Virus record (IMG/VR): IMGVR_UViG_3300042878_001497
Location: 1 to 64,000 of that record
DNA from: a virus
Reading direction: 5' to 3' (one strand)
Length of the DNA stretch: 64,000 nt
A program made the translations under genes and the position numbers. Below, one piece after another: positions 1 to 64,000 of this stretch (the first letter of the stretch is position 1; the number at the start of each line of letters is the position of its first letter). Below the pieces are notes generated by a model, which did not search any database, was not told where the DNA came from, and was given only the letters and a program-made list of their open reading frames with translations.

Positions 1-270
1 GTATAACAGGAACTGCCACTCAAGGTATTCAAGGTATAACAGGAACTGCCACTCAAGGTATTCAAGGTATAACAGGAACTGCCACTCAAGGTATTCAAGG
101 TATAACAGGAACTGCCACTCAAGGTATCCAAGGAACAACTGGTACTGCTACTCAAGGTATTCAAGGTATAACAGGAACTGCCACTCAAGGTATCCAAGGA
201 ACAACTGGTACTGCTACTCAAGGTATTCAAGGTACTACCGGTTCTGCTACTCAAGGTATTCAAGGTATAA
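1..270 (+). repeat. 33-bp tandem repeat encoding QGIQG(I/T)TGTAT
   Basis: Repeated CAAGGTATTCAAGGTATAACAGGAACTGCCACT units read directly. Confidence 0.95.
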
Positions 271-710
271 CTGGTTCAACTGGCCCGGTAGCAGGTTCTG
301 CTAACCAGGTAGTATACAAGGACGGATCTAATAACCCAGCCGGTAGTGGTAACATGACCTTTGATGGGACTACGTTAACTGTTGCTGCACTATCAGAATC
401 TTCTGCATTAAAATACAAGGAAAGTATTTTAGCTTTATCATCTTCTTTACAATCTCTGAAAAGCGTACAAGGTGTATCCTTTATGAGAAAAGGAGAAGAT
501 AGAAGACAGATCGGATTTATAGCAGAAGAAGTACACAAGACCTTCCCAGAACTAATACAGTACAAGGACGGAGAAGTAGACAGCGTCTACTACCAGCGTA
601 TGACAGCTGTCCTAGTAGAGGCAGTTAAGGAACTAAGTGAAAAAGTTGAACAGCAAGAACTAATGATTAGTAACCTTATTGCAAGAGTAACTAAATTAGA
701 AGCTAAGTAG
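3..710 (+). CDS. Collagen-like tail fibre, C-terminal part, with S74-type intramolecular chaperone (5' end outside window)
   Basis: Frame open from base 3 (ITGTATQGIQG repeats) into ORF 354..710; IGFIAEEV and VYYQRMTAVLVEAVKEL plus coiled coil typical of peptidase S74 domains. Confidence 0.85.
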   Translation: MTGTATQGIQGITGTATQGIQGITGTATQGIQGITGTATQGIQGTTGTATQGIQGITGTATQGIQGTTGTATQGIQGTTGSATQGIQGITGSTGPVAGSANQVVYKDGSNNPAGSGNMTFDGTTLTVAALSESSALKYKESILALSSSLQSLKSVQGVSFMRKGEDRRQIGFIAEEVHKTFPELIQYKDGEVDSVYYQRMTAVLVEAVKELSEKVEQQELMISNLIARVTKLEAK

Positions 711-711
711 T

Positions 712-1749
712 ATGGCAATTTTACAAGCATCCACAGTTAATAGTTTAAAGTTCGGAAGAGGTAATAGTGCTTTAGTATCTAATACCGCTTTCGGAGTTAA
801 CTCTTTAATTAGTATATCTTCAGGAGCCTGCAATACAGGCTTTGGGTACAACACCCTAAACAACAAGTCCACAGGAGGATGCAATACTGCTTTTGGTGCT
901 CAAGCTCTCGCTTCCTCTAATAACTCTAAAAATACCGGCATAGGTAGATTAGCAGGATTTAATGTCGGAGGATATGCCGGTGGAACTCATATCGGAGCTC
1001 AGGCTGGAAGATATGCTGATGAATGTACTGTAACTATTGGATTTCAGGCCGGCTACTATAGCGGAAACTATGCAGTTTCAGTAGGACACCGAGCAGGGGT
1101 CAGTCTATCCGGAGGTAGCGTAGCAGTAGGGTTTAATGCTAAAGAAAACGGAGGAGGAGGAGCCACTCTCACAGTACTATCTTCAAGAGCAGGACAGTAC
1201 AACACTACAGGAGATCTCGCTACTCTAGTAGGATTCTACACGGGAAGATTTCTAGGAGGATCAAACTTTGATCTGCATGTAGGATGGTATGCCTACCAGC
1301 ACAACGGGTACGGAGTAAGCTGTCAAAGCTCAATAGGAAGATATCAAAACAATATCTGTAACTGTATATATACCAGCTGGAATAACGTTTCAGACTGTAG
1401 AGATAAAACAAATATCCAGCCGTTAACTAATCTAGGACTTAACTTTATACGTAAACTTAACCCTATTAAGTACAAATGGGACAACAGAGAGAAGTACGTA
1501 AATCAATGCGGTTTCGAATACGGAGTAAAAGATGGAACTTTAAAACAAGATAAAGTACACTATGGATTTTTAGCTCAAGAGTTAGACTTTGCAGCTAGGT
1601 CTGTAGGAGAAAAATTTGATGCTATCTCCCACGATACTTTCCGGGACCAGTATACGGTTAACTACCTGGATATGGTTGCGAGTCTTACCAAGGCTCTGCA
1701 AGAGATCAACAACGATTTAGATTTAATAGAAGCTCAACTGAACTCTTAA
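712..1749 (+). CDS. Fibre/spike protein, YadA-like NTAxG repeats plus S74 chaperone (paralog 1)
   Basis: NTAFG/NTGIG repeats; SDCRDK cleavage motif; YGFLAQEL. Confidence 0.8.
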   Translation: MAILQASTVNSLKFGRGNSALVSNTAFGVNSLISISSGACNTGFGYNTLNNKSTGGCNTAFGAQALASSNNSKNTGIGRLAGFNVGGYAGGTHIGAQAGRYADECTVTIGFQAGYYSGNYAVSVGHRAGVSLSGGSVAVGFNAKENGGGGATLTVLSSRAGQYNTTGDLATLVGFYTGRFLGGSNFDLHVGWYAYQHNGYGVSCQSSIGRYQNNICNCIYTSWNNVSDCRDKTNIQPLTNLGLNFIRKLNPIKYKWDNREKYVNQCGFEYGVKDGTLKQDKVHYGFLAQELDFAARSVGEKFDAISHDTFRDQYTVNYLDMVASLTKALQEINNDLDLIEAQLNS

Positions 1750-1750
1750 T

Positions 1751-2791
1751 ATGGCTACATTTGCAAGTTTTGCTAACGCTAACTCAGTCTGCGCCTCAAG
1801 AGGCGGCGGTAACTGTATAAGTAATACTGCTTTTGGATTTGAAGCTTTGAAAAACAACAGCACCGGGTACTGCAATACCGCTATTGGAAGACTAGCACTA
1901 TACAATAACTCTACAGGTAACCGCAATACAGCTATTGGCTTTGCTGCACTAACAGCTAATTCATCCGGACTATGTAACACAGCCGTCGGAGCTTTTGCAG
2001 GGTACCTTATGACAAGCAGCAACCTAACAGCCGTTGGTTATATGGCTGCAAGAAACGCTGTAGGAGGCTCTAACACCATGGTCGGTGCTTTTGCAGGATG
2101 TAACGTAACCACAGGAGTTTCTAACGTATTAATAGGTGCACGTGCTGGATGCAACCTACAAGGAGGTTCTTGTAACGTAGGTATAGGCTTCGGCGCACTT
2201 GGATTATCTACCGGTAATGGTAATGTAGCAATAGGTTGTAACGCACTTAACAACATATCTTCCGGAGGCTGTCACATCGGAATAGGATGGAGAGCTAATC
2301 TTTGTTCAACCTCAGTCAACTGTACTATAGGTGTAGGAGAAAATTCAAACCCTCGTAACTGTGTAGGACATACAGCCTGGGGGAGTAGTAGTCTAAACTA
2401 TAACGGCGTAGCAGCAGCATGGACTAATGTATCGGACTGCAGAGATAAAACAAATATCGAAAACCTAGATAATAAATTAGGTTTAGATTTTATTCGTAAT
2501 CTAGACACAGTCTCTTTTAACTGGGATTACAGGGATAGGTACGTCCAAAGATGCGGATTTGAATACGGTACAAAAGACGGTACTTTAACCAGTCCTAAAA
2601 AATCATACGGATTTATCGCCCAGCAAATGAAGCAACTCACAGACAGTCTTGGGACTACCTTCGAAGCACTTCGTTACAACGAAGAAAAAGATGGATACAG
2701 ACTATCTTATGCTGATATGATAGCACCTCTTGCAAAAGCTGTACAACAGACCGCTCAGAGATTAGAAACCTTAGAAGCACTAGCAGTATAA
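1751..2791 (+). CDS. Fibre/spike protein, YadA-like repeats plus S74 chaperone (paralog 2)
   Basis: NTAIG repeats; SDCRDK; YGFIAQQM. Confidence 0.8.
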   Translation: MATFASFANANSVCASRGGGNCISNTAFGFEALKNNSTGYCNTAIGRLALYNNSTGNRNTAIGFAALTANSSGLCNTAVGAFAGYLMTSSNLTAVGYMAARNAVGGSNTMVGAFAGCNVTTGVSNVLIGARAGCNLQGGSCNVGIGFGALGLSTGNGNVAIGCNALNNISSGGCHIGIGWRANLCSTSVNCTIGVGENSNPRNCVGHTAWGSSSLNYNGVAAAWTNVSDCRDKTNIENLDNKLGLDFIRNLDTVSFNWDYRDRYVQRCGFEYGTKDGTLTSPKKSYGFIAQQMKQLTDSLGTTFEALRYNEEKDGYRLSYADMIAPLAKAVQQTAQRLETLEALAV

Positions 2792-2792
2792 T

Positions 2793-3821
2793 ATGGCATC
2801 TTTACAACAATCTACAGTTAATAGCTTCCGCTTTGGTAGAGCAGCAGGTAATCAATCTCAAACAGCCGCTTTTGGCCGATATGCCGGCAACAGTACCAAC
2901 AACTACGCAACCCTGGCAGGATACCGATCAGGAATTAATAATACTAGTTATAGTGCTTTTGCAGGAGCAAGAGCCGGGGAATTTAACTACAACGTAAGTA
3001 ATGTAGGTATAGGCTTCTGTGCTTTTAATGGATCAGGAAACCGCTACCAAAACACAGCCGTAGGACAGAGAGCACAGCGTGCTGCTACAAGCGGCCGTCA
3101 TAACGTTGCTATAGGTTCATTTGCTTTTGATGGAGGTTCAACCAACGTACAGAGTATAGCTCTAGGGGTAAATGCCGGTAGATGTGCTAACGCCGATAAT
3201 GCCCTATTCATTGGAGTAGATGCAGCATGTAACACCACAGGAACTGAAAATACCTTTATCGGATTTAGAGCAGGTAGATGCAACACAGGCGGTGTACAGA
3301 ACACAGTAATAGGATTCTGTGCTGCTTATTCTTCAAACCTAAACAGAACTGTAGTAATTGGAACCAACACTTCTGTTTCAGCTAACTGTCACATGGTGTG
3401 GGGCGGTTCAAGCAATAATGTCGATAACTGTGTATGGGGCGGCTGGTCATACTTCTCAGACGCTAGAGATAAGACGGATATTACTCCCTTAACCTGTAAG
3501 ACAGGACTACAGTTTATTAAGAAATTAAGACCGGTAAGCTTTAATTTCGATAACAGAGAAAACTATGTTCGTGAATGTAATTTTCCTTACGGACAAAAAG
3601 ACGGTACATTAGCTGTTGCTAGAAAAGATTATGGATTCATTGCACAGGAAGTAAAACAGGCACTTGAAGAATTAGAGATTACAGACTTTTCAGGACTAGG
3701 CTACACTGAAAGTCAAGATGCTTACCGTATCACCTATGCTGAATTTATAGCACCTTTAACTAAAGCTATTCAAGAACTTGATGAAAGAACACAAGCTCTT
3801 AAACTTAAAGTTGGAATTTAA
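2793..3821 (+). CDS. Fibre/spike protein, YadA-like repeats plus S74 chaperone (paralog 3)
   Basis: NTAVG/NTFIG repeats; SDARDK; YGFIAQEV. Confidence 0.8.
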   Translation: MASLQQSTVNSFRFGRAAGNQSQTAAFGRYAGNSTNNYATLAGYRSGINNTSYSAFAGARAGEFNYNVSNVGIGFCAFNGSGNRYQNTAVGQRAQRAATSGRHNVAIGSFAFDGGSTNVQSIALGVNAGRCANADNALFIGVDAACNTTGTENTFIGFRAGRCNTGGVQNTVIGFCAAYSSNLNRTVVIGTNTSVSANCHMVWGGSSNNVDNCVWGGWSYFSDARDKTDITPLTCKTGLQFIKKLRPVSFNFDNRENYVRECNFPYGQKDGTLAVARKDYGFIAQEVKQALEELEITDFSGLGYTESQDAYRITYAEFIAPLTKAIQELDERTQALKLKVGI

Positions 3822-3839
3822 CATTTAGTTTCATATATT
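3811..3839 (+). promoter_or_regulatory. Host sigmaA-type promoter TTG-N20-TATATT
   Basis: Member of a motif recurring 11 times with near-constant spacing; resembles Bacteroidota -33/-7 consensus. Confidence 0.6.
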
Positions 3840-3856
3840 AATTAAAAACAGATCGT

Positions 3857-4117
3857 ATGTCAGACCAAGTCACAACTGCTATAACCAATGCTCTAAGCGT
3901 AGCGACTCTGCTTAATAAGCTAGTTACAGGGGTAATTGATCCCTCTGATGATAGATTAAGCAGTTCAAATGTTTTTGAAAGAAAAACTTACGTTATTCGT
4001 AATGTAGGCCACCTTAAGAGACTTATGTCTCAGACATGGTTTACAAATGCCTTAACTATCGAACAGTTCACAACCCTCAACGACGCTATTGTAGCCGGAG
4101 AAGATTATATAGGATAA
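3857..4117 (+). CDS. Hypothetical protein, possibly fibre-associated
   Basis: ORF with A-rich leader, in operon. Confidence 0.6.
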   Translation: MSDQVTTAITNALSVATLLNKLVTGVIDPSDDRLSSSNVFERKTYVIRNVGHLKRLMSQTWFTNALTIEQFTTLNDAIVAGEDYIG

Positions 4118-4121
4118 TATT

Positions 4122-4943
4122 ATGGTAAAAAAAGTTATGTACAATAGCTCGATGCCTCGAGCCGGATCTACACTCATTCAAAACATTTTAGGACAGAACC
4201 CTGACCTATACGTTACTCCTACCTCAGGAGTATTTGACTTCTTATACAACGCACGAACCATCTACTCAACCAGTCCAGAAGTTAAAGCCCAGGATGCTGA
4301 AACTATGGAAAAAGCCTGGAAGGGTTACTGCAAAGGAGCGGTTCACGGATACTTTGAAGCTATTACCGACCGTCCATACGTAATGGATAAATGCAGAGGA
4401 TGGTCAGGTGAATATAACTTCCTCAAGTTCTTTGACGAAAATCCCAAGATTATCTCTATGATTAGAGATCCTAGAGCAGTTTATGCTTCTATGGAAAAGA
4501 AATACCGAGCAAATCCTCAGATTGAACACGGAATCTTAAACTGGGCAGATCTAACAGGCACTACAACCGACAAGAGAATAGTACACTGGTCTAATACAGT
4601 ACCCATCGGACCGGTTATGGACCGAATCTACCAATCCCTGCTAGAAGGTACTCACGAAAATGTACTTTTTATTAAGTTTGAAGACCTTACAACCAGCCCA
4701 GACCGTGAACTAAAAAGAATCTACGAGTACTTAGAGCTACCACACTACAAGCATGACTTTAATAACGTAGAACAGCTTACCTACGAAGATGACAAGGTAT
4801 GGGGAGTGTTTGGAGATCACAAAATTAAAAATAAAATAGAGCCGGTGAAAGAAGACTATAAGGAAATCTTAGGACCAACCGGCTGTCAGTTAATCACCGA
4901 TAACTACCAATGGTTTTATGATGCTTTCGAGTACAAAATCTAA
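4122..4943 (+). CDS. Sulfotransferase family protein
   Basis: 5'-PSB loop SSMPRAGSTL; 3'-PB motif IRDPRAVYAS; KFEDL. Confidence 0.85.
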   Translation: MVKKVMYNSSMPRAGSTLIQNILGQNPDLYVTPTSGVFDFLYNARTIYSTSPEVKAQDAETMEKAWKGYCKGAVHGYFEAITDRPYVMDKCRGWSGEYNFLKFFDENPKIISMIRDPRAVYASMEKKYRANPQIEHGILNWADLTGTTTDKRIVHWSNTVPIGPVMDRIYQSLLEGTHENVLFIKFEDLTTSPDRELKRIYEYLELPHYKHDFNNVEQLTYEDDKVWGVFGDHKIKNKIEPVKEDYKEILGPTGCQLITDNYQWFYDAFEYKI

Positions 4944-4956
4944 GAGAGTTTAACTA

Positions 4957-4964
4957 TATTTATA
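4957..4964 (+). promoter_or_regulatory. Putative phage late promoter TATTTATA (one of 13 intergenic copies)
   Basis: Also at 8538, 15563, 16803, 17413, 18464, 20228, 20802, 21837, 30552, 35384, 38685, 45952. Confidence 0.65.
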
Positions 4965-4980
4965 AGATATAAACACTAAT

Positions 4981-5364
4981 ATGGCTTACCACCTACTTTC
5001 AAATCGTCCGGTTATCTACGATGCCGTAACACAGGCAACTTCTTCGTTAGTATTAATTGCTAACCAGACTATCTACGTAGACCCCACCCACAACATGCCT
5101 GGTGACTCTTTCGTTACCCTTAACGGTATAGTCTTTGTTAACTATACCTCTCAAAACCCGCTTGGTATCAACCAAACTCGTTTAGTACTTCCAGTCGACG
5201 AATGGAACACTTACTACGAGTCATTGACTTACCCGGCCGGAATGACAGGTCAGTACGCCAAGCACGTTTACGCTCACCTAAACTACACCCTAGAGAACGT
5301 TCCTAATATGTTTGGATTAGCAGTAGGTGACTGGACTCTAGTATCTACTTCAGGGAGTCTTTAA
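4981..5364 (+). CDS. Hypothetical protein, likely virion-associated
   Basis: ORF after TATTTATA motif. Confidence 0.6.
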   Translation: MAYHLLSNRPVIYDAVTQATSSLVLIANQTIYVDPTHNMPGDSFVTLNGIVFVNYTSQNPLGINQTRLVLPVDEWNTYYESLTYPAGMTGQYAKHVYAHLNYTLENVPNMFGLAVGDWTLVSTSGSL

Positions 5365-5400
5365 GTAATAGACAGCTTGCTGTCTTAAAATAGTTTTAAT

Positions 5401-6306
5401 ATGAAAGCAGGTTATCAAGGGAAGGATAAGTACCTGGTCTGGCACATTGAAGGCGGACTGGGTAAAAACATAGCAGCTACATCGCTGCTTTCCTCCATTA
5501 AACAGACATATCCCGACCGTAAGATTATTTTGGTGGTTTCTTACCCGGAAATCTTCTTGAATTTCCCGGAAGTAGAGAGAGTATACCCGGTAGGCAACAC
5601 TCCGTACTTCTATCAGAATTATATCGAAGATAAAGATACATTAGTATTCCGCCATGAAGGATACTTCCAGAATGGACACATCCAGAAAGAGCAGCATATT
5701 ATCAAAAGCTGGTGTGAACTTCTAGGACTAGAATATACCGAACAAAAGCCGGTGCTTTTTCTGAACCTGGTACAGAAGAGATTTGCCAATGCCTGGAGAC
5801 GAGAGAAACCAGTAATAGTGATTCAAACCGGAGGAGGTCCCTTAGAAGATCAGCAGGTTTATAGCTGGACTAGAGATATTCCGCCAGCTATCTCAAACCT
5901 ACTGGTACAGCACTACTCCAAAGACTACCATGTAATTCAGATCTGTAGGAGTGAAAGAGAAGCTATTCCGGGTGCAGAAGCAATCTACCAGCCTCTATCA
6001 AACTTTGAACTGTTGACAGTTCTAGCAGCTTCAGAAAAAAGAATCCTTATAGATTCATGCTTACAGCACGCTGCAGCTGCTTTCAATCTACCATCTACCG
6101 TGATGTGGGTAGGAACATCTCCTAAAGTATTTGGATACGATCTACATACAAATATTCAAGCAAGCCCTCCTAAGTTTGCTCCTAAGCTAATTAATTCGTA
6201 TCTTTTCGATTATTCTTTTGACGGAGCAGCTATTCAATGTCCTTACGAAAGTCCGGATGAGATTTTTAATATAGCTGATATTATTAAAGCAGTAGATGGA
6301 AATTAA
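5401..6306 (+). CDS. GT9/heptosyltransferase-like glycosyltransferase
   Basis: GGLGKNI N-terminal motif; IDSCLQHAAAAFNLPSTVMW matches GT9 DSGxxHxAxA motif. Confidence 0.7.
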   Translation: MKAGYQGKDKYLVWHIEGGLGKNIAATSLLSSIKQTYPDRKIILVVSYPEIFLNFPEVERVYPVGNTPYFYQNYIEDKDTLVFRHEGYFQNGHIQKEQHIIKSWCELLGLEYTEQKPVLFLNLVQKRFANAWRREKPVIVIQTGGGPLEDQQVYSWTRDIPPAISNLLVQHYSKDYHVIQICRSEREAIPGAEAIYQPLSNFELLTVLAASEKRILIDSCLQHAAAAFNLPSTVMWVGTSPKVFGYDLHTNIQASPPKFAPKLINSYLFDYSFDGAAIQCPYESPDEIFNIADIIKAVDGN

Positions 6307-7282
6307 TTTTGTAAAAAGGGTTATTGAAGCAGGAGGAATAATCCGCCCTCTGCTTGTACCGGCCGAGTACACCGAAGGAACAGGACTATGCAACCCCTCA
6401 GTCTACATTGATGGAGATAGGATTCTAGTGAACCTACGTCACGTACAGTACAACCTCTACCATAACGAAGGCCGTAAAGAGTTTCATAGCCGTTGGGGAC
6501 CCATGACTTACATGCATCCTGAAGACGACTTAAAGCTACGTACGATCAACTATCTATGCATTTTAGATCAAGAGCTCAACCTTGTTAAGGGCAGTAAAGT
6601 AGACACCTCCCGACTGGATGTAACCCCGGTCTGGGATTTTATCGGGCTAGAAGATGCTAGAGTAGTAAGATGGGATAATAAACTCTACCTAATTGGTGTT
6701 CGAAGAGATACCAAGACCAACGGAGAGGGTAGAATGGAATTTAGCGAAGTAGTAGAATACGAGGACGGAGTAAAGGAACTGTCCCGTACCCGAATCGAAC
6801 CTCCTAGTGATCCGAATTCATACTGCGAGAAGAACTGGATGCCGATCATTGACCAGCCTTTTAGGTTTGTAAAATGGAGCAATCCTACCGAAGTAGTAGA
6901 AGTAGATCTTGCAACAAAATCAAGCAAGATTATCCATCAGAGTCAAAACTACCTACAAGGTTACCGAGATTTTAGAGGAGGTTCTCAGGTCATTCCTTGG
7001 GAAGGCGGTTACATCACTGTTACCCACGAAGTAGATATGTGGTATAACGAAGTAGGTAATAAAGACTGTCACTACTACCACCGGTTCTTGGTTTGGGATA
7101 AAGACTGGAATCTTGTTAAGATATCAAAAGAGTTTAAATACTTGACCGGTCACGTAGAATTTACCTGCGGGATTGCAGAATACCAGGGAGATATCCTCAT
7201 TACTTTTGGATTTCAGGATAATACTGCGTATATTTTAAAAACTCCTAAGAAAGTTATACAAGATTTTATAGATGGACAGTAA
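6296..7282 (+). CDS. Five-bladed beta-propeller glycosidase/phosphorylase-like protein (GH130/GH43-like)
   Basis: NPSV, GLEDARV, EKNWMP, RGGS, VEFTCG, FGFQD motifs. Confidence 0.65.
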   Translation: MEINFVKRVIEAGGIIRPLLVPAEYTEGTGLCNPSVYIDGDRILVNLRHVQYNLYHNEGRKEFHSRWGPMTYMHPEDDLKLRTINYLCILDQELNLVKGSKVDTSRLDVTPVWDFIGLEDARVVRWDNKLYLIGVRRDTKTNGEGRMEFSEVVEYEDGVKELSRTRIEPPSDPNSYCEKNWMPIIDQPFRFVKWSNPTEVVEVDLATKSSKIIHQSQNYLQGYRDFRGGSQVIPWEGGYITVTHEVDMWYNEVGNKDCHYYHRFLVWDKDWNLVKISKEFKYLTGHVEFTCGIAEYQGDILITFGFQDNTAYILKTPKKVIQDFIDGQ

Positions 7283-8519
7283 TTTACAAAAAGCGATTGA
7301 GACATTTATACAATCTCCAGGAGATCCAGGTGTAAATTTTCTTATCGGGTACGAATACGACATAAGAGGTCAGATTGCTGCCGCTCTATCCTTTTACTTA
7401 CGAGTTGCTGAAACTACAACCGATAAAGATCTGCAGTATGAATGCCTGCTTCGTAACTTCTTAAACATTAATAAGCAAAAAGAACGTAAGCATTCTGCCA
7501 CCGGACAACTTCTGCATGCTATTTCCGTTCGTCCGGACCGTCCGGAAGGTTACTTCCTCCTCAGCCGGTACTACGAACGTGAGCAAAAATGGCAGGAATG
7601 CTATACAACCGCCTGTACCGGTCTGCAGTTTATCAAGCATGAGTATCGTTCACTAGTAACCGATGTAGAGTACCCGGCAGAGTACGCTCTCTATTTCCAA
7701 AAAGCAGTTTCGGCTTGGTGGATTGGTAAATGCGATGAATCAAGAGGTATGCTGCGCTGGATCATGGACAGTTACTACATGAGTGACTTATTCGCAAATG
7801 TTACTAGAGATAATATCATTAAACTCAAAGGAGAGTTATTCCCAATCACCCCGTATACTAAAGAACAGCACCCGGAACTTAAATATAAATTCCCAGGATC
7901 TGAAAAGATTGAAAAGAATTTTGCACAAGCCTACCAGGATATGTTTGTGCTAGCAGCACTGAAAGGTAAAAAGAACGGAACCTACCTGGAGATTGGATCA
8001 GGAGATCCTCACCACAACAACAATACCGCTCTTCTGGAAGAATCCTACGGATGGAAAGGAGCATCAATTGATATTGATCAGGCAGTGACTGATAAGTTTA
8101 AAGCTGCTAGGAAAAACCCGGTATACTGCCAGGATGCAGTAGCCACCGACTATAGAGACTTCCTACGCAAGATAGATCTAGGAAAGGATATTGATTTCCT
8201 ACAGCTTGACTGCGACCCGGAGTACAATACCTACGCTATCCTAGAAGCTATACCGTTTGATGAGTATCGATTTGCAGTAATTACCTATGAGCATGATTAC
8301 TACTACGACTCTACAAAAACCTATAGAGACAAGTCTAGAAAGTATCTGCAAGAGAAAGGATACGAACTTTTAGTAACTAACATTTCGGTAGATAAGAATA
8401 GTAGTTACGAGGATTGGTGGGTTCACCCACAGCTTATTGACCCTGAGACTATCGAATTAATGAAGAATACTTGCGATAAAACCAAGCAAGCTCAGGATTA
8501 CATGCTAGGAAAACTCTAA
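7272..8519 (+). CDS. TPR domain fused to FkbM-family methyltransferase
   Basis: TPR-like N-terminus (RPDRPEGYFLL); AQAYQD, YLEIGSGD, IDFLQLDCD, ITYEHD, EDWWVHP. Confidence 0.75.
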   Translation: MDSNLQKAIETFIQSPGDPGVNFLIGYEYDIRGQIAAALSFYLRVAETTTDKDLQYECLLRNFLNINKQKERKHSATGQLLHAISVRPDRPEGYFLLSRYYEREQKWQECYTTACTGLQFIKHEYRSLVTDVEYPAEYALYFQKAVSAWWIGKCDESRGMLRWIMDSYYMSDLFANVTRDNIIKLKGELFPITPYTKEQHPELKYKFPGSEKIEKNFAQAYQDMFVLAALKGKKNGTYLEIGSGDPHHNNNTALLEESYGWKGASIDIDQAVTDKFKAARKNPVYCQDAVATDYRDFLRKIDLGKDIDFLQLDCDPEYNTYAILEAIPFDEYRFAVITYEHDYYYDSTKTYRDKSRKYLQEKGYELLVTNISVDKNSSYEDWWVHPQLIDPETIELMKNTCDKTKQAQDYMLGKL

Positions 8520-8556
8520 CACCTTAAGGCGCCGTCCTATTTATAAAGAAAAAAGA

Positions 8557-10239
8557 ATGGCGTTTTCAAGCAATCCACAGATACAAAGAGATGGGCTTAT
8601 TCTGAATCTCGATGCTGCTGACCTAACATCAGCCCGGACCGTAAGATCAGTTGAAGTTATGGTCGTTGGCGGAGGCGGAGGCGGTGGTATGGATATGGGC
8701 GGTGGTGGAGGCGGCGGCGGAGTGCTTTACGACCCTAACTACAAAGTCACCCCGGGTGTAGGCATCACAGTCACTGTAGGAGCTGGAGGCTTCGGAGCAC
8801 CAGCAGGCAATGGCGGTTACAGAACCGATGGAGCAGGTCCGCAACCGAACAGTCACCAATTCACTATCTCAGCAACCAACGGATCCGATTCAGTATTTGG
8901 AAACTTAACTGCAAAAGGAGGAGGATTTGGAGCAAGCTCATACTACGGATACACTCCAAATTCAGGTATAGGAGGTTCAGGAGCATCCGGAGGAGGATGT
9001 TCAGCATACACTCACGGAGGAGAGCGGTACGTTGATACAAACAATATTGTAGGTCAGGGATATCCGGGCGGGAACTCCGGTAATCCGACTACAGGTGCCG
9101 ACGACCATTGGTCAGGAGGCGGCGGAGGAGCCGGAGGAAGAGGTACTAGTGGACCAGGTCACGTTGCTCCTAGCGGTAACGCCGGCCACGGAGGTCCTGG
9201 GATTCTTATATCAAGAATGAGTCCTTACTACTACAGCGGCGGTGGAGGCGGTTCTTGCTACTCCGGAACCAAGGGCGGCGACGGCGGGCTCGGAGGAGGA
9301 GGAGGCGGAGCAGCTGGTGGAAACGGAAACACTGTAGGGTTTGGAGATACTAACGGCAGGAATGCCGGCAGCAATGGCGGATTAGGTAATCAACAGCCAG
9401 GAGGTAACGCAGGAGCTAATACCGGAGGTGGAGGCGGAGGAGGATCTCACTACAACGCCAACAACAAAGGAGGAGAAGGGGGTTCAGGAATTGTAATTGT
9501 TCGTTACAACGGACCTCAAGCAGCTACAGGAGGAACTTATTCTTTTTCTAATGGAGTATCGTTTCATACCTTTACCTCTAGCGGTACTTTTACCCCTTAT
9601 GGTTCAACTCAAGACACAGTCTGGTACGATACCTCAGGAAATGGACACCATGCAACTTTATACGGAGGATGTACTTTTGAAACTATTAAAGGAGTACCGA
9701 GTGTAAACTTAGATGGAACAAGTGACTGGATTGGTAATACAACACTAACAGGGGGATGGTCAGATTTTACATTAGAGTTAATGTTCTACCATAATGGCTT
9801 AGACCAGGGCGGCTCTTACGGTGTTTTATCAATGGGCGCTAATGGTAACTACGGCCCAATGTTCTACTGCCACGGTTCCTGTATGGGATCTCACTACTTC
9901 CCCGATAGTCCTAGCGGGGCTTACCCCGGCGGTATGGGGTATTGGAGTAATGATACTTGGAATATTTTTACATGGGTATTTAAAAATACTGTTACGGATA
10001 ACACTACCGGAGATCTTAAAACCTACATAAACGGAGCATACAACTCAGGAACTTCTAATTATAATTTCCACAATAGTGGCATGGGTAGAGGATCTAACGG
10101 ATACGCATTAGGAACATATAGTGGAGGAGGATCCCTGTACAGAGGTGCTTTTGCTATATTTAGAGTTTATAATAGAGCTTTATCTGCTACCGAAGTTGCA
10201 AGAAATTATTCTTTGATTAAAACAAGATTTGGACTATGA
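8557..10239 (+). CDS. Glycine-rich domain plus LamG/concanavalin A-like virion protein
   Basis: VVGGGGGGG...GGSGIVIVRY glycine-rich domain; C-terminal VYNRALSATEV. Confidence 0.8.
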   Translation: MAFSSNPQIQRDGLILNLDAADLTSARTVRSVEVMVVGGGGGGGMDMGGGGGGGGVLYDPNYKVTPGVGITVTVGAGGFGAPAGNGGYRTDGAGPQPNSHQFTISATNGSDSVFGNLTAKGGGFGASSYYGYTPNSGIGGSGASGGGCSAYTHGGERYVDTNNIVGQGYPGGNSGNPTTGADDHWSGGGGGAGGRGTSGPGHVAPSGNAGHGGPGILISRMSPYYYSGGGGGSCYSGTKGGDGGLGGGGGGAAGGNGNTVGFGDTNGRNAGSNGGLGNQQPGGNAGANTGGGGGGGSHYNANNKGGEGGSGIVIVRYNGPQAATGGTYSFSNGVSFHTFTSSGTFTPYGSTQDTVWYDTSGNGHHATLYGGCTFETIKGVPSVNLDGTSDWIGNTTLTGGWSDFTLELMFYHNGLDQGGSYGVLSMGANGNYGPMFYCHGSCMGSHYFPDSPSGAYPGGMGYWSNDTWNIFTWVFKNTVTDNTTGDLKTYINGAYNSGTSNYNFHNSGMGRGSNGYALGTYSGGGSLYRGAFAIFRVYNRALSATEVARNYSLIKTRFGL

Positions 10240-10367
10240 CACCTGAAATTTTTGAATTAGGAACCGGACAAGCTACTATCTTTTTAGTTGCTTATGTACG
10301 TAATGGAAATCCTATAGGAGCTTTCCCGACCCGGGAACAAGCCGAAGAATTTTTAGCCAGCCTATAA
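10236..10367 (+). CDS. Small hypothetical protein (43 aa, not in ORF track)
   Basis: ATGA overlap with upstream stop; MTPEIFELG...FLASL; fills the gap to the next gene. Confidence 0.55.
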   Translation: MTPEIFELGTGQATIFLVAYVRNGNPIGAFPTREQAEEFLASL

Positions 10368-10368
10368 C

Positions 10369-12489
10369 ATGGGATCATCGTCCGGACCTAGGAATAGCCT
10401 AGCAACCAGCCTAGCGTTTGCTTTAGATGCAGCAGACACCAATACTATTACTCGCTGGTCTACTTTTAAAAACATGTCGTCATGGGGATTAGGATCCGGC
10501 GGAGCATCGGGATATTCTCAAAACGGAAATACTAACGAAAACGAAAGAGTCTGGGGTACAGACCCTTGGGGGAATAATGCTATCGTCTGGGAAACAAGAG
10601 CAAGCGGCGATGGCAACGCCGACGGCGGATGGAACGCTGACGGGTTTGGTATAGATAATACAAAACTTTATAGAACTTCCGTATGGGTTAAGAGAACCTC
10701 TAGTACAGGCGGCGGAACATTTTACCTGGGTACAAACGGCGGCGGACAATGCGTATTAAGATTATCAGACGGAGGAGAGGAATGTAACCCATACTGGCAT
10801 TGTGGCGGAGCTGGAGGTTTAACTCAAAATCAGTGGTACTTAGTTGTAGGACATTGTTTCCCGTATACTTATAATAGCTCAGCCGGCCACCCGGATACAG
10901 GGTTTTGGACTGTTGAGAACGGAGGTCAAAAAGTAGGCGGTATAAACGGATGTAACATCGGCAACGACTGTAAATCAGGTCCTTCTACGACTTCTCTTAA
11001 TCATAGAACTTACCACTACTACTGCGGGGATAGTACAACCCGTCTACAGTTTTATGATCCTAGAGTAGATCTAGTAGACGGTACTGAACCTAAAATTAGA
11101 GAGCTTCTAAAAGGACCAGCAGGCGCCACTCGAAACCCAGCCGGCCCCTACGCCCTTGGAGAGCTTGTAAACGGAATACAGTGGAGTCCAAGTAGAGGAG
11201 GAAGCTTTGTCTTCGATGGTACAAATGATTACATACAGTTGACCTCACATGCTTCAAAAGTAGTACCGGCAGGAAGCCAGGTAACAGTAGAGATTGTAAA
11301 TTACGGAGATGAAATTAGAAGCTCTTCTGTTATAGCAGGGTCTCATAACGGTTCAGATCAGAGCTTTAATATTCACCTACCCTGGTCAGATGGTAACATC
11401 TACTGGGACTGTGGACATCCTTTTAACCGTAACTATAAGTATGCAGGTAACGAAGTACTAGGTTGGCACCACTGGGTATTTACAAAAAATGTAAGTACCG
11501 GTATTATGAATATATATAGAGATGGAGTACTATGGTCTACAAACTCAGGTCAGACTTCAGCTATACCTACTTACACTTCTATGGTTATAGGAGCATACAC
11601 TAATAATGGATCTTCTACAAACTATTACCATAAGGGAACTGTACCGGTACTCAACACGTATAACCGGGAACTAACAGCAGCAGAAATTGCAGAAAATTAT
11701 AAGAACTATGCTAAGAGATATCCTCACAATATCACCATAGGAACTCAAAACTACCCTGCCTCTTCAGCTTCGGATATTAAAACAGCAAACCCAGACGCCC
11801 AGGACGGTATCTACTGGTTTACAATAGGAGGATCGACCTTCCAGGCACCAGTAATGTTTCATGCCGGTAAAGGTATGATCTGTGTTATGAAAGGAGGAGG
11901 AGGAAACGGATTTCTTCCAGATAATGCCCTATGGGAGAATAGCAGCACTCAAAACACATCAGACTTTGATTTAAATAGTAACGTAGCAAGTAAATATGCA
12001 AGCTACCATACAGTTCCTCTATCGGAATTTTACTTTAAACTAGGAGCTACAAACTACCCAGTAACGTTTAGGTTAGCAACTGCTGCTTCTAGTATGCTAG
12101 TAGCCCAGCAACGAAGCTGGAATGATTCCGGAAACAGAAGCACTCCTCACTACGGAATGAATCAGGACTACAGGACAGTCCAAGGCGCTGACGCAGGTAT
12201 TACTGCTACTATGGGAACAGAAATCTATATGTACGGAATGGATCTTAAACACGAAGGTCACTACGGAGGCGGTGCTGGAAACTCAGGCGGTAGAATCAGA
12301 GCAGGAAGTATTCTGGATGAAAGCACAGGGAATACAGGAGCTTTAAGCTACGGTACAGCCGGCTCAGCTTTCGGTATAGGAGTTAACGGAGGTAACCCGT
12401 TAAAAACAGCAGTTGTTGGATATGCAGGATGGTCTGAATCTTCTGTCTATGCTTCTACTACTCAGTGGAGCTTATGGGTGGTGTCCTAA
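10369..12489 (+). CDS. Multidomain LamG lectin-like virion protein with fibrinogen-like C-terminal region
   Basis: LDAAD start, FDGTNDY, YNRELTAAEI; PASSASDIK...DGIYW. Confidence 0.75.
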   Translation: MGSSSGPRNSLATSLAFALDAADTNTITRWSTFKNMSSWGLGSGGASGYSQNGNTNENERVWGTDPWGNNAIVWETRASGDGNADGGWNADGFGIDNTKLYRTSVWVKRTSSTGGGTFYLGTNGGGQCVLRLSDGGEECNPYWHCGGAGGLTQNQWYLVVGHCFPYTYNSSAGHPDTGFWTVENGGQKVGGINGCNIGNDCKSGPSTTSLNHRTYHYYCGDSTTRLQFYDPRVDLVDGTEPKIRELLKGPAGATRNPAGPYALGELVNGIQWSPSRGGSFVFDGTNDYIQLTSHASKVVPAGSQVTVEIVNYGDEIRSSSVIAGSHNGSDQSFNIHLPWSDGNIYWDCGHPFNRNYKYAGNEVLGWHHWVFTKNVSTGIMNIYRDGVLWSTNSGQTSAIPTYTSMVIGAYTNNGSSTNYYHKGTVPVLNTYNRELTAAEIAENYKNYAKRYPHNITIGTQNYPASSASDIKTANPDAQDGIYWFTIGGSTFQAPVMFHAGKGMICVMKGGGGNGFLPDNALWENSSTQNTSDFDLNSNVASKYASYHTVPLSEFYFKLGATNYPVTFRLATAASSMLVAQQRSWNDSGNRSTPHYGMNQDYRTVQGADAGITATMGTEIYMYGMDLKHEGHYGGGAGNSGGRIRAGSILDESTGNTGALSYGTAGSAFGIGVNGGNPLKTAVVGYAGWSESSVYASTTQWSLWVVS

Positions 12490-12504
12490 TTATAATAGCA
12501 AACT

Positions 12505-13692
12505 ATGTTCTTCTCTCCTAAAACATCTGCCGACGGTCTGGTATTTCATTACGATACCGGTAATACTGTACGTTCGTATCTGGGAGAGCCGACGGTTAAT
12601 TTGCTATACAGTGCCGGCGCTTATAACCTTATAGACGGAGCTACTGACATATACGGTAGATGTACTAGAACTGATCTAGGCAACGGAAAGTACAGGTTTG
12701 TAAATAACGGAACAGGAGTTAGTACTGTCAGAGTTTATACCAACCAGGGGGATTTAATAAACGGAGCAACATATGCATGCAGTGTATACTACGAAAATTT
12801 AGTAGGTGGTATAGGCATAGACTGGTGTGATACCGGCATAACAGGTTTAAACTATTCAACTAACGTATCAGGGAGGCTAGGTGGATACGGTACCCGGGGT
12901 ACGTACGACGGACCTTACTATTTTCTGGATATTAATTTTGATTCCGGAGGAGCTGTAACTTTATATAATCCGCAGGTTGAATACAAATCACACGTTACCC
13001 CCTTTGTAGCCGGAACCCGATCAGCAACCCAGGGATTAAAAGACTTGACAGGAAATAAGACAATCGACCTATCTACTGTATCATTTGACTCAAATGCTCA
13101 AATGACTTTTGATGGAACTGACGATACTCTTGATACCGGAATCCCCTTGACTACCCTACCGGCTCTTTCAAACTTCACTATTGAATGTACGGTAAAGATT
13201 GACGCATATCCTACAGCTGCACCTCCTAACTTTTACAACAACACTACTAGAGCTGGGGTTTTAGTAGGAGCTACATACTACAGCGGAACCGCTCTATACT
13301 GGTACGGAAATAGTTCCGGTACAGCATGTACAATCTACGGCTATATCAGGGGAGCAGATGCTTATAGAAATACTGCAGGGTTTAATCTAACACCAGGTCG
13401 CTACCATCATTTAGTACTGGTAAATGATTACTCTGGAGGAACTATAAAACTTTATGCAAACGGTACTTTGAATGGATCAGCTACTACCGCCACTCAGGAG
13501 TATAATCCTAGCCTGACCCCATCCGCTGGCAATATCGGAATCAGCAAAGCTCAGGTAGACGGCGGTGGCGAATCGGTATACTCTTACCTACCCTGCCAGG
13601 TACCGTCTGTAAAGATTTTCAACCGAGCATTAACAGCCGACGAAGTGGCAAGAAACTATAACGCGATTAAATCACGTTTTAACATAGGATAA
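12505..13692 (+). CDS. LamG lectin-like protein with inserted variable domain
   Basis: YDTGN.RSYLGEPTVN, FDGTDD, FNRALTADEV. Confidence 0.8.
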   Translation: MFFSPKTSADGLVFHYDTGNTVRSYLGEPTVNLLYSAGAYNLIDGATDIYGRCTRTDLGNGKYRFVNNGTGVSTVRVYTNQGDLINGATYACSVYYENLVGGIGIDWCDTGITGLNYSTNVSGRLGGYGTRGTYDGPYYFLDINFDSGGAVTLYNPQVEYKSHVTPFVAGTRSATQGLKDLTGNKTIDLSTVSFDSNAQMTFDGTDDTLDTGIPLTTLPALSNFTIECTVKIDAYPTAAPPNFYNNTTRAGVLVGATYYSGTALYWYGNSSGTACTIYGYIRGADAYRNTAGFNLTPGRYHHLVLVNDYSGGTIKLYANGTLNGSATTATQEYNPSLTPSAGNIGISKAQVDGGGESVYSYLPCQVPSVKIFNRALTADEVARNYNAIKSRFNIG

Positions 13693-13693
13693 G

Positions 13694-14434
13694 ATGGGAA
13701 TTAGAAGAGGACCGAATATTATAAGAGAAGGACTGGTACTATCCCTGGATGCCGGTAATGTGAGATCTTATCCGGGATCTGGAGCTACCTGGTATGATGT
13801 GAGCGGGAACGGTAATAACGGAACTATAAGCAATGGAGAATTTGTTACCAGTCAAAGATACTTAAGAAATTCTGGAAACGTATCTAACTTTTTTACAATT
13901 AGTATTCCACATAGTACTAGCTTAAATTCTGCACTTACTACAACCACGGGCGGATGGACTATTGAAGAAATTATCTGGACTAATTCTGTAGATTATCCGG
14001 AAGCAGACGGAGGTAGTGTAGCCAGTGATATAGCTTACGGAGGAGGCGCTACTGGATTTGATTGGAACCATGGCAATGGTTTAAATTCTGTAAGATTTGG
14101 TATGAGCAGTAACTCAGGAGGATCCTACGAAGACGATGTGTACATTTCAACAGGAGTTATTAACCAGACTAACACCTGGAGAGCTCGTACAATGATCTGG
14201 AACAGAGGAGCTAGTCAGGTAGGACTTTATATGGACGGAATTTACATGGGTGCTGCAAGTACTCCTAACACTGCCGGAACCGCTGTGTATGATGGAGGAG
14301 GAATAGTATTCGGAAGCCTGTACGGATGGAAACATTACGGAAGACGAGCTAGTATTAAACTATACAACCGAGTACTCACAGCCTCAGAAATTCTACAGAA
14401 CTACAACATGACTAAATCTAGATTCGGTAAGTAA
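13694..14434 (+). CDS. LamG lectin-like protein
   Basis: LDAGNVRSYPGSGATWYDVSGNGN; YNRVLTASEI. Confidence 0.8.
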   Translation: MGIRRGPNIIREGLVLSLDAGNVRSYPGSGATWYDVSGNGNNGTISNGEFVTSQRYLRNSGNVSNFFTISIPHSTSLNSALTTTTGGWTIEEIIWTNSVDYPEADGGSVASDIAYGGGATGFDWNHGNGLNSVRFGMSSNSGGSYEDDVYISTGVINQTNTWRARTMIWNRGASQVGLYMDGIYMGAASTPNTAGTAVYDGGGIVFGSLYGWKHYGRRASIKLYNRVLTASEILQNYNMTKSRFGK

Positions 14435-15561
14435 TGGCAAGTAGAATATCCCCGTACGTAGATAATACCGGACTGGTGTTTGCTTATGATCTAGCGAATA
14501 TCAAGCGTTCGTATTTAGGAGAGCCGACGGTTAATCTTGTAATTTCACCAGACGGTAATGCTAATGTTATCACGTCTGATATCCCCCCTCAAACTAACGT
14601 TATCGGGTTTGCTCAATATAGCAGTGGCTATTTTGTAAACCCTAGAAATACTACAAATACTGCAGCTACAGGTAAAACCTTTACCTACTCAGTGTGGATG
14701 CGATCTAGATCTGCTACCTCTAGTACCTACCTAATGTATGTATACACAGGAACCGGTCCTGACGGTGGGTGGTGGTATTTTGGTGACGGACCTCTTACTC
14801 AAGACTGGAATAAGTACTCTTATAGTAGGAGTGATATGACCGGTACAATCTCTCAGGTTACAGTATACCGGTACAATCAACTAGGTACGATCGATATCGC
14901 CGCCCCACAGATTGAAGAAAAAACACATCCAACCCAGTTCACCGCCGGAACCCGTTCCGTCACCCAAGGCCTCAAAGACTTAACCGGCAGATCAACCATC
15001 GATCTAACAAATGTATCATTTGATGCAAATGCTCAAATAACTTTTGATGGTACGGATGACCACATACTGACTTCTGAAAATATAACACTAAACGGATCTC
15101 AGACATTTGAAGTTATAACAACAATCTCCGGAGGACCACAATCCCCAGCAGGTATAATCTCAAATCACGATTATGCTAATACAAGTAATTTTGGACTTAA
15201 CCATATAAGTAGTAATAGAATAGGAATATCTATAGGATACACAGACAATACTAGAGAATATGATTCCAAATATACAACATATGCCGCTACTATAGGGACT
15301 CCTTTTCATCTTGTAATGACCTTCGACCAGCCTTCAAATACAGTTAAACTATATGTTAATGGTGCCTTAGATTCTACTTTTGTTTTAACTAAAACTGTAA
15401 AATTTACAAACAGACCAATAGTATTAGGAAGATGGGACTACCAATACAATTACTACTACTTTAACGGTAAAGTACCAGTAGCTAAAGTTTATAACAGAGC
15501 ACTACCAGCCTCAGAAATCCAGCAAAACTTCAACGCAATCAAAGGACGTTACGGTCTCTAA
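14434..15561 (+). CDS. LamG lectin-like protein with inserted variable domain
   Basis: RSYLGEPTVN; FDGTDD; YNRALPASEI. Confidence 0.8.
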   Translation: MASRISPYVDNTGLVFAYDLANIKRSYLGEPTVNLVISPDGNANVITSDIPPQTNVIGFAQYSSGYFVNPRNTTNTAATGKTFTYSVWMRSRSATSSTYLMYVYTGTGPDGGWWYFGDGPLTQDWNKYSYSRSDMTGTISQVTVYRYNQLGTIDIAAPQIEEKTHPTQFTAGTRSVTQGLKDLTGRSTIDLTNVSFDANAQITFDGTDDHILTSENITLNGSQTFEVITTISGGPQSPAGIISNHDYANTSNFGLNHISSNRIGISIGYTDNTREYDSKYTTYAATIGTPFHLVMTFDQPSNTVKLYVNGALDSTFVLTKTVKFTNRPIVLGRWDYQYNYYYFNGKVPVAKVYNRALPASEIQQNFNAIKGRYGL

Positions 15562-15573
15562 ATATTTATAGTT

Positions 15574-16794
15574 ATGGCAATAGCAGCAGGCTTCAGCAAA
15601 ACAGTCACCGACGGACTCATACTCGGGTATGATACCGCAGATACTATCAACAGCTTTAGAGGTCAACCAACCATCAACAAGTTCGCACTCCCGGGTACAG
15701 CCGGACCAGGCCCAGCCTCAGACAACAACGTTGGATTTGAAGTAAACGGAAACGGTACGTTTGTGAGACTGGGTTGGGGGCAGATGATAGGGGACTACCT
15801 CACACAGCCCGGGGACGTAGTCTACAAGTACACTCTAGGATCGAATGGATGTCACTACCACGGCAATGACCTAGCAATACCCGGTGGAACCTATGCAACC
15901 TTCACGATGGATTACTACGTAACTCCTGATGCTACAGGCTTTCCGGAAAACTCAACTCTACTTGTTTTTGAAAACGCCTTAGGAGGATCTACTAATGTAA
16001 ACTCGGAGGTAGGTGTTTGGCGCACCCTCACTTTTACTTCCGGTCCAACAGGCGGAGCCGGCACCCTTAGAATGCTAGTCTACCCGGGAGGCTGCGGACC
16101 CCGCATGGCATCAAGCGGTACCCTTTACATGAAAAACCCAAGAGTTGAATACAGGGCATACAGTACAGCCTTTGTAAACGGTGAAAGAACAGCAACTAGA
16201 AGTTTATTGGATGTAAAGAACAGTTTTACTTTCGACGTTTCGAATGCTTCATTTGTTTCACCCGGTAATATGGAGTTTGACGGCACAAACGATTCGATTA
16301 CAGCAGCCTGTAGCGGGGAGATGTATTGCCTGGAGATGGTGCTGTACAACAACAACGCTATTCCCGGGAACGACACCGCTATTGGAGGACCTTCAACCTA
16401 CCAGACTCCTATTTCATGGAACGGAACTAGTAACGGAGTCCACCTAGGAGCATGGACAGGTGGATTTAGTAATGAAGCAATACATATCTGGAACGGAGGA
16501 GGTGCGACCTCTACACAAACTGCCCGTCCAGTAGGGTACCACCACGTACTGTTTAACTGGAATGGAAGCAGCTACGATATTTGGGTGGACGGAGACAAAG
16601 AAATTACATACCCGTTAAGCGGAACCACTCACGCTTCCAGAGTCACTATAAGCTCAGCCCTCAGAGTAGGAGGGGATCCGGACAATTACTTCTTTAACGG
16701 AAAAATACCAGTAGTTAAAACGTACAATAGAGCTCTGACAACCTCAGAGATTCTACAGAATTTTAGCACTTATAGAGCCCGGTATAAGATATAA
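15574..16794 (+). CDS. LamG lectin-like protein with inserted variable domain
   Basis: SFRGQPTIN; FDGTND; YNRALTTSEI. Confidence 0.8.
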   Translation: MAIAAGFSKTVTDGLILGYDTADTINSFRGQPTINKFALPGTAGPGPASDNNVGFEVNGNGTFVRLGWGQMIGDYLTQPGDVVYKYTLGSNGCHYHGNDLAIPGGTYATFTMDYYVTPDATGFPENSTLLVFENALGGSTNVNSEVGVWRTLTFTSGPTGGAGTLRMLVYPGGCGPRMASSGTLYMKNPRVEYRAYSTAFVNGERTATRSLLDVKNSFTFDVSNASFVSPGNMEFDGTNDSITAACSGEMYCLEMVLYNNNAIPGNDTAIGGPSTYQTPISWNGTSNGVHLGAWTGGFSNEAIHIWNGGGATSTQTARPVGYHHVLFNWNGSSYDIWVDGDKEITYPLSGTTHASRVTISSALRVGGDPDNYFFNGKIPVVKTYNRALTTSEILQNFSTYRARYKI

Positions 16795-16826
16795 GATATT
16801 GATATTTATAATTAAACTAAAAAACC

Positions 16827-17174
16827 ATGAGTATGTTTGAAAACAGGCGCTGGGTGATCATCCCGGTCACCGAAGTAACCAACATCGACTTCAGTCAAGT
16901 AATGGAATCTTCCCCTGAAAGCCTCCGGCATTCGGTAGACGGTTCTAAGACCTTCATCAAGTATGAAATCAATATCATACCCCAGGACATCACCCACACC
17001 TTTACCGACATTGAAACCGGTGAGGAGAGGACCTCTGTGACTCTGGCCGGAACTTACGGCCGTCCGGACTTTCTGGACTACGACGTAGTAACGGAATATA
17101 ATCATTCTGAGATTCTAGCAATCCTAGCTACCGAAGAGTGGACTGCCCCTAGAACTGAAGGAGCACCAATTTAA
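16827..17174 (+). CDS. Hypothetical protein
   Basis: ORF after TATTTATA motif, following the LamG array. Confidence 0.65.
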   Translation: MSMFENRRWVIIPVTEVTNIDFSQVMESSPESLRHSVDGSKTFIKYEINIIPQDITHTFTDIETGEERTSVTLAGTYGRPDFLDYDVVTEYNHSEILAILATEEWTAPRTEGAPI

Positions 17175-17187
17175 TATTTTTTAAGTT

Positions 17188-17352
17188 ATGGAATCAAAAG
17201 GACTCGGCGATTCAATCGCAAAAGTAACACAGGTAACAGGAATTGCAAAGGCTGTAGAAACAGTAACTCATGCAGTCGGTATTCCGGACTGCGGATGCAA
17301 GAAAAGACAAGAGCAATTAAATAATCTCTTCCCTTACAGTACTACAAAATAA
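17188..17352 (+). CDS. Small protein with GLGD...DCGC motif (54 aa, not in ORF track)
   Basis: MESKGLGDSIAKVT...DCGCKKRQEQLN read directly. Confidence 0.65.
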   Translation: MESKGLGDSIAKVTQVTGIAKAVETVTHAVGIPDCGCKKRQEQLNNLFPYSTTK

Positions 17353-17389
17353 CACGTATTTTTAACGACTTGCATGCCATGCACACACC

Positions 17390-17411
17390 AGAGGGTTTCG
17401 GCCCTCTTTTT
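17390..17411 (+). terminator. Intrinsic terminator
   Basis: AGAGGGT-TTCG-GCCCTCT followed by T run. Confidence 0.75.
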
Positions 17412-17435
17412 CTATTTATATAAAACTTTCCCCAC

Positions 17436-18443
17436 ATGGCTTTAGGAGACAAAAAATCTGGATTACAACCTAGCTCTGTACAGGCACAGCAGTACAGACT
17501 ACAGTTCTCTAATCTAACATCGAGAGCAGCCCGTACCATTACTAGCGGACAGGCTGCACAGCCTATCAGCAGACCTGCTGTCTCTACGCTAGCACCACCT
17601 CCGGCCGGCCCAACTACAGGCGGTTCATCACAAGGATCAGACACCTCACAGGGTTCCGGAACAACACCTTCAATTTTTAAGAAGGCAGCATTCTTCGACG
17701 GAGCAACTGCCCTATCAGCTTCCCTAGTAGGAGGTAATGAGGCAGGTACTGGAAGAGCTGCTAACAACCAGATTGAAATTGCACTAGTATTCAAACCGGT
17801 ACTTTTCTCAGACAACACCCGCCGTACAATCTTTCATACCTACAGTGGAAGTGCAATGAGTCAATCTTTAGAACTTTATACAATAGGTCCTACTCTCTAT
17901 TTAGAGATGACTCACGACGTAACTACCTTAAATGGACAAACAGTACCTTATACCTGGTATACAAGCACAGATCTAGGCTGGGCTAAGGCAGCTGGATATG
18001 CTGAACATACAACCAATCAGTATACCTATTATGCAAATAGAATGAACCCAATATACGTCGCTTCTACTTTTGTTATATTGAAAGGGAATATAATGACTTT
18101 TGGAGGAGTAGGAAACAAGACAAGCTTCCCAATTGAGATAAACCCAAATTTTAATACTACCAATAATACACACTTCTATATTGGAGGATCTCCAGCTAAA
18201 AATAGTTATTTCTCAGGCTCTATTGCTTCTATTACGTTTACAAGCGGTAGCTACCTTCCTAACCAGACCTGGGGAGATATAGCATTACGCGATAAACCTG
18301 CAGAAACAGCAACCCCTCAACTAAGGACCTATACATTCAACAACGCTGTAGTAGAAACTACAGGAAGTCAGGCTAGGTATTCACGTCCTCTAATGGTAGT
18401 AACCGGAAGCTTGACCTACGTCGATGGCTATTTGAGAAACTAA
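17436..18443 (+). CDS. Virion protein with divergent LamG-like domain
   Basis: FFDGAT; YIGGSP...FSGSIA; upstream of sheath. Confidence 0.55.
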   Translation: MALGDKKSGLQPSSVQAQQYRLQFSNLTSRAARTITSGQAAQPISRPAVSTLAPPPAGPTTGGSSQGSDTSQGSGTTPSIFKKAAFFDGATALSASLVGGNEAGTGRAANNQIEIALVFKPVLFSDNTRRTIFHTYSGSAMSQSLELYTIGPTLYLEMTHDVTTLNGQTVPYTWYTSTDLGWAKAAGYAEHTTNQYTYYANRMNPIYVASTFVILKGNIMTFGGVGNKTSFPIEINPNFNTTNNTHFYIGGSPAKNSYFSGSIASITFTSGSYLPNQTWGDIALRDKPAETATPQLRTYTFNNAVVETTGSQARYSRPLMVVTGSLTYVDGYLRN

Positions 18444-18497
18444 TGGTTTGTACTAAAGACACATATTTATATTAAGATCAATTAACCTTTCATCAAA

Positions 18498-20225
18498 ATG
18501 GCAGAAAGAATTTTATCACCAGGCGTTTTTTCAAGAGAGAATGACCTGTCTTTCGTAACCCCAGCTGCTGCTGAAATTTCTACAGCGCTTGTAGGACCTA
18601 CCGCAAGAGGTCCTGTTAGCATCCCGACTGTAGTTCGTTCATATGGCGAGTACTTAAACGTATTCGGTGGCTCATTCAAATCAGGTAGCGACTACTACTC
18701 ACACTTCACTGCATTAACTGCCGAGAAGTATTTCGAGCAGGGCGGTACAAGCCTTCTAGTAACCAGAGTATCTGACCAGTCGTTCTCTCCTGCTACTGCT
18801 ACTGTAGCAAGTGCTAGTACAACGCTCTTCACTCTTGCTACTATCGGCGAGGGTACGATCATGAACAACAGCGGTAGCGTAGGCAGCAACAACGCACTTG
18901 GTACAGGTTCAGTAGATAATGTAAGATGGGAGATTACTTCTGCCAATTCTTCTCTCGGTACTTTCTCGCTTGTAGTTAGAAGAGGTGACGATAACGAAAG
19001 AAATAAAATCATTCTCGAGTCTTACTCTAACCTATCTCTTGACCCTAAATCACCAAACTACGTTTCTAAGCAGATCGGTGATATGTACAAAACAGTAGGT
19101 GTAGACGGAGCTGTATCAATCAACGGAGAATACCAAAACGCTTCTAAGTACGTTTACGTAGACTCTGTAGCAGTTAAGACCCCAGATTACTTTGATAACA
19201 ACGGTACTGCTAAATCAGCCTACACTCCATACTTCGCTGCAGGACTAGCAGGAGCTTCTGGTTCAGCTCACGGTTCATTCACAGGAGCAACTGGTACCCT
19301 ATTCAACAACGTAGCTGCAGCATTCGGATCATCAGCTCCATCTGCAACAGAATCACAAGGTATTGATCCTTCTAATAGCAGTGCTTACGCTCTTGCTAAA
19401 CTAACTCTAGGGAACAGAGACGAGTACAAATTCAACGTACTTCTAACCCCAGGTATCTACGATAGCGTACACTCTTCACGAGTAGGGGCTTTTGTAGACC
19501 TTGCAGAAGAAAGAGGAGATTTAATCTATATTCTTGACACCGTTCCTTACGCAGGTACATTAACAGGTGCAACTACTCAAGCTTCTGCACTTAACAGCTC
19601 ATTCGCAGCCACTTACTGGCCTTGGGTTAAAGTTAGAAGTCAGGAACTAGGAAGAGACATCTGGTCTCCAGCCTCTACAGTATTAGGCGGTGTATTTGCC
19701 TTCAACGACAAAGTAGGTGCTGAATGGTTCGCACCAGCAGGCCTACTAAGAGGTGGTATCCCAGGCGTGACTATGGCAGCAAGAAAGCTTTCTCAATCAG
19801 ACAGAGACACTCTTTACTTAGCCAAAGTTAACCCACTTGCTACATTCCCAGGAACAGGAGTAGTTGCTTACGGTCAGAAGACTTTACAGACTAAGTCTTC
19901 AGCTCTAGACAGAGTAAACGTAAGAAGATTACTTATCAACCTTAAGAACTTCATTGGTGATCAGGCTAACAACCTAGTATTCGAACAGAACACAATCACA
20001 ACTCGTAACAGATTCCTTGCTCTAGTAAATCCTTACTTAGACACAGTAGTACAGCGCCAAGGCTTGTACGCTTACAGAGTTGTAATGGACGACACCAACA
20101 ACACTGCTGACGTTATCGATAGAAACCAGTTAGTAGGTCAGATCTTCATCCAACCTACCAAGACTGCGGAATTCATCGTACTTGACTTCGTAGTTCAACC
20201 TACAGGAGCAACATTTAACGTATAA
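18498..20225 (+). CDS. Tail sheath protein
   Basis: LSPGVFSREND; WFAPAG..RG; LDRVNVRRL; IQPTKTAEFIVLDF. Confidence 0.95.
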   Translation: MAERILSPGVFSRENDLSFVTPAAAEISTALVGPTARGPVSIPTVVRSYGEYLNVFGGSFKSGSDYYSHFTALTAEKYFEQGGTSLLVTRVSDQSFSPATATVASASTTLFTLATIGEGTIMNNSGSVGSNNALGTGSVDNVRWEITSANSSLGTFSLVVRRGDDNERNKIILESYSNLSLDPKSPNYVSKQIGDMYKTVGVDGAVSINGEYQNASKYVYVDSVAVKTPDYFDNNGTAKSAYTPYFAAGLAGASGSAHGSFTGATGTLFNNVAAAFGSSAPSATESQGIDPSNSSAYALAKLTLGNRDEYKFNVLLTPGIYDSVHSSRVGAFVDLAEERGDLIYILDTVPYAGTLTGATTQASALNSSFAATYWPWVKVRSQELGRDIWSPASTVLGGVFAFNDKVGAEWFAPAGLLRGGIPGVTMAARKLSQSDRDTLYLAKVNPLATFPGTGVVAYGQKTLQTKSSALDRVNVRRLLINLKNFIGDQANNLVFEQNTITTRNRFLALVNPYLDTVVQRQGLYAYRVVMDDTNNTADVIDRNQLVGQIFIQPTKTAEFIVLDFVVQPTGATFNV

Positions 20226-20256
20226 GCTATTTATAATTAAATAATCAGACAGCAAA

Positions 20257-20742
20257 ATGCCAGTACTAGATCCAAACGAAATCATGTTCACCGCCTTCGA
20301 GCCGAAGGTAGCTAACAGGTTTATCATGTACATCGATGGAATTCCATCATACTTGGTTAAGAGTGCAACTTCACCTTCATTCACTGATGGTGTTATCAAG
20401 CTTGACCACATCAACACTTACAGAAAAATCCGTGGTAAAAGAGAGTGGCAGAACATGACTCTAAACCTTTACGATCCAATCACTCCCTCAGGTGCTCAGG
20501 CAGTTATGGAGTGGGCTCGTCTAGGATACGAATCAGTAACTGGCCGTGCTGGATACTCAGACTTCTACAAGAAAGACGTAACCCTAAACGTACTAGGACC
20601 TGTAGGTGATATCGTTGGTGAATGGATCATTAAAGGTGCATTTGTAGTCTCTTCTAACTTCGGTCAGTATAACTGGTCTACAGAAGATGCCATCAACGTT
20701 GAGCTGCAGCTTGCAATGGACTACTGCGTATTGAACTTCTAA
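20257..20742 (+). CDS. Tail tube protein (T4 gp19-like)
   Basis: Follows sheath; FEPK..NRF; W...TLNLYDPI. Confidence 0.9.
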   Translation: MPVLDPNEIMFTAFEPKVANRFIMYIDGIPSYLVKSATSPSFTDGVIKLDHINTYRKIRGKREWQNMTLNLYDPITPSGAQAVMEWARLGYESVTGRAGYSDFYKKDVTLNVLGPVGDIVGEWIIKGAFVVSSNFGQYNWSTEDAINVELQLAMDYCVLNF

Positions 20743-20764
20743 ACCCCGCCCTGTCAAACAGCGC

Positions 20765-20792
20765 AAGCCCGGTCTTTATGGCCGGGTTTTTT
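20765..20792 (+). terminator. Intrinsic terminator after tail tube
   Basis: GCCCGGTC-TTTAT-GGCCGGGT followed by T run. Confidence 0.8.
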
Positions 20793-20828
20793 ATTTTCAT
20801 ATATTTATATATAAATTAATAAAGTTAT

Positions 20829-21575
20829 ATGGAGTCAAAATTTAAGTTACCTACTGAAACAGTAGAACTTCCTTCAAAAGGTTTGCTATATCCCGAAGGT
20901 CATCCTCTAGCCGCCGGCAGTATTGAAATGAAATACATGACCGCAAAAGAGGAAGACATCCTAACCAACCAAAACTACATTAAGAACGGTACGGTTATTG
21001 ATAAGCTCCTACAGTCGATGATTATAACGGAGTTTAATTATGACGATTTGCTTATCGGTGATAAAAATGCTATCATGGTAGCTGCTCGTATCCTTTCATA
21101 CGGTAAGGACTATGAATTTAATTACGACGGATATCCTCAAAATGTAGATTTATCTACAATGGAGAATAAAGAACTTGATGAAAGTCTTTACACAAGAGGA
21201 CAAAACGAATTTACTTTTACACTACCTCATACCAGCAACGTAGTTACCTTCAAAGTACTTACTCACGGTGACGAAAAGAAGATTGACCAGGAAATTAAAG
21301 GTCTACAAAAGATTAACAAAGATAATATCTCAGAAGTTACTTCCCGTCTTAAGTACCTTATCACATCCGTTAACGGATCCTCAGATAAGAAAGATGTTAG
21401 AGACTTTGTAGAGCAGGGATTACTTGCTAGAGATGCAAGAGCACTCAGAGAAGAGTACACCAGAATAAGTCCGGATATCAACCTTAAGTTTACTTATACC
21501 GACGGTACAGGTGCAGAGAAGGAGGCTGCCCTGCCAATCGGAGTTAACTTTTTTTGGCCTGACGCCGCACTATAG
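20829..21575 (+). CDS. Baseplate hub assembly/tail chaperone (T4 gp26-like)
   Basis: VELPSKG..Y; MTAKEEDIL; ends in FFWP; located between tube and tape measure. Confidence 0.75.
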   Translation: MESKFKLPTETVELPSKGLLYPEGHPLAAGSIEMKYMTAKEEDILTNQNYIKNGTVIDKLLQSMIITEFNYDDLLIGDKNAIMVAARILSYGKDYEFNYDGYPQNVDLSTMENKELDESLYTRGQNEFTFTLPHTSNVVTFKVLTHGDEKKIDQEIKGLQKINKDNISEVTSRLKYLITSVNGSSDKKDVRDFVEQGLLARDARALREEYTRISPDINLKFTYTDGTGAEKEAALPIGVNFFWPDAAL

Positions 21576-21828
21576 AACCTCGGTATTTAATCAAATCCAT
21601 GAGATTGTATTTCATGGCAATGGAGGGTATACTTGGGAGACCGTTTACGGAATGCCGATCTGGCTTAGAAAGTTTACCTTTGAAAGTTTGAGAAAATACT
21701 ACGAAGAGAAGAAAGAAGCAGAAGAAGAAGCTTACAGTAAAGCTAAGGGAATTGAGAAAGCAGCCCCTACAGTTGCTAAGCCGAACATAAAACCTGCTAC
21801 TTACTCTACAAAGGTCCCTAAAAACTAG
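21547..21828 (+). CDS. Probable frameshift extension (T4 gp51-like) of the chaperone
   Basis: +1-frame ORF entered at the T7 run 21549-21555; YGMPIWLR motif. Confidence 0.6.
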   Translation, partial: TFFGLTPHYRTSVFNQIHEIVFHGNGGYTWETVYGMPIWLRKFTFESLRKYYEEKKEAEEEAYSKAKGIEKAAPTVAKPNIKPATYSTKVPKN

Positions 21829-21835
21829 GGACTTT
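21811..21835 (+). terminator. Hairpin, possible terminator before tape measure promoter
   Basis: AAGGTCCCTA-AAAAC-TAGGGACTTT. Confidence 0.5.
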
Positions 21836-21848
21836 CTATTTATAATAT

Positions 21849-24074
21849 ATGGCAGACGAAACTCCAAACATAGATCAGCAGTTTATCGACAGAGCTTCGG
21901 AGATTAAATCAATCTTCGGAGATATTGTTAGTTCTACTGCTAGTTTGAATCGTGCTTTGCGAACAGCTGGAGAAAGTACTACAAATATTGGTTCCACCTA
22001 TAGAGGACTTATAGCTTCTGCCAGTAAAGTAGCCGAGCTACAGGAACAGGCTAGACGAAGTAGCGAAGGCACTCAAAAAATTCTACAAGAGAAGTCAAAG
22101 ATTCAAAATAAAGAAAGAGAACTTACAGCAGAGATTAATAGATTAACTGCTACTGCTGTAAGACAGACTGGGCAAACTAGGGAAAATACACTAAAACTTG
22201 CTGAGAATCTTTCTAACGCTAGAAATGAGACTAGAGAGCTCGAAAAACTCTACCAGGAACTAGCTGATGAAGCTGCTCGACTGGATAAATCAACCCAGTT
22301 CTTCGGAACTCTTAGCACGTTCATCGGTACTATCCCAGGACTTAGAGCTTTTGCGGGACCTTTCAAGCAAGCCGAAGAAGCTGCAAGAAGGACAGTAGCA
22401 GCAGGCAAGTCGTCCGCCGAAGGATTTGCTGCCGGAGGAAAAGCTCTTGCTTCGAGCTTTAAGGAAATGCTAGGACCTGTTGCTGTGATCACAGGACTGG
22501 TAAAAGCTTTTCAGATGCTTGTACAGCTAGGATTCCAGGTAAGTAAGCAAGTTACTGAAATCGGGAAGTCAATGGGACTTTCGGAAGAGCAATCAAGACT
22601 CGTCAGAGATAATTTCGAAAGCATAAGCATAACCTCAGGAAATGTACTAGTAAACACTAATAGCTTATTTGAAGCACAGACACAATTACAGGATTCTTTA
22701 GGAGCTTCCGCAAGATTTACTAGAGGTCAGTTGGAAGATCAGATTATGCTGACCAAGCAAGTAGGTCTGCAAGCTGAATCAGCACAAGCTATTCAGGAGT
22801 TTGGACTTGCTAACGGTAAGACTGCAGAAGAGAATCTTGCAGCGATTGTAGGACAAACAGCCTCTCTTGCAAAACAAACAGGTATACAGCTTGATAATAG
22901 AAAAGTTATCTCCGATGTTGCTAAAGTAGAAGGTCAGTTAAGACTTATCTACCAAAATAACCCCGGACTTATTGCTAAAGCAGTAGTACAGGCCAAGCAG
23001 CTAGGCTTAACAGTTGAGCAGACTAAAAAAGCTGCTAAAGGTCTGCTAGATTTCGAGCAATCTATTGGAAATGAGTTAGAAGCAGAATTACTAACCGGTA
23101 AAGACCTTAATCTTGAAAGAGCTAGAGCACTAGCACTACAGGGTAAGACAGTTGAAGCAACAGCCGAAATTGCCCGCCAAGTAGGCTCTGCAGCTGAGTT
23201 TGGAAGAATGAACGTACTTCAGCAAGATGCCTTTGCGGACGCTGTAGGACTATCAGCAGACGAACTTGCTAACTCCTTAATACAGAGAGAAAACCTAGCT
23301 AAGCTAGGAACTCAGACTAGACAGGAAATTGAGCGTGAAGCAGAAGCTTTAAGAAAAAGAGGAGAGGTAGAAAAAGCAAACCAGCTTCTAGCCTCAATAG
23401 GTAACGAAGAAGAAGCTTTAGCTGCTCTAAAAAGAGTTGACGAGCAAGCTAAATTTAATGCAGCTGTTGAAAAACTCAAATCACTGTTTGCTGATCTAGC
23501 AGAACCTATTTCTAGAATTGTCGGCCCACTAGTCGGAGCTGTAGACTTCATGATGAAAGGTTTCCCGCTTATTGCAGGAGCAGCCGGAGCAATTGCCACA
23601 GCATTAGCACTCTCTGCAACCAGGGCAGGATTTTTAGCTATTCAAACATCAGTTGTAGCAATTCAGACAGCAATCGCAGCAGGTTCAGCAATTACCCTAG
23701 CTTCTGCTACAACCCTTGGAATAGGACTTGTCTCTATTGCAGCAGGCATTGCAACAGGTATGGCTGCTTTAAATCAAGCTCAAGAAGGAGCTGCTCAAAG
23801 TGCTGAACAAGCAGGGCCTAAAGTAGCTCTAGCGAAAGGCGGTATTGTAACCAAGCCAACCACAGCGCTTGTAGGTGAAGCAGGTCCTGAAGCTGTTGTG
23901 CCGTTAGATAAATCCTTGAATACTACAAGCAAAGGAGTAGAGAGTAGATTAGACGCACTAATTGCTGCAGTATCAAAAGGTGGTAATGTTTACATGGATA
24001 CCAATAAAGTAGGTCAGGTAAACAACATGCTAGGTTCTTATTCATACACAATGGGTAGCGCACAACTTGGATAA
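21849..24074 (+). CDS. Tape measure protein
   Basis: Ala/Gln-rich helical 741 aa; LAKGGIV...VGEAGPEAVVPL; canonical position. Confidence 0.85.
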   Translation: MADETPNIDQQFIDRASEIKSIFGDIVSSTASLNRALRTAGESTTNIGSTYRGLIASASKVAELQEQARRSSEGTQKILQEKSKIQNKERELTAEINRLTATAVRQTGQTRENTLKLAENLSNARNETRELEKLYQELADEAARLDKSTQFFGTLSTFIGTIPGLRAFAGPFKQAEEAARRTVAAGKSSAEGFAAGGKALASSFKEMLGPVAVITGLVKAFQMLVQLGFQVSKQVTEIGKSMGLSEEQSRLVRDNFESISITSGNVLVNTNSLFEAQTQLQDSLGASARFTRGQLEDQIMLTKQVGLQAESAQAIQEFGLANGKTAEENLAAIVGQTASLAKQTGIQLDNRKVISDVAKVEGQLRLIYQNNPGLIAKAVVQAKQLGLTVEQTKKAAKGLLDFEQSIGNELEAELLTGKDLNLERARALALQGKTVEATAEIARQVGSAAEFGRMNVLQQDAFADAVGLSADELANSLIQRENLAKLGTQTRQEIEREAEALRKRGEVEKANQLLASIGNEEEALAALKRVDEQAKFNAAVEKLKSLFADLAEPISRIVGPLVGAVDFMMKGFPLIAGAAGAIATALALSATRAGFLAIQTSVVAIQTAIAAGSAITLASATTLGIGLVSIAAGIATGMAALNQAQEGAAQSAEQAGPKVALAKGGIVTKPTTALVGEAGPEAVVPLDKSLNTTSKGVESRLDALIAAVSKGGNVYMDTNKVGQVNNMLGSYSYTMGSAQLG

Positions 24075-24076
24075 TT

Positions 24077-25309
24077 ATGCCGTTAATTAATTTACAAACC
24101 AACCTCAAGTCTCTTTCGTACAACGGAAACGGTCCGTACGTACAGAAAGATATTAACAATCCAGGTAACCCAGCATCAGGGTATATTCAAGGCAGGGTTG
24201 ACGACACTACTAGAATGCTAAGACTTTTAGCAGATAAAGGTGCTGTATTTACAGGCAAGCAAGCCCTACTGCTAGCAAGTACAAAAGGTCTAGGAGCTAT
24301 TCCTCAAGCAGCAAACATCCTAGCTAACATCATAGCACAGGTTCCTGTAAACGGAACAGGTACACACTTCCTACCAATTAGTGATTCAGCTTACTATACC
24401 GGGGTAACTAATGCAAGTTCAAGAGCATTGCAAGGCGGTGCTATCGGAACACCCTCAGGCAGGCCCTATAATAGACCTAGCCGTGCTGTAGATAGAGTAA
24501 GTGCCTACCAAAGAGCTAGCTTTACATCCGACCTAGGAGAGTATATCGACTATACACCCGGATTTGAATATACAAGACCTACAGAAGCTATTTTAGATGT
24601 CCAATCTAAATCAACAATAACAATTAATAGTTTCAAAGGTTCAGGTTCTTTAGATACTAGATACGGTTTTGCAGAAGCTAACAAATCCGATAAAGTAGGC
24701 TTACAGGATATCGATAACGAAACCTTAAGCGATTCAGTTCCTATTAAGTTTACCCTTTACAACGGAACAGATATTACAGCTACCCTAGTATTTAGGGGAT
24801 TTATTGAAAGTTTATCAGACGATATGTCCGGTAACTGGGATAATATTCGCTATATTGGTAGAGCAGAAGAACTATACAGCTACTCAGGCTTCTCTAGAGG
24901 AATAAACTTAAGCTTCCAAATACCGATATTCAGCTCTCAAGAACAAACTCCTGTACTAAATAAAGTAAATGCGTTGAAATCAGCAGTACTTCCTAAATAT
25001 AAAAATAACCTACCGGTTGCTACATTCTGCAAACTTAGAATAGGAGATTTGATTGGGGATGATACGACTTATGTAGTATTGACAGGAGTTAATCAGACTA
25101 TAGAGAACGATGTACCGTGGAGTGTAGGAAGCGACCTCTTACTACTACCGCAGCTGCACAAACTCTCAGTTAGTATGAAAGTACTTCACAAAGATATTCC
25201 TCAAGTTTGGAGTCCATTAGTAGGTAGACAGTTTTTAGGACACGACACAGCAGCACAGCAATTTAGAAATCAGCTTAGTACTGCATTATCTGTTTTTTAT
25301 AAGACATGA
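24077..25309 (+). CDS. Baseplate/tube-initiator-like protein
   Basis: FRGFIESLSD...W...YIGRAE..Y.Y.GFSR; follows tape measure. Confidence 0.6.
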   Translation: MPLINLQTNLKSLSYNGNGPYVQKDINNPGNPASGYIQGRVDDTTRMLRLLADKGAVFTGKQALLLASTKGLGAIPQAANILANIIAQVPVNGTGTHFLPISDSAYYTGVTNASSRALQGGAIGTPSGRPYNRPSRAVDRVSAYQRASFTSDLGEYIDYTPGFEYTRPTEAILDVQSKSTITINSFKGSGSLDTRYGFAEANKSDKVGLQDIDNETLSDSVPIKFTLYNGTDITATLVFRGFIESLSDDMSGNWDNIRYIGRAEELYSYSGFSRGINLSFQIPIFSSQEQTPVLNKVNALKSAVLPKYKNNLPVATFCKLRIGDLIGDDTTYVVLTGVNQTIENDVPWSVGSDLLLLPQLHKLSVSMKVLHKDIPQVWSPLVGRQFLGHDTAAQQFRNQLSTALSVFYKT

Positions 25310-25611
25310 GTAGATACAATTCCATACCTGTTACCAAGACCGACGACGGAACTGAATACAAACAGACTACTGTTTATGTAGCACCGGCAGCATCTACTCA
25401 AGACTACTACGTAATTACTACGGTAGGAGATCGCTTTGATATACTAGCCAAGCAATTCTACGGAGATTCAGATCTTTGGTGGATTATCGCTAGTGCAAAC
25501 CCGCAAGTTAGAAAAGACACTTTATTTATCGAACCAGGCCTACAGCTGAGAATACCTTCACAGGCAGGTCTAGCAGAAGAGCTTTTTAGAAAAGAAAATA
25601 GAGAAAGATAA
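25306..25611 (+). CDS. LysM-like baseplate wedge protein (gp53-like)
   Basis: GDRFDILAKQFYGDSDLWWIIASAN...GLQLRIP. Confidence 0.85.
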   Translation: MSRYNSIPVTKTDDGTEYKQTTVYVAPAASTQDYYVITTVGDRFDILAKQFYGDSDLWWIIASANPQVRKDTLFIEPGLQLRIPSQAGLAEELFRKENRER

Positions 25612-28565
25612 TGGGAGTTTTAAGAATTGGTGATGCATTTGATAAAGGTGTCTCTGACAGTATTGAACTAAGACAAGCAGTACTAGCTCAGTCTTCAGAA
25701 TTCAATGGAACTGTTTTAGATCCTCAATCTAGAATTAAGTATGTTAGTTCTAGAGTACCCTGGGTACGTCTAAGCTCCTCAGTATCTGTTACTCCTAATT
25801 CTTCAAAAGCTCAAATTTTCGGTAAGACAGGTACCGAACTTGCAAGAACAAATGTATTAGAAGGGTATAATCCCAATAATGATCCTACCGATCTAGCAGC
25901 AGGATATCAAAACACCCCACAGTTCGGTATCCGTCCAAAACCCGGTATTACTCAGGTCAGTATAAAAGCTCACCAGAGATTCGGTACCCTGAGAACAGCT
26001 AGCGTACAGTTTAAATGCTGGTCAGTAGAGCAGCTTGAGATAATGGACGTGCTCTATATGAGACCGGGGTATACAGTCCTTCTGGAGTTCGGTACAAGTA
26101 CCTACGTAGATTCAGATGGAAAAGTGAAGACGGACATGGTTCCGTTAAACCTATACGATAATTCTAAGAAGTGGACTAAAAACTCCTTACTTAATGCGAT
26201 CGAAACTAGAAAAAAAGATTACAACTACCAGTACGATGCTATTTTTGGATTTGTTAAAAACTTCTCTTGGAGTTTAAATCCTGATGGAAGTTACGAATGT
26301 ACAACTTCCATTATTACATTTGGAGAGATTATCGAATCATTAAAGTCAACGTTTACCTTCCCTTCTACCGCAAACAGAGAACAGGCACAGGAAGATGCCA
26401 AGAATAGTAGAAACAATTCTTTTACCGGCGGCCCGATAGGAAGTCTATTAGATAACTACTACTCAGAAAAGACAGTACTGCATTACGCTCTTACAACGCT
26501 AAAATCCTGGGCAGTAAGTGCAGCTGTAGTTTTTACTAATGCGGGTGGAGGAAACGCTCAAACAATTTCCGATAGAGCAGAGTACCTCTCTTTACCTAAA
26601 AAAGAAAAGCAAAAAATAGCTTTTAAAGCAGGTAAGAAGGTTAAAGATTATGCTGATACATTAGCAGAAGAAGGAGAGAATATAGCAACAGGTATTCAAC
26701 TATCTGCTCCTGATCTAGACGGACTTCTACAGGATGAAATAACTACATTATCCTCCACCGATAAAAGCATTCCCCAGCGAGAATTTAAATTAGATGTTCT
26801 CAATACTTTAGTAGATCAAGCTCCTTCCTACGGTAAATACATACTCGTTTCTACTAACATCACAGACCCTTCTCATTTTAAGCAACCTACCGATAGAGAT
26901 CCTGTCTACATAAAACTAGATACTTTCTTGACTATCCTAAATAAGCTAGCTCTTAAAAGCGGAGCTGATAATATCGTTACTTTTGATATAGACGAATCAG
27001 GCTACCGCAGGTACCGTTCTTTTGACTTACATTTTTCTGTTGACCCTAAAGTATGTTTTATTCCTCGGAGTACTATGCAACTGCTTTTGGGAATAGCAGA
27101 AGATTTTAAAGCTAAGGACCCTGACCTAGACACACCGTTAATCAGAAGTATCTGGCTTAACCTAGATCATATCCTACAGGTATACGATAGTAACTTTAGC
27201 AACAGTACTAATAATGAAGTTTCTATTTACGAACTAGTAATGAGTATTATGAAAGATGTTCAATCAGCTTTAGGGCAGATGAATGCTTTCGATATTGATT
27301 ATGATGAAGCTAGAGCAGTATACAGGATTGTAGACCGTAACTATATTCGTATTGATCCTACCCGTCCTAAGATCGAATTACTAGGAAATAAGTCCATAAT
27401 CCGAAATGTATCTTTAGAAAGTAAACTCTCTCCTAAGATTACAACCATGATTGCAATCTCGGCTCAAGCCGGTGCGGAATCTCTAGGAATGGAAGCAACA
27501 GCCTTCTCACAGTTAAACGAAGGACTTATAGATAATATAATCCCAGTTAAGGCTGACTTCACTTCAAAAGTAGTACCGATTGAAGGTGTAGAAGAAATTG
27601 AACTAGCAGGAGGAATCCCGTATAAGGTACTGAGATATTACGACGAAGTTTATAACCTGGGCAGAATTGTTGTAGAAGAAGATCCTGAAATAGTACGACA
27701 AACATACATGGAGTTTATCAATAGAGTTTCAGCAAAGACCGGTCGACAGGCTTCTTTTGTGATTCCGTTTGAATTAGGATTCACTTTAGACGGAACATCA
27801 GGAATGGTAATCGGAAGTAGTTTCGATATAAACCCTAATATACTGCCAGCTCCTTATAAAGTGAATAAAGATAAAGCTGCTGTAGCTTTTCTACTTACCG
27901 GAGTTGAACACACTATTAACCCGACCAGCTGGACTACCTCTTTAAGATCTCAGATGTTTATTTCTGAAGGTAAAACAGGTACGTACTTTACAGTAGGAGT
28001 AGCAGATGTACTAGACACTGCTAGAAAACAGGTTAAGCAGATAAGCTCTCCTTCTAGAGATCTTACCACTACTAGAGCTATAGAAGATCTGCATCCTAAA
28101 TTTAGAGACAAAATTACAGTACTTTTGACCCTACTTGAGAGAGATGGACTAAACACAGGAGTTGCCGCCACAGAATGGCAACCTACTATCGGTAACGGAT
28201 ATAGAAGCGTTTCAGATCAGGCTCAGAAATATAGAGAAGGTAAGAGCAAGGTTACTCTTGGGTTTCATAACGTAGTTGTAGGTACTTCAGATAATCCACG
28301 AAGAGCATCTTTAGCTGCTGATATTATAGACAGGAGGTATTCATGGAATCAGGTAAACGGATCCTACGATATTCCTGCAGAGTTCTTTAAAGCTGTTGGT
28401 AAATACGCCAAGCAGCTAGGACTAGAATGGGGAGGAGATTTCGCACAAACTGATCCAACTTGGAAAGAATATGGGATGGGCTGGGATGTTGCTCACGTAC
28501 AATATGCTGGAAAAGATAGAGCTACTCTAGTAGCAGAAGCAAGAAAAATTCACGGATTAGACTAG
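25611..28565 (+). CDS. Baseplate hub protein with C-terminal M15-family peptidoglycan peptidase
   Basis: Hub-like N-terminus; GYRS..Q, H..., AADI, GLEWGGDF, WDVAHVQ. Confidence 0.7.
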   Translation: MGVLRIGDAFDKGVSDSIELRQAVLAQSSEFNGTVLDPQSRIKYVSSRVPWVRLSSSVSVTPNSSKAQIFGKTGTELARTNVLEGYNPNNDPTDLAAGYQNTPQFGIRPKPGITQVSIKAHQRFGTLRTASVQFKCWSVEQLEIMDVLYMRPGYTVLLEFGTSTYVDSDGKVKTDMVPLNLYDNSKKWTKNSLLNAIETRKKDYNYQYDAIFGFVKNFSWSLNPDGSYECTTSIITFGEIIESLKSTFTFPSTANREQAQEDAKNSRNNSFTGGPIGSLLDNYYSEKTVLHYALTTLKSWAVSAAVVFTNAGGGNAQTISDRAEYLSLPKKEKQKIAFKAGKKVKDYADTLAEEGENIATGIQLSAPDLDGLLQDEITTLSSTDKSIPQREFKLDVLNTLVDQAPSYGKYILVSTNITDPSHFKQPTDRDPVYIKLDTFLTILNKLALKSGADNIVTFDIDESGYRRYRSFDLHFSVDPKVCFIPRSTMQLLLGIAEDFKAKDPDLDTPLIRSIWLNLDHILQVYDSNFSNSTNNEVSIYELVMSIMKDVQSALGQMNAFDIDYDEARAVYRIVDRNYIRIDPTRPKIELLGNKSIIRNVSLESKLSPKITTMIAISAQAGAESLGMEATAFSQLNEGLIDNIIPVKADFTSKVVPIEGVEEIELAGGIPYKVLRYYDEVYNLGRIVVEEDPEIVRQTYMEFINRVSAKTGRQASFVIPFELGFTLDGTSGMVIGSSFDINPNILPAPYKVNKDKAAVAFLLTGVEHTINPTSWTTSLRSQMFISEGKTGTYFTVGVADVLDTARKQVKQISSPSRDLTTTRAIEDLHPKFRDKITVLLTLLERDGLNTGVAATEWQPTIGNGYRSVSDQAQKYREGKSKVTLGFHNVVVGTSDNPRRASLAADIIDRRYSWNQVNGSYDIPAEFFKAVGKYAKQLGLEWGGDFAQTDPTWKEYGMGWDVAHVQYAGKDRATLVAEARKIHGLD

Positions 28566-28566
28566 T

Positions 28567-29163
28567 ATGTACCTGCCTAAATTTAAAGTAACAGAACCTC
28601 AGTACACTTACGGAGATGAATATGAGCTATCCACTACAGGACTAGTTTATACAGGCTTTTATTTTAAAAGCAGTACCGGACAAGCCTATACCGGTAAAGC
28701 ACCGGGAGACGGTGAAAACACGCTTTTAAATGTGAGTAGAGATTTTAGAACAGATTTTGAACGAGACCAGCCCTACCTAACGGACTATGATGTACTTGTA
28801 AACGATCCTAATTTATTTGCTTTAAGAAAAACTTTACCTTTACCTCCTCACTATCCGATGCCTTCTACACAGGAGAGTGCAATCATGCGATATTTTGCAA
28901 AAGAGAAAGTAACTGGTCAAATTATTGAGATTTCAAAATCTACATACCAAGCATTAAAAAAGAAATCCACTCTTTACTTTCATCCAGGTTACGATATTCT
29001 TGAAATGATGTGGATTATTCAAGGATCTGTTGAAGATACAACAAGTGGTGCTTATATTATACCGGGAATTAAATCAAAAAACAGAAAACAGCTAGAGCAA
29101 GCTGAGAAGACACTACCCGGTATATCAGCAGTATTAACCGACTTAGCACAGTTTGCGCAATGA
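28567..29163 (+). CDS. Hypothetical tail-module protein
   Basis: ORF at end of tail operon. Confidence 0.6.
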   Translation: MYLPKFKVTEPQYTYGDEYELSTTGLVYTGFYFKSSTGQAYTGKAPGDGENTLLNVSRDFRTDFERDQPYLTDYDVLVNDPNLFALRKTLPLPPHYPMPSTQESAIMRYFAKEKVTGQIIEISKSTYQALKKKSTLYFHPGYDILEMMWIIQGSVEDTTSGAYIIPGIKSKNRKQLEQAEKTLPGISAVLTDLAQFAQ

Positions 29164-29180
29164 AACTTCTTTCGTATATT
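29153..29180 (+). promoter_or_regulatory. Host sigmaA-type promoter TTG-N19-TATATT for replication module
   Basis: Recurrent motif, directly upstream of the polA-like gene. Confidence 0.6.
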
Positions 29181-29203
29181 AGGAAAGGTTATGGAAATGG
29201 GTT

Positions 29204-30544
29204 ATGTTTTATATCGTCGAGAGTCAAGAGCAGTTTAACTACCTACAAGCCCTTGGTAGACAAGGTGGCTATGTCGAGATCGTTTCAGGTAACGACTACT
29301 ACCATCCTATACTTAATACTGCTGTTTGTGTTTACGTACGCCCTAACCAACACGACTCCGGATACATTATTCCCGTAAATCATTCCGAAGGAATTAACGT
29401 ACCTAAAGAACGCATACAGCAGTTATTAAACTGCTTTACTACCCTATATACGTTTAATAAGAAGAACTTCTTATATCATTTCTCTCACGGTAATATCAAC
29501 GATATTAACCTGATGTACTCTATGGCAGAGTACGAGAGTTTGGAACTACCGAACCCTCCTCAGGTTATAAGCTGGTACTATAATCATTACAGGGATAAGC
29601 CCGACCTAAACTCTATCATCCCTATCTCTAAATTATTTGAGAGATGTGAGAGAAATTACAGATCCCTAGAGGAAGTCATTACCGAGTATAGTTATATACT
29701 GGAGCTACCGGCCTGGGAGTTCTACAACCGGTTAACTACCGGAGTTTTTTATTTAGCTGAACAATCTGGAATTAGAATTATTTATGACAAATTTATTGAA
29801 AAGTTTACTCCTGCGAATCCAAAATTTAGCATTTCAGATAACATTTGCTTTACTAGCTACAATCTGTATAATCCCACTAGCCGTCCTACTTCTGCCTTTA
29901 ATAGTGTTAACTTCGCCGCGATCCCCAAAAAAGACGAGTACCGAAAATGCTTTATCCCGCGTAGTGGACGATTTGTAGAGTTTGACTTTGACGGCTACCA
30001 CATCCGTCTGATTGCAGAGATTCTAGGATACGAGTTTACACCTGAAAGTGTTCATACCCAGCTAGGACGTCTGTACTTCAATAAAGAGGAATTAACCGAA
30101 GACGAATACCGTCAATCCAAGACCAATACCTTCCAGATCATGTACGGAGGTGTGCCGGACAAATGGCGTCATATCGAATTCTTTGATAGGGTATCTATTT
30201 ACACTACCCAGTTATGGAAGGAGTTCCTTGAGAACGGAGTCGTATATGCTCCTATCTCCAAGAAGCCCTTTTATAGTACCCTAAAGGATATGAATCCTCA
30301 GAAACTTTTTAATTATGTCATCCAGAGCTTGGAAACTAGCCGGAACGTTCTTATATTAAAAGAGGTGCTAAAGTACCTCCAAGCCAAAAAAACAAAGGTT
30401 ACGTTATATACTTATGATGCTATCTTGTTTGACTTCTTCCTTGAGGACGGTAAAGAGACGTTAGAGAATCTAAAGAAAATCCTAGAACAGGGGGGAAAAT
30501 ATCCTGTTAAGTTTAAGTTTGGCAATAATCTAGTTTTAGACTAG
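29204..30544 (+). CDS. polA: Small atypical family A DNA polymerase
   Basis: TSRPTS..VNF..IPK; motif A DFDGYHIRL; motif B RQSKTNTFQIMYG; motif C YTYDAILFD. Confidence 0.75.
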   Translation: MFYIVESQEQFNYLQALGRQGGYVEIVSGNDYYHPILNTAVCVYVRPNQHDSGYIIPVNHSEGINVPKERIQQLLNCFTTLYTFNKKNFLYHFSHGNINDINLMYSMAEYESLELPNPPQVISWYYNHYRDKPDLNSIIPISKLFERCERNYRSLEEVITEYSYILELPAWEFYNRLTTGVFYLAEQSGIRIIYDKFIEKFTPANPKFSISDNICFTSYNLYNPTSRPTSAFNSVNFAAIPKKDEYRKCFIPRSGRFVEFDFDGYHIRLIAEILGYEFTPESVHTQLGRLYFNKEELTEDEYRQSKTNTFQIMYGGVPDKWRHIEFFDRVSIYTTQLWKEFLENGVVYAPISKKPFYSTLKDMNPQKLFNYVIQSLETSRNVLILKEVLKYLQAKKTKVTLYTYDAILFDFFLEDGKETLENLKKILEQGGKYPVKFKFGNNLVLD

Positions 30545-30559
30545 TAAATTATATTTATA

Positions 30560-31015
30560 ATGGAAGTTAAATTCCCACCTATATCCGGTTATGACTTCGT
30601 CAGTGAAACCTTAACCTGGAATGACGACATGAGTAATAAACTGTTCTGTACCTTTACCACAGAAGAACATCTTGAAGAACTAATCTCTACGATCAGTAAG
30701 AGGTATACTATTCTATATAGCAAGATTTTTGTACTCCATGCAAAAAGCAACGATGAGTTTATTTGCACTTATAACGTTGACTTTAACAACGTTGCTAACT
30801 TTTTAGATAATACGATTTTGGTTCATCGTAAAAAAGAATCTAACACCCTTTACACTATCAACGCCCTTAACACGCTCATCAAAGAGCTGAATGACGGGTA
30901 CCTTGACCCCAGCTACAAAGTAGACTGGAACGACTACCGCAACTGCATCTTGCTGACCCGCGGTAATGAACTAAAACGAATCAATACCAGACTCCACAAA
31001 ATAGTTGAGCTGTAA
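30560..31015 (+). CDS. Hypothetical protein in replication module
   Basis: HRKKESNTLYTINALN; true start may be the internal MSNKLFCTF. Confidence 0.65.
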   Translation: MEVKFPPISGYDFVSETLTWNDDMSNKLFCTFTTEEHLEELISTISKRYTILYSKIFVLHAKSNDEFICTYNVDFNNVANFLDNTILVHRKKESNTLYTINALNTLIKELNDGYLDPSYKVDWNDYRNCILLTRGNELKRINTRLHKIVEL

Positions 31016-31016
31016 G

Positions 31017-31045
31017 TTGGATCGTAAAGGTTTTTTTCTTAAATT
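31017..31045 (+). promoter_or_regulatory. Host sigmaA-type promoter TTG-N20-TAAATT
   Basis: Recurrent motif upstream of SSB. Confidence 0.55.
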
Positions 31046-31080
31046 AGTTATGTAACAGTTATTAATCAGTTATTATTATT

Positions 31081-31902
31081 ATGGATTTATCCCTCATTAA
31101 ACAAAAGATGTCCGCCATGCAGAGTGGCGGTCGTCAAGAACGCGAAAAAGTAGACTACGAAAAGATCTTCTGGAAGCCGGCTTTCGGCAAGCACCAGATC
31201 CGAATCGTACCGGCTTTCGACAATCCAGCTTATCCTTTCAAGGAGCTGTATTTCCACTACGGTATTGGAAAATACCCAATGATTGCTCTTACCAATTTTG
31301 GAGAGCAAGATCCAATCGTTAACTTCGTAAATGAACTTCGTAAGACTTCCGACAAAGACAACTGGTCTCTGTCAGGAAAGATCTCCCCTAAGATGCGAGT
31401 TTTCGCACCAGTAGTAGTACGAGGTGAAGAAGACAAAGGAGTTCGTCTATGGAGCTTCGGTAAGGAGGTTTATAAGACTCTCTTACAGCTTGCAGAAGAC
31501 GAGGAGATCGGTGACTACACCGATGTTGTCAACGGATGGGATATGACTCTAGAGCTTACCCAAGGTAACCCTTACCCTTCGACATCAGTACGTATTCGTC
31601 CTAAGCAGACTCCTCTTTCTGATGATAGCTCAAAAGTAGAGTCATGGATTAAAAATCAGCCCGTAGCTGTTGATTCATTCTCTAAGTACGATTTTAACTT
31701 TATTAAAAAGCAGCTGGAAAGCTACTTATCAGGCGGAGAAGAGACTGCTGAAGAATCAGCACCAGCTCCTATCCAATCAGCTCCTGCTGCCGTCCAAGCA
31801 CCTAAGCAGTCGTTTACTCTTGAGAGTGTAGTCGCAGAGAAGAAAGACGCAGTAAGTCAGTTCGACGATCTGTTCAAGGATACTGACGACCTACCTTTCT
31901 AA
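31081..31902 (+). CDS. Single-stranded DNA-binding protein (gp32-like)
   Basis: FWKP..G...IRIVP; VRLWSFGK; acidic DDLPF tail. Confidence 0.8.
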   Translation: MDLSLIKQKMSAMQSGGRQEREKVDYEKIFWKPAFGKHQIRIVPAFDNPAYPFKELYFHYGIGKYPMIALTNFGEQDPIVNFVNELRKTSDKDNWSLSGKISPKMRVFAPVVVRGEEDKGVRLWSFGKEVYKTLLQLAEDEEIGDYTDVVNGWDMTLELTQGNPYPSTSVRIRPKQTPLSDDSSKVESWIKNQPVAVDSFSKYDFNFIKKQLESYLSGGEETAEESAPAPIQSAPAAVQAPKQSFTLESVVAEKKDAVSQFDDLFKDTDDLPF

Positions 31903-31904
31903 GG

Positions 31905-32993
31905 ATGGCTAAAAAAGGCATTTCTGAAGTCGCTCAAGCAGCGATCAAGAATAACTTCGACCTCGGGAAGTTTAAGAAGAACAAGGGACTAGCATCTGCT
32001 AGCGTTAAGTTCAAAGAGCAGAGATGGATTCCTCTATCTAAAGCTTTCCAGGACATCACTTCGATTCCTGGCATCCCTCAAGGTCACATCACGCTTTTGC
32101 GAGGTCATAGTGATACTGGAAAGACTACCGCTTTGCTAGAAGCTGCAGTAGCAGCCCAGAAGATGGGAGTACTTCCAGTATTCATTATCACGGAGATGAA
32201 GTGGAGCTGGGAGCATGCCCGGGAGATGGGTCTGCAGTTCCAAGAGGTTGTTGATAAGGACACCGGAGAGATCATTGACTTCGAAGGTTTCTTCCTTTAC
32301 GTAGACCGAGGCAACATCAATACTATCGAAGACGTATCAACGTTTATTCTCGATCTAATTGATGAGCAGAAGAAAGGAGAACTACCCCATAACCTTTTGT
32401 TCCTGTGGGATTCAATCGGTTCGGTACCATGTGAGCTATCAGTTCGTTCTAACAAGAACAACAACGAGTGGAATGCCGGCGCTATGAGCACCCAGTTCGG
32501 TAATAACGTCAACCAGAAAATCCTCCTATCTAGGAAGGAAGGTCAACCTTACACCAACACTCTAGTTGCTATCAACAAGGTTTGGACTATGAAACCCGGC
32601 ATGCCGATGGAACAGCCCAAGCTTCAGAACAAGGGCGGTATGGCGATGTGGTATGATGCTACTTTGGTAATCACTTTTGGTAACATCACCAACTCCGGCA
32701 CCAGCAAGATCAAGGCTATCAAAGGAGGTAAGCAGGTAGAATTTGCCAAGCGTACTAAGATCCAGGTAGATAAGAACCACATCAACGGTATCACTACCCG
32801 AGGTGCGATCGTCATGACTACTCACGGCTTCTTAGAAGACGAAAAAAAAGCAATCGATAATTATAAAAAGGAACATTCCGACTACTGGCTCACGACCCTC
32901 GGTTCAACCGATTTTGTGCTGGTAGAGGAAGGCAGTATGGAAGAGGACATCCGAGACATCGGAATAGAGTTCGGCCTTAACATGGAAGTGTAA
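31905..32993 (+). CDS. uvsX: RecA/UvsX-like recombinase
   Basis: Walker A GHSDTGKT; LFLWDSIGS; INKVW...KGG. Confidence 0.8.
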   Translation: MAKKGISEVAQAAIKNNFDLGKFKKNKGLASASVKFKEQRWIPLSKAFQDITSIPGIPQGHITLLRGHSDTGKTTALLEAAVAAQKMGVLPVFIITEMKWSWEHAREMGLQFQEVVDKDTGEIIDFEGFFLYVDRGNINTIEDVSTFILDLIDEQKKGELPHNLLFLWDSIGSVPCELSVRSNKNNNEWNAGAMSTQFGNNVNQKILLSRKEGQPYTNTLVAINKVWTMKPGMPMEQPKLQNKGGMAMWYDATLVITFGNITNSGTSKIKAIKGGKQVEFAKRTKIQVDKNHINGITTRGAIVMTTHGFLEDEKKAIDNYKKEHSDYWLTTLGSTDFVLVEEGSMEEDIRDIGIEFGLNMEV

Positions 32994-34012
32994 TGGGTAA
33001 GTACGACGATATACTGGCTAAGATCCAGGTATCGGAACCCAGAAGACTTAATGATAACATCCTAGTTATCGACGCGATGAATACCTTTATAAGGAATTTC
33101 ACGATGATTAATCTTATGAATCCGCAAGGCTCCCATGTCGGGGGTCTTGTTGGGTTCCTTAAGAGCTTAGGATTTCTAGTTAGGACTTTTGATCCCACCC
33201 GGATTATAATTGTCTTTGACGGACCCGGCTCTACAGCCGCCCGGAAGCTAGTCAACTCAGACTATAAAGCCAACCGGAACCTTAGTCGGATCACCAACTG
33301 GGAGATGTACGACAACAAGGATCAGGAGTACGCTTCTATGTCCGCACAGATCGAGCGACTGGTCGAATACCTGCATATGCTACCGGTAGACCTGCTTGCG
33401 ATCAACAAGGTAGAGGCTGATGACGTGATTGCTTTTATAGCTAAGGAATTTAGTCAGAGCAAGGTCACGATCGTATCTTCGGATAAGGACTTCATGCAGG
33501 TTGTCAATGATAACGTCCGGGTCCACTCCCCTATAAAGAAGAAAAACTACGGACCTGCAGAGGTGCTAGAGGAGCAGGGTGTTCTCCCAAGCAATTACTT
33601 GATTGTAAAATCATTGCTAGGAGATAATTCCGATAACCTACAAGGTGTTAAGGGGCTAGGAATAAAGGGTGTCCTCAAACATTTCCCGAACCTCGCCACT
33701 ATCCCTAACACCGACCTAGACTATGTTTACGAGGTGTGTGAAGAGGGTGTGCAGAAGACTAAAATCCTTGCAAAGATCCTAGAACGTAAGCACGTAGTAG
33801 ATCAAAACTACGGACTGATGAATCTCATGGAGCCACAGTTGTCAGACACCCAGATTAGTATTATATTAGATGTCCTAGGATCGCCCTGCCAGCAGTTAAA
33901 TGCAACAGCATTTATGTTAATGCTCCAGCAAGACAACATCCAACATGGGATTACGAAAAACACAGAAAGTTGGTTAGAAACCTTCAGATACATCTTAACA
34001 GTTAAAAAGTGA
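32993..34012 (+). CDS. 5'-3' exonuclease/flap endonuclease (T4 RNase H-like)
   Basis: VFDG, YKANR, EADDVIA, SSDKDF, GDNSDNLQGVKGLG. Confidence 0.9.
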   Translation: MGKYDDILAKIQVSEPRRLNDNILVIDAMNTFIRNFTMINLMNPQGSHVGGLVGFLKSLGFLVRTFDPTRIIIVFDGPGSTAARKLVNSDYKANRNLSRITNWEMYDNKDQEYASMSAQIERLVEYLHMLPVDLLAINKVEADDVIAFIAKEFSQSKVTIVSSDKDFMQVVNDNVRVHSPIKKKNYGPAEVLEEQGVLPSNYLIVKSLLGDNSDNLQGVKGLGIKGVLKHFPNLATIPNTDLDYVYEVCEEGVQKTKILAKILERKHVVDQNYGLMNLMEPQLSDTQISIILDVLGSPCQQLNATAFMLMLQQDNIQHGITKNTESWLETFRYILTVKK

Positions 34013-35373
34013 CACTACAAAAACTCAGTCAATACGGTAAAGGTTTTCAGATTAAAGTACTGGGTTCACTACTTACTGATAAAACATTCCTACTCAATGT
34101 TAGGGATACTATTATCGAAGAATACTTTGATGCTGATTCCCATAAATGGATCATCAAGAATACTTTATCGTATTTCGATAAGTACCATACTACTATCTCG
34201 CTAGATGTTCTAAGGATCGAACTTCAGAAAGTTGAAAACGATGTCCTTAAGACTGCTATCAAGGAAGAGCTTCGAAACTCTTACCAAGCCTCCCAAGAAG
34301 ACCTAAAGTACGTCCAGGAAGAGTTTAATACCTTCTGCAAAAATCAGAAGCTTAAGCAAGCACTTATGGATAGCGCCGATCTGCTTAATGCAGGTGACTA
34401 CGACTCTATCCGAGGAATGATTGAGGCTGCTTTAAAAGCAGGTATGGATAAAAATATCGGTCATGAGTACCTTAAGGATATCGAGAGCCGATACCGAGAA
34501 GACTACCGACCGACTGTCTCCACCCCCTGGGCTACCATCAACCAAGCCATACAAGGGGGGTGGGGACCCGGAGACCTCGCTATCATCTTCGGTAACCCGG
34601 GTGGCGGTAAATCTTGGATGATGGTTGCTGCTGGTGCTCATGCAGTCCAGCAAGGCTTCAACGTCGTCTACTATACCCTAGAGCTAGGAGAAGACTATGT
34701 AGGTAAGAGGTTTGACTGCTACTTCACCGGCTACAGTATCGACGAAGTCAATAAGCATAGACCCGAAGTAGAGAAGATCGTTAATGGCTTGAAAGGAAAG
34801 CTTATAGTTAAGGAGTATGCTCCTAAAGCAGCTACCGTTACTACTATCAAGTCCCATCTTCAGAAATGTACTGATATGGGTCATAAGCCTGATCTAGTGA
34901 TAATCGACTACGTTGACTATCTCCGAGCTCCCTCCCGGAAGTACGCTGAACGTAAAGACGAAATCGATGACGTATTTGTTGCCGTAAAAGGGTTGGCTAA
35001 GGAGCTAAAAATTCCTATCTTAACACCATCACAGGTTAACAGAATGGGTGCTAAAGACGACGTTATTGAAGGCGATAAGGCTGCCGGATCTTACGACAAG
35101 ATGATGGTTGCAGATATTGCAATCTCGCTTTCACGTAAGAAAGAGGATAAGGTCAACGGTACCGGCCGGGTACATATCATGAAAAACCGCTACGGTATGG
35201 ATGGTATGACTTACGGTGCTAAGGTCAACACCAATAACGGACACATCGACATCTCAGAAGATATACATCTCGAAGAAATGCCAACTGCCGCACCTACCTC
35301 AGTTAGCGGAGTTGATACCCTGGACCGTAAACTTTTAGCAAATAAATTTTTCGAACTACAGGCAAAAATATAG
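34009..35373 (+). CDS. dnaB: DnaB-like replicative helicase
   Basis: GNPGGGKS; YYTLEL; IIDYVD; SQVNR; KNRYG. Confidence 0.9.
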   Translation: MTLQKLSQYGKGFQIKVLGSLLTDKTFLLNVRDTIIEEYFDADSHKWIIKNTLSYFDKYHTTISLDVLRIELQKVENDVLKTAIKEELRNSYQASQEDLKYVQEEFNTFCKNQKLKQALMDSADLLNAGDYDSIRGMIEAALKAGMDKNIGHEYLKDIESRYREDYRPTVSTPWATINQAIQGGWGPGDLAIIFGNPGGGKSWMMVAAGAHAVQQGFNVVYYTLELGEDYVGKRFDCYFTGYSIDEVNKHRPEVEKIVNGLKGKLIVKEYAPKAATVTTIKSHLQKCTDMGHKPDLVIIDYVDYLRAPSRKYAERKDEIDDVFVAVKGLAKELKIPILTPSQVNRMGAKDDVIEGDKAAGSYDKMMVADIAISLSRKKEDKVNGTGRVHIMKNRYGMDGMTYGAKVNTNNGHIDISEDIHLEEMPTAAPTSVSGVDTLDRKLLANKFFELQAKI

Positions 35374-35429
35374 CCCCGAGCCGTATTTATAACACACGGC
35401 CCGAGGGATGAACCCCGAGGGCTGTTTTT
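35373..35429 (+). promoter_or_regulatory. Structured nrdB leader with overlapping alternative hairpins and a TATTTATA motif
   Basis: GCCGT/ACGGC hairpin versus ACGGCCC-GA-GGG-ATGAA-CCC-CGA-GGGCTGT hairpin plus T run. Confidence 0.5.
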
Positions 35430-35458
35430 GTCTAACCATCTATCAAATATATAAAGAT

Positions 35459-36442
35459 ATGAGCATCCTTCAAGAGCGTATCGTCTACAAACCCTTCGAA
35501 TATCCCCAGGCCTACGAGTACTGGTTAAAGCAACAGCAAGCCCACTGGCTGCACACCGAAGTACCCATTGCCAACGATATCACTGACTGGAAGTCAAACT
35601 TAAAGGATCACGAAAAGAATGTAATAGGAGGAATCCTAAAAGGCTTCGCCCAGACCGAGACTGTGGTAAACGATTACTGGACCGGACTTGTTACTAAGTG
35701 GTTCCGCAAGCCCGAGATCATTATGATGGCAACTACGTTCGGATCATTCGAAACTATCCATGCCGAGGCTTACTCTCTATTAAACGAGGAGTTAGGTTTA
35801 GATAACTTTGCCGAATTTATGGAGGACGAAGCTACTAAGAATAAGATCGAATCGCTAATGAAAGTTCGTGATGGTCACAACGGAGCTATCGACTATACCG
35901 AAGTTGCAAGATCTTTAGCCATCTTCTCAGCATTCACCGAAGGAGTAAATCTATTCAGCTCTTTCGCCGTACTGCTTTCTTTTAAGATGAGAAACAAGCT
36001 AAAGGGTGTTGGTCAGATCGTTGAATGGTCAGTACGTGATGAATCTCTTCATTCGGAAGCCGGGTGCTGGTTATTCCGTCAGCTGATCAAAGAGCATCCT
36101 GAGCTTAAGACTCCGGAGCTTGTTAGCGAGATCGAAAAAGCTGCTTTGATGGCTTTGGATCTAGAGTTTAAGTTTATCGATAAGATCTTTGAGATGGGTG
36201 ATCTAGAGAACTTAAGCAAAGACGAGCTTAAGAACTTCATCAAGCACCGGGTAAATACCAAGATGGGTGACCTGGGATTAAAGCCTCTTATTCCTTCTTC
36301 AGAGATTGACAAGGGAGCACTGAAGACTATGAAGTGGTTTGATATGGTTATCGCCGGCAAGCAGCACACAGACTTCTTTGCTAGCAGAGTAACAAACTAC
36401 TCAAAAGGTCATATGGAGTGGGATTCAAGCTCTATCTTCTAA
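35459..36442 (+). CDS. nrdB: Ribonucleotide reductase class I beta subunit
   Basis: ETIHAEAY, EGVNLFSSF, RDESLH, DFFASRVTNY; start at MSILQER. Confidence 0.95.
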   Translation: MSILQERIVYKPFEYPQAYEYWLKQQQAHWLHTEVPIANDITDWKSNLKDHEKNVIGGILKGFAQTETVVNDYWTGLVTKWFRKPEIIMMATTFGSFETIHAEAYSLLNEELGLDNFAEFMEDEATKNKIESLMKVRDGHNGAIDYTEVARSLAIFSAFTEGVNLFSSFAVLLSFKMRNKLKGVGQIVEWSVRDESLHSEAGCWLFRQLIKEHPELKTPELVSEIEKAALMALDLEFKFIDKIFEMGDLENLSKDELKNFIKHRVNTKMGDLGLKPLIPSSEIDKGALKTMKWFDMVIAGKQHTDFFASRVTNYSKGHMEWDSSSIF

Positions 36443-36443
36443 G

Positions 36444-36965
36444 ATGGCTTCTCACAGTACTTTATTAGTTCCTTTAATTAAGGAGATGCTTGTCAAAGAA
36501 ATTGGAGAAGCAAACATTCAACCTCTGAAGTGGACTCAAGTAGCCCTAACTAGGTACAAATTCCTAGTAGATGTAGGTGACTTTACTGAAGTAGTAACGG
36601 TAGATTTCGACAAACTTATAGAACCCGAGACTAAACAGTTTTACCTACCTCAGAAATACAGAGACCTAGAAGATGTATACAACGTAGGATATGCTGTATC
36701 GGGAACTGAACTTCAACTAGCTAAATCTGATTTAAAGACTTTACTTACAATCTTATCAACAGTTGTAGATATCGTAAAGGACTTTCTAGATAAGAACGAT
36801 GTAGACGGGTTATACATAAGAGGTACAGCTAAGGATACAGACAGTAAAGATACTTCTCAAAAATCTAACCTGTATCAAGCTTTTATCAAAAAACAGTTGC
36901 AACAGATTATCGATTTCGGGTTTGATACTTACAGAAACGGTTTTATATTAGTTAAAAGAAAATAA
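36444..36965 (+). CDS. Hypothetical protein between nrdB and nrdA
   Basis: Tightly packed ORF. Confidence 0.7.
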   Translation: MASHSTLLVPLIKEMLVKEIGEANIQPLKWTQVALTRYKFLVDVGDFTEVVTVDFDKLIEPETKQFYLPQKYRDLEDVYNVGYAVSGTELQLAKSDLKTLLTILSTVVDIVKDFLDKNDVDGLYIRGTAKDTDSKDTSQKSNLYQAFIKKQLQQIIDFGFDTYRNGFILVKRK

Positions 36966-36966
36966 G

Positions 36967-38682
36967 ATGAATAATAGCATTTACGTAGACTCCTCTCAGT
37001 GGGAGGCAGGGAAGGATTTTCCCGAATGGATGAACGATATGTCTCTAGCAACTATCTCGAAAGGATACTTGCTGCCAGGCGAAACCCCGAAGAAAGCCTA
37101 CCAGCGTGTTGCTAACGCTGTAGCGGCTAGACTTAAGAGACCGGACCTAGCTCCGAAGTTCTTTAAATATATGTGGAAGGGATGGTTAAATCTAGCTTCT
37201 CCCGTGCTTTCAAACACAGGAACAGAAAGAGGTCTACCTATCTCATGCTTTGGTATCGATACACCCGATAGCATTAGAGGAATCGGGCTTACAAATGCAG
37301 AGCTAATGCGACTCTCCTCACTGGGTGGTGGTGTAGGTATCGGATTATCTCGTGTTAGAGAAAGAGGAACACCTATCACCGGCAACGGCTACTCAGAAGG
37401 AATCGTGCCCTGGGCTAAAATCTACGATTCAACTATTATCGCCACTAACCAAGGAGCCGTTCGCAGAGGAGCTGCTTCGGTAAACCTAGACATTAATCAT
37501 GGAGATATTAAAGAATTCCTCCAAATTAGGAGACCTAAAGGAGATCCCAACCGTCAATGTCTCAACCTACATCAATGCGTGGTTGTCGATGACGAGTTTA
37601 TGCGCAAACTTGAAAGACGAAACCCAGAAGCAGTCGAACTCTGGGTCGAAATCCTTAAGTCAAGAGTAGAGACGGGAGAACCTTATATCATGTTTAAGGA
37701 TAATGTCAACAACGACAATCCTACAGCCTACGTTAAGAACAACTTAGAGGTATCGATGACTAACATCTGTACCGAAATTACTCTTCATACCGATGAAGAA
37801 CACTCGTTTATCTGCTGCTTATCTTCGGTAAACCTAGCCAAGTACGAGGAATGGAAAGATACAGACTTGATTGAGACTGCAATCTACTTCCTGGACGGAG
37901 TAATGGAAGAGTTTCTTCACAAGACCGACGGAAAGGATTCGCTGATCCGTTCACATCGTTCAGCTAAGAAAGGACGTGCAATCGGACTAGGGGTACTAGG
38001 CTGGCATACTTTCTTACAGCAAAAAGGCTTACCATTCAACTCAATCGCTTCAACGGGCTGGACCAATACAATCTTCTCACAAATCAGAACTCAGGCCGAA
38101 GCAGCTTCGAGAAAATTAGCCATCGAATATGGAGAACCCGAATGGTGCAAAGGCACGGGAATGCGCAACACGCACCTGCTTGCGATTGCGCCGACTGTTT
38201 CTAATAGTACTATTTCCGGAGGTGTATCTGCTGGTATTGAGCCGATACCTGCCAACATTTATACGTTCAACAGCGGCAAGGGTACGTTCATTCGTAAGAA
38301 CCCGGTGCTGGAAGCGTACCTAGAGGAGAGAGGTCACAACACCGAAGAGGTATGGGATCAGATTATCAGAGATAGAGGTTCTGTAGCAGGTCTACCGGAC
38401 GATATTATTTCAGCTTACGATAAGGAGATCTTCTATACTTTTACCGAGATCAATCAGCTAGCATTAGTAGAGCAGGCTGCTATCCGTCAGAAGTATATTG
38501 ACCAGACTCAATCACTGAATCTGTCATTCGATCCTACCGATTCTCCTAAGTTTATTAACCTGGTACACCAGACAGCTTGGAAGCTTGGCATCAAGACTCT
38601 TTACTACCTACGTACCGACTCAGTTATTAACGGGGATATTGGTAGCCGTACTTCAGAAGATTGCCTTTCTTGTGACGGCTAG
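36967..38682 (+). CDS. nrdA: Ribonucleotide reductase class I alpha subunit (no ATP cone)
   Basis: PISCF, GGGVG, TNICTEI, APTVS, KTLYY, C-terminal CLSC. Confidence 0.95.
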   Translation: MNNSIYVDSSQWEAGKDFPEWMNDMSLATISKGYLLPGETPKKAYQRVANAVAARLKRPDLAPKFFKYMWKGWLNLASPVLSNTGTERGLPISCFGIDTPDSIRGIGLTNAELMRLSSLGGGVGIGLSRVRERGTPITGNGYSEGIVPWAKIYDSTIIATNQGAVRRGAASVNLDINHGDIKEFLQIRRPKGDPNRQCLNLHQCVVVDDEFMRKLERRNPEAVELWVEILKSRVETGEPYIMFKDNVNNDNPTAYVKNNLEVSMTNICTEITLHTDEEHSFICCLSSVNLAKYEEWKDTDLIETAIYFLDGVMEEFLHKTDGKDSLIRSHRSAKKGRAIGLGVLGWHTFLQQKGLPFNSIASTGWTNTIFSQIRTQAEAASRKLAIEYGEPEWCKGTGMRNTHLLAIAPTVSNSTISGGVSAGIEPIPANIYTFNSGKGTFIRKNPVLEAYLEERGHNTEEVWDQIIRDRGSVAGLPDDIISAYDKEIFYTFTEINQLALVEQAAIRQKYIDQTQSLNLSFDPTDSPKFINLVHQTAWKLGIKTLYYLRTDSVINGDIGSRTSEDCLSCDG

Positions 38683-38706
38683 TCTATTTATAATAAATCT
38701 TTTCGT

Positions 38707-39075
38707 ATGAAATTAAGCGATATCATCCTAACAGAAGGAGTTAACCCTAGGGAATTAGACAAGTACATCGAAGAACTTGTAGAACTCCTTAAAGACGGTA
38801 AAGAAGTTCAAGTACCGGCCCCAGGCGGTTCCGTAAACGTCTTGAAGCAAGATAGAGTGCTACGAATGTTTCTATTCGATAGAATTAATACTTATGTAAA
38901 AGAAAAAGGCGATGCCCTTGCAGGTATTGAAGGAATCAAAACAGATTCTATGACAAAAGCACCTTACCTCGCTTTTAAACTTTCAGATAAAGAATTAGAA
39001 GCTCGAAAAGATCGCGATCAGGGAATGCGAGATTACATAGCCGGCGAACGAGAAGCCGGACGCTCAATAGATTAA
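38707..39075 (+). CDS. Hypothetical late protein
   Basis: TATTTATA at 38685; MKLSDIILTE N-terminus. Confidence 0.65.
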   Translation: MKLSDIILTEGVNPRELDKYIEELVELLKDGKEVQVPAPGGSVNVLKQDRVLRMFLFDRINTYVKEKGDALAGIEGIKTDSMTKAPYLAFKLSDKELEARKDRDQGMRDYIAGEREAGRSID

Positions 39076-39080
39076 AAGAG

Positions 39081-39103
39081 AAGGGCCTTGCGGCCCTTTT
39101 TTT
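39081..39103. terminator. Likely bidirectional terminator between convergent genes
   Basis: AAGGGCC-TTGC-GGCCCTT flanked by A-rich and T runs. Confidence 0.8.
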
Positions 39104-39311
39104 ATTTCTGTTTATTCTGATCATTTAAAGCTACCATTTGAGCATATTGCTCTCTGGTAAGCTCCCTGGAAGTTACAATCACCACTTTATCATCATAGAT
39201 GTAGGCGACACGGGTATGGCTTGGCTTTTGAGTGCCAACTGAGACTGCTCGTGGGGTTGAACATGACACCATCAAGGTCAACCCTGAAAGGAAAAGGAGT
39301 ACTTTTTTCAT
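39102..39311 (-). CDS. Small lipoprotein
   Basis: MKK + hydrophobic stretch + MVSC lipobox; fills a gap on the opposite strand. Confidence 0.7.
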   Translation of the reverse strand: MKKVLLFLSGLTLMVSCSTPRAVSVGTQKPSHTRVAYIYDDKVVIVTSRELTREQYAQMVALNDQNKQK

Positions 39312-39406
39312 GGGTCTTAATATTATATTAATATATAGTTAAACTTCTCTTAAACTTGGAGAAGTTGTATATTAAGTTTTTTCTTCTTATCTTTATCGAA
39401 ATAAAA

Positions 39407-39607
39407 ATGGTTATGACTAGAAAAGAACTTTTAGAGTACACCCGATCTGAAAAGCTTGATAAGCTCTTCATACTGGCAAGTCAAATGGATACTCTCGCTT
39501 TTAAGAGTGTTGAACAGCTTGAGAGCCTGATAGCTCAAAAGGCTGAACTAGAGCGAGAACTCGGTCGATTGGACGAGCGTCTGGCTAAGTTAAACGAAGA
39601 AAAATAA
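39407..39607 (+). CDS. Small coiled-coil protein
   Basis: ATG downstream of promoter motif 39365-39393. Confidence 0.55.
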   Translation: MVMTRKELLEYTRSEKLDKLFILASQMDTLAFKSVEQLESLIAQKAELERELGRLDERLAKLNEEK

Positions 39608-39609
39608 TC

Positions 39610-40167
39610 ATGTTTTACATCTACGACAAAAACCAACTTCAGTTTAAGAAACTGCTGCGTACTAAAGTAGGCGTTACTTTAGGAATGATACTGGGATTAT
39701 CTCTAGCAATCTCATACGGCATCGGACGATTTACTTGGATTAATAATTTGTCCGAATACGAGAAGAACATTCTTCTTATTAATATGAAACAAACTCCCTT
39801 CACTGAGGACGAACTAGTTGCTCTCATGAAGGATTTAGGAATTAAGTTTCCTCACATTGTACTGGCTCAATCCAAGCTTGAGACCAATAACTTCCAGTCG
39901 GGTATCTTCCGGGAGAATCACAACCTGTTCGGAATGAAAGAAGCTCGGGCTCGAATCAGTACTGCCCGCGGTACCAACCGCAATCATGCTTACTACGACA
40001 CTTGGGAGAGTTCGGTCTACGACTATGCTTTCTACCAATGCCGATACCTAAGTGCTATTGGAACAGAAGCTCAGTACTACAGCTACCTGTCCGGCAGCTA
40101 TGCCGAAGATCCTCACTACGTAGCTAAAGTAAGAAAGTTAGCTGAAAAGTTGAAAGAGAAGTTTTAA
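39610..40167 (+). CDS. GH73 glucosaminidase-like peptidoglycan hydrolase with N-terminal TM segment
   Basis: AQSKLET; NLFGMK; YDTWESSV; YAEDPHY. Confidence 0.85.
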   Translation: MFYIYDKNQLQFKKLLRTKVGVTLGMILGLSLAISYGIGRFTWINNLSEYEKNILLINMKQTPFTEDELVALMKDLGIKFPHIVLAQSKLETNNFQSGIFRENHNLFGMKEARARISTARGTNRNHAYYDTWESSVYDYAFYQCRYLSAIGTEAQYYSYLSGSYAEDPHYVAKVRKLAEKLKEKF

Positions 40168-40198
40168 GTTCGTATCTTTATAAAGTTAAATCAAGGTT

Positions 40199-40615
40199 AT
40201 GCAACATAAATTAAAACGTTTTACCCAGCGAGTAGGCATCGGCCTATTCCGTTTGATAGACCCTTCTAAGTACCAGGCTCCTAAGAATGAGTACGAGGTA
40301 GAAGCTCTAGCAATTTGCAAGCGACTAGCTTGTAGAAAGTCCAGTACTTTACTAATGTCTCCGATTTCAGGCAAGCGCTACATCCGCAGTAAGGATAATC
40401 AGATCCACGTTATTATCGAAGGACATTTGATTACTATCGTAAATCACTCCTATAGTTACGTTATCCCGGTAGAGGGTAAATCTCATGAACGTCTTATCCG
40501 GATGTTTGATATGGAGGTAGAGGCTCGCCGCAATGTAATGGAAGCTGAAATTCGAGCTAACATCAAACACTCACTGTCTAATATTTACCAGGCCCTGATC
40601 AATGAACAAGTTTAA
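40199..40615 (+). CDS. Hypothetical protein
   Basis: ORF after promoter motif 40150-40178. Confidence 0.65.
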   Translation: MQHKLKRFTQRVGIGLFRLIDPSKYQAPKNEYEVEALAICKRLACRKSSTLLMSPISGKRYIRSKDNQIHVIIEGHLITIVNHSYSYVIPVEGKSHERLIRMFDMEVEARRNVMEAEIRANIKHSLSNIYQALINEQV

Positions 40616-40910
40616 ACGTTTACAACTGACCGGTACTTTGGTACTAGCCTCACCGGCTATCTTAGTATCCTTAGCAGTGATGGCTTTTTACTTTCCTAGC
40701 TATCCTCAAGAAGATCTTGCAGAATCTATCGAAGCATCAGCTCCAGAGGCTGTTAAAGCAGATACCGTGATCGTAGTTAAGGAAGTAGAGAAAGTAGCAC
40801 CACCGGCCCCGGTAGTCAAGAAACCGGTTGCAGTTCCACCGCCTCCTCCTCCTCCAGTCGTCAAAGACACGGTAAAGAAAGTTACCGCAGAGTTGGATAC
40901 AGCTAAATAA
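40602..40910 (+). CDS. Membrane-anchored proline-rich protein
   Basis: N-terminal TM; PPPPPPP linker. Confidence 0.6.
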   Translation: MNKFKRLQLTGTLVLASPAILVSLAVMAFYFPSYPQEDLAESIEASAPEAVKADTVIVVKEVEKVAPPAPVVKKPVAVPPPPPPPVVKDTVKKVTAELDTAK

Positions 40911-41015
40911 GTTTATATCTTTAAGTATTATTAAAAAAAAATATGTTTGCACTAGGAATAATCGTAATTGTACTTCTACTAGCTATTTTAGGGAAGATGC
41001 CTAAGACTAAGTAAA

Positions 41016-41702
41016 ATGAAAATCACATTCATCAGCGACACTCACACTAAACACAGGGAAATCAATAAAGATCTTCCTGGTGGTGACTTGATCATTCACG
41101 CTGGTGATTTTATGAATTCAGGTTATGAGTCACAAGACGTAGCTGATTTTGTTAACTGGTATAGTTCATTGCTTACAATGGATTACAAACACCGAGTGTT
41201 TATTGCTGGTAATCACGATCGAATGTTTGAAGATTATCCTAATTTAGCTAAAGAGTTGATGGATGCCTACAGTGGTGGATTGATTTACTTAAAAGATCAA
41301 ACTCACGTTATTGATGGGGTAAAAATTTATGGTTCACCTTGGCAACCAGAATTTTGCGATTGGGCTTTTAATTTACCTCGTAATGGTGTTGAATTGCAAG
41401 AAAAATGGAATGCAATTCCAAACGACACTGATATTTTAATAACTCATGGTCCTCCATTTGGACATTGTGATGTTACCCCTTCGGGTAACCTAAATGTAGG
41501 CTGTGAGTTACTCAGGGTTCGAGTAGATGAAATCAAACCTAAAATTCACGTGTTTGGACATATCCATTCAGGTTATGGTTACAAATTCCATAATGATACC
41601 CACTTTATCAACGCTGCTGTGTTAAATGAGCGTTACAAATACGCAAATAAACCTGTTACTATTGACTGGGATCCTGAAACAAACGAATTAGAATTTATTT
41701 AG
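41016..41702 (+). CDS. Calcineurin-like metallophosphoesterase
   Basis: SDTH, HAGD, GNHD, THGPP, GHIH. Confidence 0.9.
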   Translation: MKITFISDTHTKHREINKDLPGGDLIIHAGDFMNSGYESQDVADFVNWYSSLLTMDYKHRVFIAGNHDRMFEDYPNLAKELMDAYSGGLIYLKDQTHVIDGVKIYGSPWQPEFCDWAFNLPRNGVELQEKWNAIPNDTDILITHGPPFGHCDVTPSGNLNVGCELLRVRVDEIKPKIHVFGHIHSGYGYKFHNDTHFINAAVLNERYKYANKPVTIDWDPETNELEFI

Positions 41703-41704
41703 TT

Positions 41705-42289
41705 ATGAGTCAATTTGAATTTTTAAAAATACTTAACTCCCCGTTTAAGATACCTCGAGTTAAGTTTTATATTGGTAAGGTAGCTATTGGTACACCATAT
41801 TTTCATCCACGCAAATTGGTTAAACCAACCCCTAAAATGGCTATGGATGAAGCTATAAGGGAATTAGCACGTAGGGAGAAGTGGAATAACGCAAATCCCG
41901 ATGTTCAATTTAAACAAGATATCAAACCACTTGATGAAATGTATAAAGAAAAACTACGTTACCGATTCCCAGTTCCTAAAAAGATTGGATTTGATTTCGT
42001 AGGATTGGGCTATAAAACTAAATGGAGTGAAACCGATTACAGACACGAATGGAATCCTATTTGGTCTTTTGTATTTTTTAAATACCAAATTGCTCTAGTA
42101 TTTACTTCTCCAGAACGTGAGTGTGTCTCTCAATACTGGGAGGCTTGGTTGTACTATCAGTACCATACTAAAGGAAGTAAGCAAGAACGTATTAAACAGT
42201 GTAAGAAAGATTACCCCCAAAAATATACTATCAATAACATTGATGGTGGTATTAAAAAGGTTGATTACTATGATATTATTTTAAAATAA
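41705..42289 (+). CDS. Hypothetical protein
   Basis: Packed ORF. Confidence 0.65.
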   Translation: MSQFEFLKILNSPFKIPRVKFYIGKVAIGTPYFHPRKLVKPTPKMAMDEAIRELARREKWNNANPDVQFKQDIKPLDEMYKEKLRYRFPVPKKIGFDFVGLGYKTKWSETDYRHEWNPIWSFVFFKYQIALVFTSPERECVSQYWEAWLYYQYHTKGSKQERIKQCKKDYPQKYTINNIDGGIKKVDYYDIILK

Positions 42290-42291
42290 AA

Positions 42292-42438
42292 ATGCCTAAA
42301 TATCTTAAAACCGCATTTGTGAGAGAACTAGAACAACAGGTTAGAAGAGGTGAACTTTCACACACCCGAATGCTTGACTTAATCCAAGATGAGGTAATTA
42401 AAAATTATACCGAAACCTTTAACACCAACGAGAAATGA
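42292..42438 (+). CDS. Small protein ending TFNTNEK (48 aa, not in ORF track)
   Basis: MPKYLKTAF...TFNTNEK; ATGA overlap with next gene. Confidence 0.55.
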   Translation: MPKYLKTAFVRELEQQVRRGELSHTRMLDLIQDEVIKNYTETFNTNEK

Positions 42439-42678
42439 AAACACTAACATTTGTAATTGCAGACCGCCTAGACGAATTAGCTGGAGAGTGGTCTAAACAC
42501 ACCGCACAGTGCGAGGCATTGATGATGGCAGCGAAAGAGGTTGCGACATTTGAACAAGAGGAAAAAGATCGAATGGTTGACTTTGCCTACAAGTATGGAA
42601 ACTTGACCCTTCAACAGATTTCTGATGCTTTTGACAATGAATATAAAAACGAGAATCTTTGACACCAACGAGAAATGA
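42417..42678 (+). repeat. 22-bp direct repeats CTTTRACACCAACGAGAAATGA at 42417 and 42657
   Basis: 21/22 identical, each ending in the ATG of the next ORF. Confidence 0.85.
42435..42662 (+). CDS. Hypothetical protein
   Basis: ORF between the direct repeats. Confidence 0.6.
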   Translation: MKTLTFVIADRLDELAGEWSKHTAQCEALMMAAKEVATFEQEEKDRMVDFAYKYGNLTLQQISDAFDNEYKNENL

Positions 42679-43028
42679 GCAAACTCAAACAAACTAAAAT
42701 TCCAATGACATTAGAAGATAATGTTATGAAGGTTGCTCTTGAACAAAATGTAATTGAAAACGAATTCAATTGGAAATTAGTTCGTGAACGAGACGGACTA
42801 ACCAATCAATCTAAAGAAGTAATGTGGGTTGAGTGGAATGAAGATAGAACATTTAAAGCCCGACACGATAAACCAGCAATTGGTTATTCATTGATTATGT
42901 CTCCATTCAACCAGTTTTTTACTTGGCAAACAACTCCCATTACAGAGGTGTTGGAAAAACGAGAAAATTTTCTTAAATTTAAGACTAAGAACTCAGTATA
43001 CGAATTGTGGAAAAAAGGAAACGATTAA
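42675..43028 (+). CDS. Hypothetical protein
   Basis: WQTTPITEV...FKTKNSVYEL. Confidence 0.65.
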   Translation: MSKLKQTKIPMTLEDNVMKVALEQNVIENEFNWKLVRERDGLTNQSKEVMWVEWNEDRTFKARHDKPAIGYSLIMSPFNQFFTWQTTPITEVLEKRENFLKFKTKNSVYELWKKGND

Positions 43029-43318
43029 CTCGAGAACAAAAAAAAGACAAAGCAATCATTGATCTAATCAATCAAATGTTTATTATTGCTGGTCATAATG
43101 TTACCTATGATGATATTGTAGGTGTAAAGGATTGGTTTAGAGAATACACAATGACTGTTGAACAGGGTGAAGAATTTAAAAAATGGGGTAAAAAATACCT
43201 TATGAAGGAATTACGCGAATCAGCTAAATCAGCAGAACGTGAAATGTCGTGGTTTAATCTACAATGGGGTTTGACTTACAGTAACTGGGAAGATTATCAT
43301 AAACTAGATAAAAAATGA
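43007..43318 (+). CDS. Hypothetical protein
   Basis: Overlapping packed ORF. Confidence 0.6.
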   Translation: MEKRKRLTREQKKDKAIIDLINQMFIIAGHNVTYDDIVGVKDWFREYTMTVEQGEEFKKWGKKYLMKELRESAKSAEREMSWFNLQWGLTYSNWEDYHKLDKK

Positions 43319-43464
43319 AAATCGAACGCTACCATCAATCCTACGAGTTTTTTATAACTCCTACAATCAAATACACTTACGATAAGATACTATTTGGTTT
43401 TAAATGTGTAGATTTTATTTGGGGACGTAAAGGTTTTTCCGTATCTTGGGGACATAAGAAATAA
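43315..43464 (+). CDS. Small hypothetical protein (49 aa, not in ORF track)
   Basis: ATGA overlap; MKIERYHQ...WGHKK. Confidence 0.5.
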   Translation: MKIERYHQSYEFFITPTIKYTYDKILFGFKCVDFIWGRKGFSVSWGHKK

Positions 43465-43468
43465 TGTT

Positions 43469-43720
43469 ATGACAGAGGAAATTTTTGAAAAATTGGGTTT
43501 TGAACGTGTTGATGTGTCTGCTGAAGAAGCAGGAGATGAACGTGGGTTTTACTACTACTCTATAGATATTGGTGACATCTGTATTATGTCAAATTCAGAT
43601 GACGAAGCAGCTAAGGATGGTTGGGAATGTTCTATCTTTGATTCAATGACTCTTAAAATTAAAGGTTCAGGTGATTTAGAGGATTTGGTTCGTATCATTC
43701 GAAACAATACCAATGGTTAA
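43469..43720 (+). CDS. Hypothetical acidic protein
   Basis: Packed ORF. Confidence 0.6.
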   Translation: MTEEIFEKLGFERVDVSAEEAGDERGFYYYSIDIGDICIMSNSDDEAAKDGWECSIFDSMTLKIKGSGDLEDLVRIIRNNTNG

Positions 43721-43883
43721 GAAAAAACAGGTAGCAGAAAAGTGGGTTGTGATTGATTCAGACGATCACATCTACCACTACCCTACTTTCCTAGCTGCAC
43801 TAAAGCACCCAGGCAGTAGAGTAAGCATAATGACAGACGAGTATTATGAAACAGCTTATAGAGAAATTACAGCTAAGACATGA
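43713..43883 (+). CDS. Small hypothetical protein (56 aa, not in ORF track)
   Basis: Overlaps both neighbours; MVKKKQ...ITAKT. Confidence 0.5.
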   Translation: MVKKKQVAEKWVVIDSDDHIYHYPTFLAALKHPGSRVSIMTDEYYETAYREITAKT

Positions 43884-44164
43884 AAGAACCAGCAAAGCCG
43901 GTATCAGGATTCACGGATACATTTTTATCTAAACTAAAAGAGCAATCTTTCACCATAGTCCTTATGATAGGTATTATTTGGTATCAAGGTAAACTGATGG
44001 AAGAAAGAGTTAATTATTGGCAAAAGCTATATGAGGACCAGAAAGCTTATATAGAGCAAACAGCAAAAGATAATAAACAACTTATGTTAGACCGGATTGA
44101 ATATCTTCAACAGCAAAACGACAAGTATGCTGAAGATGCAATTAACGAATTAAAAACAAAATAA
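43880..44164 (+). CDS. Single-TM coiled-coil protein, possibly holin-like
   Basis: FTIVLMIGIIWY followed by coiled coil. Confidence 0.45.
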   Translation: MKEPAKPVSGFTDTFLSKLKEQSFTIVLMIGIIWYQGKLMEERVNYWQKLYEDQKAYIEQTAKDNKQLMLDRIEYLQQQNDKYAEDAINELKTK

Positions 44165-44256
44165 ATTATGGAATGGTTAAAAGCAGGATTTCTTATTTTA
44201 TTTGCATTATTCTTTTTAGCAAATATTTTTCATCACTTTAGTTGGGACTTAGGATA

Positions 44257-44508
44257 ATGGACGAAAATAAATGGCATTACGTAATCATGTACCTAACATT
44301 CTTTAGCTTAGGTATGATAACAACTGCAATAGCAATCACACAAGGATTCTTCCAAGAGTTTATTTTTGTACTGCTTGCAGGAGTACTCTTCTTAGTATTC
44401 TCTCTAGCCTACCACTACGTTAGAGGAATTGACTACATGGAGGAATTCCATCCAGACTACAAAGGAGAGGATATGTACGATGAAGGAGAAACTAAATCCA
44501 AACTTTAA
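44257..44508 (+). CDS. Two-TM membrane protein
   Basis: Two hydrophobic helices; start at MDENK. Confidence 0.55.
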   Translation: MDENKWHYVIMYLTFFSLGMITTAIAITQGFFQEFIFVLLAGVLFLVFSLAYHYVRGIDYMEEFHPDYKGEDMYDEGETKSKL

Positions 44509-44725
44509 GTTCAGATCCGGCAAATACGCCGGCTGGACCATTAGGGATGTATTTGATACAGCACCCGGGTACCTAAACTGGATATACCAAAACAAACCCG
44601 AAATGCTTAAAGGTGCAGAAATTAAATCAGCACCCAAGCCTGAACCCAAAGTTGCAGATTCGGAAAAAGGTAATTATCTTTACAACAAGAACATTAGACC
44701 GGCCACCTACGACGAAGCATTTTAA
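44480..44725 (+). CDS. Small protein with F.SGKY.G..I...P.YL.W motif (ExoX C-terminal-like)
   Basis: FRSGKYAGWTIRDVFDTAPGYLNWI. Confidence 0.55.
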   Translation: MKEKLNPNFKFRSGKYAGWTIRDVFDTAPGYLNWIYQNKPEMLKGAEIKSAPKPEPKVADSEKGNYLYNKNIRPATYDEAF

Positions 44726-44727
44726 GA

Positions 44728-44871
44728 ATGGTTGAAGTTATTAAACATACCCTAGGCTTTTGCGGTGAGCACTGGCACCTAAATCTATTTAATATTATAG
44801 CAACGGGTGTTGGCTCCTTGCCGGTTATTTCGTATATTAAGTATAACTTAAAAAGGATATGGAAGCACTAG
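44728..44871 (+). CDS. Small protein with CGEHWH motif (not in ORF track)
   Basis: MVEVIKHTLGFCGEHWH... Confidence 0.5.
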   Translation: MVEVIKHTLGFCGEHWHLNLFNIIATGVGSLPVISYIKYNLKRIWKH

Positions 44872-44972
44872 TTTATTTACTCCAAGGCATGGCTGCTACT
44901 GCTGGCGGACTTCTCGTATTTTACGTAGTGAAGTTTCTAGTTGAGGTAGCTCAAGGTAAGCACAGAAGTTAA
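44859..44972 (+). CDS. Small membrane peptide (37 aa, not in ORF track)
   Basis: After promoter motif 44810-44838; hydrophobic. Confidence 0.4.
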   Translation: MEALVYLLQGMAATAGGLLVFYVVKFLVEVAQGKHRS

Positions 44973-44975
44973 GAT

Positions 44976-45012
44976 TTATAGGGTTTGCCTATACCCTTAT
45001 AATACCTGGCAG
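44976..45012 (+). ncRNA. Candidate H-type pseudoknot (divergent preQ1-I-like) in queC leader
   Basis: P1 UAUAGGG/CCUUAUA; loop UUUGCCUAUAC; P2 UGCC/GGCA. Confidence 0.4.
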
Positions 45013-45030
45013 TTATAAATTATATTTAAA

Positions 45031-45906
45031 ATGGCAAAACACGTTGTAGTTTCGTTATCTGGAGGAATGGATTCCTCAACACTCTTGCTTAGAGCATTGA
45101 GTGAATTTGATACTGTAACAGCAGTATCGTTTGACTACGGTCAAAAACACCGAGTAGAGCTTGAACGAGCTCAAGACCTGGTTAACTATTTGAATCTTAG
45201 AGCTGATGAGACTAAGTATAAAAGCGATGTAGCTGAAGTTATTATGCATCACTTTCCTAAAGTTAACTACCAGTTAATTAAACTTGACGGCTTGAGTCAA
45301 CTACTAAACTCGGCTCTAGTAACTGGAGGTGATGAAGTACCGGAAGGTCACTATGCTGCCGAGAACATGAAAGCTACCGTAGTACCTAACCGAAATAAAA
45401 TCTTCAGTTCAATCACCCAGGCAATCGCTTTATCTATCGCAAATGAAACAAAAGAAGAATGCTCCATCGCTCTCGGTATCCATGCCGGAGACCATGACAT
45501 CTACCCAGACTGCCGACAGGAGTTCCGCGACGCCGACGATCATGCGTTTCGTATGGGTAACTGGGATAACGATCGGGTATCTTATTGGACTCCTTACCTG
45601 GAAGGTAATAAGTTTACTATCTTAGAAGATGGAGAGAAGTTATGTGAGGAACTAGGACTTGAATTTGATGAAGTCTATAAGCGCACTAATACCTCTTATA
45701 AACCCATTAAGTGGTACAGTCGCAAAGAAACCAATGCATACGAATGGTACTCAGACTACAAATCAGCTTCTTCAGTAGAACGAGTTGAAGCATTTATCAA
45801 GCTAGGGCGTCCTGATCCTGCACCTTATGCTGACGAGACTGGCCCTGTGACCTGGGAGCACGTTGTGACCGAAGTATCTAAAGTACTTGAATCGCATACA
45901 AAGTAA
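45031..45906 (+). CDS. queC: 7-cyano-7-deazaguanine synthase
   Basis: SGGMDS; FDYGQKH; VPNRN; YPDCR. Confidence 0.92.
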   Translation: MAKHVVVSLSGGMDSSTLLLRALSEFDTVTAVSFDYGQKHRVELERAQDLVNYLNLRADETKYKSDVAEVIMHHFPKVNYQLIKLDGLSQLLNSALVTGGDEVPEGHYAAENMKATVVPNRNKIFSSITQAIALSIANETKEECSIALGIHAGDHDIYPDCRQEFRDADDHAFRMGNWDNDRVSYWTPYLEGNKFTILEDGEKLCEELGLEFDEVYKRTNTSYKPIKWYSRKETNAYEWYSDYKSASSVERVEAFIKLGRPDPAPYADETGPVTWEHVVTEVSKVLESHTK

Positions 45907-45930
45907 AAGGTAGTAATATCTAAGAAGGAG

Positions 45931-45950
45931 GAGGGCATTTGCCCTCTTTC
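45931..45950 (+). terminator. Intrinsic terminator after queC
   Basis: GAGGGC-ATTT-GCCCTC-TTTC. Confidence 0.65.
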
Positions 45951-45967
45951 CTATTTATATATAAGTT

Positions 45968-46243
45968 ATGGCAGATAAACTACTAAAGTTACTACAGCAG
46001 CAGGAAGCTCGCCTAGGAGGTTCTCCTAAGCCACGCTACCTAGAAGCTATGGTAGCAACCCGTGGTACGGTAGCAGATGTTGTATTCATGCGACAGCTCG
46101 AACCAGTATCTAGTGTCTTCCAAACTTATAATGTCGCTGTTAACGGAACTAATCTTATACCAAGAACCGTTTACAGCGGTACTCCAGAACGCTACCTGTT
46201 TATAGATTATCTAGAAGAAGATTATTTAGATCCGCAATTTTAA
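45968..46243 (+). CDS. Hypothetical late protein
   Basis: After TATTTATA 45952. Confidence 0.6.
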   Translation: MADKLLKLLQQQEARLGGSPKPRYLEAMVATRGTVADVVFMRQLEPVSSVFQTYNVAVNGTNLIPRTVYSGTPERYLFIDYLEEDYLDPQF

Positions 46244-46254
46244 CTAAGTAAAGA

Positions 46255-49200
46255 ATGGCTATCATATTAAGGCAAAATACTGCTACAAATACCGGTAAAG
46301 GAAGTAGGCTTACCTTTACTGAAATGGATAGCAATCTAGAATCTTTCTATATTTCTAGTTCTTTTGCGAATAACACGCTCATACTTTACACCACCGGTAG
46401 CGTTAGTCATTCCGTAGACTTAAGCTCTTTCGGAGGAAATGTAGATTCAGGCTCATTTATGGCATCGGCATCCGCTGCCGGAGGTGTAATTACTTTTGAA
46501 AAAGTAGATGGAAGTACATTCGATGTTACTGTTACTAATGTAGCATCTGCTTCTAAAGTCAATATTACAAATACTAGTAGCAGCCAGGGTTACTACTTAG
46601 TTTTTGCAGAAGCTACTTCAGGTCACCAAGATCTTAGAGCAGATTCCTCTATTGTATATAATCCGGATTCAAACACTCTGCAGACAGCAAACCTAATACT
46701 TACAGGAGACCTTACAGTACAGGGAACTAGAACAGAGCTTCAGGTTACTGAACTTAATGTAGAGGATAAGCTCATCACAGTCGCCTCAGGATCTACTACC
46801 TCAGCTCAAGCAGACGGAGCCGGTATTCAAATCGCCGGCGCAAATCAATCTGTTACTTGGGATCATACTAATTCACGTTTAAAAACTTCCACTGATTTAG
46901 GAGTTACAGGTACCCTGAACGTCTCTACAGTAGCAACAGATAACGCACTTACAGACTTTGTTGTACTTGCCGGAGACGGAACTTTAAAGAAAAGAACTTC
47001 TATAGTAGGAGCTCAGGGCGTACAGGGTACAACAGGTACTCAAGGTATTCAAGGAATAACCGGCACCCAGGGAACCCAGGGTACTCAAGGTACTCAGGGC
47101 ACCGATGGCTTACAGGGCATTCAAGGTATAACAGGTACCCAGGGTACTCAAGGTATAACAGGTACCCAGGGTACTCAAGGTACCCAGGGAACTCAAGGTA
47201 TCCAAGGAATTCAAGGAATAACCGGCACCCAGGGGGTACAAGGTACAACAGGTACTCAGGGCACTGACGGCTTACAAGGTATCCAAGGTATAACAGGCAC
47301 CCAGGGGGTACAAGGTATTACAGGCATCCAGGGAACTCAAGGAACTCAAGGCACCCAAGGAACTCAAGGAGCCCAGGGTATAACAGGTACTCAAGGCATT
47401 CAAGGTGTTACCGGAGTACAGGGTACAGACGGACTACAGGGTACTCAAGGTATTCAAGGTATTACAGGCACACAGGGTACTCAAGGTATACAAGGTACTT
47501 ACGGCGTACAGGGCGTTCAAGGTGTACAAGGTACCGACGGTTCTTTTGGTGGAGCTACCTTTGACTACACTTTCGACTCCACTACTACTTCAGGAGATCC
47601 AGGGCAAGGAAAAATTAGACTAAGTAATTCTAACGAAAATACATCTACGCAGATGTATATTGATGATTTGGATGATTTTGGAAATGATATTTCCTCATTC
47701 ATGCAAACCATTGACAGCGTAACCTCTACAGTTAAAGGTTATGCTAGAATAGCTAATCGTACCGACGCTACTCAATATCTATTATTTCAGATTTCAAACC
47801 TGACAGACAATACAGGTTGGTGGACTATAGACATTACAAACCAGGCTTCTTCAGCTACCTCTCCATTCACCAATCTGGAAGATATAACAATATCATTTAT
47901 AACTACCGGAGATAAAGGTGACACAGGTCCTCAAGGTGTTCAGGGAACTACCGGCACCCAGGGCACCAACGGTACTCAAGGTATTCAAGGTATTACTGGA
48001 GCTCAAGGTATTCAAGGCACGACAGGTACTCAAGGTACTGATGGAACTCAAGGTATACAGGGTATTACTGGTACAGGCTTACAAGGTATTCAAGGTACTC
48101 AAGGTACTAACGGTACTCAAGGCATACAAGGTATTACCGGAGCAGGTACTCAAGGTATTCAGGGTACAACAGGTACTCAGGGTAACAACGGTACTCAAGG
48201 TATCCAGGGTATTACCGGAGCCGGAACCCAAGGCATCCAAGGAATAACCGGAGCACAAGGTACCGATGGTACCCAAGGTATTCAAGGTATTACCGGAGCT
48301 GGAACTCAAGGAACACAAGGTACTACCGGAACTGCTACACAAGGCATCCAAGGTACTCAGGGAACGACAGGTTCAGCAACCCAGGGTATTCAAGGTATTG
48401 ATGGTAACCAAGGCATTCAAGGTACTACAGGAACTGCTACACAAGGTATTCAAGGAACACAAGGTACCACTGGAACTGCTACACAAGGTATTCAAGGTAC
48501 TACTGGAACTGCTACACAAGGTATTCAAGGAACACAAGGTACCACTGGAACTGCTACACAAGGTATTCAAGGTACTACTGGAACTGCTACACAGGGCATA
48601 CAGGGAACACAAGGTACCACTGGAACTGCTACACAAGGTATTCAAGGAACACAAGGTACCACTGGAACTGCTACTCAAGGCATCCAGGGCATTATTGGAA
48701 GCCAGGGTATACAAGGTACTACTGGTTCCGCTACTCAAGGCATTCAAGGAACACAAGGTACCACTGGAACTGCAACTCAAGGTACACAAGGTACCCAGGG
48801 CACAACAGGAACTGCAACTCAAGGAATACAAGGTACTACTGGTTCCGCTACTCAAGGTATTCAGGGAACACAAGGCACTACCGGAACTGCCACACAAGGT
48901 ATACAAGGCATTCAAGGTACTATCGGAACTGCTACTCAAGGCATTCAAGGAACACAGGGCACTACCGGAACTGCTACACAGGGCATACAGGGAATAACAG
49001 GCACTCAAGGAACCGACGGTACTCAAGGAATCCAGGGTATTACCGGAGGTCAGGGTACACAAGGTACCACTGGAACTGCAACTCAAGGTATTCAAGGTAT
49101 AACAGGTATTCAAGGTACTCAAGGAATTCAAGGTCCTTCAAACCCAAATGCTATAAGCGTAGATATAGCTAATGCTACAGGGGATGTTGAGTATAGAAGT

Positions 49201-50688
49201 CTATTAATTGATGCCTCGGGAAATACAGGTGAAACATTATATGCTACCAGCTCTTTTATTTATAATCCAACCTTAAATAGATTATCTATTGGGGATGATC
49301 CTAATAGACAAATTTACCTTTGGGGAGGTTCTCCCATTGTAACGGGCAGTACTGCCCTAGGTTTCTTTACTTTAGGAGACAATTCAGGCAATTATAATAC
49401 AGCTGTAGGATATTTTTCTCAAAGAACAAACTACGGTAGAGAAAATACTACTTTAGGCGCTTTTACTTTAGAGCTCCCAGCCGCTGGTGAAAGTGTAGAA
49501 AGTATTAAAAATACTGTAGTAGGATATGGTGCTTTGCGAAATACTGGGGATAGTACAAATACTCTAGCTGTAGCTATAGGATATAATGCATTAGGAACTG
49601 GGGGATCTAATAAAGATATTGCTATTGGTAACAGTGCTTTAATTGCAGGAAATACTGTCCCAGCAGGTACTGGTAAAAATATAGCCATTGGAGATAATGC
49701 AATGGCTGGAGGAATTGCAAGTGATGGTGGTAATAATATTGCTATAGGAACTAGCACTCTCAGTACTCTTTTAGGCAACGTATCTAATAATATAGCTATA
49801 GGTAATTTAGCCGGTAGTAGTGTATCTAGTGGAGCCGATAATGTTTTCTTAGGTGCGGATGCAGGCAGAACTGTATCTACTGGAACTCATAATACTTTTT
49901 TAGGTACTGAAGCGGGGGAACTTGTGACTACAGGTATTACGAATACTTTTGTAGGTAGGAGCGCCGGAGTTTCTTTTACAACAGGTAATAATAATGTTGT
50001 AATTGGTGGGTTTGGTGGAGCTGCTACAGGATATGTTTCACAAAATTCAAATATTTTTATATCAGATGGAGCTGGTCAAGTAAGAATTTTTGCTACAGGT
50101 TCTACAGGTAATATTGGTATTGATACATTTACTCCAGCTTTTAAGGTAGATGTAAACGGTACTTTAGGAGCTGAATTATCTAGTACTTCTGATAATTCTA
50201 ATATAGTATCTTGGAATAGTGCTACAGATGAAGTACAGTACATTCCCAAAATAAGCGTAGATACTAACGCATATAATCCTAGTGGGAGCGGTGGAGTTAG
50301 TGATAAGACTTATCTGGTATTAAATGACGGATACAGTATTGATAACGAGATAGAGTACGGATATTTCGCCCGCTCGTCACTGGTTAACTCTCCTCCTACA
50401 ACCTATACAGTTCTCACTGTCCCTCAAACCACATACCACTCAGTAGTAATAGACTACACAACCTCAGATTCATCTTATGCGTTTACTAGATCGCAAAGGT
50501 TTATTTGTCATTGGGATAACGGTAGTGGTATTTTCTATACTAATTCTGGAGCTCCAGATTTGGGATCTATAAATGCCTCTCATATACTAACTGGTGTTAT
50601 CTCTGCCGGTAATATTCAAATAAGGTTAACTAATTACCTTTCAGGTGGTAGAATTATAGGAGATTATAAGCTCTTTAAGAAAATATAA
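46255..50688 (+). CDS. Long collagen-like fibre protein with YadA-like repeats
   Basis: KGSRLTFTEMDSN attachment-like N-terminus; two QG(I/T)QG collagen blocks; NIAIG repeats. Confidence 0.85.
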   Translation: MAIILRQNTATNTGKGSRLTFTEMDSNLESFYISSSFANNTLILYTTGSVSHSVDLSSFGGNVDSGSFMASASAAGGVITFEKVDGSTFDVTVTNVASASKVNITNTSSSQGYYLVFAEATSGHQDLRADSSIVYNPDSNTLQTANLILTGDLTVQGTRTELQVTELNVEDKLITVASGSTTSAQADGAGIQIAGANQSVTWDHTNSRLKTSTDLGVTGTLNVSTVATDNALTDFVVLAGDGTLKKRTSIVGAQGVQGTTGTQGIQGITGTQGTQGTQGTQGTDGLQGIQGITGTQGTQGITGTQGTQGTQGTQGIQGIQGITGTQGVQGTTGTQGTDGLQGIQGITGTQGVQGITGIQGTQGTQGTQGTQGAQGITGTQGIQGVTGVQGTDGLQGTQGIQGITGTQGTQGIQGTYGVQGVQGVQGTDGSFGGATFDYTFDSTTTSGDPGQGKIRLSNSNENTSTQMYIDDLDDFGNDISSFMQTIDSVTSTVKGYARIANRTDATQYLLFQISNLTDNTGWWTIDITNQASSATSPFTNLEDITISFITTGDKGDTGPQGVQGTTGTQGTNGTQGIQGITGAQGIQGTTGTQGTDGTQGIQGITGTGLQGIQGTQGTNGTQGIQGITGAGTQGIQGTTGTQGNNGTQGIQGITGAGTQGIQGITGAQGTDGTQGIQGITGAGTQGTQGTTGTATQGIQGTQGTTGSATQGIQGIDGNQGIQGTTGTATQGIQGTQGTTGTATQGIQGTTGTATQGIQGTQGTTGTATQGIQGTTGTATQGIQGTQGTTGTATQGIQGTQGTTGTATQGIQGIIGSQGIQGTTGSATQGIQGTQGTTGTATQGTQGTQGTTGTATQGIQGTTGSATQGIQGTQGTTGTATQGIQGIQGTIGTATQGIQGTQGTTGTATQGIQGITGTQGTDGTQGIQGITGGQGTQGTTGTATQGIQGITGIQGTQGIQGPSNPNAISVDIANATGDVEYRSLLIDASGNTGETLYATSSFIYNPTLNRLSIGDDPNRQIYLWGGSPIVTGSTALGFFTLGDNSGNYNTAVGYFSQRTNYGRENTTLGAFTLELPAAGESVESIKNTVVGYGALRNTGDSTNTLAVAIGYNALGTGGSNKDIAIGNSALIAGNTVPAGTGKNIAIGDNAMAGGIASDGGNNIAIGTSTLSTLLGNVSNNIAIGNLAGSSVSSGADNVFLGADAGRTVSTGTHNTFLGTEAGELVTTGITNTFVGRSAGVSFTTGNNNVVIGGFGGAATGYVSQNSNIFISDGAGQVRIFATGSTGNIGIDTFTPAFKVDVNGTLGAELSSTSDNSNIVSWNSATDEVQYIPKISVDTNAYNPSGSGGVSDKTYLVLNDGYSIDNEIEYGYFARSSLVNSPPTTYTVLTVPQTTYHSVVIDYTTSDSSYAFTRSQRFICHWDNGSGIFYTNSGAPDLGSINASHILTGVISAGNIQIRLTNYLSGGRIIGDYKLFKKI
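47008..49137 (+). repeat. Two blocks of G-X-Y collagen-like DNA repeats (approx. 47008-47540 and 47910-49137)
   Basis: CAAGGT-based repeats, including 33/42-bp units. Confidence 0.9.
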
Positions 50689-50699
50689 TATAAAACAAC

Positions 50700-51386
50700 A
50701 TGGGTAAATTTCAAGCAACAGAAGGTATAACATCTATAGGAGCTGCTGAGTTTTCTTCTAGCCTGGCAACTACTACAACCGGAACTAGTATCTTTAATAA
50801 CGATACTTTTCTAAGAGATAATACATACTTCTCAGGTTCTACTTTTATAGGTCCGGCTGCTGCTTCTTATATGTCTAGTACAGACTGGGATAACCTAGCA
50901 GGGACAGTACTAGGAACTACAACAGGAGGTAGAATAGGGTTTATGTACCCTTTTAACATATTTTCAGGTGGCAGACGAATTTATTTAGGAGCAGGAAACC
51001 AAGTTATAGGAAGTACTTCAGGATTAGGTTGGGATAGGTTAAACGGAGGATTGTGGGAGTTTTATATCAATAGCGTGAGCACCACAATAGACTTAGATAC
51101 TACAACCTTAGCTACAGCAGGTATGAACTTTGCTAGCTTTACATTCATTACTACCCAGCAAAATCCAGTAGGTCTTAGAGCTAGAGCGGTTTGGGCAAGT
51201 GGTGCTGCATGGACTACTCGTTGGACCGGGACAGTTTCTACTGCTAACTATGCCTACGAGAACACTGTAACTATGACATCTAACGTATATGCTTCGGATA
51301 AATACCCAGACTACACAGGAATTACTCACGTAATTGTAGACTCCTCAGATAGAAGAATTACACTACACTCAACTAACTGGTCTTAA
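50700..51386 (+). CDS. Hypothetical fibre-associated protein
   Basis: Thr/Gly/Ser-rich, follows fibre. Confidence 0.6.
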   Translation: MGKFQATEGITSIGAAEFSSSLATTTTGTSIFNNDTFLRDNTYFSGSTFIGPAAASYMSSTDWDNLAGTVLGTTTGGRIGFMYPFNIFSGGRRIYLGAGNQVIGSTSGLGWDRLNGGLWEFYINSVSTTIDLDTTTLATAGMNFASFTFITTQQNPVGLRARAVWASGAAWTTRWTGTVSTANYAYENTVTMTSNVYASDKYPDYTGITHVIVDSSDRRITLHSTNWS

Positions 51387-51397
51387 ATAATCAAGCT

Positions 51398-51586
51398 ATG
51401 TCAACTAATACGATATACCAACTAAGTTTAAAAGATTGGCCAATAGGATCAGATGGTCAAATCAATAAAAATCACACAGATATAGTCACCTTTTCTTCTA
51501 TAGAAGAAGCTAATGCTTTTATTGAAGCTAGCGGTTCAGAAGGAACATATAATATACAGGCCTTTATAGTAAAAACAGCCGAATAG
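51398..51586 (+). CDS. Small hypothetical protein
   Basis: Packed ORF. Confidence 0.55.
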   Translation: MSTNTIYQLSLKDWPIGSDGQINKNHTDIVTFSSIEEANAFIEASGSEGTYNIQAFIVKTAE

Positions 51587-51615
51587 TTGTAGATTCAACT
51601 ATTTATTCTTATATT
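51587..51615 (+). promoter_or_regulatory. Host sigmaA-type promoter TTG-N20-TATATT upstream of riboswitch candidate 1
   Basis: Recurrent motif. Confidence 0.65.
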
Positions 51616-51619
51616 GTAT

Positions 51620-51652
51620 AGGTGTCGTAGCACCACCTTAAAAAAACACTAA
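51620..51652 (+). ncRNA. preQ1 class I riboswitch-like aptamer (queD-queE operon)
   Basis: P1 AGGUG/CACCU; loop UCGUAGCAC; tail UAAAAAAACACUAA; ATG at 51654. Confidence 0.72.
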
Positions 51653-51653
51653 T

Positions 51654-51929
51654 ATGGCAAAAAAGCAGTTATTGACTGAACCGGTCCTTCCTAAGGACAG
51701 TATTATCAATCCCGAACTCTACCACAAGGTAAAAGGGACCAATTCTAAGATTGATACCAAGTTTAAGCACTTGGAGAAGATGCCTGATCAAAAATGGCAT
51801 CAAATTATTTCTTTTATTAAATCTGGCGTTCGAATTGTAGGCTACGGAATCATTCCTTTTGATTTGGTAGCAGCTGCAATCGTTCTTATATTTAGTGAAG
51901 TAATCGGTATTATTGAAGAATTAGTATGA
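51654..51929 (+). CDS. Small membrane protein, first gene of queD-queE operon
   Basis: C-terminal hydrophobic segment; ATGA overlap with queD. Confidence 0.65.
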   Translation: MAKKQLLTEPVLPKDSIINPELYHKVKGTNSKIDTKFKHLEKMPDQKWHQIISFIKSGVRIVGYGIIPFDLVAAAIVLIFSEVIGIIEELV

Positions 51930-52390
51930 GCACATTTAGATCAACAAAAGTATTTGATGGTTACTCAACAGTATTCCGTCAATGGAAAGCCGAAGGAACA
52001 CACTGCAGATTCCTTCACGGCTATGGAGTAAGTTTAAAAGTATGGTTCGAAGGTGAACTTGACGAACGTAACTGGGTATGGGATTTCGGAGGTATGAAAC
52101 GTGCTACTGGAACTATTGACGGTATGAATCCTAAAGCATGGATGGATCATATGCTCGACCATACTACAATTATTGCAGAAGATGATCCGTATCTTTCTTA
52201 CTTCCAGAATATGTACACAGAAGGTATGATTCAATTACGAGTTATTCCAGCTACTGGAGCAGAGCGTTTTGCAGAGTATTTCTACAATAAACTGAATACA
52301 TTTATTCAAGAAGAAACAGATAATCGTGTTAAAGTAGTTCAAGTTGAATTTCGTGAGCACGAAAAGAACACAGCATTTTATAAAGGTTAA
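51926..52390 (+). CDS. queD: 6-carboxy-5,6,7,8-tetrahydropterin synthase
   Basis: HCRFLHGY; WDFG; LDH; GAERFA; FREH. Confidence 0.88.
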   Translation: MSTFRSTKVFDGYSTVFRQWKAEGTHCRFLHGYGVSLKVWFEGELDERNWVWDFGGMKRATGTIDGMNPKAWMDHMLDHTTIIAEDDPYLSYFQNMYTEGMIQLRVIPATGAERFAEYFYNKLNTFIQEETDNRVKVVQVEFREHEKNTAFYKG

Positions 52391-52392
52391 TT

Positions 52393-53175
52393 ATGCCATT
52401 AGGAAGAATAGAAGATTATAGTAAAGTTCTACCGATTGTAGAGCTTTACACTTGCATCCAGTCAGAAGGCAGCCGTGCCGGCCGTCCTACTGTTGCAGTC
52501 CGTACTACAGGCTGTACCCACCGCTGCTACTTCGGAGAAGGCGGATGGTGTGATAGCTGGTACACTTCAATCCATCCGGAGAAAGGTAAATACACTTTCC
52601 AGGATATTATCAACATTTACGATCAGAATCCTGAAATTAAGGAGATGATGCTGACGGGCGGTTCACCGACCATGCACCCTAAGCTTGTAAATGAACTAAC
52701 TCACTTTGCAAATGAAAGGCAAATTATCATCACAATCGAAACAGAAGGGTCTGCTTTCCTCGAAACAGATCATCCTATTGGGCTTATATCTTTCAGCCCT
52801 AAATTTAGCAACAGCGTGCCTGTACTTGGGACTACTACACCTCTTGGGGATATTGTAGACGAGAAACTTATCAAGACTCACAACCGTTACCGTCTCAATA
52901 AAGAGTCGATTGCTAAGTCAATGACTTACCATTCGGACTACCATATGAAGGTAGTAGTAAACCCAGTGGAGGACCCTCAGACATGGGCAGAGATTAAGTC
53001 TTTCCTAGATGAACTACAGGTACCTAAGCATAAGATTTGGATCATGCCTCCGGGGGATAATCGTCAGGAACTTATCCGAGTTTACCCAGCGGTAATTCAA
53101 TGGTGTACAGACAATATGTACAACTTCACCGGCCGTGAACACATCATTGCTTTTGATACTAAAAGAGAAGTTTAA
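52393..53175 (+). CDS. queE: 7-carboxy-7-deazaguanine synthase (radical SAM)
   Basis: IQSEG...G; GCTHRC..WCDS; TGGSP; IETEG; SPK. Confidence 0.9.
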   Translation: MPLGRIEDYSKVLPIVELYTCIQSEGSRAGRPTVAVRTTGCTHRCYFGEGGWCDSWYTSIHPEKGKYTFQDIINIYDQNPEIKEMMLTGGSPTMHPKLVNELTHFANERQIIITIETEGSAFLETDHPIGLISFSPKFSNSVPVLGTTTPLGDIVDEKLIKTHNRYRLNKESIAKSMTYHSDYHMKVVVNPVEDPQTWAEIKSFLDELQVPKHKIWIMPPGDNRQELIRVYPAVIQWCTDNMYNFTGREHIIAFDTKREV

Positions 53176-53354
53176 TGTCTTTCGTCATTCTTAAGCATAC
53201 TAGCATCCAAGGAACCCCTCGTACTATCATCGTGAATGATAGCGAGGGTATTGCTATGGAATTTGAATCTGCAGATGCTGCTTTGAAACTAGCAGAGATC
53301 TTTCAAGCCAATACTACCTCAGGAAATATTTACGAAGTAAAACAGTTAAAATAA
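53175..53354 (+). CDS. Small hypothetical protein (59 aa, not in ORF track)
   Basis: TAATG overlaps at both ends. Confidence 0.55.
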   Translation: MSFVILKHTSIQGTPRTIIVNDSEGIAMEFESADAALKLAEIFQANTTSGNIYEVKQLK

Positions 53355-53527
53355 TGCCACACGGATATCTAGCAAACCTACATCAGTTGTGGGCTCTTGG
53401 CGTTCTTGAGCCAGCAGGCGTTATCGCCGCTATACATCCTTACGGGTACAAACTAAACTACCTTACCTTAAATGGGATCGGAGTAGGAAAAGAAAACGAA
53501 AGGTTTGAGTTCAAGTACAGAGAATAG
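53354..53527 (+). CDS. Small hypothetical protein (57 aa, not in ORF track)
   Basis: TAATG overlap; MPHGYLANL... Confidence 0.55.
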   Translation: MPHGYLANLHQLWALGVLEPAGVIAAIHPYGYKLNYLTLNGIGVGKENERFEFKYRE

Positions 53528-53529
53528 TA

Positions 53530-53721
53530 ATGACATTAGGACAGGTTATAACAGTAGGAGATGATTGGTACCAGGTTATTAGAACAGTTAGAGAAGGTCG
53601 TGAATGGGATGTTGAACTTCTTAAACAGTACTGGTTTTGTTCGCATACCTTCCGTAAGGATGGTTTACTCTATTTTTGCCGAGCGATTGAAAAAGTTGAA
53701 TTTGAAGAAATAACAGAGTGA
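53530..53721 (+). CDS. Small hypothetical protein
   Basis: Packed ORF. Confidence 0.55.
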   Translation: MTLGQVITVGDDWYQVIRTVREGREWDVELLKQYWFCSHTFRKDGLLYFCRAIEKVEFEEITE

Positions 53722-54392
53722 TTGCAATACTAGGAGGAACAGGGTTGCTGGGAAAAGAGTTACAAAAGCTAGATTCTTCCTTAGTCTGTACGGGCCGGGA
53801 AATTGATATTACTAACTTTAAAGAAGTCTTCTACTACCTTAATAAAGTAAACCCGGATACTGTAGTCAACGCAGCTGCAATAACAAATTCCATAGAGGTT
53901 TCTGAGAATCCTATTCCTGCTATAGACGTTAATATTATAGGTGCTGCTAATATAGCTAAGTACTGTCAGCAATATGGTAAGAGATTGGTATATATTAGCA
54001 CAGACTACGTCTATCCCGGAACTGGTAACCATGTAGAGGATGATGCTCTATACCCAAATAACGAATATGCGTGGACTAAATTAGGGGGAGAATGTTCTTC
54101 TAGATTGGTGAAAGATCATTGTATAATTCGTACTAGTTTTGGAAGTAGAAAATTTCCTTATCCTGCTGCATATATAAATTTATTTACAAGTAAAGAATAC
54201 GTAGGTGTGCTTGCTCCTCAAATCTTAAAAATTATACAGAGTAAACTTAACGGAATTGTAAATGTAGGAGGTTACAGAAAAAGTTCATATATTTACGCAT
54301 CACAGTACAGCAAGGTTGACAAAATTCAATTAGAACATAGTAAAGATTTTAGCCTAAACACAGCAAAATATAATGAGAATTTCCCAGAGTGA
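53718..54392 (+). CDS. RmlD-like NDP-sugar reductase
   Basis: GGTGLLG; NAAA; ISTDYVY; YAWTKLGGE; IIRTS. Confidence 0.85.
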   Translation: MIAILGGTGLLGKELQKLDSSLVCTGREIDITNFKEVFYYLNKVNPDTVVNAAAITNSIEVSENPIPAIDVNIIGAANIAKYCQQYGKRLVYISTDYVYPGTGNHVEDDALYPNNEYAWTKLGGECSSRLVKDHCIIRTSFGSRKFPYPAAYINLFTSKEYVGVLAPQILKIIQSKLNGIVNVGGYRKSSYIYASQYSKVDKIQLEHSKDFSLNTAKYNENFPE

Positions 54393-55605
54393 TTCATGCC
54401 CGATAACCGGAACTTCAGAAAGACTTAAGTACTTTTCTCTAGGCGAAATGCCGCTTGTTAATAATCTTGCCGATACTTTAGAAGAATCTTTAACCTGCAA
54501 AAAGATTCCTTTAGAACTAAACTATTTTGCAGAATCAAAACTTACTGCTTTAACTACTTTTGTAGACAGTCAGTCTTTGTTTAGTAACTACCTTTACAAG
54601 TCTGGAGTTAACACTCCCTACATTTCTCATAGTAGAAAAATGTTCAAAGATGTACGGAAGCTCTTACAACTTAAAGACCAGGACCTTATTGTAGACATTG
54701 GAGGTAATGATGGAACACTTCTTAAAACTTTTCGAGAAACTTCTAAAACATCCCTACAGTACCTAAATATTGATGGTTCTGAAAACATCACACAGTACTC
54801 TAAAGAACAGGGAATTAATACACTCTGCGAGTTTTTTAATGAAGATACCCCTACCCGAGTTAAAACTTTAGCCAAAGTTGTTGTATCCACAAATGTTTTT
54901 CAACATTTACAGGATACTAATTCTTTTGTTAGAGGGGTAAAAAAACTTCTACAATCAGACGGTGTATGGGTACTAGAATTTCCGTACTGGCTTCATGATA
55001 TGAAGACCAAGCAATTTGACCAGGTGTACCATGAGCATATGTACTACTACACAGTTACTCCGCTAGTAGCAATGATGCAAAAACACGAGTTGGAAGTTTT
55101 ACGAGTAGTTCCTCAAAAAATACATGGAGGTACTTTGCGTCTAATCATAGGGCATTTAGGAGGTAATCAACACCTAAAAGATAGTAGTGTAGAAGTTTAC
55201 CTAAAGAGAGAATCTAAACTTACACCCAAGTTCTACCAGCAGTGGGGAGCAAAAATTAAACAGCATTTGGTATCCTGTGAGAGTGAACTAAAGTACCTAA
55301 AAGGTAAAGGTAAGACCCTGGTAGGATTTGCTGCAAGTGCTAAGGGATGTGTCTTTCTAAACAGTGCCGGGATAGATTGTAAAGTACTTGATTTCATTAT
55401 CGATGATACTGATATAAAACAAGGCAAATTTATGCCGGGTACCGGACTAGAAATTAAAGGGAGAGGAGATGTAGATTTTGAACAAATTGATTACATTCTT
55501 ATACTCTCTCATAATTTTAGTGATCATATCATAAAAAGTCTTAAAGACGAAGGATATGAAGGTAAGTTTGTTGTGTGTTTACCTTCTTATAAAGTACTAT
55601 CATGA
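54373..55605 (+). CDS. NDP-hexose C-methyltransferase-like protein
   Basis: LGEMPLVN; DIGGNDGTLL; FDQVYHEH; IHGGTLR; AASAKG; KQGKFMPG. Confidence 0.85.
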   Translation: MRISQSDSCPITGTSERLKYFSLGEMPLVNNLADTLEESLTCKKIPLELNYFAESKLTALTTFVDSQSLFSNYLYKSGVNTPYISHSRKMFKDVRKLLQLKDQDLIVDIGGNDGTLLKTFRETSKTSLQYLNIDGSENITQYSKEQGINTLCEFFNEDTPTRVKTLAKVVVSTNVFQHLQDTNSFVRGVKKLLQSDGVWVLEFPYWLHDMKTKQFDQVYHEHMYYYTVTPLVAMMQKHELEVLRVVPQKIHGGTLRLIIGHLGGNQHLKDSSVEVYLKRESKLTPKFYQQWGAKIKQHLVSCESELKYLKGKGKTLVGFAASAKGCVFLNSAGIDCKVLDFIIDDTDIKQGKFMPGTGLEIKGRGDVDFEQIDYILILSHNFSDHIIKSLKDEGYEGKFVVCLPSYKVLS

Positions 55606-56378
55606 ATTCAATCCCAGTAATAGGAACAGCAATTGTAAACACGCCCTACTGGCTATACCGGCTGATTGCTAGTGTAGACTACCCGGTGGATAACTTTGTT
55701 ATCTTTAATAACAACGGTCGAGGAGAAATCACAGAAGAGCTTGACAATCTAGCTAAACTCTCTCATAAGTTTATTAAGAAAATTACAGTATGCCACTTAC
55801 CTGCTAATCTAGGTGTGCCTGGAGCATTTAACCTTATTATAAAAAGTTATATAAATTCTCCTAGCTGGTTGATAGTAAACTACGATGTAGCTTTTGGACC
55901 AGGCTTCTTAAAAGAGATGGCAGAGAAAGCTTCTGACCCGGAAGTAGGAATGGTACATGGTAAAGCAGGTGATTTTGATTTACCGAGCTGGGATGTATTC
56001 CTAATTAAAGACTGGGTAGTACAGCAGTACGGACTCTTTGACGAAAACTTAACCCCAGCTTACTGCGAAGATGCAGATTATTTTATGAGATTTGTGCATA
56101 GGCCTATAAAAGTAGTAAAGCAGCTAGACAGTATTTATTACCACGGCCCTGGTGTAGATTACTACGAACACGGAAGTCAAACCAAAAAAGGAGAACCTGC
56201 ACTAGCAGCAAAATTAGATCAGGTTAACGAAATAAATTTTGAATATATGTTTAAAAAGTGGGGTGAAGGTTGGAGATGGGTAAACCCACTACCTACACCT
56301 TTTGATATAGAAGGAACTCCTATCTCAACAACTACTTTTGATTTAGAATTTGTACGCAAAAAACATTTAGGCTTTTAA
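55602..56378 (+). CDS. GT2-like glycosyltransferase
   Basis: NLGVPGAFN; NYDV; GLFDENLTPAYCEDADY. Confidence 0.75.
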   Translation: MNSIPVIGTAIVNTPYWLYRLIASVDYPVDNFVIFNNNGRGEITEELDNLAKLSHKFIKKITVCHLPANLGVPGAFNLIIKSYINSPSWLIVNYDVAFGPGFLKEMAEKASDPEVGMVHGKAGDFDLPSWDVFLIKDWVVQQYGLFDENLTPAYCEDADYFMRFVHRPIKVVKQLDSIYYHGPGVDYYEHGSQTKKGEPALAAKLDQVNEINFEYMFKKWGEGWRWVNPLPTPFDIEGTPISTTTFDLEFVRKKHLGF

Positions 56379-56379
56379 T

Positions 56380-57054
56380 ATGGACGAATATACTTTATAC
56401 GACGCTGAACCGGATTCACAGTGGGGAATCATTACAGGAAATTTAGCACAACACAACCCTCAGCAGAATCCACGATTCTGGGTGGTTGATAATTTTTATA
56501 AGAATCCCGACCAAATTAGGGAGTACGGTCTCTCGCAAGTATACTTTGAGGGGGAAGGAGCAGTGGGTTGGAGAACCCGTAAGCAGTTCCTTTTTGATGG
56601 ACTCAAAGAGCAGTTTGAAAAAATTACAAACAAGAAGATTTTAGATCATACCCCGGAAGGAACCGGCTGGTACGATGTAGGTATTAACGGACGCTTCCAG
56701 GCCTGTGAAGCAGGAACTAAGACGGTATTTCACTGCGATAGCCAGCAATGGGCTGCAGTTCTCTATCTAACTCCAGATGCTCCTCCCCAGAGCGGTACTA
56801 GCTTCTACCGACATAAGGAGACTAAAGTTAGACATAGTTCTGAGATTGCTTGGGGTACCGGGGAAGAACTGGCCACATTTAATCAAAAGACCTTTGTTGA
56901 TCCTACTCCTTTTGAGAGAGTAGATACAGTTGGTAACGTTTATAACAGGCTTGTTATTTTTGATGGAAAGCTTATTCACTCCGGTAATGATTACTTTGGA
57001 TGGGATATTCCTTCTAGCAGGTTCTTTCAAATTTTCTTTTTTGATGTTGAGTAA
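56380..57054 (+). CDS. 2OG-Fe(II) oxygenase-like protein
   Basis: VVDNFY..P; HCD; VLYL; GTSFY; NRLVIFDG.LIHS; SR. Confidence 0.75.
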   Translation: MDEYTLYDAEPDSQWGIITGNLAQHNPQQNPRFWVVDNFYKNPDQIREYGLSQVYFEGEGAVGWRTRKQFLFDGLKEQFEKITNKKILDHTPEGTGWYDVGINGRFQACEAGTKTVFHCDSQQWAAVLYLTPDAPPQSGTSFYRHKETKVRHSSEIAWGTGEELATFNQKTFVDPTPFERVDTVGNVYNRLVIFDGKLIHSGNDYFGWDIPSSRFFQIFFFDVE

Positions 57055-57409
57055 AGTTTTTTTAATTGACATCGACGGTACAATCTGCGATGATATCAAG
57101 AACGAAGAAAGCCACCTGTACCCGGCCGCTAACCCTTTGCCCAATGCTAGGGATATTATCAATAAATGGTACGATGAAGGTAGCGTAATTACTTTCTTTA
57201 CTGCCCGAGAATCCAAAGATAGAGCAGTAACAGAGGAGTGGCTTCACCGCCACGGTTTCAAGTACCACGGGCTTGTAATGGACAAGCCTAGAATTAAAGA
57301 TGGACAGGAGTATGTCTGGATTGATAACAGGAAAGTTAGAGCAATCACCTATCTTGGTACTTGGTCCGAACTAACAGAAGTAGATGCAAGAATACAAACC
57401 TTTCAGTAA
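57044..57409 (+). CDS. Small HAD-family phosphatase
   Basis: IDIDGTI; FTAR; MDKPR; WIDN. Confidence 0.75.
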   Translation: MLSKVFLIDIDGTICDDIKNEESHLYPAANPLPNARDIINKWYDEGSVITFFTARESKDRAVTEEWLHRHGFKYHGLVMDKPRIKDGQEYVWIDNRKVRAITYLGTWSELTEVDARIQTFQ

Positions 57410-58404
57410 TGAACAACTTAGATAAAGCATACCAGGCACTCCTACAGGACATCCTAGATAACGGAGTGAAAAAGGAAGACAGAACAGGTACTGGAACTAT
57501 CTCAGTATTTGGTCGTCAAATTAGACATAAAATGTCCGAAGGTTATCCTTTGCTTACTATCAAGAAAATGGCATTCAAGACTATGGTAACTGAGTTACTA
57601 TGGTTTTTGAAAGGAGATACCAATATCAAGTATTTGGTTGAGAATGGATGTAACATATGGACTGGGGATGCTTATAAGAATTATTCAAGTAAAGTTCAAC
57701 CATGGGAACCTCATTCAGATCTGAATCATTTCATTGAACGAATCAAAACTGATGATAAGTTTGCTAAGAAGTGGGGTGAATTAGGTCCAATTTACGGTAA
57801 GCAATGGAGAGCATTTGATGAAGAGGAATGGGGTGGTATAGACCAAATCCAAAACCTAATTAACGACCTCAAAACAAACCCAGACTCAAGACGATTAATG
57901 GTTACAGCTTGGAATCCATCCTATCAGCATCAAATGGTTCTTCCGCCTTGTCATTATGGATTTCAAGTCTATACTCGTGAATTACATTTGGATGAGCGAA
58001 TTGACATTTATAATGGTGATAGAATTCCCATGAATCAAAGTAGCGATTATTTTCACGAGCATATGGATGCTTACGGTATTCCTCGTAGAGCAATCTCTTT
58101 AATGTGGAATCAACGTTCAGTAGATACATTCTTAGGTTTACCTTTCAATATTGCCTCTTACGGACTATTGCTTGAAATGATTGCTAAAGAAGTAAACATG
58201 GTACCTGACGAATTGATTGGTAATTTAGGAGATGTTCATTTGTATTCAAATCACATTGAACAAGCAAAAGAACAAATCACTAGAAAGCCAATGACATTAC
58301 CTACAGTAGAGATAACAGAACTAAATTTGTTGGAAGGTAGTGTATCGGTAGAACTAAAAAATTATATTCACCACGACCCAATTAAAGCACCTTTATCAAA
58401 TTAA
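57409..58404 (+). CDS. thyA: Thymidylate synthase
   Basis: DRTGTGT; ELLWFL; PIYGKQWR; LPPCH; QRSVDTFLGLPFNIASY; HLYSNH. Confidence 0.97.
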   Translation: MNNLDKAYQALLQDILDNGVKKEDRTGTGTISVFGRQIRHKMSEGYPLLTIKKMAFKTMVTELLWFLKGDTNIKYLVENGCNIWTGDAYKNYSSKVQPWEPHSDLNHFIERIKTDDKFAKKWGELGPIYGKQWRAFDEEEWGGIDQIQNLINDLKTNPDSRRLMVTAWNPSYQHQMVLPPCHYGFQVYTRELHLDERIDIYNGDRIPMNQSSDYFHEHMDAYGIPRRAISLMWNQRSVDTFLGLPFNIASYGLLLEMIAKEVNMVPDELIGNLGDVHLYSNHIEQAKEQITRKPMTLPTVEITELNLLEGSVSVELKNYIHHDPIKAPLSN

Positions 58405-58406
58405 TT

Positions 58407-59000
58407 ATGAAAAAACTAATACTACTATTTTTATTTCCTATCTCGCTGTTTGGACAGCTCCGTGATAGTGTTTACTTTAATAACAACAATTTTATTGTTA
58501 ACTACTCCGAAACCCTAGAAGGACCTCGTTCGATACGTTATACAGTGCTTTGTCCGACCGGCACAGCTTCAAGATCGGGTATGGAGTTCTACAAGGAGAA
58601 AAAGATTCACACCTCAGATCACAAAGACTATGAAGCAAACGAATGGGATAAAGGGCACATGGCCCCCGCGGCATCTTTTAATTGCAATCGTGATATGCTA
58701 TACGGTACTTTCACCTATGTCAATTCTAGCCTTCAACAACAAAGTCTAAATAGAGGAGTTTGGAAAAAACTCGAAGTAAGAGAAAGAGAATTAGCTACAT
58801 CAGGACCAGTACGAGTTTTTATCCGAGTTGAATACCCTACTACTCCTGTTAGAGTTACAACCGGTGCTGCTATACCTTTAGGGTACTATAAGGAAATAAA
58901 AGTTGGAAATAAGAGAGAATGTTACTATTTTAAGAACGTAGCCCCGTCTACTTCGGACTTGGAGGCTTTTAAATGTACTTGCAAAAACGTTATCCAATGA
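58407..59000 (+). CDS. Secreted DNA/RNA non-specific endonuclease (NucA/EndA-like)
   Basis: Signal peptide; WDKGHMAPA; LNRGVWKKLE; IP..YYK. Confidence 0.85.
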   Translation: MKKLILLFLFPISLFGQLRDSVYFNNNNFIVNYSETLEGPRSIRYTVLCPTGTASRSGMEFYKEKKIHTSDHKDYEANEWDKGHMAPAASFNCNRDMLYGTFTYVNSSLQQQSLNRGVWKKLEVRERELATSGPVRVFIRVEYPTTPVRVTTGAAIPLGYYKEIKVGNKRECYYFKNVAPSTSDLEAFKCTCKNVIQ

Positions 59001-59905
59001 AAAAATTACTAATTCTACTAACCCTAGTATTAGGGTTTACCTCAAGTGCATCACACCTCCTAGGAGGCGGTATAGGAGTATTTCAAACCAGTAAAGATTC
59101 TACCTCTGTAGGAGTATGGCTGGTCTCGGATGCTCAAGGGTTTCCAATGCCAAACTCAATCAATGTTGAGAAGTGGGAGATGAACTCGGTAGGATGGTAC
59201 GTTCAAAACGGAGCTATCTCACTCTCTAAAACTACCTCTGCGACCTTCCAAGGACACATCCTTACCAACTATACTTCAGAGTACCTGGATCTAGATTCTA
59301 ATAAGTACCGGTTTATTTATAGGAACTGCTGCTGGGGCATGCTAAGTAATTCTACCAGTTCTATGAACTCAGAATTTATTATTTCAGCTGATTACTGGCA
59401 TATCGCACTTAACTCAACTCCGTACGTTAGACTGCCTTTTATTATTAACCAGCAGACAGGTACTCGCAATACAATGAAACCGATCTGGGGAACAAATGCA
59501 TTCTTAGTTAATCCTGATACCTGGGATAATACGTCCATTACGCAGACAGACCTGCATTCAGGTTATGCTAACGGAGTATTCGTACCTCAAATTCATACTG
59601 AGATTCCTATGTATGTAAGTAATGACAGCATTAGCTGGGTACCTGGTACTCTTGGCAGATACGCAACAGGGTTTGAAATTAAAGATATGCGAAATGGACA
59701 GGTCATTGGCATTCAACGAGCACAGTGGACTTTTCTGGTAGTTCCCTCTACTATAGGTATAGAAGAAAATATTAAAGATTCTCAGACACAGTACCTGGTA
59801 TATGATTGGTACGGCCGGATTGTAGGAGATAAGTCAGAAGGGTTGAAAGGACTTTACGTAGTAAGGTACAGTAACGGTGAAGTAGAAAAAGTACTGTGCA
59901 ACTAA
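58997..59905 (+). CDS. Secreted protein resembling Bacteroidota T9SS cargo
   Basis: Signal peptide, ASHLLGG, YRNCCW; C-terminal YDWYGR...GLYVVR...KV. Confidence 0.6.
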   Translation: MKKLLILLTLVLGFTSSASHLLGGGIGVFQTSKDSTSVGVWLVSDAQGFPMPNSINVEKWEMNSVGWYVQNGAISLSKTTSATFQGHILTNYTSEYLDLDSNKYRFIYRNCCWGMLSNSTSSMNSEFIISADYWHIALNSTPYVRLPFIINQQTGTRNTMKPIWGTNAFLVNPDTWDNTSITQTDLHSGYANGVFVPQIHTEIPMYVSNDSISWVPGTLGRYATGFEIKDMRNGQVIGIQRAQWTFLVVPSTIGIEENIKDSQTQYLVYDWYGRIVGDKSEGLKGLYVVRYSNGEVEKVLCN

Positions 59906-60303
59906 TCAACACCCACCCGATCAAGAAATCAGACCTAGGCTTCCACGGAAATCTCTTCGGTGGAAAGCTTATGGCCTGGATCGATGCGGCAGCAGCCTCT
60001 TATGCAATGGAGGTGTGTCACAATCGCAGAATGGTTACCGTCTGCATTGATAAGTGTGTGTTTAAGAAGCCTGCAAAGGAAGGGTCTCTGCTAAAGATAT
60101 ACGGGGATACCCTACATATCGGCACTACTAGCGTAACGCTTTACCTGGAAGGAAGAAGCTTTAACGTCTACACCCACGGTGAGGATGTAGTGCTGAGTAC
60201 CAACATTACCTTTGTCCGCATTGACGAAGAAGGAAGTGCTATTCCAATTTCAGATACAGTAAGAGAAAATTTAAAAAAGTATTTAGATGCAAAGTCTATT
60301 TGA
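59896..60303 (+). CDS. HotDog-fold acyl-CoA thioesterase
   Basis: HGNLFGGKLMAWID; MVTV; FKKP; TFVRID. Confidence 0.85.
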   Translation: MQLINTHPIKKSDLGFHGNLFGGKLMAWIDAAAASYAMEVCHNRRMVTVCIDKCVFKKPAKEGSLLKIYGDTLHIGTTSVTLYLEGRSFNVYTHGEDVVLSTNITFVRIDEEGSAIPISDTVRENLKKYLDAKSI

Positions 60304-60799
60304 TATTAAAGAGATCGAAATCCAGACTAAAATCCTTGCCAAGAAGATTTCAGCTGAACACCAAGGAGACAAAACTCCCGTTGTAATGGTAGGACTGTTG
60401 AACGGAGCATTTATGTTCTATGCAGACCTGGTACGCAATATGGGCATTGATGTGGAATGTGACTTCATGAGAGTTAAAAGCTACACAGCCCAGTTCAAGC
60501 AAGGAGATATTAAGATTATTAAAGATCTCGAGACTCCTATCAGAGGAAAGCACGTGTACCTGGTAGACGATATCTACGATACCGGCTCTACTATGAAAGC
60601 ATTAATTGAGTACCTAGAGGTAAAAAAGCCCGCCTCTATCTCAATTGTAACTCTACTCCGTAGAGAAACCTCTCCAATCCCGGATCAAGCCTTCTACAAG
60701 TACCATGCATTCACCATCAAGGATGAATGGGTAGTAGGATTTGGAATGGATGACGAAAAAGGTTATTCAAGAAATCTCAATGGAGTATTTGCTCTGTAA
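60287..60799 (+). CDS. hpt: Hypoxanthine-guanine phosphoribosyltransferase
   Basis: LLNGAFMFYADL; VDDIYDTGST; WVVGFGMD. Confidence 0.9.
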   Translation: MQSLFDIKEIEIQTKILAKKISAEHQGDKTPVVMVGLLNGAFMFYADLVRNMGIDVECDFMRVKSYTAQFKQGDIKIIKDLETPIRGKHVYLVDDIYDTGSTMKALIEYLEVKKPASISIVTLLRRETSPIPDQAFYKYHAFTIKDEWVVGFGMDDEKGYSRNLNGVFAL

Positions 60800-60817
60800 G
60801 AGAAGTTTTCGTATATT
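60789..60817 (+). promoter_or_regulatory. Host sigmaA-type promoter TTG-N20-TATATT upstream of riboswitch candidate 2
   Basis: Recurrent motif. Confidence 0.65.
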
Positions 60818-60822
60818 AAACA

Positions 60823-60856
60823 AAGGTGTTCGAAGCACCACCTTAAAAAAACAATT
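60823..60856 (+). ncRNA. preQ1 class I riboswitch-like aptamer (folE operon)
   Basis: P1 AAGGUG/CACCUU; loop UUCGAAGCAC; tail AAAAAAACAAUU; ATG at 60859. Confidence 0.72.
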
Positions 60857-60858
60857 AT

Positions 60859-61569
60859 ATGGCAGATAAAAAACGTTATGATGTAGAGTTAGCTCAAGCC
60901 GGCTTTGCCAACGGTATTTCCTCTCAACTGGCAGAGAAATTTAACATGCATAAGATGAACGATATCTCTCTTACCGAACAAGAGAAATACGTTATTATTG
61001 AAAGAGCAGCTAAAGCATTCGGTGAGTTTCTCGATGCATTAGGAGTTGATTGGAAGAACGATCCTAACTCTTCAGATACTCCACGTCGTGTAGCAAAAGC
61101 TTATGTAAACGATTTATGGTACGGCCGATTCAATCCTATGCCTGCTATCACAGCCTTCCCTTCAGATGGTTACGACGGCATTGTATTTGAAGGAAATATT
61201 CCTTTGACTTCGATGTGTTCACATCACCATCAGACCATTACCGGTCGAGTTCATATCGGCTACATCCCCTCTAAGGACGGAAAGGTAATCGGGCTTTCTA
61301 AACTGAATCGTATTGTAGAGCATTTCGGCCGTCGAGGAGCTATTCAGGAGCAGCTTACTGTTGCTATCCATAACGCAGTTGATACTGTGTGTGAAGGTAA
61401 CCTTGGAGTAGCTGTAATGATTGAGGCAGGTCATAACTGTGTATCATGCCGAGGCACCAAGCACGCCGGTGCATCAATGAAAACATCAAAGCTTTCAGGC
61501 AGCTTCCTTGAAGAAGATTCAGCCCGTGCAGAGTTTTATGAATTTGTAAAAGGATACGCATGCAAGTAA
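60859..61569 (+). CDS. folE: GTP cyclohydrolase I
   Basis: TPRRVAK; SMCSHH; GLSKLNR; IQEQLT; HNCVSCRG. Confidence 0.95.
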   Translation: MADKKRYDVELAQAGFANGISSQLAEKFNMHKMNDISLTEQEKYVIIERAAKAFGEFLDALGVDWKNDPNSSDTPRRVAKAYVNDLWYGRFNPMPAITAFPSDGYDGIVFEGNIPLTSMCSHHHQTITGRVHIGYIPSKDGKVIGLSKLNRIVEHFGRRGAIQEQLTVAIHNAVDTVCEGNLGVAVMIEAGHNCVSCRGTKHAGASMKTSKLSGSFLEEDSARAEFYEFVKGYACK

Positions 61570-62054
61570 AATTTGTTGACGAAGTAGAACTATTTAATTC
61601 TACCTTCGGTAAGCCGAATAACTACACCCCTATCATTCCTAATGATAAGAAGCTTACAGACTTTGTTGTTAACTTTATTAAAGAAGAAACCGATGAACTC
61701 GCCGAAGCAATCGAAAATAAAGACATCGTGGAAGTGTTGGATGCTATTTGTGATCTCCTGTATGTTGCCGTGGGCAATGCTACTATGGTCTTTGGCCTCA
61801 AAGATAAGTTAGAGGCAGCTTACGCTGAGGTACAGGCATCGAATATGTCTAAGAGCTGTGAGACCTACGATGAAGCAATGGAAACTATCGATGCTCATTA
61901 TAAAGACCATGGTACTTGTTACACTCGCCAGGTGGGAGATCGATGGGTTGTATACCGTGAATCGGACGATAAGGTAATGAAGTCAATCAATTACTTTGCT
62001 CCTAACCTAGAGCAATTTTTTACCGAAGAAGAAATTAAAAACTCCAAGCAATGA
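61560..62054 (+). CDS. MazG/PRA-PH-like NTP pyrophosphohydrolase
   Basis: EETDEL...EVLDAICDLLYV; EVQASNMSK; KVMKS. Confidence 0.8.
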   Translation: MQVKFVDEVELFNSTFGKPNNYTPIIPNDKKLTDFVVNFIKEETDELAEAIENKDIVEVLDAICDLLYVAVGNATMVFGLKDKLEAAYAEVQASNMSKSCETYDEAMETIDAHYKDHGTCYTRQVGDRWVVYRESDDKVMKSINYFAPNLEQFFTEEEIKNSKQ

Positions 62055-62239
62055 CACCCCAGCAGCTAATCGATCAAAATAAAACCTTCTCAGAAGAGTT
62101 GCAGCAATGGATTGTACCTCTTATCTTTGTAGACGAAGCTCTTCAGATGAAAACTGCCCAGGATGTAGATGCTAGTATGAAGAGACTTGAAGAAGTAATG
62201 CAAGACCTCAACACAGTAATTAGCAAGATAAATGATTAA
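62051..62239 (+). CDS. Small hypothetical protein
   Basis: Packed ORF. Confidence 0.55.
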   Translation: MTPQQLIDQNKTFSEELQQWIVPLIFVDEALQMKTAQDVDASMKRLEEVMQDLNTVISKIND

Positions 62240-63062
62240 AATTGCCCATGAGTCTCCAAAAGCTATTTTTAAAGAGATTCAAGAACTTACCGACTACGAC
62301 TACGCTCTAGTTCACCTCTTTGAAGAGGATCCTGAATACCTTCAGAAGTTTAAGGATGCTCTGGCAGCCGGCCGAGAAGTTATTCTAGATAATTCTATTT
62401 TTGAGTTAGAAGAAGCTTTTGATGCTAATCGTTTTGCTTACTGGATTAACGAACTTAAGCCAACCTGGTACATCGTTCCTGACTCGTTAGAGAATGTAGA
62501 GAAGACTATGTCTAATATGGCAGAATGGAATATACACTATGCTGATAAAGTTCCTGCAGAATGTAAGAAGATTGGAGTAGTACAGGGAAAGACTTACTCT
62601 CAGATAGTCAATTGCTACGAATACATGGTCAGTATAGCCGAAGTAGATATGGTGGCAATCTCTTTCGATTACAGTTATTTCCAAGAGAAATTCCCTCATC
62701 CTAACAAATACGTTAGCTGGATGCTAGGCCGGGTACAGTTGCTAGGTCGAATGCTTAAAGACGGAGTTATTAATCCTGACGTACCTCACCACCTTTTAGG
62801 TTGCGGACTACCTCAAGAGTTTCAATTCTACCGAGAGGCTAAGTACGATTGGATTTACTCCCTAGATACTTCCAATCCTGTGGTTCACGGACTGAAGGAG
62901 ATTTACTACAAAGACCAAGGACTGTGGAATAAAGAATCTCAGAAGCTCTTTACCATGATTAACTCCGAAGTTACGGAGAAGCAAATGGAGGTCATTCGTC
63001 ATAATGTTTCACGCTTTAGATGGTTTGCAAATGGAAACGCGCCCGTGGGTAACATTCTTTAG
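62232..63062 (+). CDS. dpdA: TGT-fold guanine transglycosylase (DpdA-like, probably DpdA3 type)
   Basis: ILDNS; IVPD; GVVQG; HHLLG; SLDTSNP correspond to TGT/DpdA catalytic motifs; clustered with folE. Confidence 0.7.
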   Translation: MIKIAHESPKAIFKEIQELTDYDYALVHLFEEDPEYLQKFKDALAAGREVILDNSIFELEEAFDANRFAYWINELKPTWYIVPDSLENVEKTMSNMAEWNIHYADKVPAECKKIGVVQGKTYSQIVNCYEYMVSIAEVDMVAISFDYSYFQEKFPHPNKYVSWMLGRVQLLGRMLKDGVINPDVPHHLLGCGLPQEFQFYREAKYDWIYSLDTSNPVVHGLKEIYYKDQGLWNKESQKLFTMINSEVTEKQMEVIRHNVSRFRWFANGNAPVGNIL

Positions 63063-63567
63063 TCAGACAGGTTCTGAGATCGTTCAGATCTCGGAAGCTC
63101 TAGGGCGGTGGCCGGATATGATTATTAGTAATCGCCGACCGACTGATGCTAGAATTATTAGTCCTGCTCTTCCTAAAGATCGTCTGTACTTTACCTCCAA
63201 TAAGCCAGAAGCTTACGAATACTTACATTATCTCCGTCAGGCAAAAGATCCGATTGTAACTCTACACGGATGGCTTAGAGTACTTCCTGAAGAGGTTTGT
63301 GACAGTTACGAAGTTTACAACGGTCATCCAGGTTTGATTACCCGCTACCCTGAACTGAAGGGTAAAGATCCTCAGATGCGAGCTTTTGAAGGAGATTATA
63401 ATACTGGTGGTTGCGTGATTCATAAAGTAACTCCCGGAGTAGACGAAGGAGAGATTCTAATGGAAAAAGAAATTAGCATTAGACTGTTGGATCTTGACGG
63501 ACTATTCCGTACATTACATAAGACTTCAGTCAATATGTGGATTGAATTCCTTAAAGAACGTCTATGA
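63031..63567 (+). CDS. PurN-like formyltransferase (candidate preQ1 formyltransferase)
   Basis: FFSQTGS; LHGWLRVL; NGHPG; GCVIHKVTPGVDEGEI. Confidence 0.8.
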   Translation: METRPWVTFFSQTGSEIVQISEALGRWPDMIISNRRPTDARIISPALPKDRLYFTSNKPEAYEYLHYLRQAKDPIVTLHGWLRVLPEEVCDSYEVYNGHPGLITRYPELKGKDPQMRAFEGDYNTGGCVIHKVTPGVDEGEILMEKEISIRLLDLDGLFRTLHKTSVNMWIEFLKERL

Positions 63568-64000
63568 TTAAAAGAGTTGCATTAGTAGGAGCTAGTAGTA
63601 CCGGTAAGACGACTGTGTATGAGCTTCTTAAGAATCAGTTCCCGAAGTGGGAGTTTGTAAATGAGAGTACTCGTTCGGTAGCTCGTTACGGCTTTCCTAT
63701 CAATGAACTAGGTACTACAGAAACTCAGTTAGCTATCTCAAGCTTTCATTTAGAGGCATTGCTTAAACCTTATAATCTTATTCTGGATCGTTGTTACTTA
63801 GATCTAATAGTTTACTCTCGTCATATGCCGGGACTATCTCAATCAGGCTTAGATTTTATCGAAGCTACCTGGCAGCGAGTTCAAGACGAATATACTCATT
63901 ATATCTACTTTCCTATCGAATTCGATGCAGTCGATGACGGAGAAAGAAGTGTTGATGAAGATTGGAGAAAAATTATCGACGAAGAGTTCAAGTATCAATT
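63564..64000 (+). CDS. P-loop nucleotide-kinase-like protein (AAA_28/NadR-like), truncated by window end
   Basis: MIKRVALVGASSTGKTT; ESTR; ILDRCYLD; DDGER. Confidence 0.75.
   Translation, partial: MIKRVALVGASSTGKTTVYELLKNQFPKWEFVNESTRSVARYGFPINELGTTETQLAISSFHLEALLKPYNLILDRCYLDLIVYSRHMPGLSQSGLDFIEATWQRVQDEYTHYIYFPIEFDAVDDGERSVDEDWRKIIDEEFKYQ

Follow-up and report, generated by a model that had tools for sequence, protein, structure and literature searches.

Two leaders of one phage genome, at 51620-51653 and 60824-60858, have a conserved structure with invariant nucleotides, stand in front of genes of the 7-deazaguanine pathway and resemble preQ1-I riboswitches. We consider it likely that they represent a compact, phage-borne variant of the preQ1-I class that represses translation, a reading in which we infer ligand binding, the OFF direction and control at the level of translation. 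As dozens of related uncultured phages keep the element, the phage probably senses a precursor of its own DNA modification. The window, by which we mean the whole stretch of DNA that was analysed, covers positions 1 to 64,000 of an IMG/VR virus record of 173,415 bp, and its DNA is also present in many lake-water metagenomes.

The first of the two leaders, copy A, had been described in the first-pass annotation, and all the motif letters and coordinates given there, the specificity C at 51633 included, match the sequence. Its 9-nt loop (TCGTAGCAC as DNA, UCGUAGCAC as RNA) spans 51625-33 and ends in this putative specificity C, while the sequence 3' of the CACCT strand, TAAAAAAACACTAAT, forms a tail that stops 1 nt short of the ATG of the next gene at 51654. 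The promoter proposed for this leader reads TTG (51587-89), a 20-nt spacer and TATATT (51610-15), followed after four bases by P1. These letters are indeed present, but they could not be confirmed as a promoter: a sigma-70 promoter scan called neither the copy A nor the copy B leader, and TATATT is widespread in the phage, with 90 sites on the + strand, 31 of which stand no more than 60 nt 5' of the start of an ORF. We count against the riboswitch reading that the box of copy A ends 4 nt 5' of P1; transcription that begins about 7 nt past the box would cut P1 short. Lake metatranscriptome contigs matched queE and folE at 100% identity; they carry no start-site information and are possibly derived from DNA.

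When the whole genome was searched with the Rfam PreQ1 model (RF00522), four sub-threshold matches were obtained, the best of which (21.8 bits, 60819-60860) lies directly 5' of folE. This is copy B, which reads AGGTG-TTCGAAGCAC-CACCT-TAAAAAAACAATTAT-ATG as DNA and is near-identical to copy A. Its loop, UUCGAAGCAC, occupies 60829-38 with the putative specificity C at 60838, and is followed by L3 (60844-51), the conserved C at 60852 and the folE ATG at 60859. Searches with a regular expression and with the covariance model R1 both found exactly two copies in the 173,415-bp genome, each immediately preceding a 7-deazaguanine operon. The presence of a near-identical copy before folE argues that the copy A motif is not a chance match. 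Moreover, since the TATATT box is common in the genome and the hairpin with its tail occurs only twice, the latter is a feature separate from the promoter. Two copies arranged as in the window were also found in several other phages, and in five related phage records the matches that were not taken as copies score below 19 bits with R1. The sub-threshold RF00522 matches at 21808, which resembles a terminator, and at 119428 precede unknown genes, have no R1 match and were read as chance.

Table. Positions in the window of the two leaders, their promoter-like boxes and the pathway genes, with the basis of each assignment.
Feature	Position	Strand	Basis or remark
Putative promoter of copy A: TTG, 20-nt spacer, TATATT	51587..51615	+	sequence
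Copy A hairpin, P1 AGGUG 51620-24 / CACCU 51634-38	51620..51638	+	R1 57.6 bits; P1 covaries in relatives
Copy A tail: U and seven A = L3 (51639-46), conserved C 51647, then ACUAAU	51639..51653	+	
CGTATATT box upstream of copy B	60810..60817	+	identical box before folE copies of closest relatives
Copy B, P1 AGGUG 60824-28 / CACCU 60839-43	60824..60858	+	RF00522 21.8 bits, E 0.0034 for genome; R1 54.8 bits
queC	45031..45906	+	PF06508
orf91, 91-aa protein, gene directly under copy A	51654..51929	+	
queD-like 6-carboxytetrahydropterin synthase	51926..52390	+	PF01242, E 8.5e-15; TIGR03367 below its cut-off
queE-like radical SAM 7-carboxy-7-deazaguanine synthase	52393..53175	+	PF04055; best matches QueE NCBIfam models, all below cut-offs
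folE, GTP cyclohydrolase I, first pathway step	60859..61569	+	PF01227, E 9e-44; TIGR00063
DpdA3-type DNA transglycosylase	62232..63062	+	71% identity to immuto DpdA; missed by Pfam TGT model
DpdN-like formyltransferase	63004..63567	+	58% identity to immuto formyltransferase

The pathway gene set of the phage is complete, with QueC, QueD, QueE, FolE, DpdA3 and DpdN. The same genes are found in the relative immuto_2-6A, whose formyltransferase has been named DpdN and in whose DNA guanine is replaced by fdPreQ1/formyl-preQ1 (Cui et al. 2023, PMC10516641). Judged by its genes, the window phage replaces the guanine in its DNA by a modified 7-deazaguanine base, predicted to be formyl-preQ1. The queD-like gene shares about 74% nucleotide identity with immuto QueD, and the second operon runs in the order folE, a MazG-like gene, dpdA and dpdN. 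The leader of queC, on the other hand, gave no R1 match and has no copy of the element, which we count against the riboswitch reading. This leader (44980-45030) has a hairpin of its own, AGGGT-TTGCCTAT-ACCCT, and because a TATAAT lies 3' of it, this hairpin may be located upstream of the promoter and thus outside the mRNA.

Copy A was thought to be the direct leader of queD-queE. This proved incorrect, as the first gene under it is orf91, the stop codon of which overlaps the ATG of the queD-like gene (ATGA), and queE comes after queD. No Pfam, NCBIfam or PHROG family matched orf91, and no homologue was found in GenBank phage records. A sequence search returned 789 homologues, and among the matches listed 120 of 120 are unnamed and have no Pfam domain; the nearest Atlas clusters are viral. 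These proteins make up a large family of small unnamed proteins from uncultured viral and environmental sequences, with homologues also in the loci L096, L097 and L094, and their C-terminus is strongly conserved (P.QKWH..SFIKSG.RI.GY...SE.IGI.EELV). In the predicted structure of orf91 the C-terminus forms a helical hairpin (mean pLDDT 68). Since the element is directly followed by this gene in 29 distinct leaders, orf91 is a candidate component of the 7-deazaguanine pathway, and probably one that has gone unrecognised.

Other genes of the window lie close to the two operons. Immediately 5' of the folE leader is a hypoxanthine-guanine phosphoribosyltransferase gene (60287-60799; TIGR01203 at its cut-off), and immediately 3' of folE a gene for a MazG-like NTP pyrophosphohydrolase; together, these neighbours suggest that the modified base, or else guanine, is handled by the phage in nucleotide form. 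Directly 3' of queE, a gapless sugar-type cassette (53718-57054) encodes an RmlD-like reductase, a C-methyltransferase, a GT2 glycosyltransferase and a DUF6445 protein, and is followed by a long (347-aa) thymidylate-synthase homologue (57361-58404). Cassette and homologue may serve a further modification, of DNA or otherwise. Over the latter gene (57458-58450) the depth in contigs from lake metagenomes is raised roughly 4- to 50-fold and partial contigs and joints are numerous, probably because reads of other organisms are recruited to a conserved gene. Between queC and the orf91 operon lies a gene for a 1477-aa protein with many collagen triple-helix repeats (46255-50688).

Relatives of the two leaders were retrieved by FolE-based locus retrieval and by a degenerate pattern scan of IMG/VR, both filtered with R1, and 63 distinct leaders were collected from IMG/VR phage contigs. 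The gene downstream is orf91 in 29 of them, folE in 25, queD in 2, queE in 2 and unknown in 2, and the remaining 3 run into the end of the contig. Leaders of orf91 usually continue into queD and queE, those of folE into mazG and dpdA, so that 58 of the 63 precede orf91-queD-queE, folE, queD or queE. Named genes from outside the pathway were found downstream of the element in none of the 63. The proposed link to 7-deazaguanine genes is thus borne out, as every leader with a nameable downstream gene heads genes of this pathway; the orientation of the element relative to that gene is the same in all leaders. In immuto_2-6A the element is present in one copy, before folE and with a compensatory change in P1, whereas the window phage has two; immuto also differs in having no orf91. 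Its queD leader does not have the element, which again counts against the riboswitch reading. In the closest relatives (IMGVR_UViG_3300027525_000642 and 3300027751_001002; locus L130, 9672-9711, equal to L098), a 197-aa lipoprotein-like ORF lies between the element and orf91, and the leader has the loop UCGGAGCAC and the tail CACCGG.

Conservation among the relatives had been named in the first-pass annotation as a check on the element, and we found P1 kept with two covarying pairs, the loop C invariant and the A-rich tail present. Over 59 distinct rows, four pairs of P1 can be drawn in 99.2% of cells. At the outer pair AU occurs 36 times, UA 12 times and GC 9 times, and at the third pair UA 44 times and AU 15 times; the remaining two, both G-C and one of them the invariant closing pair, never vary. 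When the 3' partner was slid as a control, pairing fell to at most 65% of cells. Since the scan pattern left the 5' strand and the outer pair unconstrained, the pairing of P1 is not an artefact of the search. Of the 5-bp P1 originally described, these four pairs are conserved, but the fifth, A-U, is found in only 6 of 19 relatives. We count against the riboswitch reading that P1 has only four conserved pairs, two of them invariant.

In the loop, U1, A5, G6 and C9 never vary, U1 and C9 being the same in 63 of 63 distinct leaders. L3 is an A-run of 6-9 nt, with a length of 7 nt in 48 of the 63, and A-C closes it in every leader. The conserved C stands 2-12 nt before the ATG, and the nearest promoter-like box 0-23 nt upstream of P1. 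This tight spacing to the ATG and loose spacing to the box indicate that the element is tied to the start codon and not to the promoter.

A P2 formed by UAG (51628-30) and CUA (51649-51) is possible in copy A, as had been proposed, but it is not conserved in the relatives. The invariant loop G and the invariant tail C could pair; they never vary, so they give no covariation signal, and the complementarity between loop and tail (3.83) is barely above that in shuffled tails (3.37). P2 would define the pseudoknot, and that covariation does not support it counts against the riboswitch reading. Pairing of the loop CGUA with (U)AUG was considered as well and rejected: U stands at position -1 in 42 of 63 leaders and in 68 of 162 phage genes, a mere hint, and such a pairing fits poorly with the fixed A-run and C.

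The register-shifted hairpin, GGUGU-CGUA-GCACC, follows the alternative GGUG/CACC register of the first-pass annotation and buries the putative specificity C. It is the predicted minimum-energy fold of both window copies (-6.2 and -6.3 kcal/mol, versus about -3.2 for the aptamer P1), which we count in favour of the riboswitch reading. It is the predicted fold in 38 of the 63 leaders, all of them from GUG/GCAC lineages, but it cannot form in GAG/GAAC lineages. This failure counts against the riboswitch reading, and the alternative register is therefore at most a lineage-specific refinement.

The architecture itself, a G-C-closed hairpin whose loop has U first and C last, with an A-rich tail behind it, is preQ1-I-like as first described. 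Against RF00522, the gathering score of which is 39, copy A reaches 10.2 bits, which is not significant by itself, and copy B 21.8, and the relatives score no better. However, when copy B was compared with all 4227 Rfam families, PreQ1 came out first (E 0.0067), and the alignment, GG-UUCG-A...C-C...UAAAAAAC, covers the closing G, the UUCG and the terminal C. At gathering thresholds, no Rfam family matched anywhere in the window, and a permissive Rfam scan around copy A returned nothing relevant. The likeness also holds in the opposite direction: R1 searched against 93.5 kb of Bacilli DNA surrounding true preQ1-I riboswitches gave 13 weak matches (E up to 10), 8 of which lie exactly on true RF00522 sites. 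The E. coli yhhQ riboswitch, a preQ1-I type III member that has been crystallised and tested (PMC10622847), gave no match to RF00522 at E up to 10. Given that an accepted member escapes the model in this way, the RF00522 threshold is a poor judge of compact members.

In preQ1-I structures, the pocket is made by G5, the loop U, the specificity C and an adenine that reads the edge of the ligand (PMC10622847), and the invariant residues of the phage element correspond to them: the G that closes P1, the U that opens the loop, the C that ends it, and the A-C behind the A-run. The element shares several further traits with type II members, such as the Thermoanaerobacter tengcongensis and Bacillus subtilis queC leaders covered by RF00522. 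Both have a short P1 closed by G-C, a loop with U first that starts UCG or UUCG and has a G a few residues before the terminal specificity C, an A-rich L3 of similar length with a C at once after it, and an association with genes of preQ0/preQ1 synthesis; the loop G and tail C of the phage element may also pair, in the way seen in solved type II structures. The phage loop, however, has 9 nt and the type II loop 10-12, with only two residues between the phage G and the specificity C. The phage P1 is usually 4 bp, its P2 is not conserved beyond the G-C candidate, and there is no Shine-Dalgarno (SD) sequence or terminator to sequester. Finally, the phage element stays below the Rfam threshold, and its carriers are Bacteroidota phages and not bacteria.

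With type III (E. coli yhhQ), the element has in common a loop of 9 nt with CAC at its 3' end (E. coli, UUCCCUCAC; copy A, UCGUAGCAC), a very small aptamer that acts on translation, putatively so in the phage, and the escape from the Rfam model. The E. coli loop is pyrimidine-rich and pairs with an AAGG SD, whereas the phage loop contains purines (GUAG) and faces no SD. Likewise, L3 is long and variable in E. coli but a tight 6-9 nt in the phages, and the E. coli member controls a transporter, whereas the phage element heads biosynthesis genes.

In searches that covered a sample of bacterial genomes, we have so far found this variant only in phage sequence. None of 151 sampled Flavobacteriales genomes gave an RF00522 match of at least 39 bits, and R1 found nothing convincing in them, the best two matches (30 and 27 bits) lying in unrelated sequence. 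We count the absence of such a riboswitch from these sampled hosts against the riboswitch reading. Matches of the pattern scan in bacterial genomes were rejected as chance, except for one on a phage-like MAG contig with a phage-type folE. Cellulophaga phage phiST does not have the element, its single weak match being a terminator.

How such an element might work can be proposed from its parts. P1, with its four pairs and a fifth in the window phage, would provide the closing G-C as the floor of a binding pocket, in which the terminal C of the 9-nt loop would pair Watson-Crick with a 7-deazaguanine base. The A-run of 6-9 nt would lie along P1, and the A-C at its end would complete the pocket, its C pairing with the invariant loop G. 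As ligand, preQ1 or preQ0 in free form may serve, or possibly a different 7-substituted deazaguanine that the phage makes. Upon its accumulation, the pseudoknot would lock the A-rich leader, which ends 2-12 nt before an AUG that has no Shine-Dalgarno, and would lower translation initiation of folE and orf91, with queD presumably following orf91 by way of the ATGA overlap. In this way the pathway behind the formyl-preQ1 DNA base would be under feedback at both of its entry points. In the lineage of the window phage, the ligand-free RNA would probably adopt the register-shifted hairpin, with the specificity C buried and the leader single-stranded.

Bacteroidota initiate translation on A-rich, unstructured leaders. 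The leaders described here contain neither a terminator nor an SD, and only a few bases separate the aptamer from the AUG. Taken together, these features make an OFF switch that works by removing the leader from the ribosome the most economical reading.

The same features can be read in other ways. The main rival is an RNA operator, whereby a phage or host protein that acts as a translational repressor or activator would bind the RNA at its invariant loop and A-rich tail, placing both operons under joint control with no small-molecule contact. A short hairpin with an invariant 9-nt loop beside the AUG is also typical of protein-bound translational operators, and the P2 without covariation, as well as the sampled hosts without a related riboswitch, would be in keeping with it. 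We nevertheless regard an RNA operator as rather unlikely, because the invariant nucleotides are those that contact the ligand in solved preQ1-I structures (PMC10622847) and because copy B has PreQ1 as its best Rfam family, in a likeness that is reciprocal. Furthermore, no gene for a candidate regulator accompanies the element; orf91 stands 3' of it and is missing in immuto, which does have the copy before folE.

The invariance of the loop across lineages with diverged P1 and flanks, and the confinement of the element to one pathway in 63 distinct leaders, also make it improbable that we are looking at a generic 5' stem-loop with an A-rich leader, which would stabilise the mRNA or enhance SD-less translation with no sensing and would have been duplicated as a promoter-leader cassette. 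The preference of Bacteroidota for A-rich, unstructured leaders, the position of the hairpin at the start of the transcript or close to it and the TATATT box that accompanies both copies all fit such a cassette; yet a stabilising hairpin needs no fixed 7-nt A-run followed by C, and the box is common in a genome in which hairpin and tail occur but twice. An inverted repeat GGTG...CACC lying 0-23 nt from a promoter-like box could, in principle, be a DNA operator bound by a transcription factor beside the promoter. We hold this to be highly improbable, given that the half-sites undergo compensatory swaps but neither the asymmetric 9-nt spacer nor the strand-specific A-run changes, that the position of the element follows the ATG and not the box, and that its orientation to the downstream gene never changes.

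Going back to the preQ1-I reading, we lean, on balance, towards a broader interpretation, namely that the element constitutes a fourth, phage-specific preQ1-I type and the first riboswitch over a DNA-hypermodification pathway. It would comprise feedback by the phage's own 7-deazaguanine precursor (possibly a derivative such as formyl-preQ1 and not preQ1 itself), an SD-less platform that captures the A-rich leader and, in some lineages, a register-shift hairpin. The literature searched agrees with the first-pass annotation, which knew of no riboswitch over a phage 7-deazaguanine pathway: it contains no description of a phage preQ1 riboswitch, and in none of its papers is a riboswitch connected with DpdA or with the 7-deazaguanine genes of phages. 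Cui et al. 2023 (PMC10516641) do not mention a riboswitch, and a 2017 survey in which riboswitches are rare in phages lists none for preQ1 (PMC5473149).

Through the element, orf91, whose family of small proteins is uncharacterised, emerges as a probable new part of the pathway. If the ligand is bound, the element would be among the smallest natural aptamers known and an example of riboswitch control of translation in SD-less Bacteroidota. In that case, these phages would meter the precursor of the guanine-replacing DNA base with which they defeat restriction enzymes.

Follow-up and report, generated by a model that had tools for sequence, protein, structure and literature searches.

A predicted formyl-preQ1 DNA hypermodification operon in an immuto-like phage and a possible nucleotide-level route of base exchange

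At what stage does a phage that replaces guanine with a 7-deazaguanine insert the modified base, in the polymerised DNA or in the nucleotides from which it is made? The question is raised by the last genes of a 64,000-nucleotide stretch (positions 1-64,000 of record IMGVR_UViG_3300042878_001497, hereafter the window; the 173 kb genome continues past it). A first-pass annotation had noticed hpt, folE, MazG-like, DpdA-like, PurN-like and P-loop kinase genes in a row, with queC, queD and queE elsewhere in the window, and had proposed G replacement at the level of the nucleotide pool. All these genes are present (Table 1): on the plus strand of 60287-64000, HGPRT and FolE come first, followed by a pyrophosphohydrolase of the MazG/PRA-PH type, a small ORF, a protein with the TGT fold, a formyltransferase resembling PurN and, last, a P-loop kinase. 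QueF, correctly reported as missing from the window, was found in the rest of the genome as the very next gene, sharing one base with the stop codon of the kinase gene. Start and stop codons overlap from gene to gene between FolE and QueF, and this stretch therefore reads as a single operon.

Table 1. Features of the modification locus (window coordinates unless marked as genome coordinates)
Feature	Position	Strand	Evidence
QueC, preQ0 synthase, 291 aa	45031..45906	+	PF06508 E 6e-37; TIGR00364 E 4e-38
Second preQ1-I-like leader, before ORF-queD-queE operon	51617..51659	+	near-identical to, and aligned with, folE leader
QueD, 6-carboxytetrahydropterin synthase	51926..52390	+	PF01242 E 8.5e-15; TIGR03367
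QueE, radical SAM 7-carboxy-7-deazaguanine synthase	52393..53175	+	PF04055 at cut-off; TIGR03365 E 3e-14
DNA/RNA non-specific endonuclease	58407..59000	+	PF01223 E 3e-19
HGPRT, 170 aa	60287..60799	+	TIGR01203 150.7 bits (cut-off 150); PF00156 E 1e-23
preQ1-I-like riboswitch leader, ends at folE start codon	60819..60860	+	RF00522 full-length, 21.8 bits (gathering score 39)
FolE, GTP cyclohydrolase I, first step	60859..61569	+	PF01227 E 9e-44; phrog_2197
MazG/PRA-PH-type all-alpha nucleoside-triphosphate pyrophosphohydrolase	61560..62054	+	PF01503 PRA-PH E 1e-12; phrog_671 E 6.5e-30
Conserved small acidic ORF, 62 aa (58-76 aa in relatives), overlaps DpdA3 start	62051..62239	+	
DpdA3 (P0001), TGT-fold guanine:7-deazaguanine transglycosylase, 276 aa	62232..63062	+	identity and structure model
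DpdN, PurN-like formyltransferase	63031..63567 (probable start M at 63031; longest ORF from 63004)	+	PF00551 E 7e-13
AAA_28 P-loop kinase (Kin), 172 aa	63564..64000, cut by window end; full gene genome 63564-64082	+	PF13521 E 2.6e-15
QueF	genome 64082-64996, outside window		QueF_N and QueF domains
PolA, family A DNA polymerase	genome 64998-67367, outside window, right after QueF		

The sequence comparisons make it almost certain that the cluster is the formyl-preQ1 (fdPreQ1, 7-formamidomethyl-7-deazaguanine) DNA-hypermodification operon of an immuto-like phage, because its DpdA3 and DpdN share 70.5% and 58% identity with their counterparts in Flavobacterium phage immuto 2-6A, the locus shows full synteny (PRTase, FolE, MazG-type hydrolase, small ORF, DpdA3, DpdN, AAA_28 kinase, QueF, PolA, GroES/EL in both phages), and the pathway is counted complete given that QueF sits just beyond the window. 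The kinases are 65% and the MazG-like proteins 54% identical. The earlier prediction of a 7-deazaguanine DNA-modification cluster is thus borne out by the identity and synteny. In immuto 2-6A, fdPreQ1 replaces all G in the DNA (Cui et al. 2023, PMC10516641); there the modification was measured, and here it is predicted from the genes. The present virus, the host of which probably belongs to Bacteroidota, is distinct from immuto 2-6A, uncultivated, lacks megablast-level DNA similarity to it and has a larger genome (173 kb versus 160 kb); its HGPRT is full-length, at 170 aa and with a TIGR01203 score at the cut-off, against a PRTase of 131 aa in immuto. The gene set has already been described and the cluster adds another member to a known system; the kinase, the small ORF and the riboswitch-like leaders are not discussed in the published description of immuto 2-6A (PMC10516641).

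The folE leader scores below the RF00522 gathering threshold (E 0.013 in 161 nt) and is kept upstream of folE in related loci. In the alignment of related leaders, pairing reaches 96% in the 4-bp P1 stem, which covaries, with compensatory changes in two pairs, and the score of this alignment was reached by none of 500 shuffles. The leader before the queD-queE operon, taken alone, yields no Rfam PreQ1 match. Such leaders would probably throttle folE and queDE once free preQ1 builds up. Homologues of the endonuclease encoded before HGPRT are recurrent neighbours, and in many related loci they lie within the cluster or flank it; HGPRT is restricted to the closest relatives among the loci compared. 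The MazG-like protein has six invariant acidic residues (E42, E43, E46, E58, D61, D65), and its gene is present in 55 of 73 related loci; in the other 18, none was detected within 8 kb, and the most divergent subgroup carries a nuclease-like ORF at this position. The small ORF, for which searches against Pfam, PHROG and NCBIfam profiles gave no family match, immediately precedes DpdA3 in almost every locus that contains the MazG-like gene.

The 276-aa ORF is identified, from sequence identity and a structure model, as a predicted DpdA-type transglycosylase, DpdA3, in agreement with the initial DpdA-like assignment. It has no match in Pfam or NCBIfam; besides the immuto 2-6A protein, annotated as DNA guanine transglycosylase, it is 37-40% identical to proteins of the CP220 group and 27% identical to that of phiST. 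The model (pLDDT 96) retrieves only TGT among the best 50 Foldseek matches (E about 1e-8); VIA gives Z 18 and an rmsd of 3.0-3.4 over about 235 aa, and D53, D84 and D212 are invariant. The protein is a minimal barrel with no Cys/His cluster following the catalytic Asp.

The PurN-like protein corresponds to DpdN of the published formyl-preQ1 phage (YP_010114479, E 1e-79), and the top PDB matches of its profile are exclusively PurN (glycinamide ribonucleotide transformylase; E 5e-13). It retains the catalytic N/H/D motifs (NGHP and D; His108 and Asp144 are catalytic in PurN, PMC3261824) and an N-terminal S-x-x-G-S loop, FFSQTGSE (with FSQTGSE invariant), which aligns to the substrate-phosphate loop FSGNGSN of PurN. 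Unlike PurN, DpdN is only about 180 aa long with a divergent central part, is encoded with DpdA3 and in some related loci fused to it, and would formylate the amine of preQ1 rather than that of GAR.

The model of Kin (pLDDT 91) best matches the ribosylnicotinamide-kinase domain of NadR (TMq 0.75-0.80), followed by thymidylate, deoxycytidine and deoxyguanosine kinases; it is thus closest to nucleoside/nucleotide kinases, neither to a DNA-dependent ATPase nor to the ParB-like DpdB. Its strongest PHROG match is phrog_2107, "thymidylate kinase" (E 8e-22), that to the NMN-adenylyltransferase family phrog_3462 being far weaker. Kin is 30% identical to gp057 of CP220 (E 1e-22). Streptomyces phages that lack DpdA carry homologues of it in their replication modules, which is what one would expect if the protein is a true nucleotide kinase. 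A gene of nucleoside/nucleotide-kinase fold directly adjoins DpdA3 in every sequenced lineage, and two unrelated families occupy this position: immuto-like phages and the CP220-type phages of Campylobacter have the AAA_28 kinase downstream of DpdA3 (in CP220, a trio of HD-kinase, DpdA3 and kinase forms an islet among tail genes), and phiST and Chryseobacterium phage MA9V-3 have an AAA_18 kinase upstream of it. In 68 of 70 metagenomic loci, including loci without DpdN, Kin follows DpdA3 at a distance of at most 3.5 kb, versus none of 17 DpdA1 loci matching any of five kinase queries within 8 kb, a control set that is small and phylogenetically narrow; in phage 9g, no kinase is annotated next to DpdA1. 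Adjacency is inherited within clades, so that independent DpdA3-kinase events number about two to three. In a sister lineage, a fusion of Kin to a GNAT acetyltransferase (14 protein clusters) stands in for DpdN.

Given the kinase-type gene beside DpdA3 in all lineages, the contrast with DpdA1 loci, the fold of Kin, the Kin::GNAT and DpdA3::DpdN fusions and the phosphate loop of DpdN, we favour, at about an even chance, a route in which a deoxynucleotide or deoxynucleoside of guanine, and not polymerised DNA, undergoes exchange and formylation. The logic would parallel that of T4, where hydroxymethylcytosine depends on the gp56 dCTPase, gp42 dCMP hydroxymethylase and gp1 dNMP kinase, and of the dZ phages S-2L and PhiVC8, with MazZ, PurZ and DatZ. 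Free preQ1 would be made by the operon; the MazG-type phosphohydrolase and/or nucleases would supply dGMP and lower dGTP; DpdA3 would swap guanine for preQ1, turning dGMP into dPreQ1-monophosphate, and DpdN, through the loop that binds the 5'-phosphate of GAR in PurN, would formylate the aminomethyl group. The kinase would then phosphorylate the formylated product, a host NDP kinase would complete the triphosphate and PolA would incorporate it; the gene order DpdA3-DpdN-Kin would match the order of reactions. HGPRT likely returns the released guanine, via GMP and GTP, to FolE. The same reading is favoured by three observations on DpdA3 phages: G is completely replaced in all three tested, DpdA3 yielded no DNA modification in E. 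coli, and cells infected with CP220 contain an ADG nucleoside in their cytoplasm (PMC10516641). The nucleotide-pool idea as such is not new; PMC6884629 cites a 2019 proposal of a modified-dGTP route for Campylobacter phages.

The published model, which we consider a plausible contender somewhat short of an even chance, holds that DpdA3 swaps guanine for free preQ1 in newly replicated DNA, where DpdN formylates it; the genes for the kinase, HGPRT and the MazG-like enzyme would then belong to the usual nucleotide-metabolism and salvage complement of the replication module and only travel with the cluster. To our knowledge, all characterised TGT-family enzymes act on a polynucleotide, tRNA or DNA, and no mononucleotide transglycosylase with this fold is known. 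DpdA1 and bacterial DpdA have been shown to act on DNA (PMC10164549, PMC6884629), and the single on-target PDB sequence match of DpdA3, a weak one (E 0.23), is the bacterial DNA-guanine transglycosylase DpdA, 7ui4. The study that defined DpdA3 placed the exchange after replication (PMC10516641), on the sole ground that a DpdA homologue is present. The Kin and MazG families are general in phages, many of which have no deazaguanine genes, so that their presence alone is not specific, and the cluster adjoins the polymerase, a common gathering place of nucleotide-metabolism genes. A PurN-type loop could equally grip the backbone phosphate of a nucleotide flipped out of DNA, and the sequences give no substrate specificity for any of the enzymes. 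The few independent DpdA3-kinase events and the small DpdA1 control likewise count against the nucleotide-level route, of which the destruction of dGTP by the MazG-like enzyme, as first proposed, is the weakest part, since the gene was not detected in 18 loci and its family is common in phages that have no deazaguanine genes. However, exchange on DNA leaves unexplained two unrelated kinase families beside DpdA3, one of them even in the tail-gene islet of CP220, the failure to find any beside DpdA1 in the loci compared and the recurrent Kin::GNAT fusion, and it requires both strands to be converted at each G, whereas other DpdA types, including the enzymes demonstrated to act on DNA, reach 30% or less (PMC10516641).

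An improbable variant would keep the exchange on DNA and make the P-loop protein an ATPase helper of DpdA3, which would account for both the strict DpdA3-Kin adjacency and the high efficiency; insertion of preQ0 into DNA by bacterial DpdA does depend on DpdB hydrolysing ATP (PMC10164549). The fold of Kin (NadR RNK, TMPK, dCK) is unrelated to that of DpdB, however, its homologues occur in phages without DpdA, and two non-homologous kinase families in one position are more readily explained by a chemical need than by a protein partner that co-evolved with DpdA3. More improbable still is a ribosylnicotinamide kinase that serves QueF, an NADPH-dependent enzyme, by feeding NAD(P) synthesis within an otherwise published scheme: the NadR match, the weak phrog_3462 hit and the position of Kin against QueF agree with it, but the thymidylate kinase match is far stronger, Kin is fused to a GNAT acyltransferase rather than to NAD enzymes, and CP220-type phages keep the DpdA3-Kin pair with no QueF annotated near it, their dADG not being expected to require QueF (PMC10516641).

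Returning to the nucleotide-level route, its resemblance to the T4 and dZ systems is one of enzyme kinds, not of homology to gp56, gp42, gp1 or PurZ: one base is wholly replaced (here as judged from relatives), and an NTP pyrophosphohydrolase, a base-altering enzyme and a nucleotide kinase are encoded side by side near the phage polymerase, the base-altering enzyme differing in being a TGT-fold transglycosylase. The bacterial DpdA/DpdB/DpdC system also combines a TGT-fold enzyme that swaps guanine for a 7-deazaguanine with an NTP-using partner encoded alongside, but its DpdA is 436 aa long and modifies less than 0.1% of G at specific sites, and DpdB is a ParB-like ATPase (PMC10164549), in contrast to the 276-aa DpdA3 with its nucleotide-kinase-fold neighbour and the total replacement in characterised DpdA3 phages. 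The DpdA1 systems of Enterobacteria phage 9g and CAjan share FolE, QueD, QueE, QueC and a short TGT-fold DpdA by the polymerase, acidic (pI 5.6) like DpdA3, but have neither QueF nor DpdN and replace about 25-32% of G (PMC6884629). Contrary to the published DNA-level view, the gene-neighbourhood evidence makes a nucleotide-level swap before replication a serious, testable possibility.

The window covers positions 1 to 64,000 of a genome of 173,415 bp that forms one contig (CheckV completeness of 100%) and has all its genes on the plus strand. The first-pass annotation had named, towards the window end, a row of HGPRT, FolE, MazG-like, DpdA-like, PurN-like and P-loop kinase-like genes, with queC, queD and queE elsewhere in the window; all of these are present (see the table). 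The queF gene, which it had described as not in the window and proposed to seek in the rest of the genome, was recovered by examining the following 16 kb, where it is the next gene beyond the window end, so that the full gene set for preQ1 biosynthesis is present. From FolE to QueF, gene starts overlap the preceding stops, and this stretch is read as a single predicted operon.

An identical gene order (PRTase, FolE, a 'hydrolase' of the MazG type, a small ORF, DpdA3, the formyltransferase DpdN (YP_010114479), 'thymidylate kinase', QueF, PolA, GroES/EL) is found in the Flavobacterium phage immuto 2-6A, the DNA of which gives no dG peak and contains 7-formamidomethyl-7-deazaguanine (fdPreQ1) instead (PMC10516641). 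The identity to the immuto 2-6A proteins is 70.5% for DpdA3 (E-value 1e-121), 58% for DpdN (E-value 1e-79), 65% for the AAA_28 P-loop kinase (hereafter Kin) and 54% for the MazG-like protein; a megablast search of the region against phage records gives no match at the DNA level. Judged from its sequence, the cluster belongs to the described fdPreQ1 system, as a new member from an uncultivated phage. The genes between queE and thyA are sugar-modification genes that may act on DNA, a virion component or the host envelope. Insertions make the thymidylate synthase homolog longer than its Pfam model (266 positions), and that of immuto is longer still (424 aa).

Coordinates of features in this genome (window and genome numbering) and in related loci (L-numbers)
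Feature	Coordinates	Strand	Remarks
QueC	45031-45906	+	upstream of cluster
Leader copy	51617-51659		ahead of ORF-queD-queE operon
QueD	51926-52390	+	upstream of cluster
QueE	52393-53175	+	upstream of cluster
Sugar-modification genes	53718-57054	+	RmlD-like reductase, C-methyltransferase (PF08484), family 2 glycosyltransferase, DUF6445
Thymidylate synthase homolog	57361-58404	+	347 aa
Cluster	60287 to window end	+	HGPRT, FolE, MazG/PRA-PH-type pyrophosphohydrolase, 62-aa ORF, 276-aa ORF, PurN-like formyltransferase, AAA_28 P-loop protein
folE leader	60819-60860		42 nt, ends at folE start
Small acidic ORF	62051-62239	+	overlaps DpdA3 start
Kin (AAA_28 P-loop gene)	stop at 64082	+	extends past window end
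QueF	64082-64996	+	304 aa, bimodular QueF_N + QueF; first base is last base of Kin gene
Family A DNA polymerase, then Hsp20, GroES, GroEL	next 16 kb of genome	+	past QueF
Hsp20, GroES, GroEL	67476-70179 (L001:5476-8179)	+	directly 3' of polymerase; same in immuto 2-6A
Kin::GNAT fusions	L050:6123-7079; L085:7001-7933; L088:1179-2114
Nucleases	58407-59000; L016, L026-L028		EndoNS between Kin and QueF (L016, L026-L028)
Nuclease, SNase	L088:2118-2462
Nuclease, S1-P1	L085:1730-2497
PD-(D/E)xK/NERD-like nucleases	L072:7567-8004; L084:3121-3648
Most divergent DpdA3 loci	L064:5772-7481; L070:1973-3892; L075:5440-8004		directly upstream of DpdA3 (or QueD-DpdA3): ribonucleotide reductase large subunit or family B DNA polymerase

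The 276-aa protein has no match in Pfam or NCBIfam, and the profile of canonical tRNA-guanine transglycosylases (TGT), PF01702, matches neither this protein nor any other encoded in the genome at E <= 1. Apart from immuto 2-6A, its relatives include hypothetical proteins of the Campylobacter CP220 group (37-40% identity, E-value ~1e-40) and a protein of Cellulophaga phage phiST (27%, E-value 2e-9), and it was precisely in these three phage groups that DpdA3 was defined by Cui et al. 2023 (PMC10516641). A Foldseek search started with the AlphaFold model, which was derived from 58 diverse homologs (pLDDT 96), identifies TGTs as all of its best 50 matches (prob 1.00), and VIA-align superimposes 233-241 residues on TGT with an rmsd of 3.0-3.4 Å (Z 18). 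The model thus bears out the assignment as DpdA-like and points to a member of the DpdA3 subfamily with the TGT (beta/alpha)8-barrel fold. The residues D53 (LDNS), D84 and D212 (DTSNP) are invariant in the 58 homologs; by motif resemblance, D53 and D84 could be the equivalents of TGT D102 and D156, and the HLLG...D-x-S-x-P stretch aligns with the bacterial DpdA 7ui4. In canonical TGT, the catalytic Asp is followed by a Cys/His cluster that forms a zinc site; this site is absent in DpdA3 because there is no Cys past D212.

The name DpdA3 implies guanine exchange in DNA, but this activity is a prediction, and attempts to obtain it in E. coli were unsuccessful (PMC10516641). With a pI of 5.2-6.1 (family median 5.5), DpdA3 proteins are acidic; we dropped this as an argument against DNA binding, since the DNA-modifying DpdA1 of phage 9g is no less so (pI 5.64). 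A complex prediction for DpdA3 and Kin (median score 0.24, mark 0.32) gives no verdict either way. The family has 3450 homologs in a word-indexed database and 1425 representatives in an exhaustive search, and is encoded on >500 viral contigs; by these counts, the DpdA3 module is abundant in environmental viromes. Fused forms (e.g., P0126, 586 aa, P0249 and P0128) include an unknown 317-aa N-terminal domain, DUF3310 and a NUMOD3 (homing-endonuclease-type) region. The 160-aa C-terminal extension of another DpdA3 protein, P0263, may be GNAT-like, as judged by eye; it has no Pfam match, and BLAST shows no similarity between it and the GNAT domains encoded in L050 and L055.

The DpdN protein, here co-encoded with the full FolE-to-QueF pathway, is related to the formyltransferase PurN, which is the first match of the DpdN profile (E-value 5e-13). 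The residues N97, H99 and D138 do not vary among 24 homologs and align with the PurN motif NxHxSLLP and D144, the catalytic residues of PurN being His108 and Asp144 (PMC3261824). In addition, the invariant DpdN segment FSQTGSE aligns with the PurN loop FSGNGSN. In PurN, this loop binds glycinamide ribonucleotide (GAR) through its 5'-phosphate. Both GAR and dPreQ1-5'-monophosphate have a 5'-phosphorylated pentose, with a primary aminomethyl group at a distance of four to five bonds from its C1'. These features argue against a free base as the DpdN substrate, and do not separate a mononucleotide from a nucleotide flipped out of DNA. Formyl transfer by DpdN to the preQ1 amine is a prediction in the literature as well (PMC10516641).

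Two proteins of 447 aa (P0173 and P0231) are DpdA3::DpdN fusions. A sister lineage lacks DpdN; its kinase is extended at the C-terminus by a GNAT acetyltransferase domain, giving fusion proteins of 310-318 aa (14 protein clusters, P0275-P0288) in the context FolE ... PRA-PH, 58-aa ORF, DpdA3, Kin::GNAT, QueF, PolA. Fusion of a small-molecule kinase to an enzyme that acylates the preQ1 amine would be hard to explain if acylation occurred on DNA and natural if both enzymes use one nucleotide. The prediction for this lineage is acetylated preQ1 (acetamidomethyl-7-deazaguanine) in DNA, a modification that, to our knowledge, has not yet been described. In L055, a 508-aa HAD+GNAT protein is encoded between DpdA3 and Kin.

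Gene order (QueD, QueE, FolE, MazG, small ORF, DpdA3, DpdN, Kin, QueF, PolA) hardly varies across 80 IMG/VR loci whose DpdA3 has 52-88% identity. Among the 70 loci with enough sequence for these counts, DpdA3 is followed by Kin in 68 and by DpdN in 67, and Kin is retained where DpdN is missing (L050, L054 and L055). Nearly all loci that contain MazG also have the small acidic helical ORF (58-76 aa, motif MVP(L/Y)S(I/V)A, no family match), which overlaps the start of DpdA3. On one side of DpdA3 in CP220 is the gene of an HD-phosphohydrolase/AAA_33-kinase fusion and on the other that of an AAA_28 'thymidylate kinase', which is homologous to Kin (30% identity, E-value 1e-22); the trio forms an islet among tail genes. 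The order in phiST is FolE, MazG, small ORF, an AAA_18 kinase-type protein, DpdA3, PolIII; in Chryseobacterium phage MA9V-3, the gene of an AAA_18/33 protein lies upstream of the DpdA3-like gene at a distance of 3 nt, and a gene of the dCTP-deaminase/dUTPase superfamily is close by. Homology links the kinase-type proteins of phiST and MA9V-3 (32%, E-value 1e-18) but does not extend to the AAA_28 type; therefore, two unrelated small-molecule-kinase families adjoin DpdA3, in two DpdA3 clades. In a control set of DpdA1 loci, which is small and narrow, none of the 17 matches any of five kinase queries within 8 kb, compared to 73 of the 80 DpdA3 loci, and neither a kinase nor MazG is annotated at the DpdA of phage 9g (DpdA1, partial replacement). 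The neighbors of DpdA3 in the most divergent loci again embed the cluster in genes for dNTP supply and replication. Nucleases of four unrelated families recur in or beside the deazaguanine operon and recall, by analogy, phages that obtain precursors by breaking down unmodified DNA.

The MazG-like protein belongs to the MazG/PRA-PH family and has an intact acidic metal-binding motif. Searches of PDB sequences with the protein and its profile yield nothing significant, and hence connect it neither with MazZ nor with another enzyme whose specificity is known; the sequence data contain no indication of dGTP specificity. In 18 of 73 related loci, about a quarter, MazG was not found, and a nuclease-like ORF can stand in its place. 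The 144-145-aa ORF between FolE and DpdA3 in a divergent subgroup was rejected as a remote MazG (hhalign probability 0.1%) and looks like a putative PD-(D/E)xK or NERD-type nuclease.

An Rfam search of the 161-nt folE leader gives a full-length match to RF00522 (preQ1-I) of 21.8 bits, below the gathering score of 39; no hit at E <= 1 is obtained over 44-64 kb (20 kb), and the near-identical leader copy in front of the queD operon has no RF00522 match. The element, retained before folE in many related loci (L005-L058), consists of a 4-bp P1 stem, a UCGUAG(A/C)AC loop and an A-rich tail adjoining the start codon. The stem variants covary (GGUG/CACC, UGAG/CUCA, UGUG/CACA, GGAG/CUCC, AGUG/CACU): in 20 aligned leaders, 96% of the stem cells are paired, with two compensatory pairs (GC/UA/AU and AU/UA); 0 of 500 shuffles reach the score, and all slid controls are far lower. 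If the leaders are preQ1 sensors, free preQ1 would be the metabolite used by DpdA3, and formylation would then follow the exchange, matching the gene order.

The first-pass annotation had further proposed that guanine is replaced before replication, and this idea was examined by comparative genomics and fold analysis. A modified-dGTP route was proposed for Campylobacter phages in 2019 (PMC6884629). In contrast, Cui et al. 2023 consider all 7-deazaguanine modifications post-replicative because a DpdA homolog is now found in every such phage, and never mention a kinase (PMC10516641); this shift in the literature came about without enzymology, and no later paper on DpdA3 was found. The structural matches of the Kin model (pLDDT 91) are headed by NadR, with its ribosylnicotinamide-kinase domain (TMq 0.75-0.80, ~3 Å), followed by thymidylate, deoxycytidine and deoxyguanosine kinases, and the Walker A motif, LDR and the lid Arg in a DDGxRS segment are conserved, so that its predicted fold is that of nucleoside/nucleotide kinases. 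The similarity to NadR would also suit a role in NAD salvage, which we regard as very improbable. Homologs of Kin (~31% identity) are present in the replication/recombination modules of ~89 Streptomyces phage records (e.g., Samisti12, L091), adjoining PolIII alpha and a MazG-like gene, and a homology search detects no DpdA3 in these phages; this argues for a genuine nucleotide-metabolism kinase, from a family that occurs outside deazaguanine systems too. Bacterial DpdA requires a ParB-like ATPase, DpdB (PMC10164549), and Kin could be a comparable helper of insertion into DNA; this is unlikely, given that Kin is unrelated to DpdB and has a nucleotide-kinase fold.

The published exchange on DNA itself is a realistic alternative, which we hold at distinctly under an even chance. 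It is consistent with the wide occurrence of the MazG-like family in phages without deazaguanine genes (337 records) and its patchy presence next to DpdA3, and with the small number of independent events behind the DpdA3-kinase adjacency, which is inherited within clades; the two unrelated kinase families, their absence from the DpdA1 control and the Kin::GNAT fusion speak against it. Base exchange on a free nucleotide or nucleoside appears to us about evenly balanced between true and false, even though we know of no TGT-fold enzyme that acts on a mononucleotide. More specifically, and with confidence a shade below even, we suggest that DpdA3 is not a DNA transglycosylase but the first TGT-fold enzyme to put a 7-deazaguanine in place of guanine in a free deoxynucleotide or deoxynucleoside, in a pre-replicative pathway. 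It would work with a nucleotide phosphohydrolase, a dedicated kinase and an enzyme that acylates the amine (DpdN, or GNAT fused to the kinase), and the set would deliver a modified dGTP substitute before replication. Such a pathway would explain why total guanine replacement is confined to DpdA3 phages. For the nucleotide kinase of the pre-replicative T4 hmC and dZ systems, Kin is a candidate by its predicted fold and conserved motifs; the candidate for their phosphohydrolase, here one that would remove dGTP, belongs to a family that is not specific to deazaguanine phages. By either route, guanine would be freed stoichiometrically and might be recycled to GTP for FolE by HGPRT, which barely passes the equivalog model TIGR01203 (150.7 bits, cut-off 150) and is confined to the closest relatives. 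Altogether, the pre-replicative proposal gains from the kinase-type neighbor of DpdA3, the fusions and the PurN-type loop, whereas its dGTP-specific MazG step does not; it is unproven, yet better supported than the literature suggests.

With this genome, the immuto-type phages, which have guanine-free DNA, gain a further uncultivated member. The DpdA3-kinase pairing, the fusions and the PurN-type phosphate loop amount to a concrete hypothesis that is directly testable on four proteins. If it is true, the TGT fold would acquire a new enzymatic activity, DNA with a fully substituted purine would have a third natural route, and these phages would provide enzymes for making 7-substituted 7-deaza-dGTP analogues.

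Follow-up and report, generated by a model that had tools for sequence, protein, structure and literature searches.

The leader of the folE gene in this Flavobacterium-type phage raises the question of what a short hairpin, squeezed between a promoter-like box and a start codon, is doing there, and whether it could be a riboswitch of the preQ1-I class, as the initial annotation had proposed. The window that we analysed comprises the first 64 kb of a virus record of 173,415 bp. In it, folE (60859-61569, plus strand), annotated as GTP cyclohydrolase I and confirmed as such by Pfam (PF01227, GTP_cyclohydroI, E 9e-44), is separated by an intergenic gap of 59 nt from a phosphoribosyltransferase gene that ends at 60799. 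Within the gap, the element is preceded by a TTCGTATATTA box (60808-60818). The motif AAGGUG...CACCUU that had been described before folE is present as AAGGTG-TTCGAAGCAC-CACCTT-AAAAAAAC-AATTAT at 60823-60858, followed by the folE ATG at 60859. The 30-nt element itself (60824-60853) occupies the leader between the promoter-like box and the ATG, and the full layout reads AGGUG UUCGAAGCAC CACCU UAAAAAAA C AAUUAU AUG.

All the parts lie on the plus strand. The stem P1 consists of the 5' strand AGGUG (60824-60828, with the core GGUG) and the 3' strand CACCU (60839-60843), both assigned from covariation. P1 closes the loop UUCGAAGCAC (60829-60838), which is made up of L1 (UU), the 5' strand of P2 (CGAAG) and L2 (CAC); the last loop base, C at 60838, is the putative specificity C and maps to C15 of the Tte preQ1-I structure (PMC7641330). 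The L3 tail UAAAAAAA comes next (60844-60851); its last A is the equivalent of Tte A29, and its A-tract is expected to dock in the minor groove of P1. In the tail CA (60852-60853) the C is the putative partner of a loop G (Tte G11-C30) and the A is the equivalent of Tte A31 (G8.A31). The folE ATG sits 6 nt past the C of this putative pseudoknot. On the other side, the promoter-like box TTTTCGTATATTA (60806-60818), a presumed promoter, lies 5 nt before the stem. A sigma-70 scan did not call this box, and boxes of the (T)TCGTATATT or GTTATATTA type are found upstream of the aptamers in related phages. The TTCGTATATTA box occurs at two other places in the window (29171 and 44829), and the element is absent after both of them.

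Regarding the number of copies, a sister element lies at 51620-51648 (plus strand), before ORF91 (51654), queD (51926) and queE (52393), and scores 52.8 bits with a covariance model built here from the related phages. The two copies had been said to share sequence, and actually 20 bases are exactly common to both: the 20-mer AGCACCACCTTAAAAAAACA is found at window positions 51629 and 60834, with no third site in the window when up to 3 mismatches are allowed (0.01 chance matches expected). The genome-wide search for further copies that the initial annotation had suggested was run on the whole record of 173,415 bp, and both the structural pattern and the covariance model (E up to 10) returned the same two sites only. 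The loop difference noted between the copies, UCGUAG at 51620 and UUCGAAG at folE, is real too. Given the sequence, the shared 20-mer and the two-copy results, the first observation was therefore correct in every detail, and the restriction of the motif to the two deazaguanine-pathway operons is borne out genome-wide as well as across related phages.

The operon at 60859 starts with folE, the proposed first controlled gene, and continues with a MazG-like pyrophosphatase, a small ORF, DpdA3, the DpdN formyltransferase, a kinase-like gene and queF. The FolE protein shares 79% identity with that of Flavobacterium phage immuto; the downstream genes described earlier as dpdA-like and formyltransferase deserve these names, since the first, an ORF of 276 aa, is 71% identical to DpdA (DpdA3) of immuto and the second is 58% identical to immuto DpdN. 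The genes after the sister copy carry the Pfam domains PTPS (queD) and Radical_SAM (queE). The pathway of the phage is complete, with QueC (45031-45906), QueD, QueE, FolE and, just beyond the window end, QueF.

We then looked at the conservation of the element in a sample of 80 viral contigs with FolE relatives and 80 with QueD relatives, together with a scan of IMG/VR with a degenerate pattern. The element was found upstream of folE in 28 of the 80 FolE loci, and 52 distinct versions of it were recovered from related phage contigs, all of them on the coding strand and with the tail C at 2-12 nt (mode 6) from the ATG. It was also expected before queD in close QueD relatives; it was missing from 77 of the 80 QueD loci, and in most QueD loci ORF91 is fused into longer operons. 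We sorted the ORFs directly downstream for around 108 locus matches. FolE accounted for around 62 matches (25 distinct leaders) and a family of membrane proteins of 67-107 aa, which includes ORF91 and lies upstream of queD/queE, for around 35, whereas a signal-peptide (secreted) protein of 197 aa heading an ORF91-queD operon was found in 6 matches, QueD in 2 and QueE in 2. One further locus match, on a GC-rich contig, is doubtful.

Among the matches listed for the degenerate pattern, the stem was paired in 4 of 119 from bacterial-genome contigs, most of them being chance occurrences, versus 73 of 128 from viral contigs. The covariance model, with which true sites score at least 27.8 bits and all but one of them at least 35 bits, gave nothing else at E up to 1 within the folE loci searched, and no match among the fraction of candidates scored in 151 sampled Bacteroidota genomes, which is weak evidence. 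Thus, the variant was not found in bacterial genomes by these shallow searches with the pattern and the covariance model. A blastn search of the leader against cultured phages returned nothing either, probably because of low-complexity filtering.

The four core pairs of P1 are paired in 51-52 of the 52 sequences (98-100%), with one unpaired cell overall. Two of these pairs are invariant G-C; one of the others is A-U (29), G-C (13) or U-A (9) and another is U-A (40) or A-U (12). The fifth pair, an A-U that closes P1 in both window copies, is kept in just 7 of the 52 sequences. The observed covariation score exceeds all 500 column shuffles, and it falls from 0.37 to 0.19 or less when the 3' strand is slid by 1-3 columns. 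Single-sequence folding (z-scores of -1.0 and 0.1) gives a different minimum-energy register, GGUGUU/AGCACC, 3 nt away. In the family this register, which is the slide of -3, is 66% paired and scores 0.07 versus 0.37, and relatives with GGAG/CUCC, AGUG/CACU or UGAG/CUCA stems are unable to form it; therefore, having no covariation support, it was rejected.

The loop bases U, C, G, A, G, A and C are invariant or near-invariant over the 52 sequences, an A-tract of 4-7 is kept in all 52, and the A-tract is followed by C in 51 of 51 distinct leaders and by CA in 49 of 51. These bases can be read against the Tte preQ1-I structure, where C15 pairs with preQ1, the G5-C16 pair forms the floor of the pocket and the C7-G11-C30 triple its ceiling, the non-canonical pairs G8.A31 and A10.A32 belong to P2, A14 docks on G11, and C9 pairs with the Shine-Dalgarno base G33 (PMC7641330). 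The equivalents of Tte U6, C7, G8, A10, G11, A14 and C15 are invariant or nearly so in the 52 sequences, and likewise those of G5-C16, A29, C30 and A31; the specificity C, the loop-start U and the tail-end A (the equivalents of C15, U6 and A29) do not vary at all. Only one loop base varies freely, and it is the equivalent of Tte C9 (U in 42 sequences, A in 5, G in 4 and C in 1), the partner of which is lost because there is no Shine-Dalgarno; for the same reason the second canonical P2 pair of Tte has no counterpart in the phage family. Judged from the sequences, the conserved bases would thus correspond to the ligand pocket, floor and ceiling of the preQ1-I fold.

The pseudoknot itself is a different matter. 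The loop G and the tail C, which are the candidate P2 pair, are both invariant, and as covariation cannot show a pseudoknot whose bases do not vary, we infer its formation by analogy. Beyond this G-C pair, a search for canonical P2 pairing of the loop with the nucleotides that precede the AUG gave no consistent Watson-Crick pattern. Co-variation does exist between loop position 12 and tail position 3 (C with C, A with A), but it tracks the split between folE and ORF91 copies and is probably phylogenetic. Nevertheless, the covariation of the stem and the conserved pocket nucleotides argue, as far as sequence comparison goes, that the claimed second preQ1-I-like aptamer copy is functional.

Regarding the known families, we searched 251 nt against all 4227 Rfam families, and PreQ1 (RF00522) was the best family match to the folE copy, over the whole model, with 21.8 bits and an E of 0.021. 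The gathering threshold of RF00522 is 39 bits, so this score does not confer formal membership in the family; the whole window gave no Rfam match at the gathering threshold. Neither the sister copy nor nine related loci matched Rfam PreQ1, and at E up to 10 the nine loci gave spurious snoRNA matches only. Two features expected of members of the class are found in the phages: a short covarying P1 closing a loop, which is 9-10 nt long, below the Rfam consensus, instead of 10-12 nt, and an association with 7-deazaguanine genes (folE, queD, queE and the ORF heading queD/queE operons). The loop is 2 nt below the Rfam consensus length.

The closest known system is preQ1-I type II, as in T. tengcongensis and B. 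subtilis. Like the phage element, it is a stem-loop of around 30 nt with an A-rich 3' tail, it has AC before the 3' strand of P1 and a loop that starts with UCG.AG, and it lies directly upstream of queuosine-precursor biosynthesis genes. Tte exerts translational control, and the position of the phage element suggests likewise. However, the phage family is more compact: P1 has 4 conserved pairs versus 5, L2 has 3 nt versus 4-6 in the solved class I aptamers and is one nucleotide shorter than in Tte (the missing one being the bulged A13), and L3 has 6-9 nt, mostly 7, versus 8-9, which is around 2-3 nt shorter than in Tte and consistent with a shorter helix to span. Unlike Tte, the phage element has no Shine-Dalgarno to sequester, which leaves the C9 position free to vary, and it is tied to a DNA-modification pathway, whereas type II is tied to tRNA queuosine.

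The GUUCG form of the folE copy had been likened to type I aptamers that bind two ligands, and this part of the initial annotation does not stand. Type I, which binds two stacked ligands, has three marks: a UC that precedes the 3' strand of P1, a UU on top of the 5' strand and an A-rich tail broken by a C. Types II and III bind one ligand per RNA; type II has AC, and type III, almost exclusive to Pseudomonadota, combines UU and AC with a loop rich in pyrimidines and with AAGG pairing (PMC11625349). In the phage family the bases before the 3' strand are A in 51 and C in 52 of the 52 sequences, as in type II. The folE copy has AC there and an uninterrupted A7 tract, so that both the UC and the tail C of type I (as in Carnobacterium antarcticum) are absent from it; of the three marks, the folE copy shares with type I only the UU atop the 5' strand of P1. 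Nevertheless, the first U of the loop of the folE copy is an insertion seen in 1 of the 52 sequences, therefore a lineage-specific insertion and not a conserved feature of the class. Type III (as in E. coli) has UU and AC as in the folE copy and is a small aptamer too, but neither its pyrimidine-rich loop nor its AAGG Shine-Dalgarno buried by Watson-Crick pairing is found in the phage element. One relative has UC plus GGAG in the tail. The AC and the uninterrupted A-tract thus make the family type II-like, and since the UU belongs to a single sequence, one ligand per RNA is expected and two-ligand binding is not. That the two copies have different ligand thresholds would be pure speculation.

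What the element could control is suggested by its surroundings. The scan found no terminator downstream of the element, and the AUG follows the pseudoknot C at a distance of 6 nt, which suggests that the control is exerted on translation initiation. As 5 nt separate the end of the -10-like box from the stem, transcription probably starts within a few nucleotides of P1. This phage, like its Flavobacteriia hosts, starts translation without Shine-Dalgarno sequences: SD-like 4-mers precede 7 of 58 phage ORFs versus 22% of random windows, and A is enriched before the ORFs at -3 (0.59), -6 (0.47) and -10 to -13 (0.45-0.53). This agrees with the Kozak-like leader pattern reported for Flavobacteria. 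The A-tract (L3 tail) of the aptamer covers -15 to -8 relative to the folE ATG and overlaps the A-rich zone at -10 to -13. With the pseudoknot 6 nt before the AUG and an initiation that is SD-less and A-rich, the folded state would therefore hide the landing zone of the ribosome.

Thus, we consider it likely that the element is a compact, diverged member of preQ1-I, or a close relative of it, that gates phage folE as an OFF switch. It would be an H-type pseudoknot aptamer of around 30 nt forming essentially the entire 5' leader of folE. A translational OFF switch sensing preQ1 is the most likely form of this reading, in which we infer the pseudoknot, the ligand, the OFF direction and the translational level of control. 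Free preQ1 made by the FolE-QueD-QueE-QueC-QueF pathway of the phage would pair with the C that closes the loop (60838), the A-tract would then dock in the minor groove of the 4-5-bp P1, and the tail C (60852) would pair with the loop G and close the pseudoknot. Stabilised by its ligand, the pseudoknot would hide the A-rich, unstructured landing zone and block 30S binding, switching folE translation off, and the sister copy would act likewise on ORF91-queD-queE. The outcome would be a product feedback on the entry of GTP into the pathway that supplies the G-replacing base of the phage DNA. Against this reading it has to be said that P2 has one invariant G-C pair, to which some presumed non-canonical pairs are added, so that the pseudoknot has no covariation support, and that the class I aptamers with solved structures have a longer P1, L2 and L3 than the phage element.

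The covariation of the stem would also fit a symmetric DNA operator co-evolving with a protein, where concerted changes on both sides are equally expected, and the element could then be a protein binding site, either a DNA operator or a translational operator in the RNA, that senses no small molecule directly. Such a site would agree with a short hairpin whose loop is highly conserved and which lies beside a promoter-like box and a start codon, with the lack of G-U intermediates in the four core pairs of P1 and with the fact that most copies are unrecognised by the Rfam model. However, the conserved loop and tail show no symmetry, the orientation to the gene is identical in every copy, the conserved bases match the ligand pocket of preQ1-I one for one with the SD-pairing base as the sole variable one in the loop, no candidate regulator gene accompanies the element in the loci inspected, and the element goes together with QueF and hence with the ability to make preQ1. 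Therefore, we regard an operator as unlikely. It is very improbable that the element is just a stabilising hairpin at the 5' end of the transcript, or the generic leader of one promoter class, with no sensing at all: its place at the predicted 5' end and the presence of the same promoter-like box before other genes would suit this, but the other two TTCGTATATTA boxes lack the element, the 52 distinct versions are restricted to deazaguanine genes, and a simple stem leaves the conservation of the single-stranded loop and tail unexplained.

A riboswitch of the preQ1-I fold could also bind another ligand, either preQ0 or, if the base is formylated before its insertion into DNA, the product of DpdN. 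Class I preQ1 aptamers accept preQ0 too. Regarding the gene content, QueF was found in 12 of 12 long contigs with the element versus 2 of 11 folE contigs without it (Fisher p around 7e-5, a value that overstates independence because the contigs are related), and three essentially complete genomes have neither the element nor QueF. Two relatives with QueF and DpdN lack the element, which means that it is dispensable. The gene content thus supports a ligand at or beyond the QueF step. DpdN, however, co-occurs exactly with QueF in the sample and is present, as well as QueF, in every aptamer-bearing contig tested, so that gene content cannot separate preQ1 from its formylated derivative, and the substrate of DpdN has been left open as either preQ1 or dPreQ1 in DNA (PMC10516641). 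Moreover, with an L2 that lacks 1 nt relative to Tte and a loop that lacks 2 nt relative to the Rfam consensus, the pocket could differ, and possibly this shortened pocket has been retuned to a product of the pathway other than preQ1. On the other hand, the phages keep every pocket base of the type II structure that binds preQ1, and an N-formyl group is bulky and would require room next to the equivalent of G11, of which there is no sign. Hence, we give a ligand other than preQ1 little credit, slightly less than the operator, and preQ1 is preferred.

Cultured phages bring this reading close to the bench. In vB_FspM_immuto_2-6A, whose DNA has G fully replaced by fdPreQ1 (formyl-preQ1) (PMC10516641), the element lies before folE (51.1 bits, around positions 32362-32398 of its record), while the queD leader has the promoter-like box and no aptamer. 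This phage and its host Flavobacterium sp. LMO8 are a cultured pair that carries the element and, therefore, the idea is directly testable. Cellulophaga phage phiST has dDG in its DNA (PMC10516641) and does not have the full preQ0 pathway; a search of 12.7 kb around its folE, queD and queE did not find the element. Chryseobacterium phage MA9V-3 showed none in its 12.6-kb folE/queE region. For Streptococcus phage Dp-1, which might carry a preQ1 riboswitch, we found no Rfam preQ1 match in the queuosine operon. The phage-encoded riboswitches described in marine phage papers are likewise metabolite-sensing leaders before auxiliary metabolic genes, although we found none involving preQ1 or a DNA hypermodification pathway. 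Among open-access papers we found none that connects a riboswitch with DpdA or with the 7-deazaguanine modification of phage DNA, and the strings "riboswitch" and "regulat" do not occur in the full text of PMC10516641.

The core interpretation, that is, a compact, SD-independent and phage-borne preQ1-I-like aptamer tied to DNA hypermodification, is well supported at the level of sequence, and it describes a coherent phage clade that the Rfam PreQ1 model misses. Somewhat less firmly, we lean towards seeing in it the first riboswitch family governing DNA hypermodification, a phage variant of preQ1-I of around 30 nt that works without a Shine-Dalgarno by folding away a Kozak-like leader, and with which immuto-like phages would match the output of FolE, QueD and QueE to their demand for formyl-preQ1. 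If this is true, a metabolite sensor before the first committed enzyme would be a control point for a DNA hypermodification pathway, and the preQ1 riboswitch would have a new role in the supply of DNA bases rather than in tRNA queuosine. It would also be a natural SD-independent class I aptamer, of relevance to translational control by riboswitches in Bacteroidota. Probably, the phage uses the element to throttle its synthesis of the modified base that stands in for G in the phage DNA.

Regarding the genes placed under the preQ1-I-like aptamer, the ORF91 family ranks second, with about 35 hits. ORF91 itself (51654-51929, + strand) belongs to a virus-only family of proteins of 67-107 aa, with relatives in other phages such as those at L059:652-909 and, on the - strand, at locus L215. 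The N-termini of the family are variable and the C-terminus is strongly conserved, reading PDxKxHQxxSFxKSGIRIxGY, then a hydrophobic stretch and then SExVGIxEELV. ORF91 had no match in Pfam or PHROG, and the ESM Atlas clusters nearest to it were unnamed and 100% viral. In many phages queD or queE lies directly downstream of the ORF91-family gene.

In six loci of related phages the first gene after the aptamer instead encoded a protein of 197 aa whose N-terminus resembles a signal peptide (L127:2140-2733; others are L138, L206 and L207), and this gene was followed downstream by ORF91 and then queD. Placed under a preQ1-type switch, such a protein, secreted or in the membrane, might serve as a transporter or take part in salvage.

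In one relative (L027:2950-2986) the 3' strand of the P1 stem is preceded by UC and not by AC, and the tail contains the SD-like motif CGGAG, which are partial type I-like features; this phage may have an SD-using host, or the aptamer may be of a different subtype. Furthermore, we found no aptamer before folE in two relatives that carry both QueF and DpdN, namely L031 (contig G166, a complete genome of 166 kb) and L053 (contig G170), and therefore the switch was lost, or never gained, in some lineages. In L031 a promoter-like box is followed, after only about 5 nt, by the ATG of folE, which is a near-leaderless arrangement.

An identical box, TTCGTATATTA, occurs three times in the window, at 29171, 44829 and 60808, always on the + strand. 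Similar boxes lie upstream of aptamers and of other genes in related phages, including the cultured Flavobacterium phage immuto, whose version, ACGTATATTA, precedes the queD leader. The box is probably a phage promoter class, distinct from the TAnnTTTG type of Bacteroidota. As for translation, a Shine-Dalgarno signal is absent before the + strand ORFs of the window, where SD-like 4-mers precede 7 of 58 ORFs, fewer than expected at random, and there is an excess of A at -3, -6 and -10 to -13. This pattern fits initiation that does not depend on an SD, as is the case in Bacteroidota hosts.

Between queE and thyA (53718-56378) lie genes for an RmlD-like reductase fragment (224 aa), a C-methyltransferase (Methyltransf_14) and a family 2 glycosyltransferase, which look like a sugar-modification module within the nucleotide-metabolism region. 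The DpdN homologues of five related contigs (G157, G158, G159, G162 and G163) had one in-frame TAG within the match, which may simply reflect an overlap with the upstream ORF.

Finally, folE, dpdA3, dpdN and queF, whose surrounding gene order is syntenic with immuto, are flanked by genes for an HPRT-like phosphoribosyltransferase, a MazG/PRA-PH-like pyrophosphohydrolase and a thymidylate-kinase-like P-loop protein (60287-60799, 61560-62054, 63564-63998 and just past the end of the window). This flanking set hints that the modified base is handled at the nucleotide level, beside the published post-replicative DpdA model.
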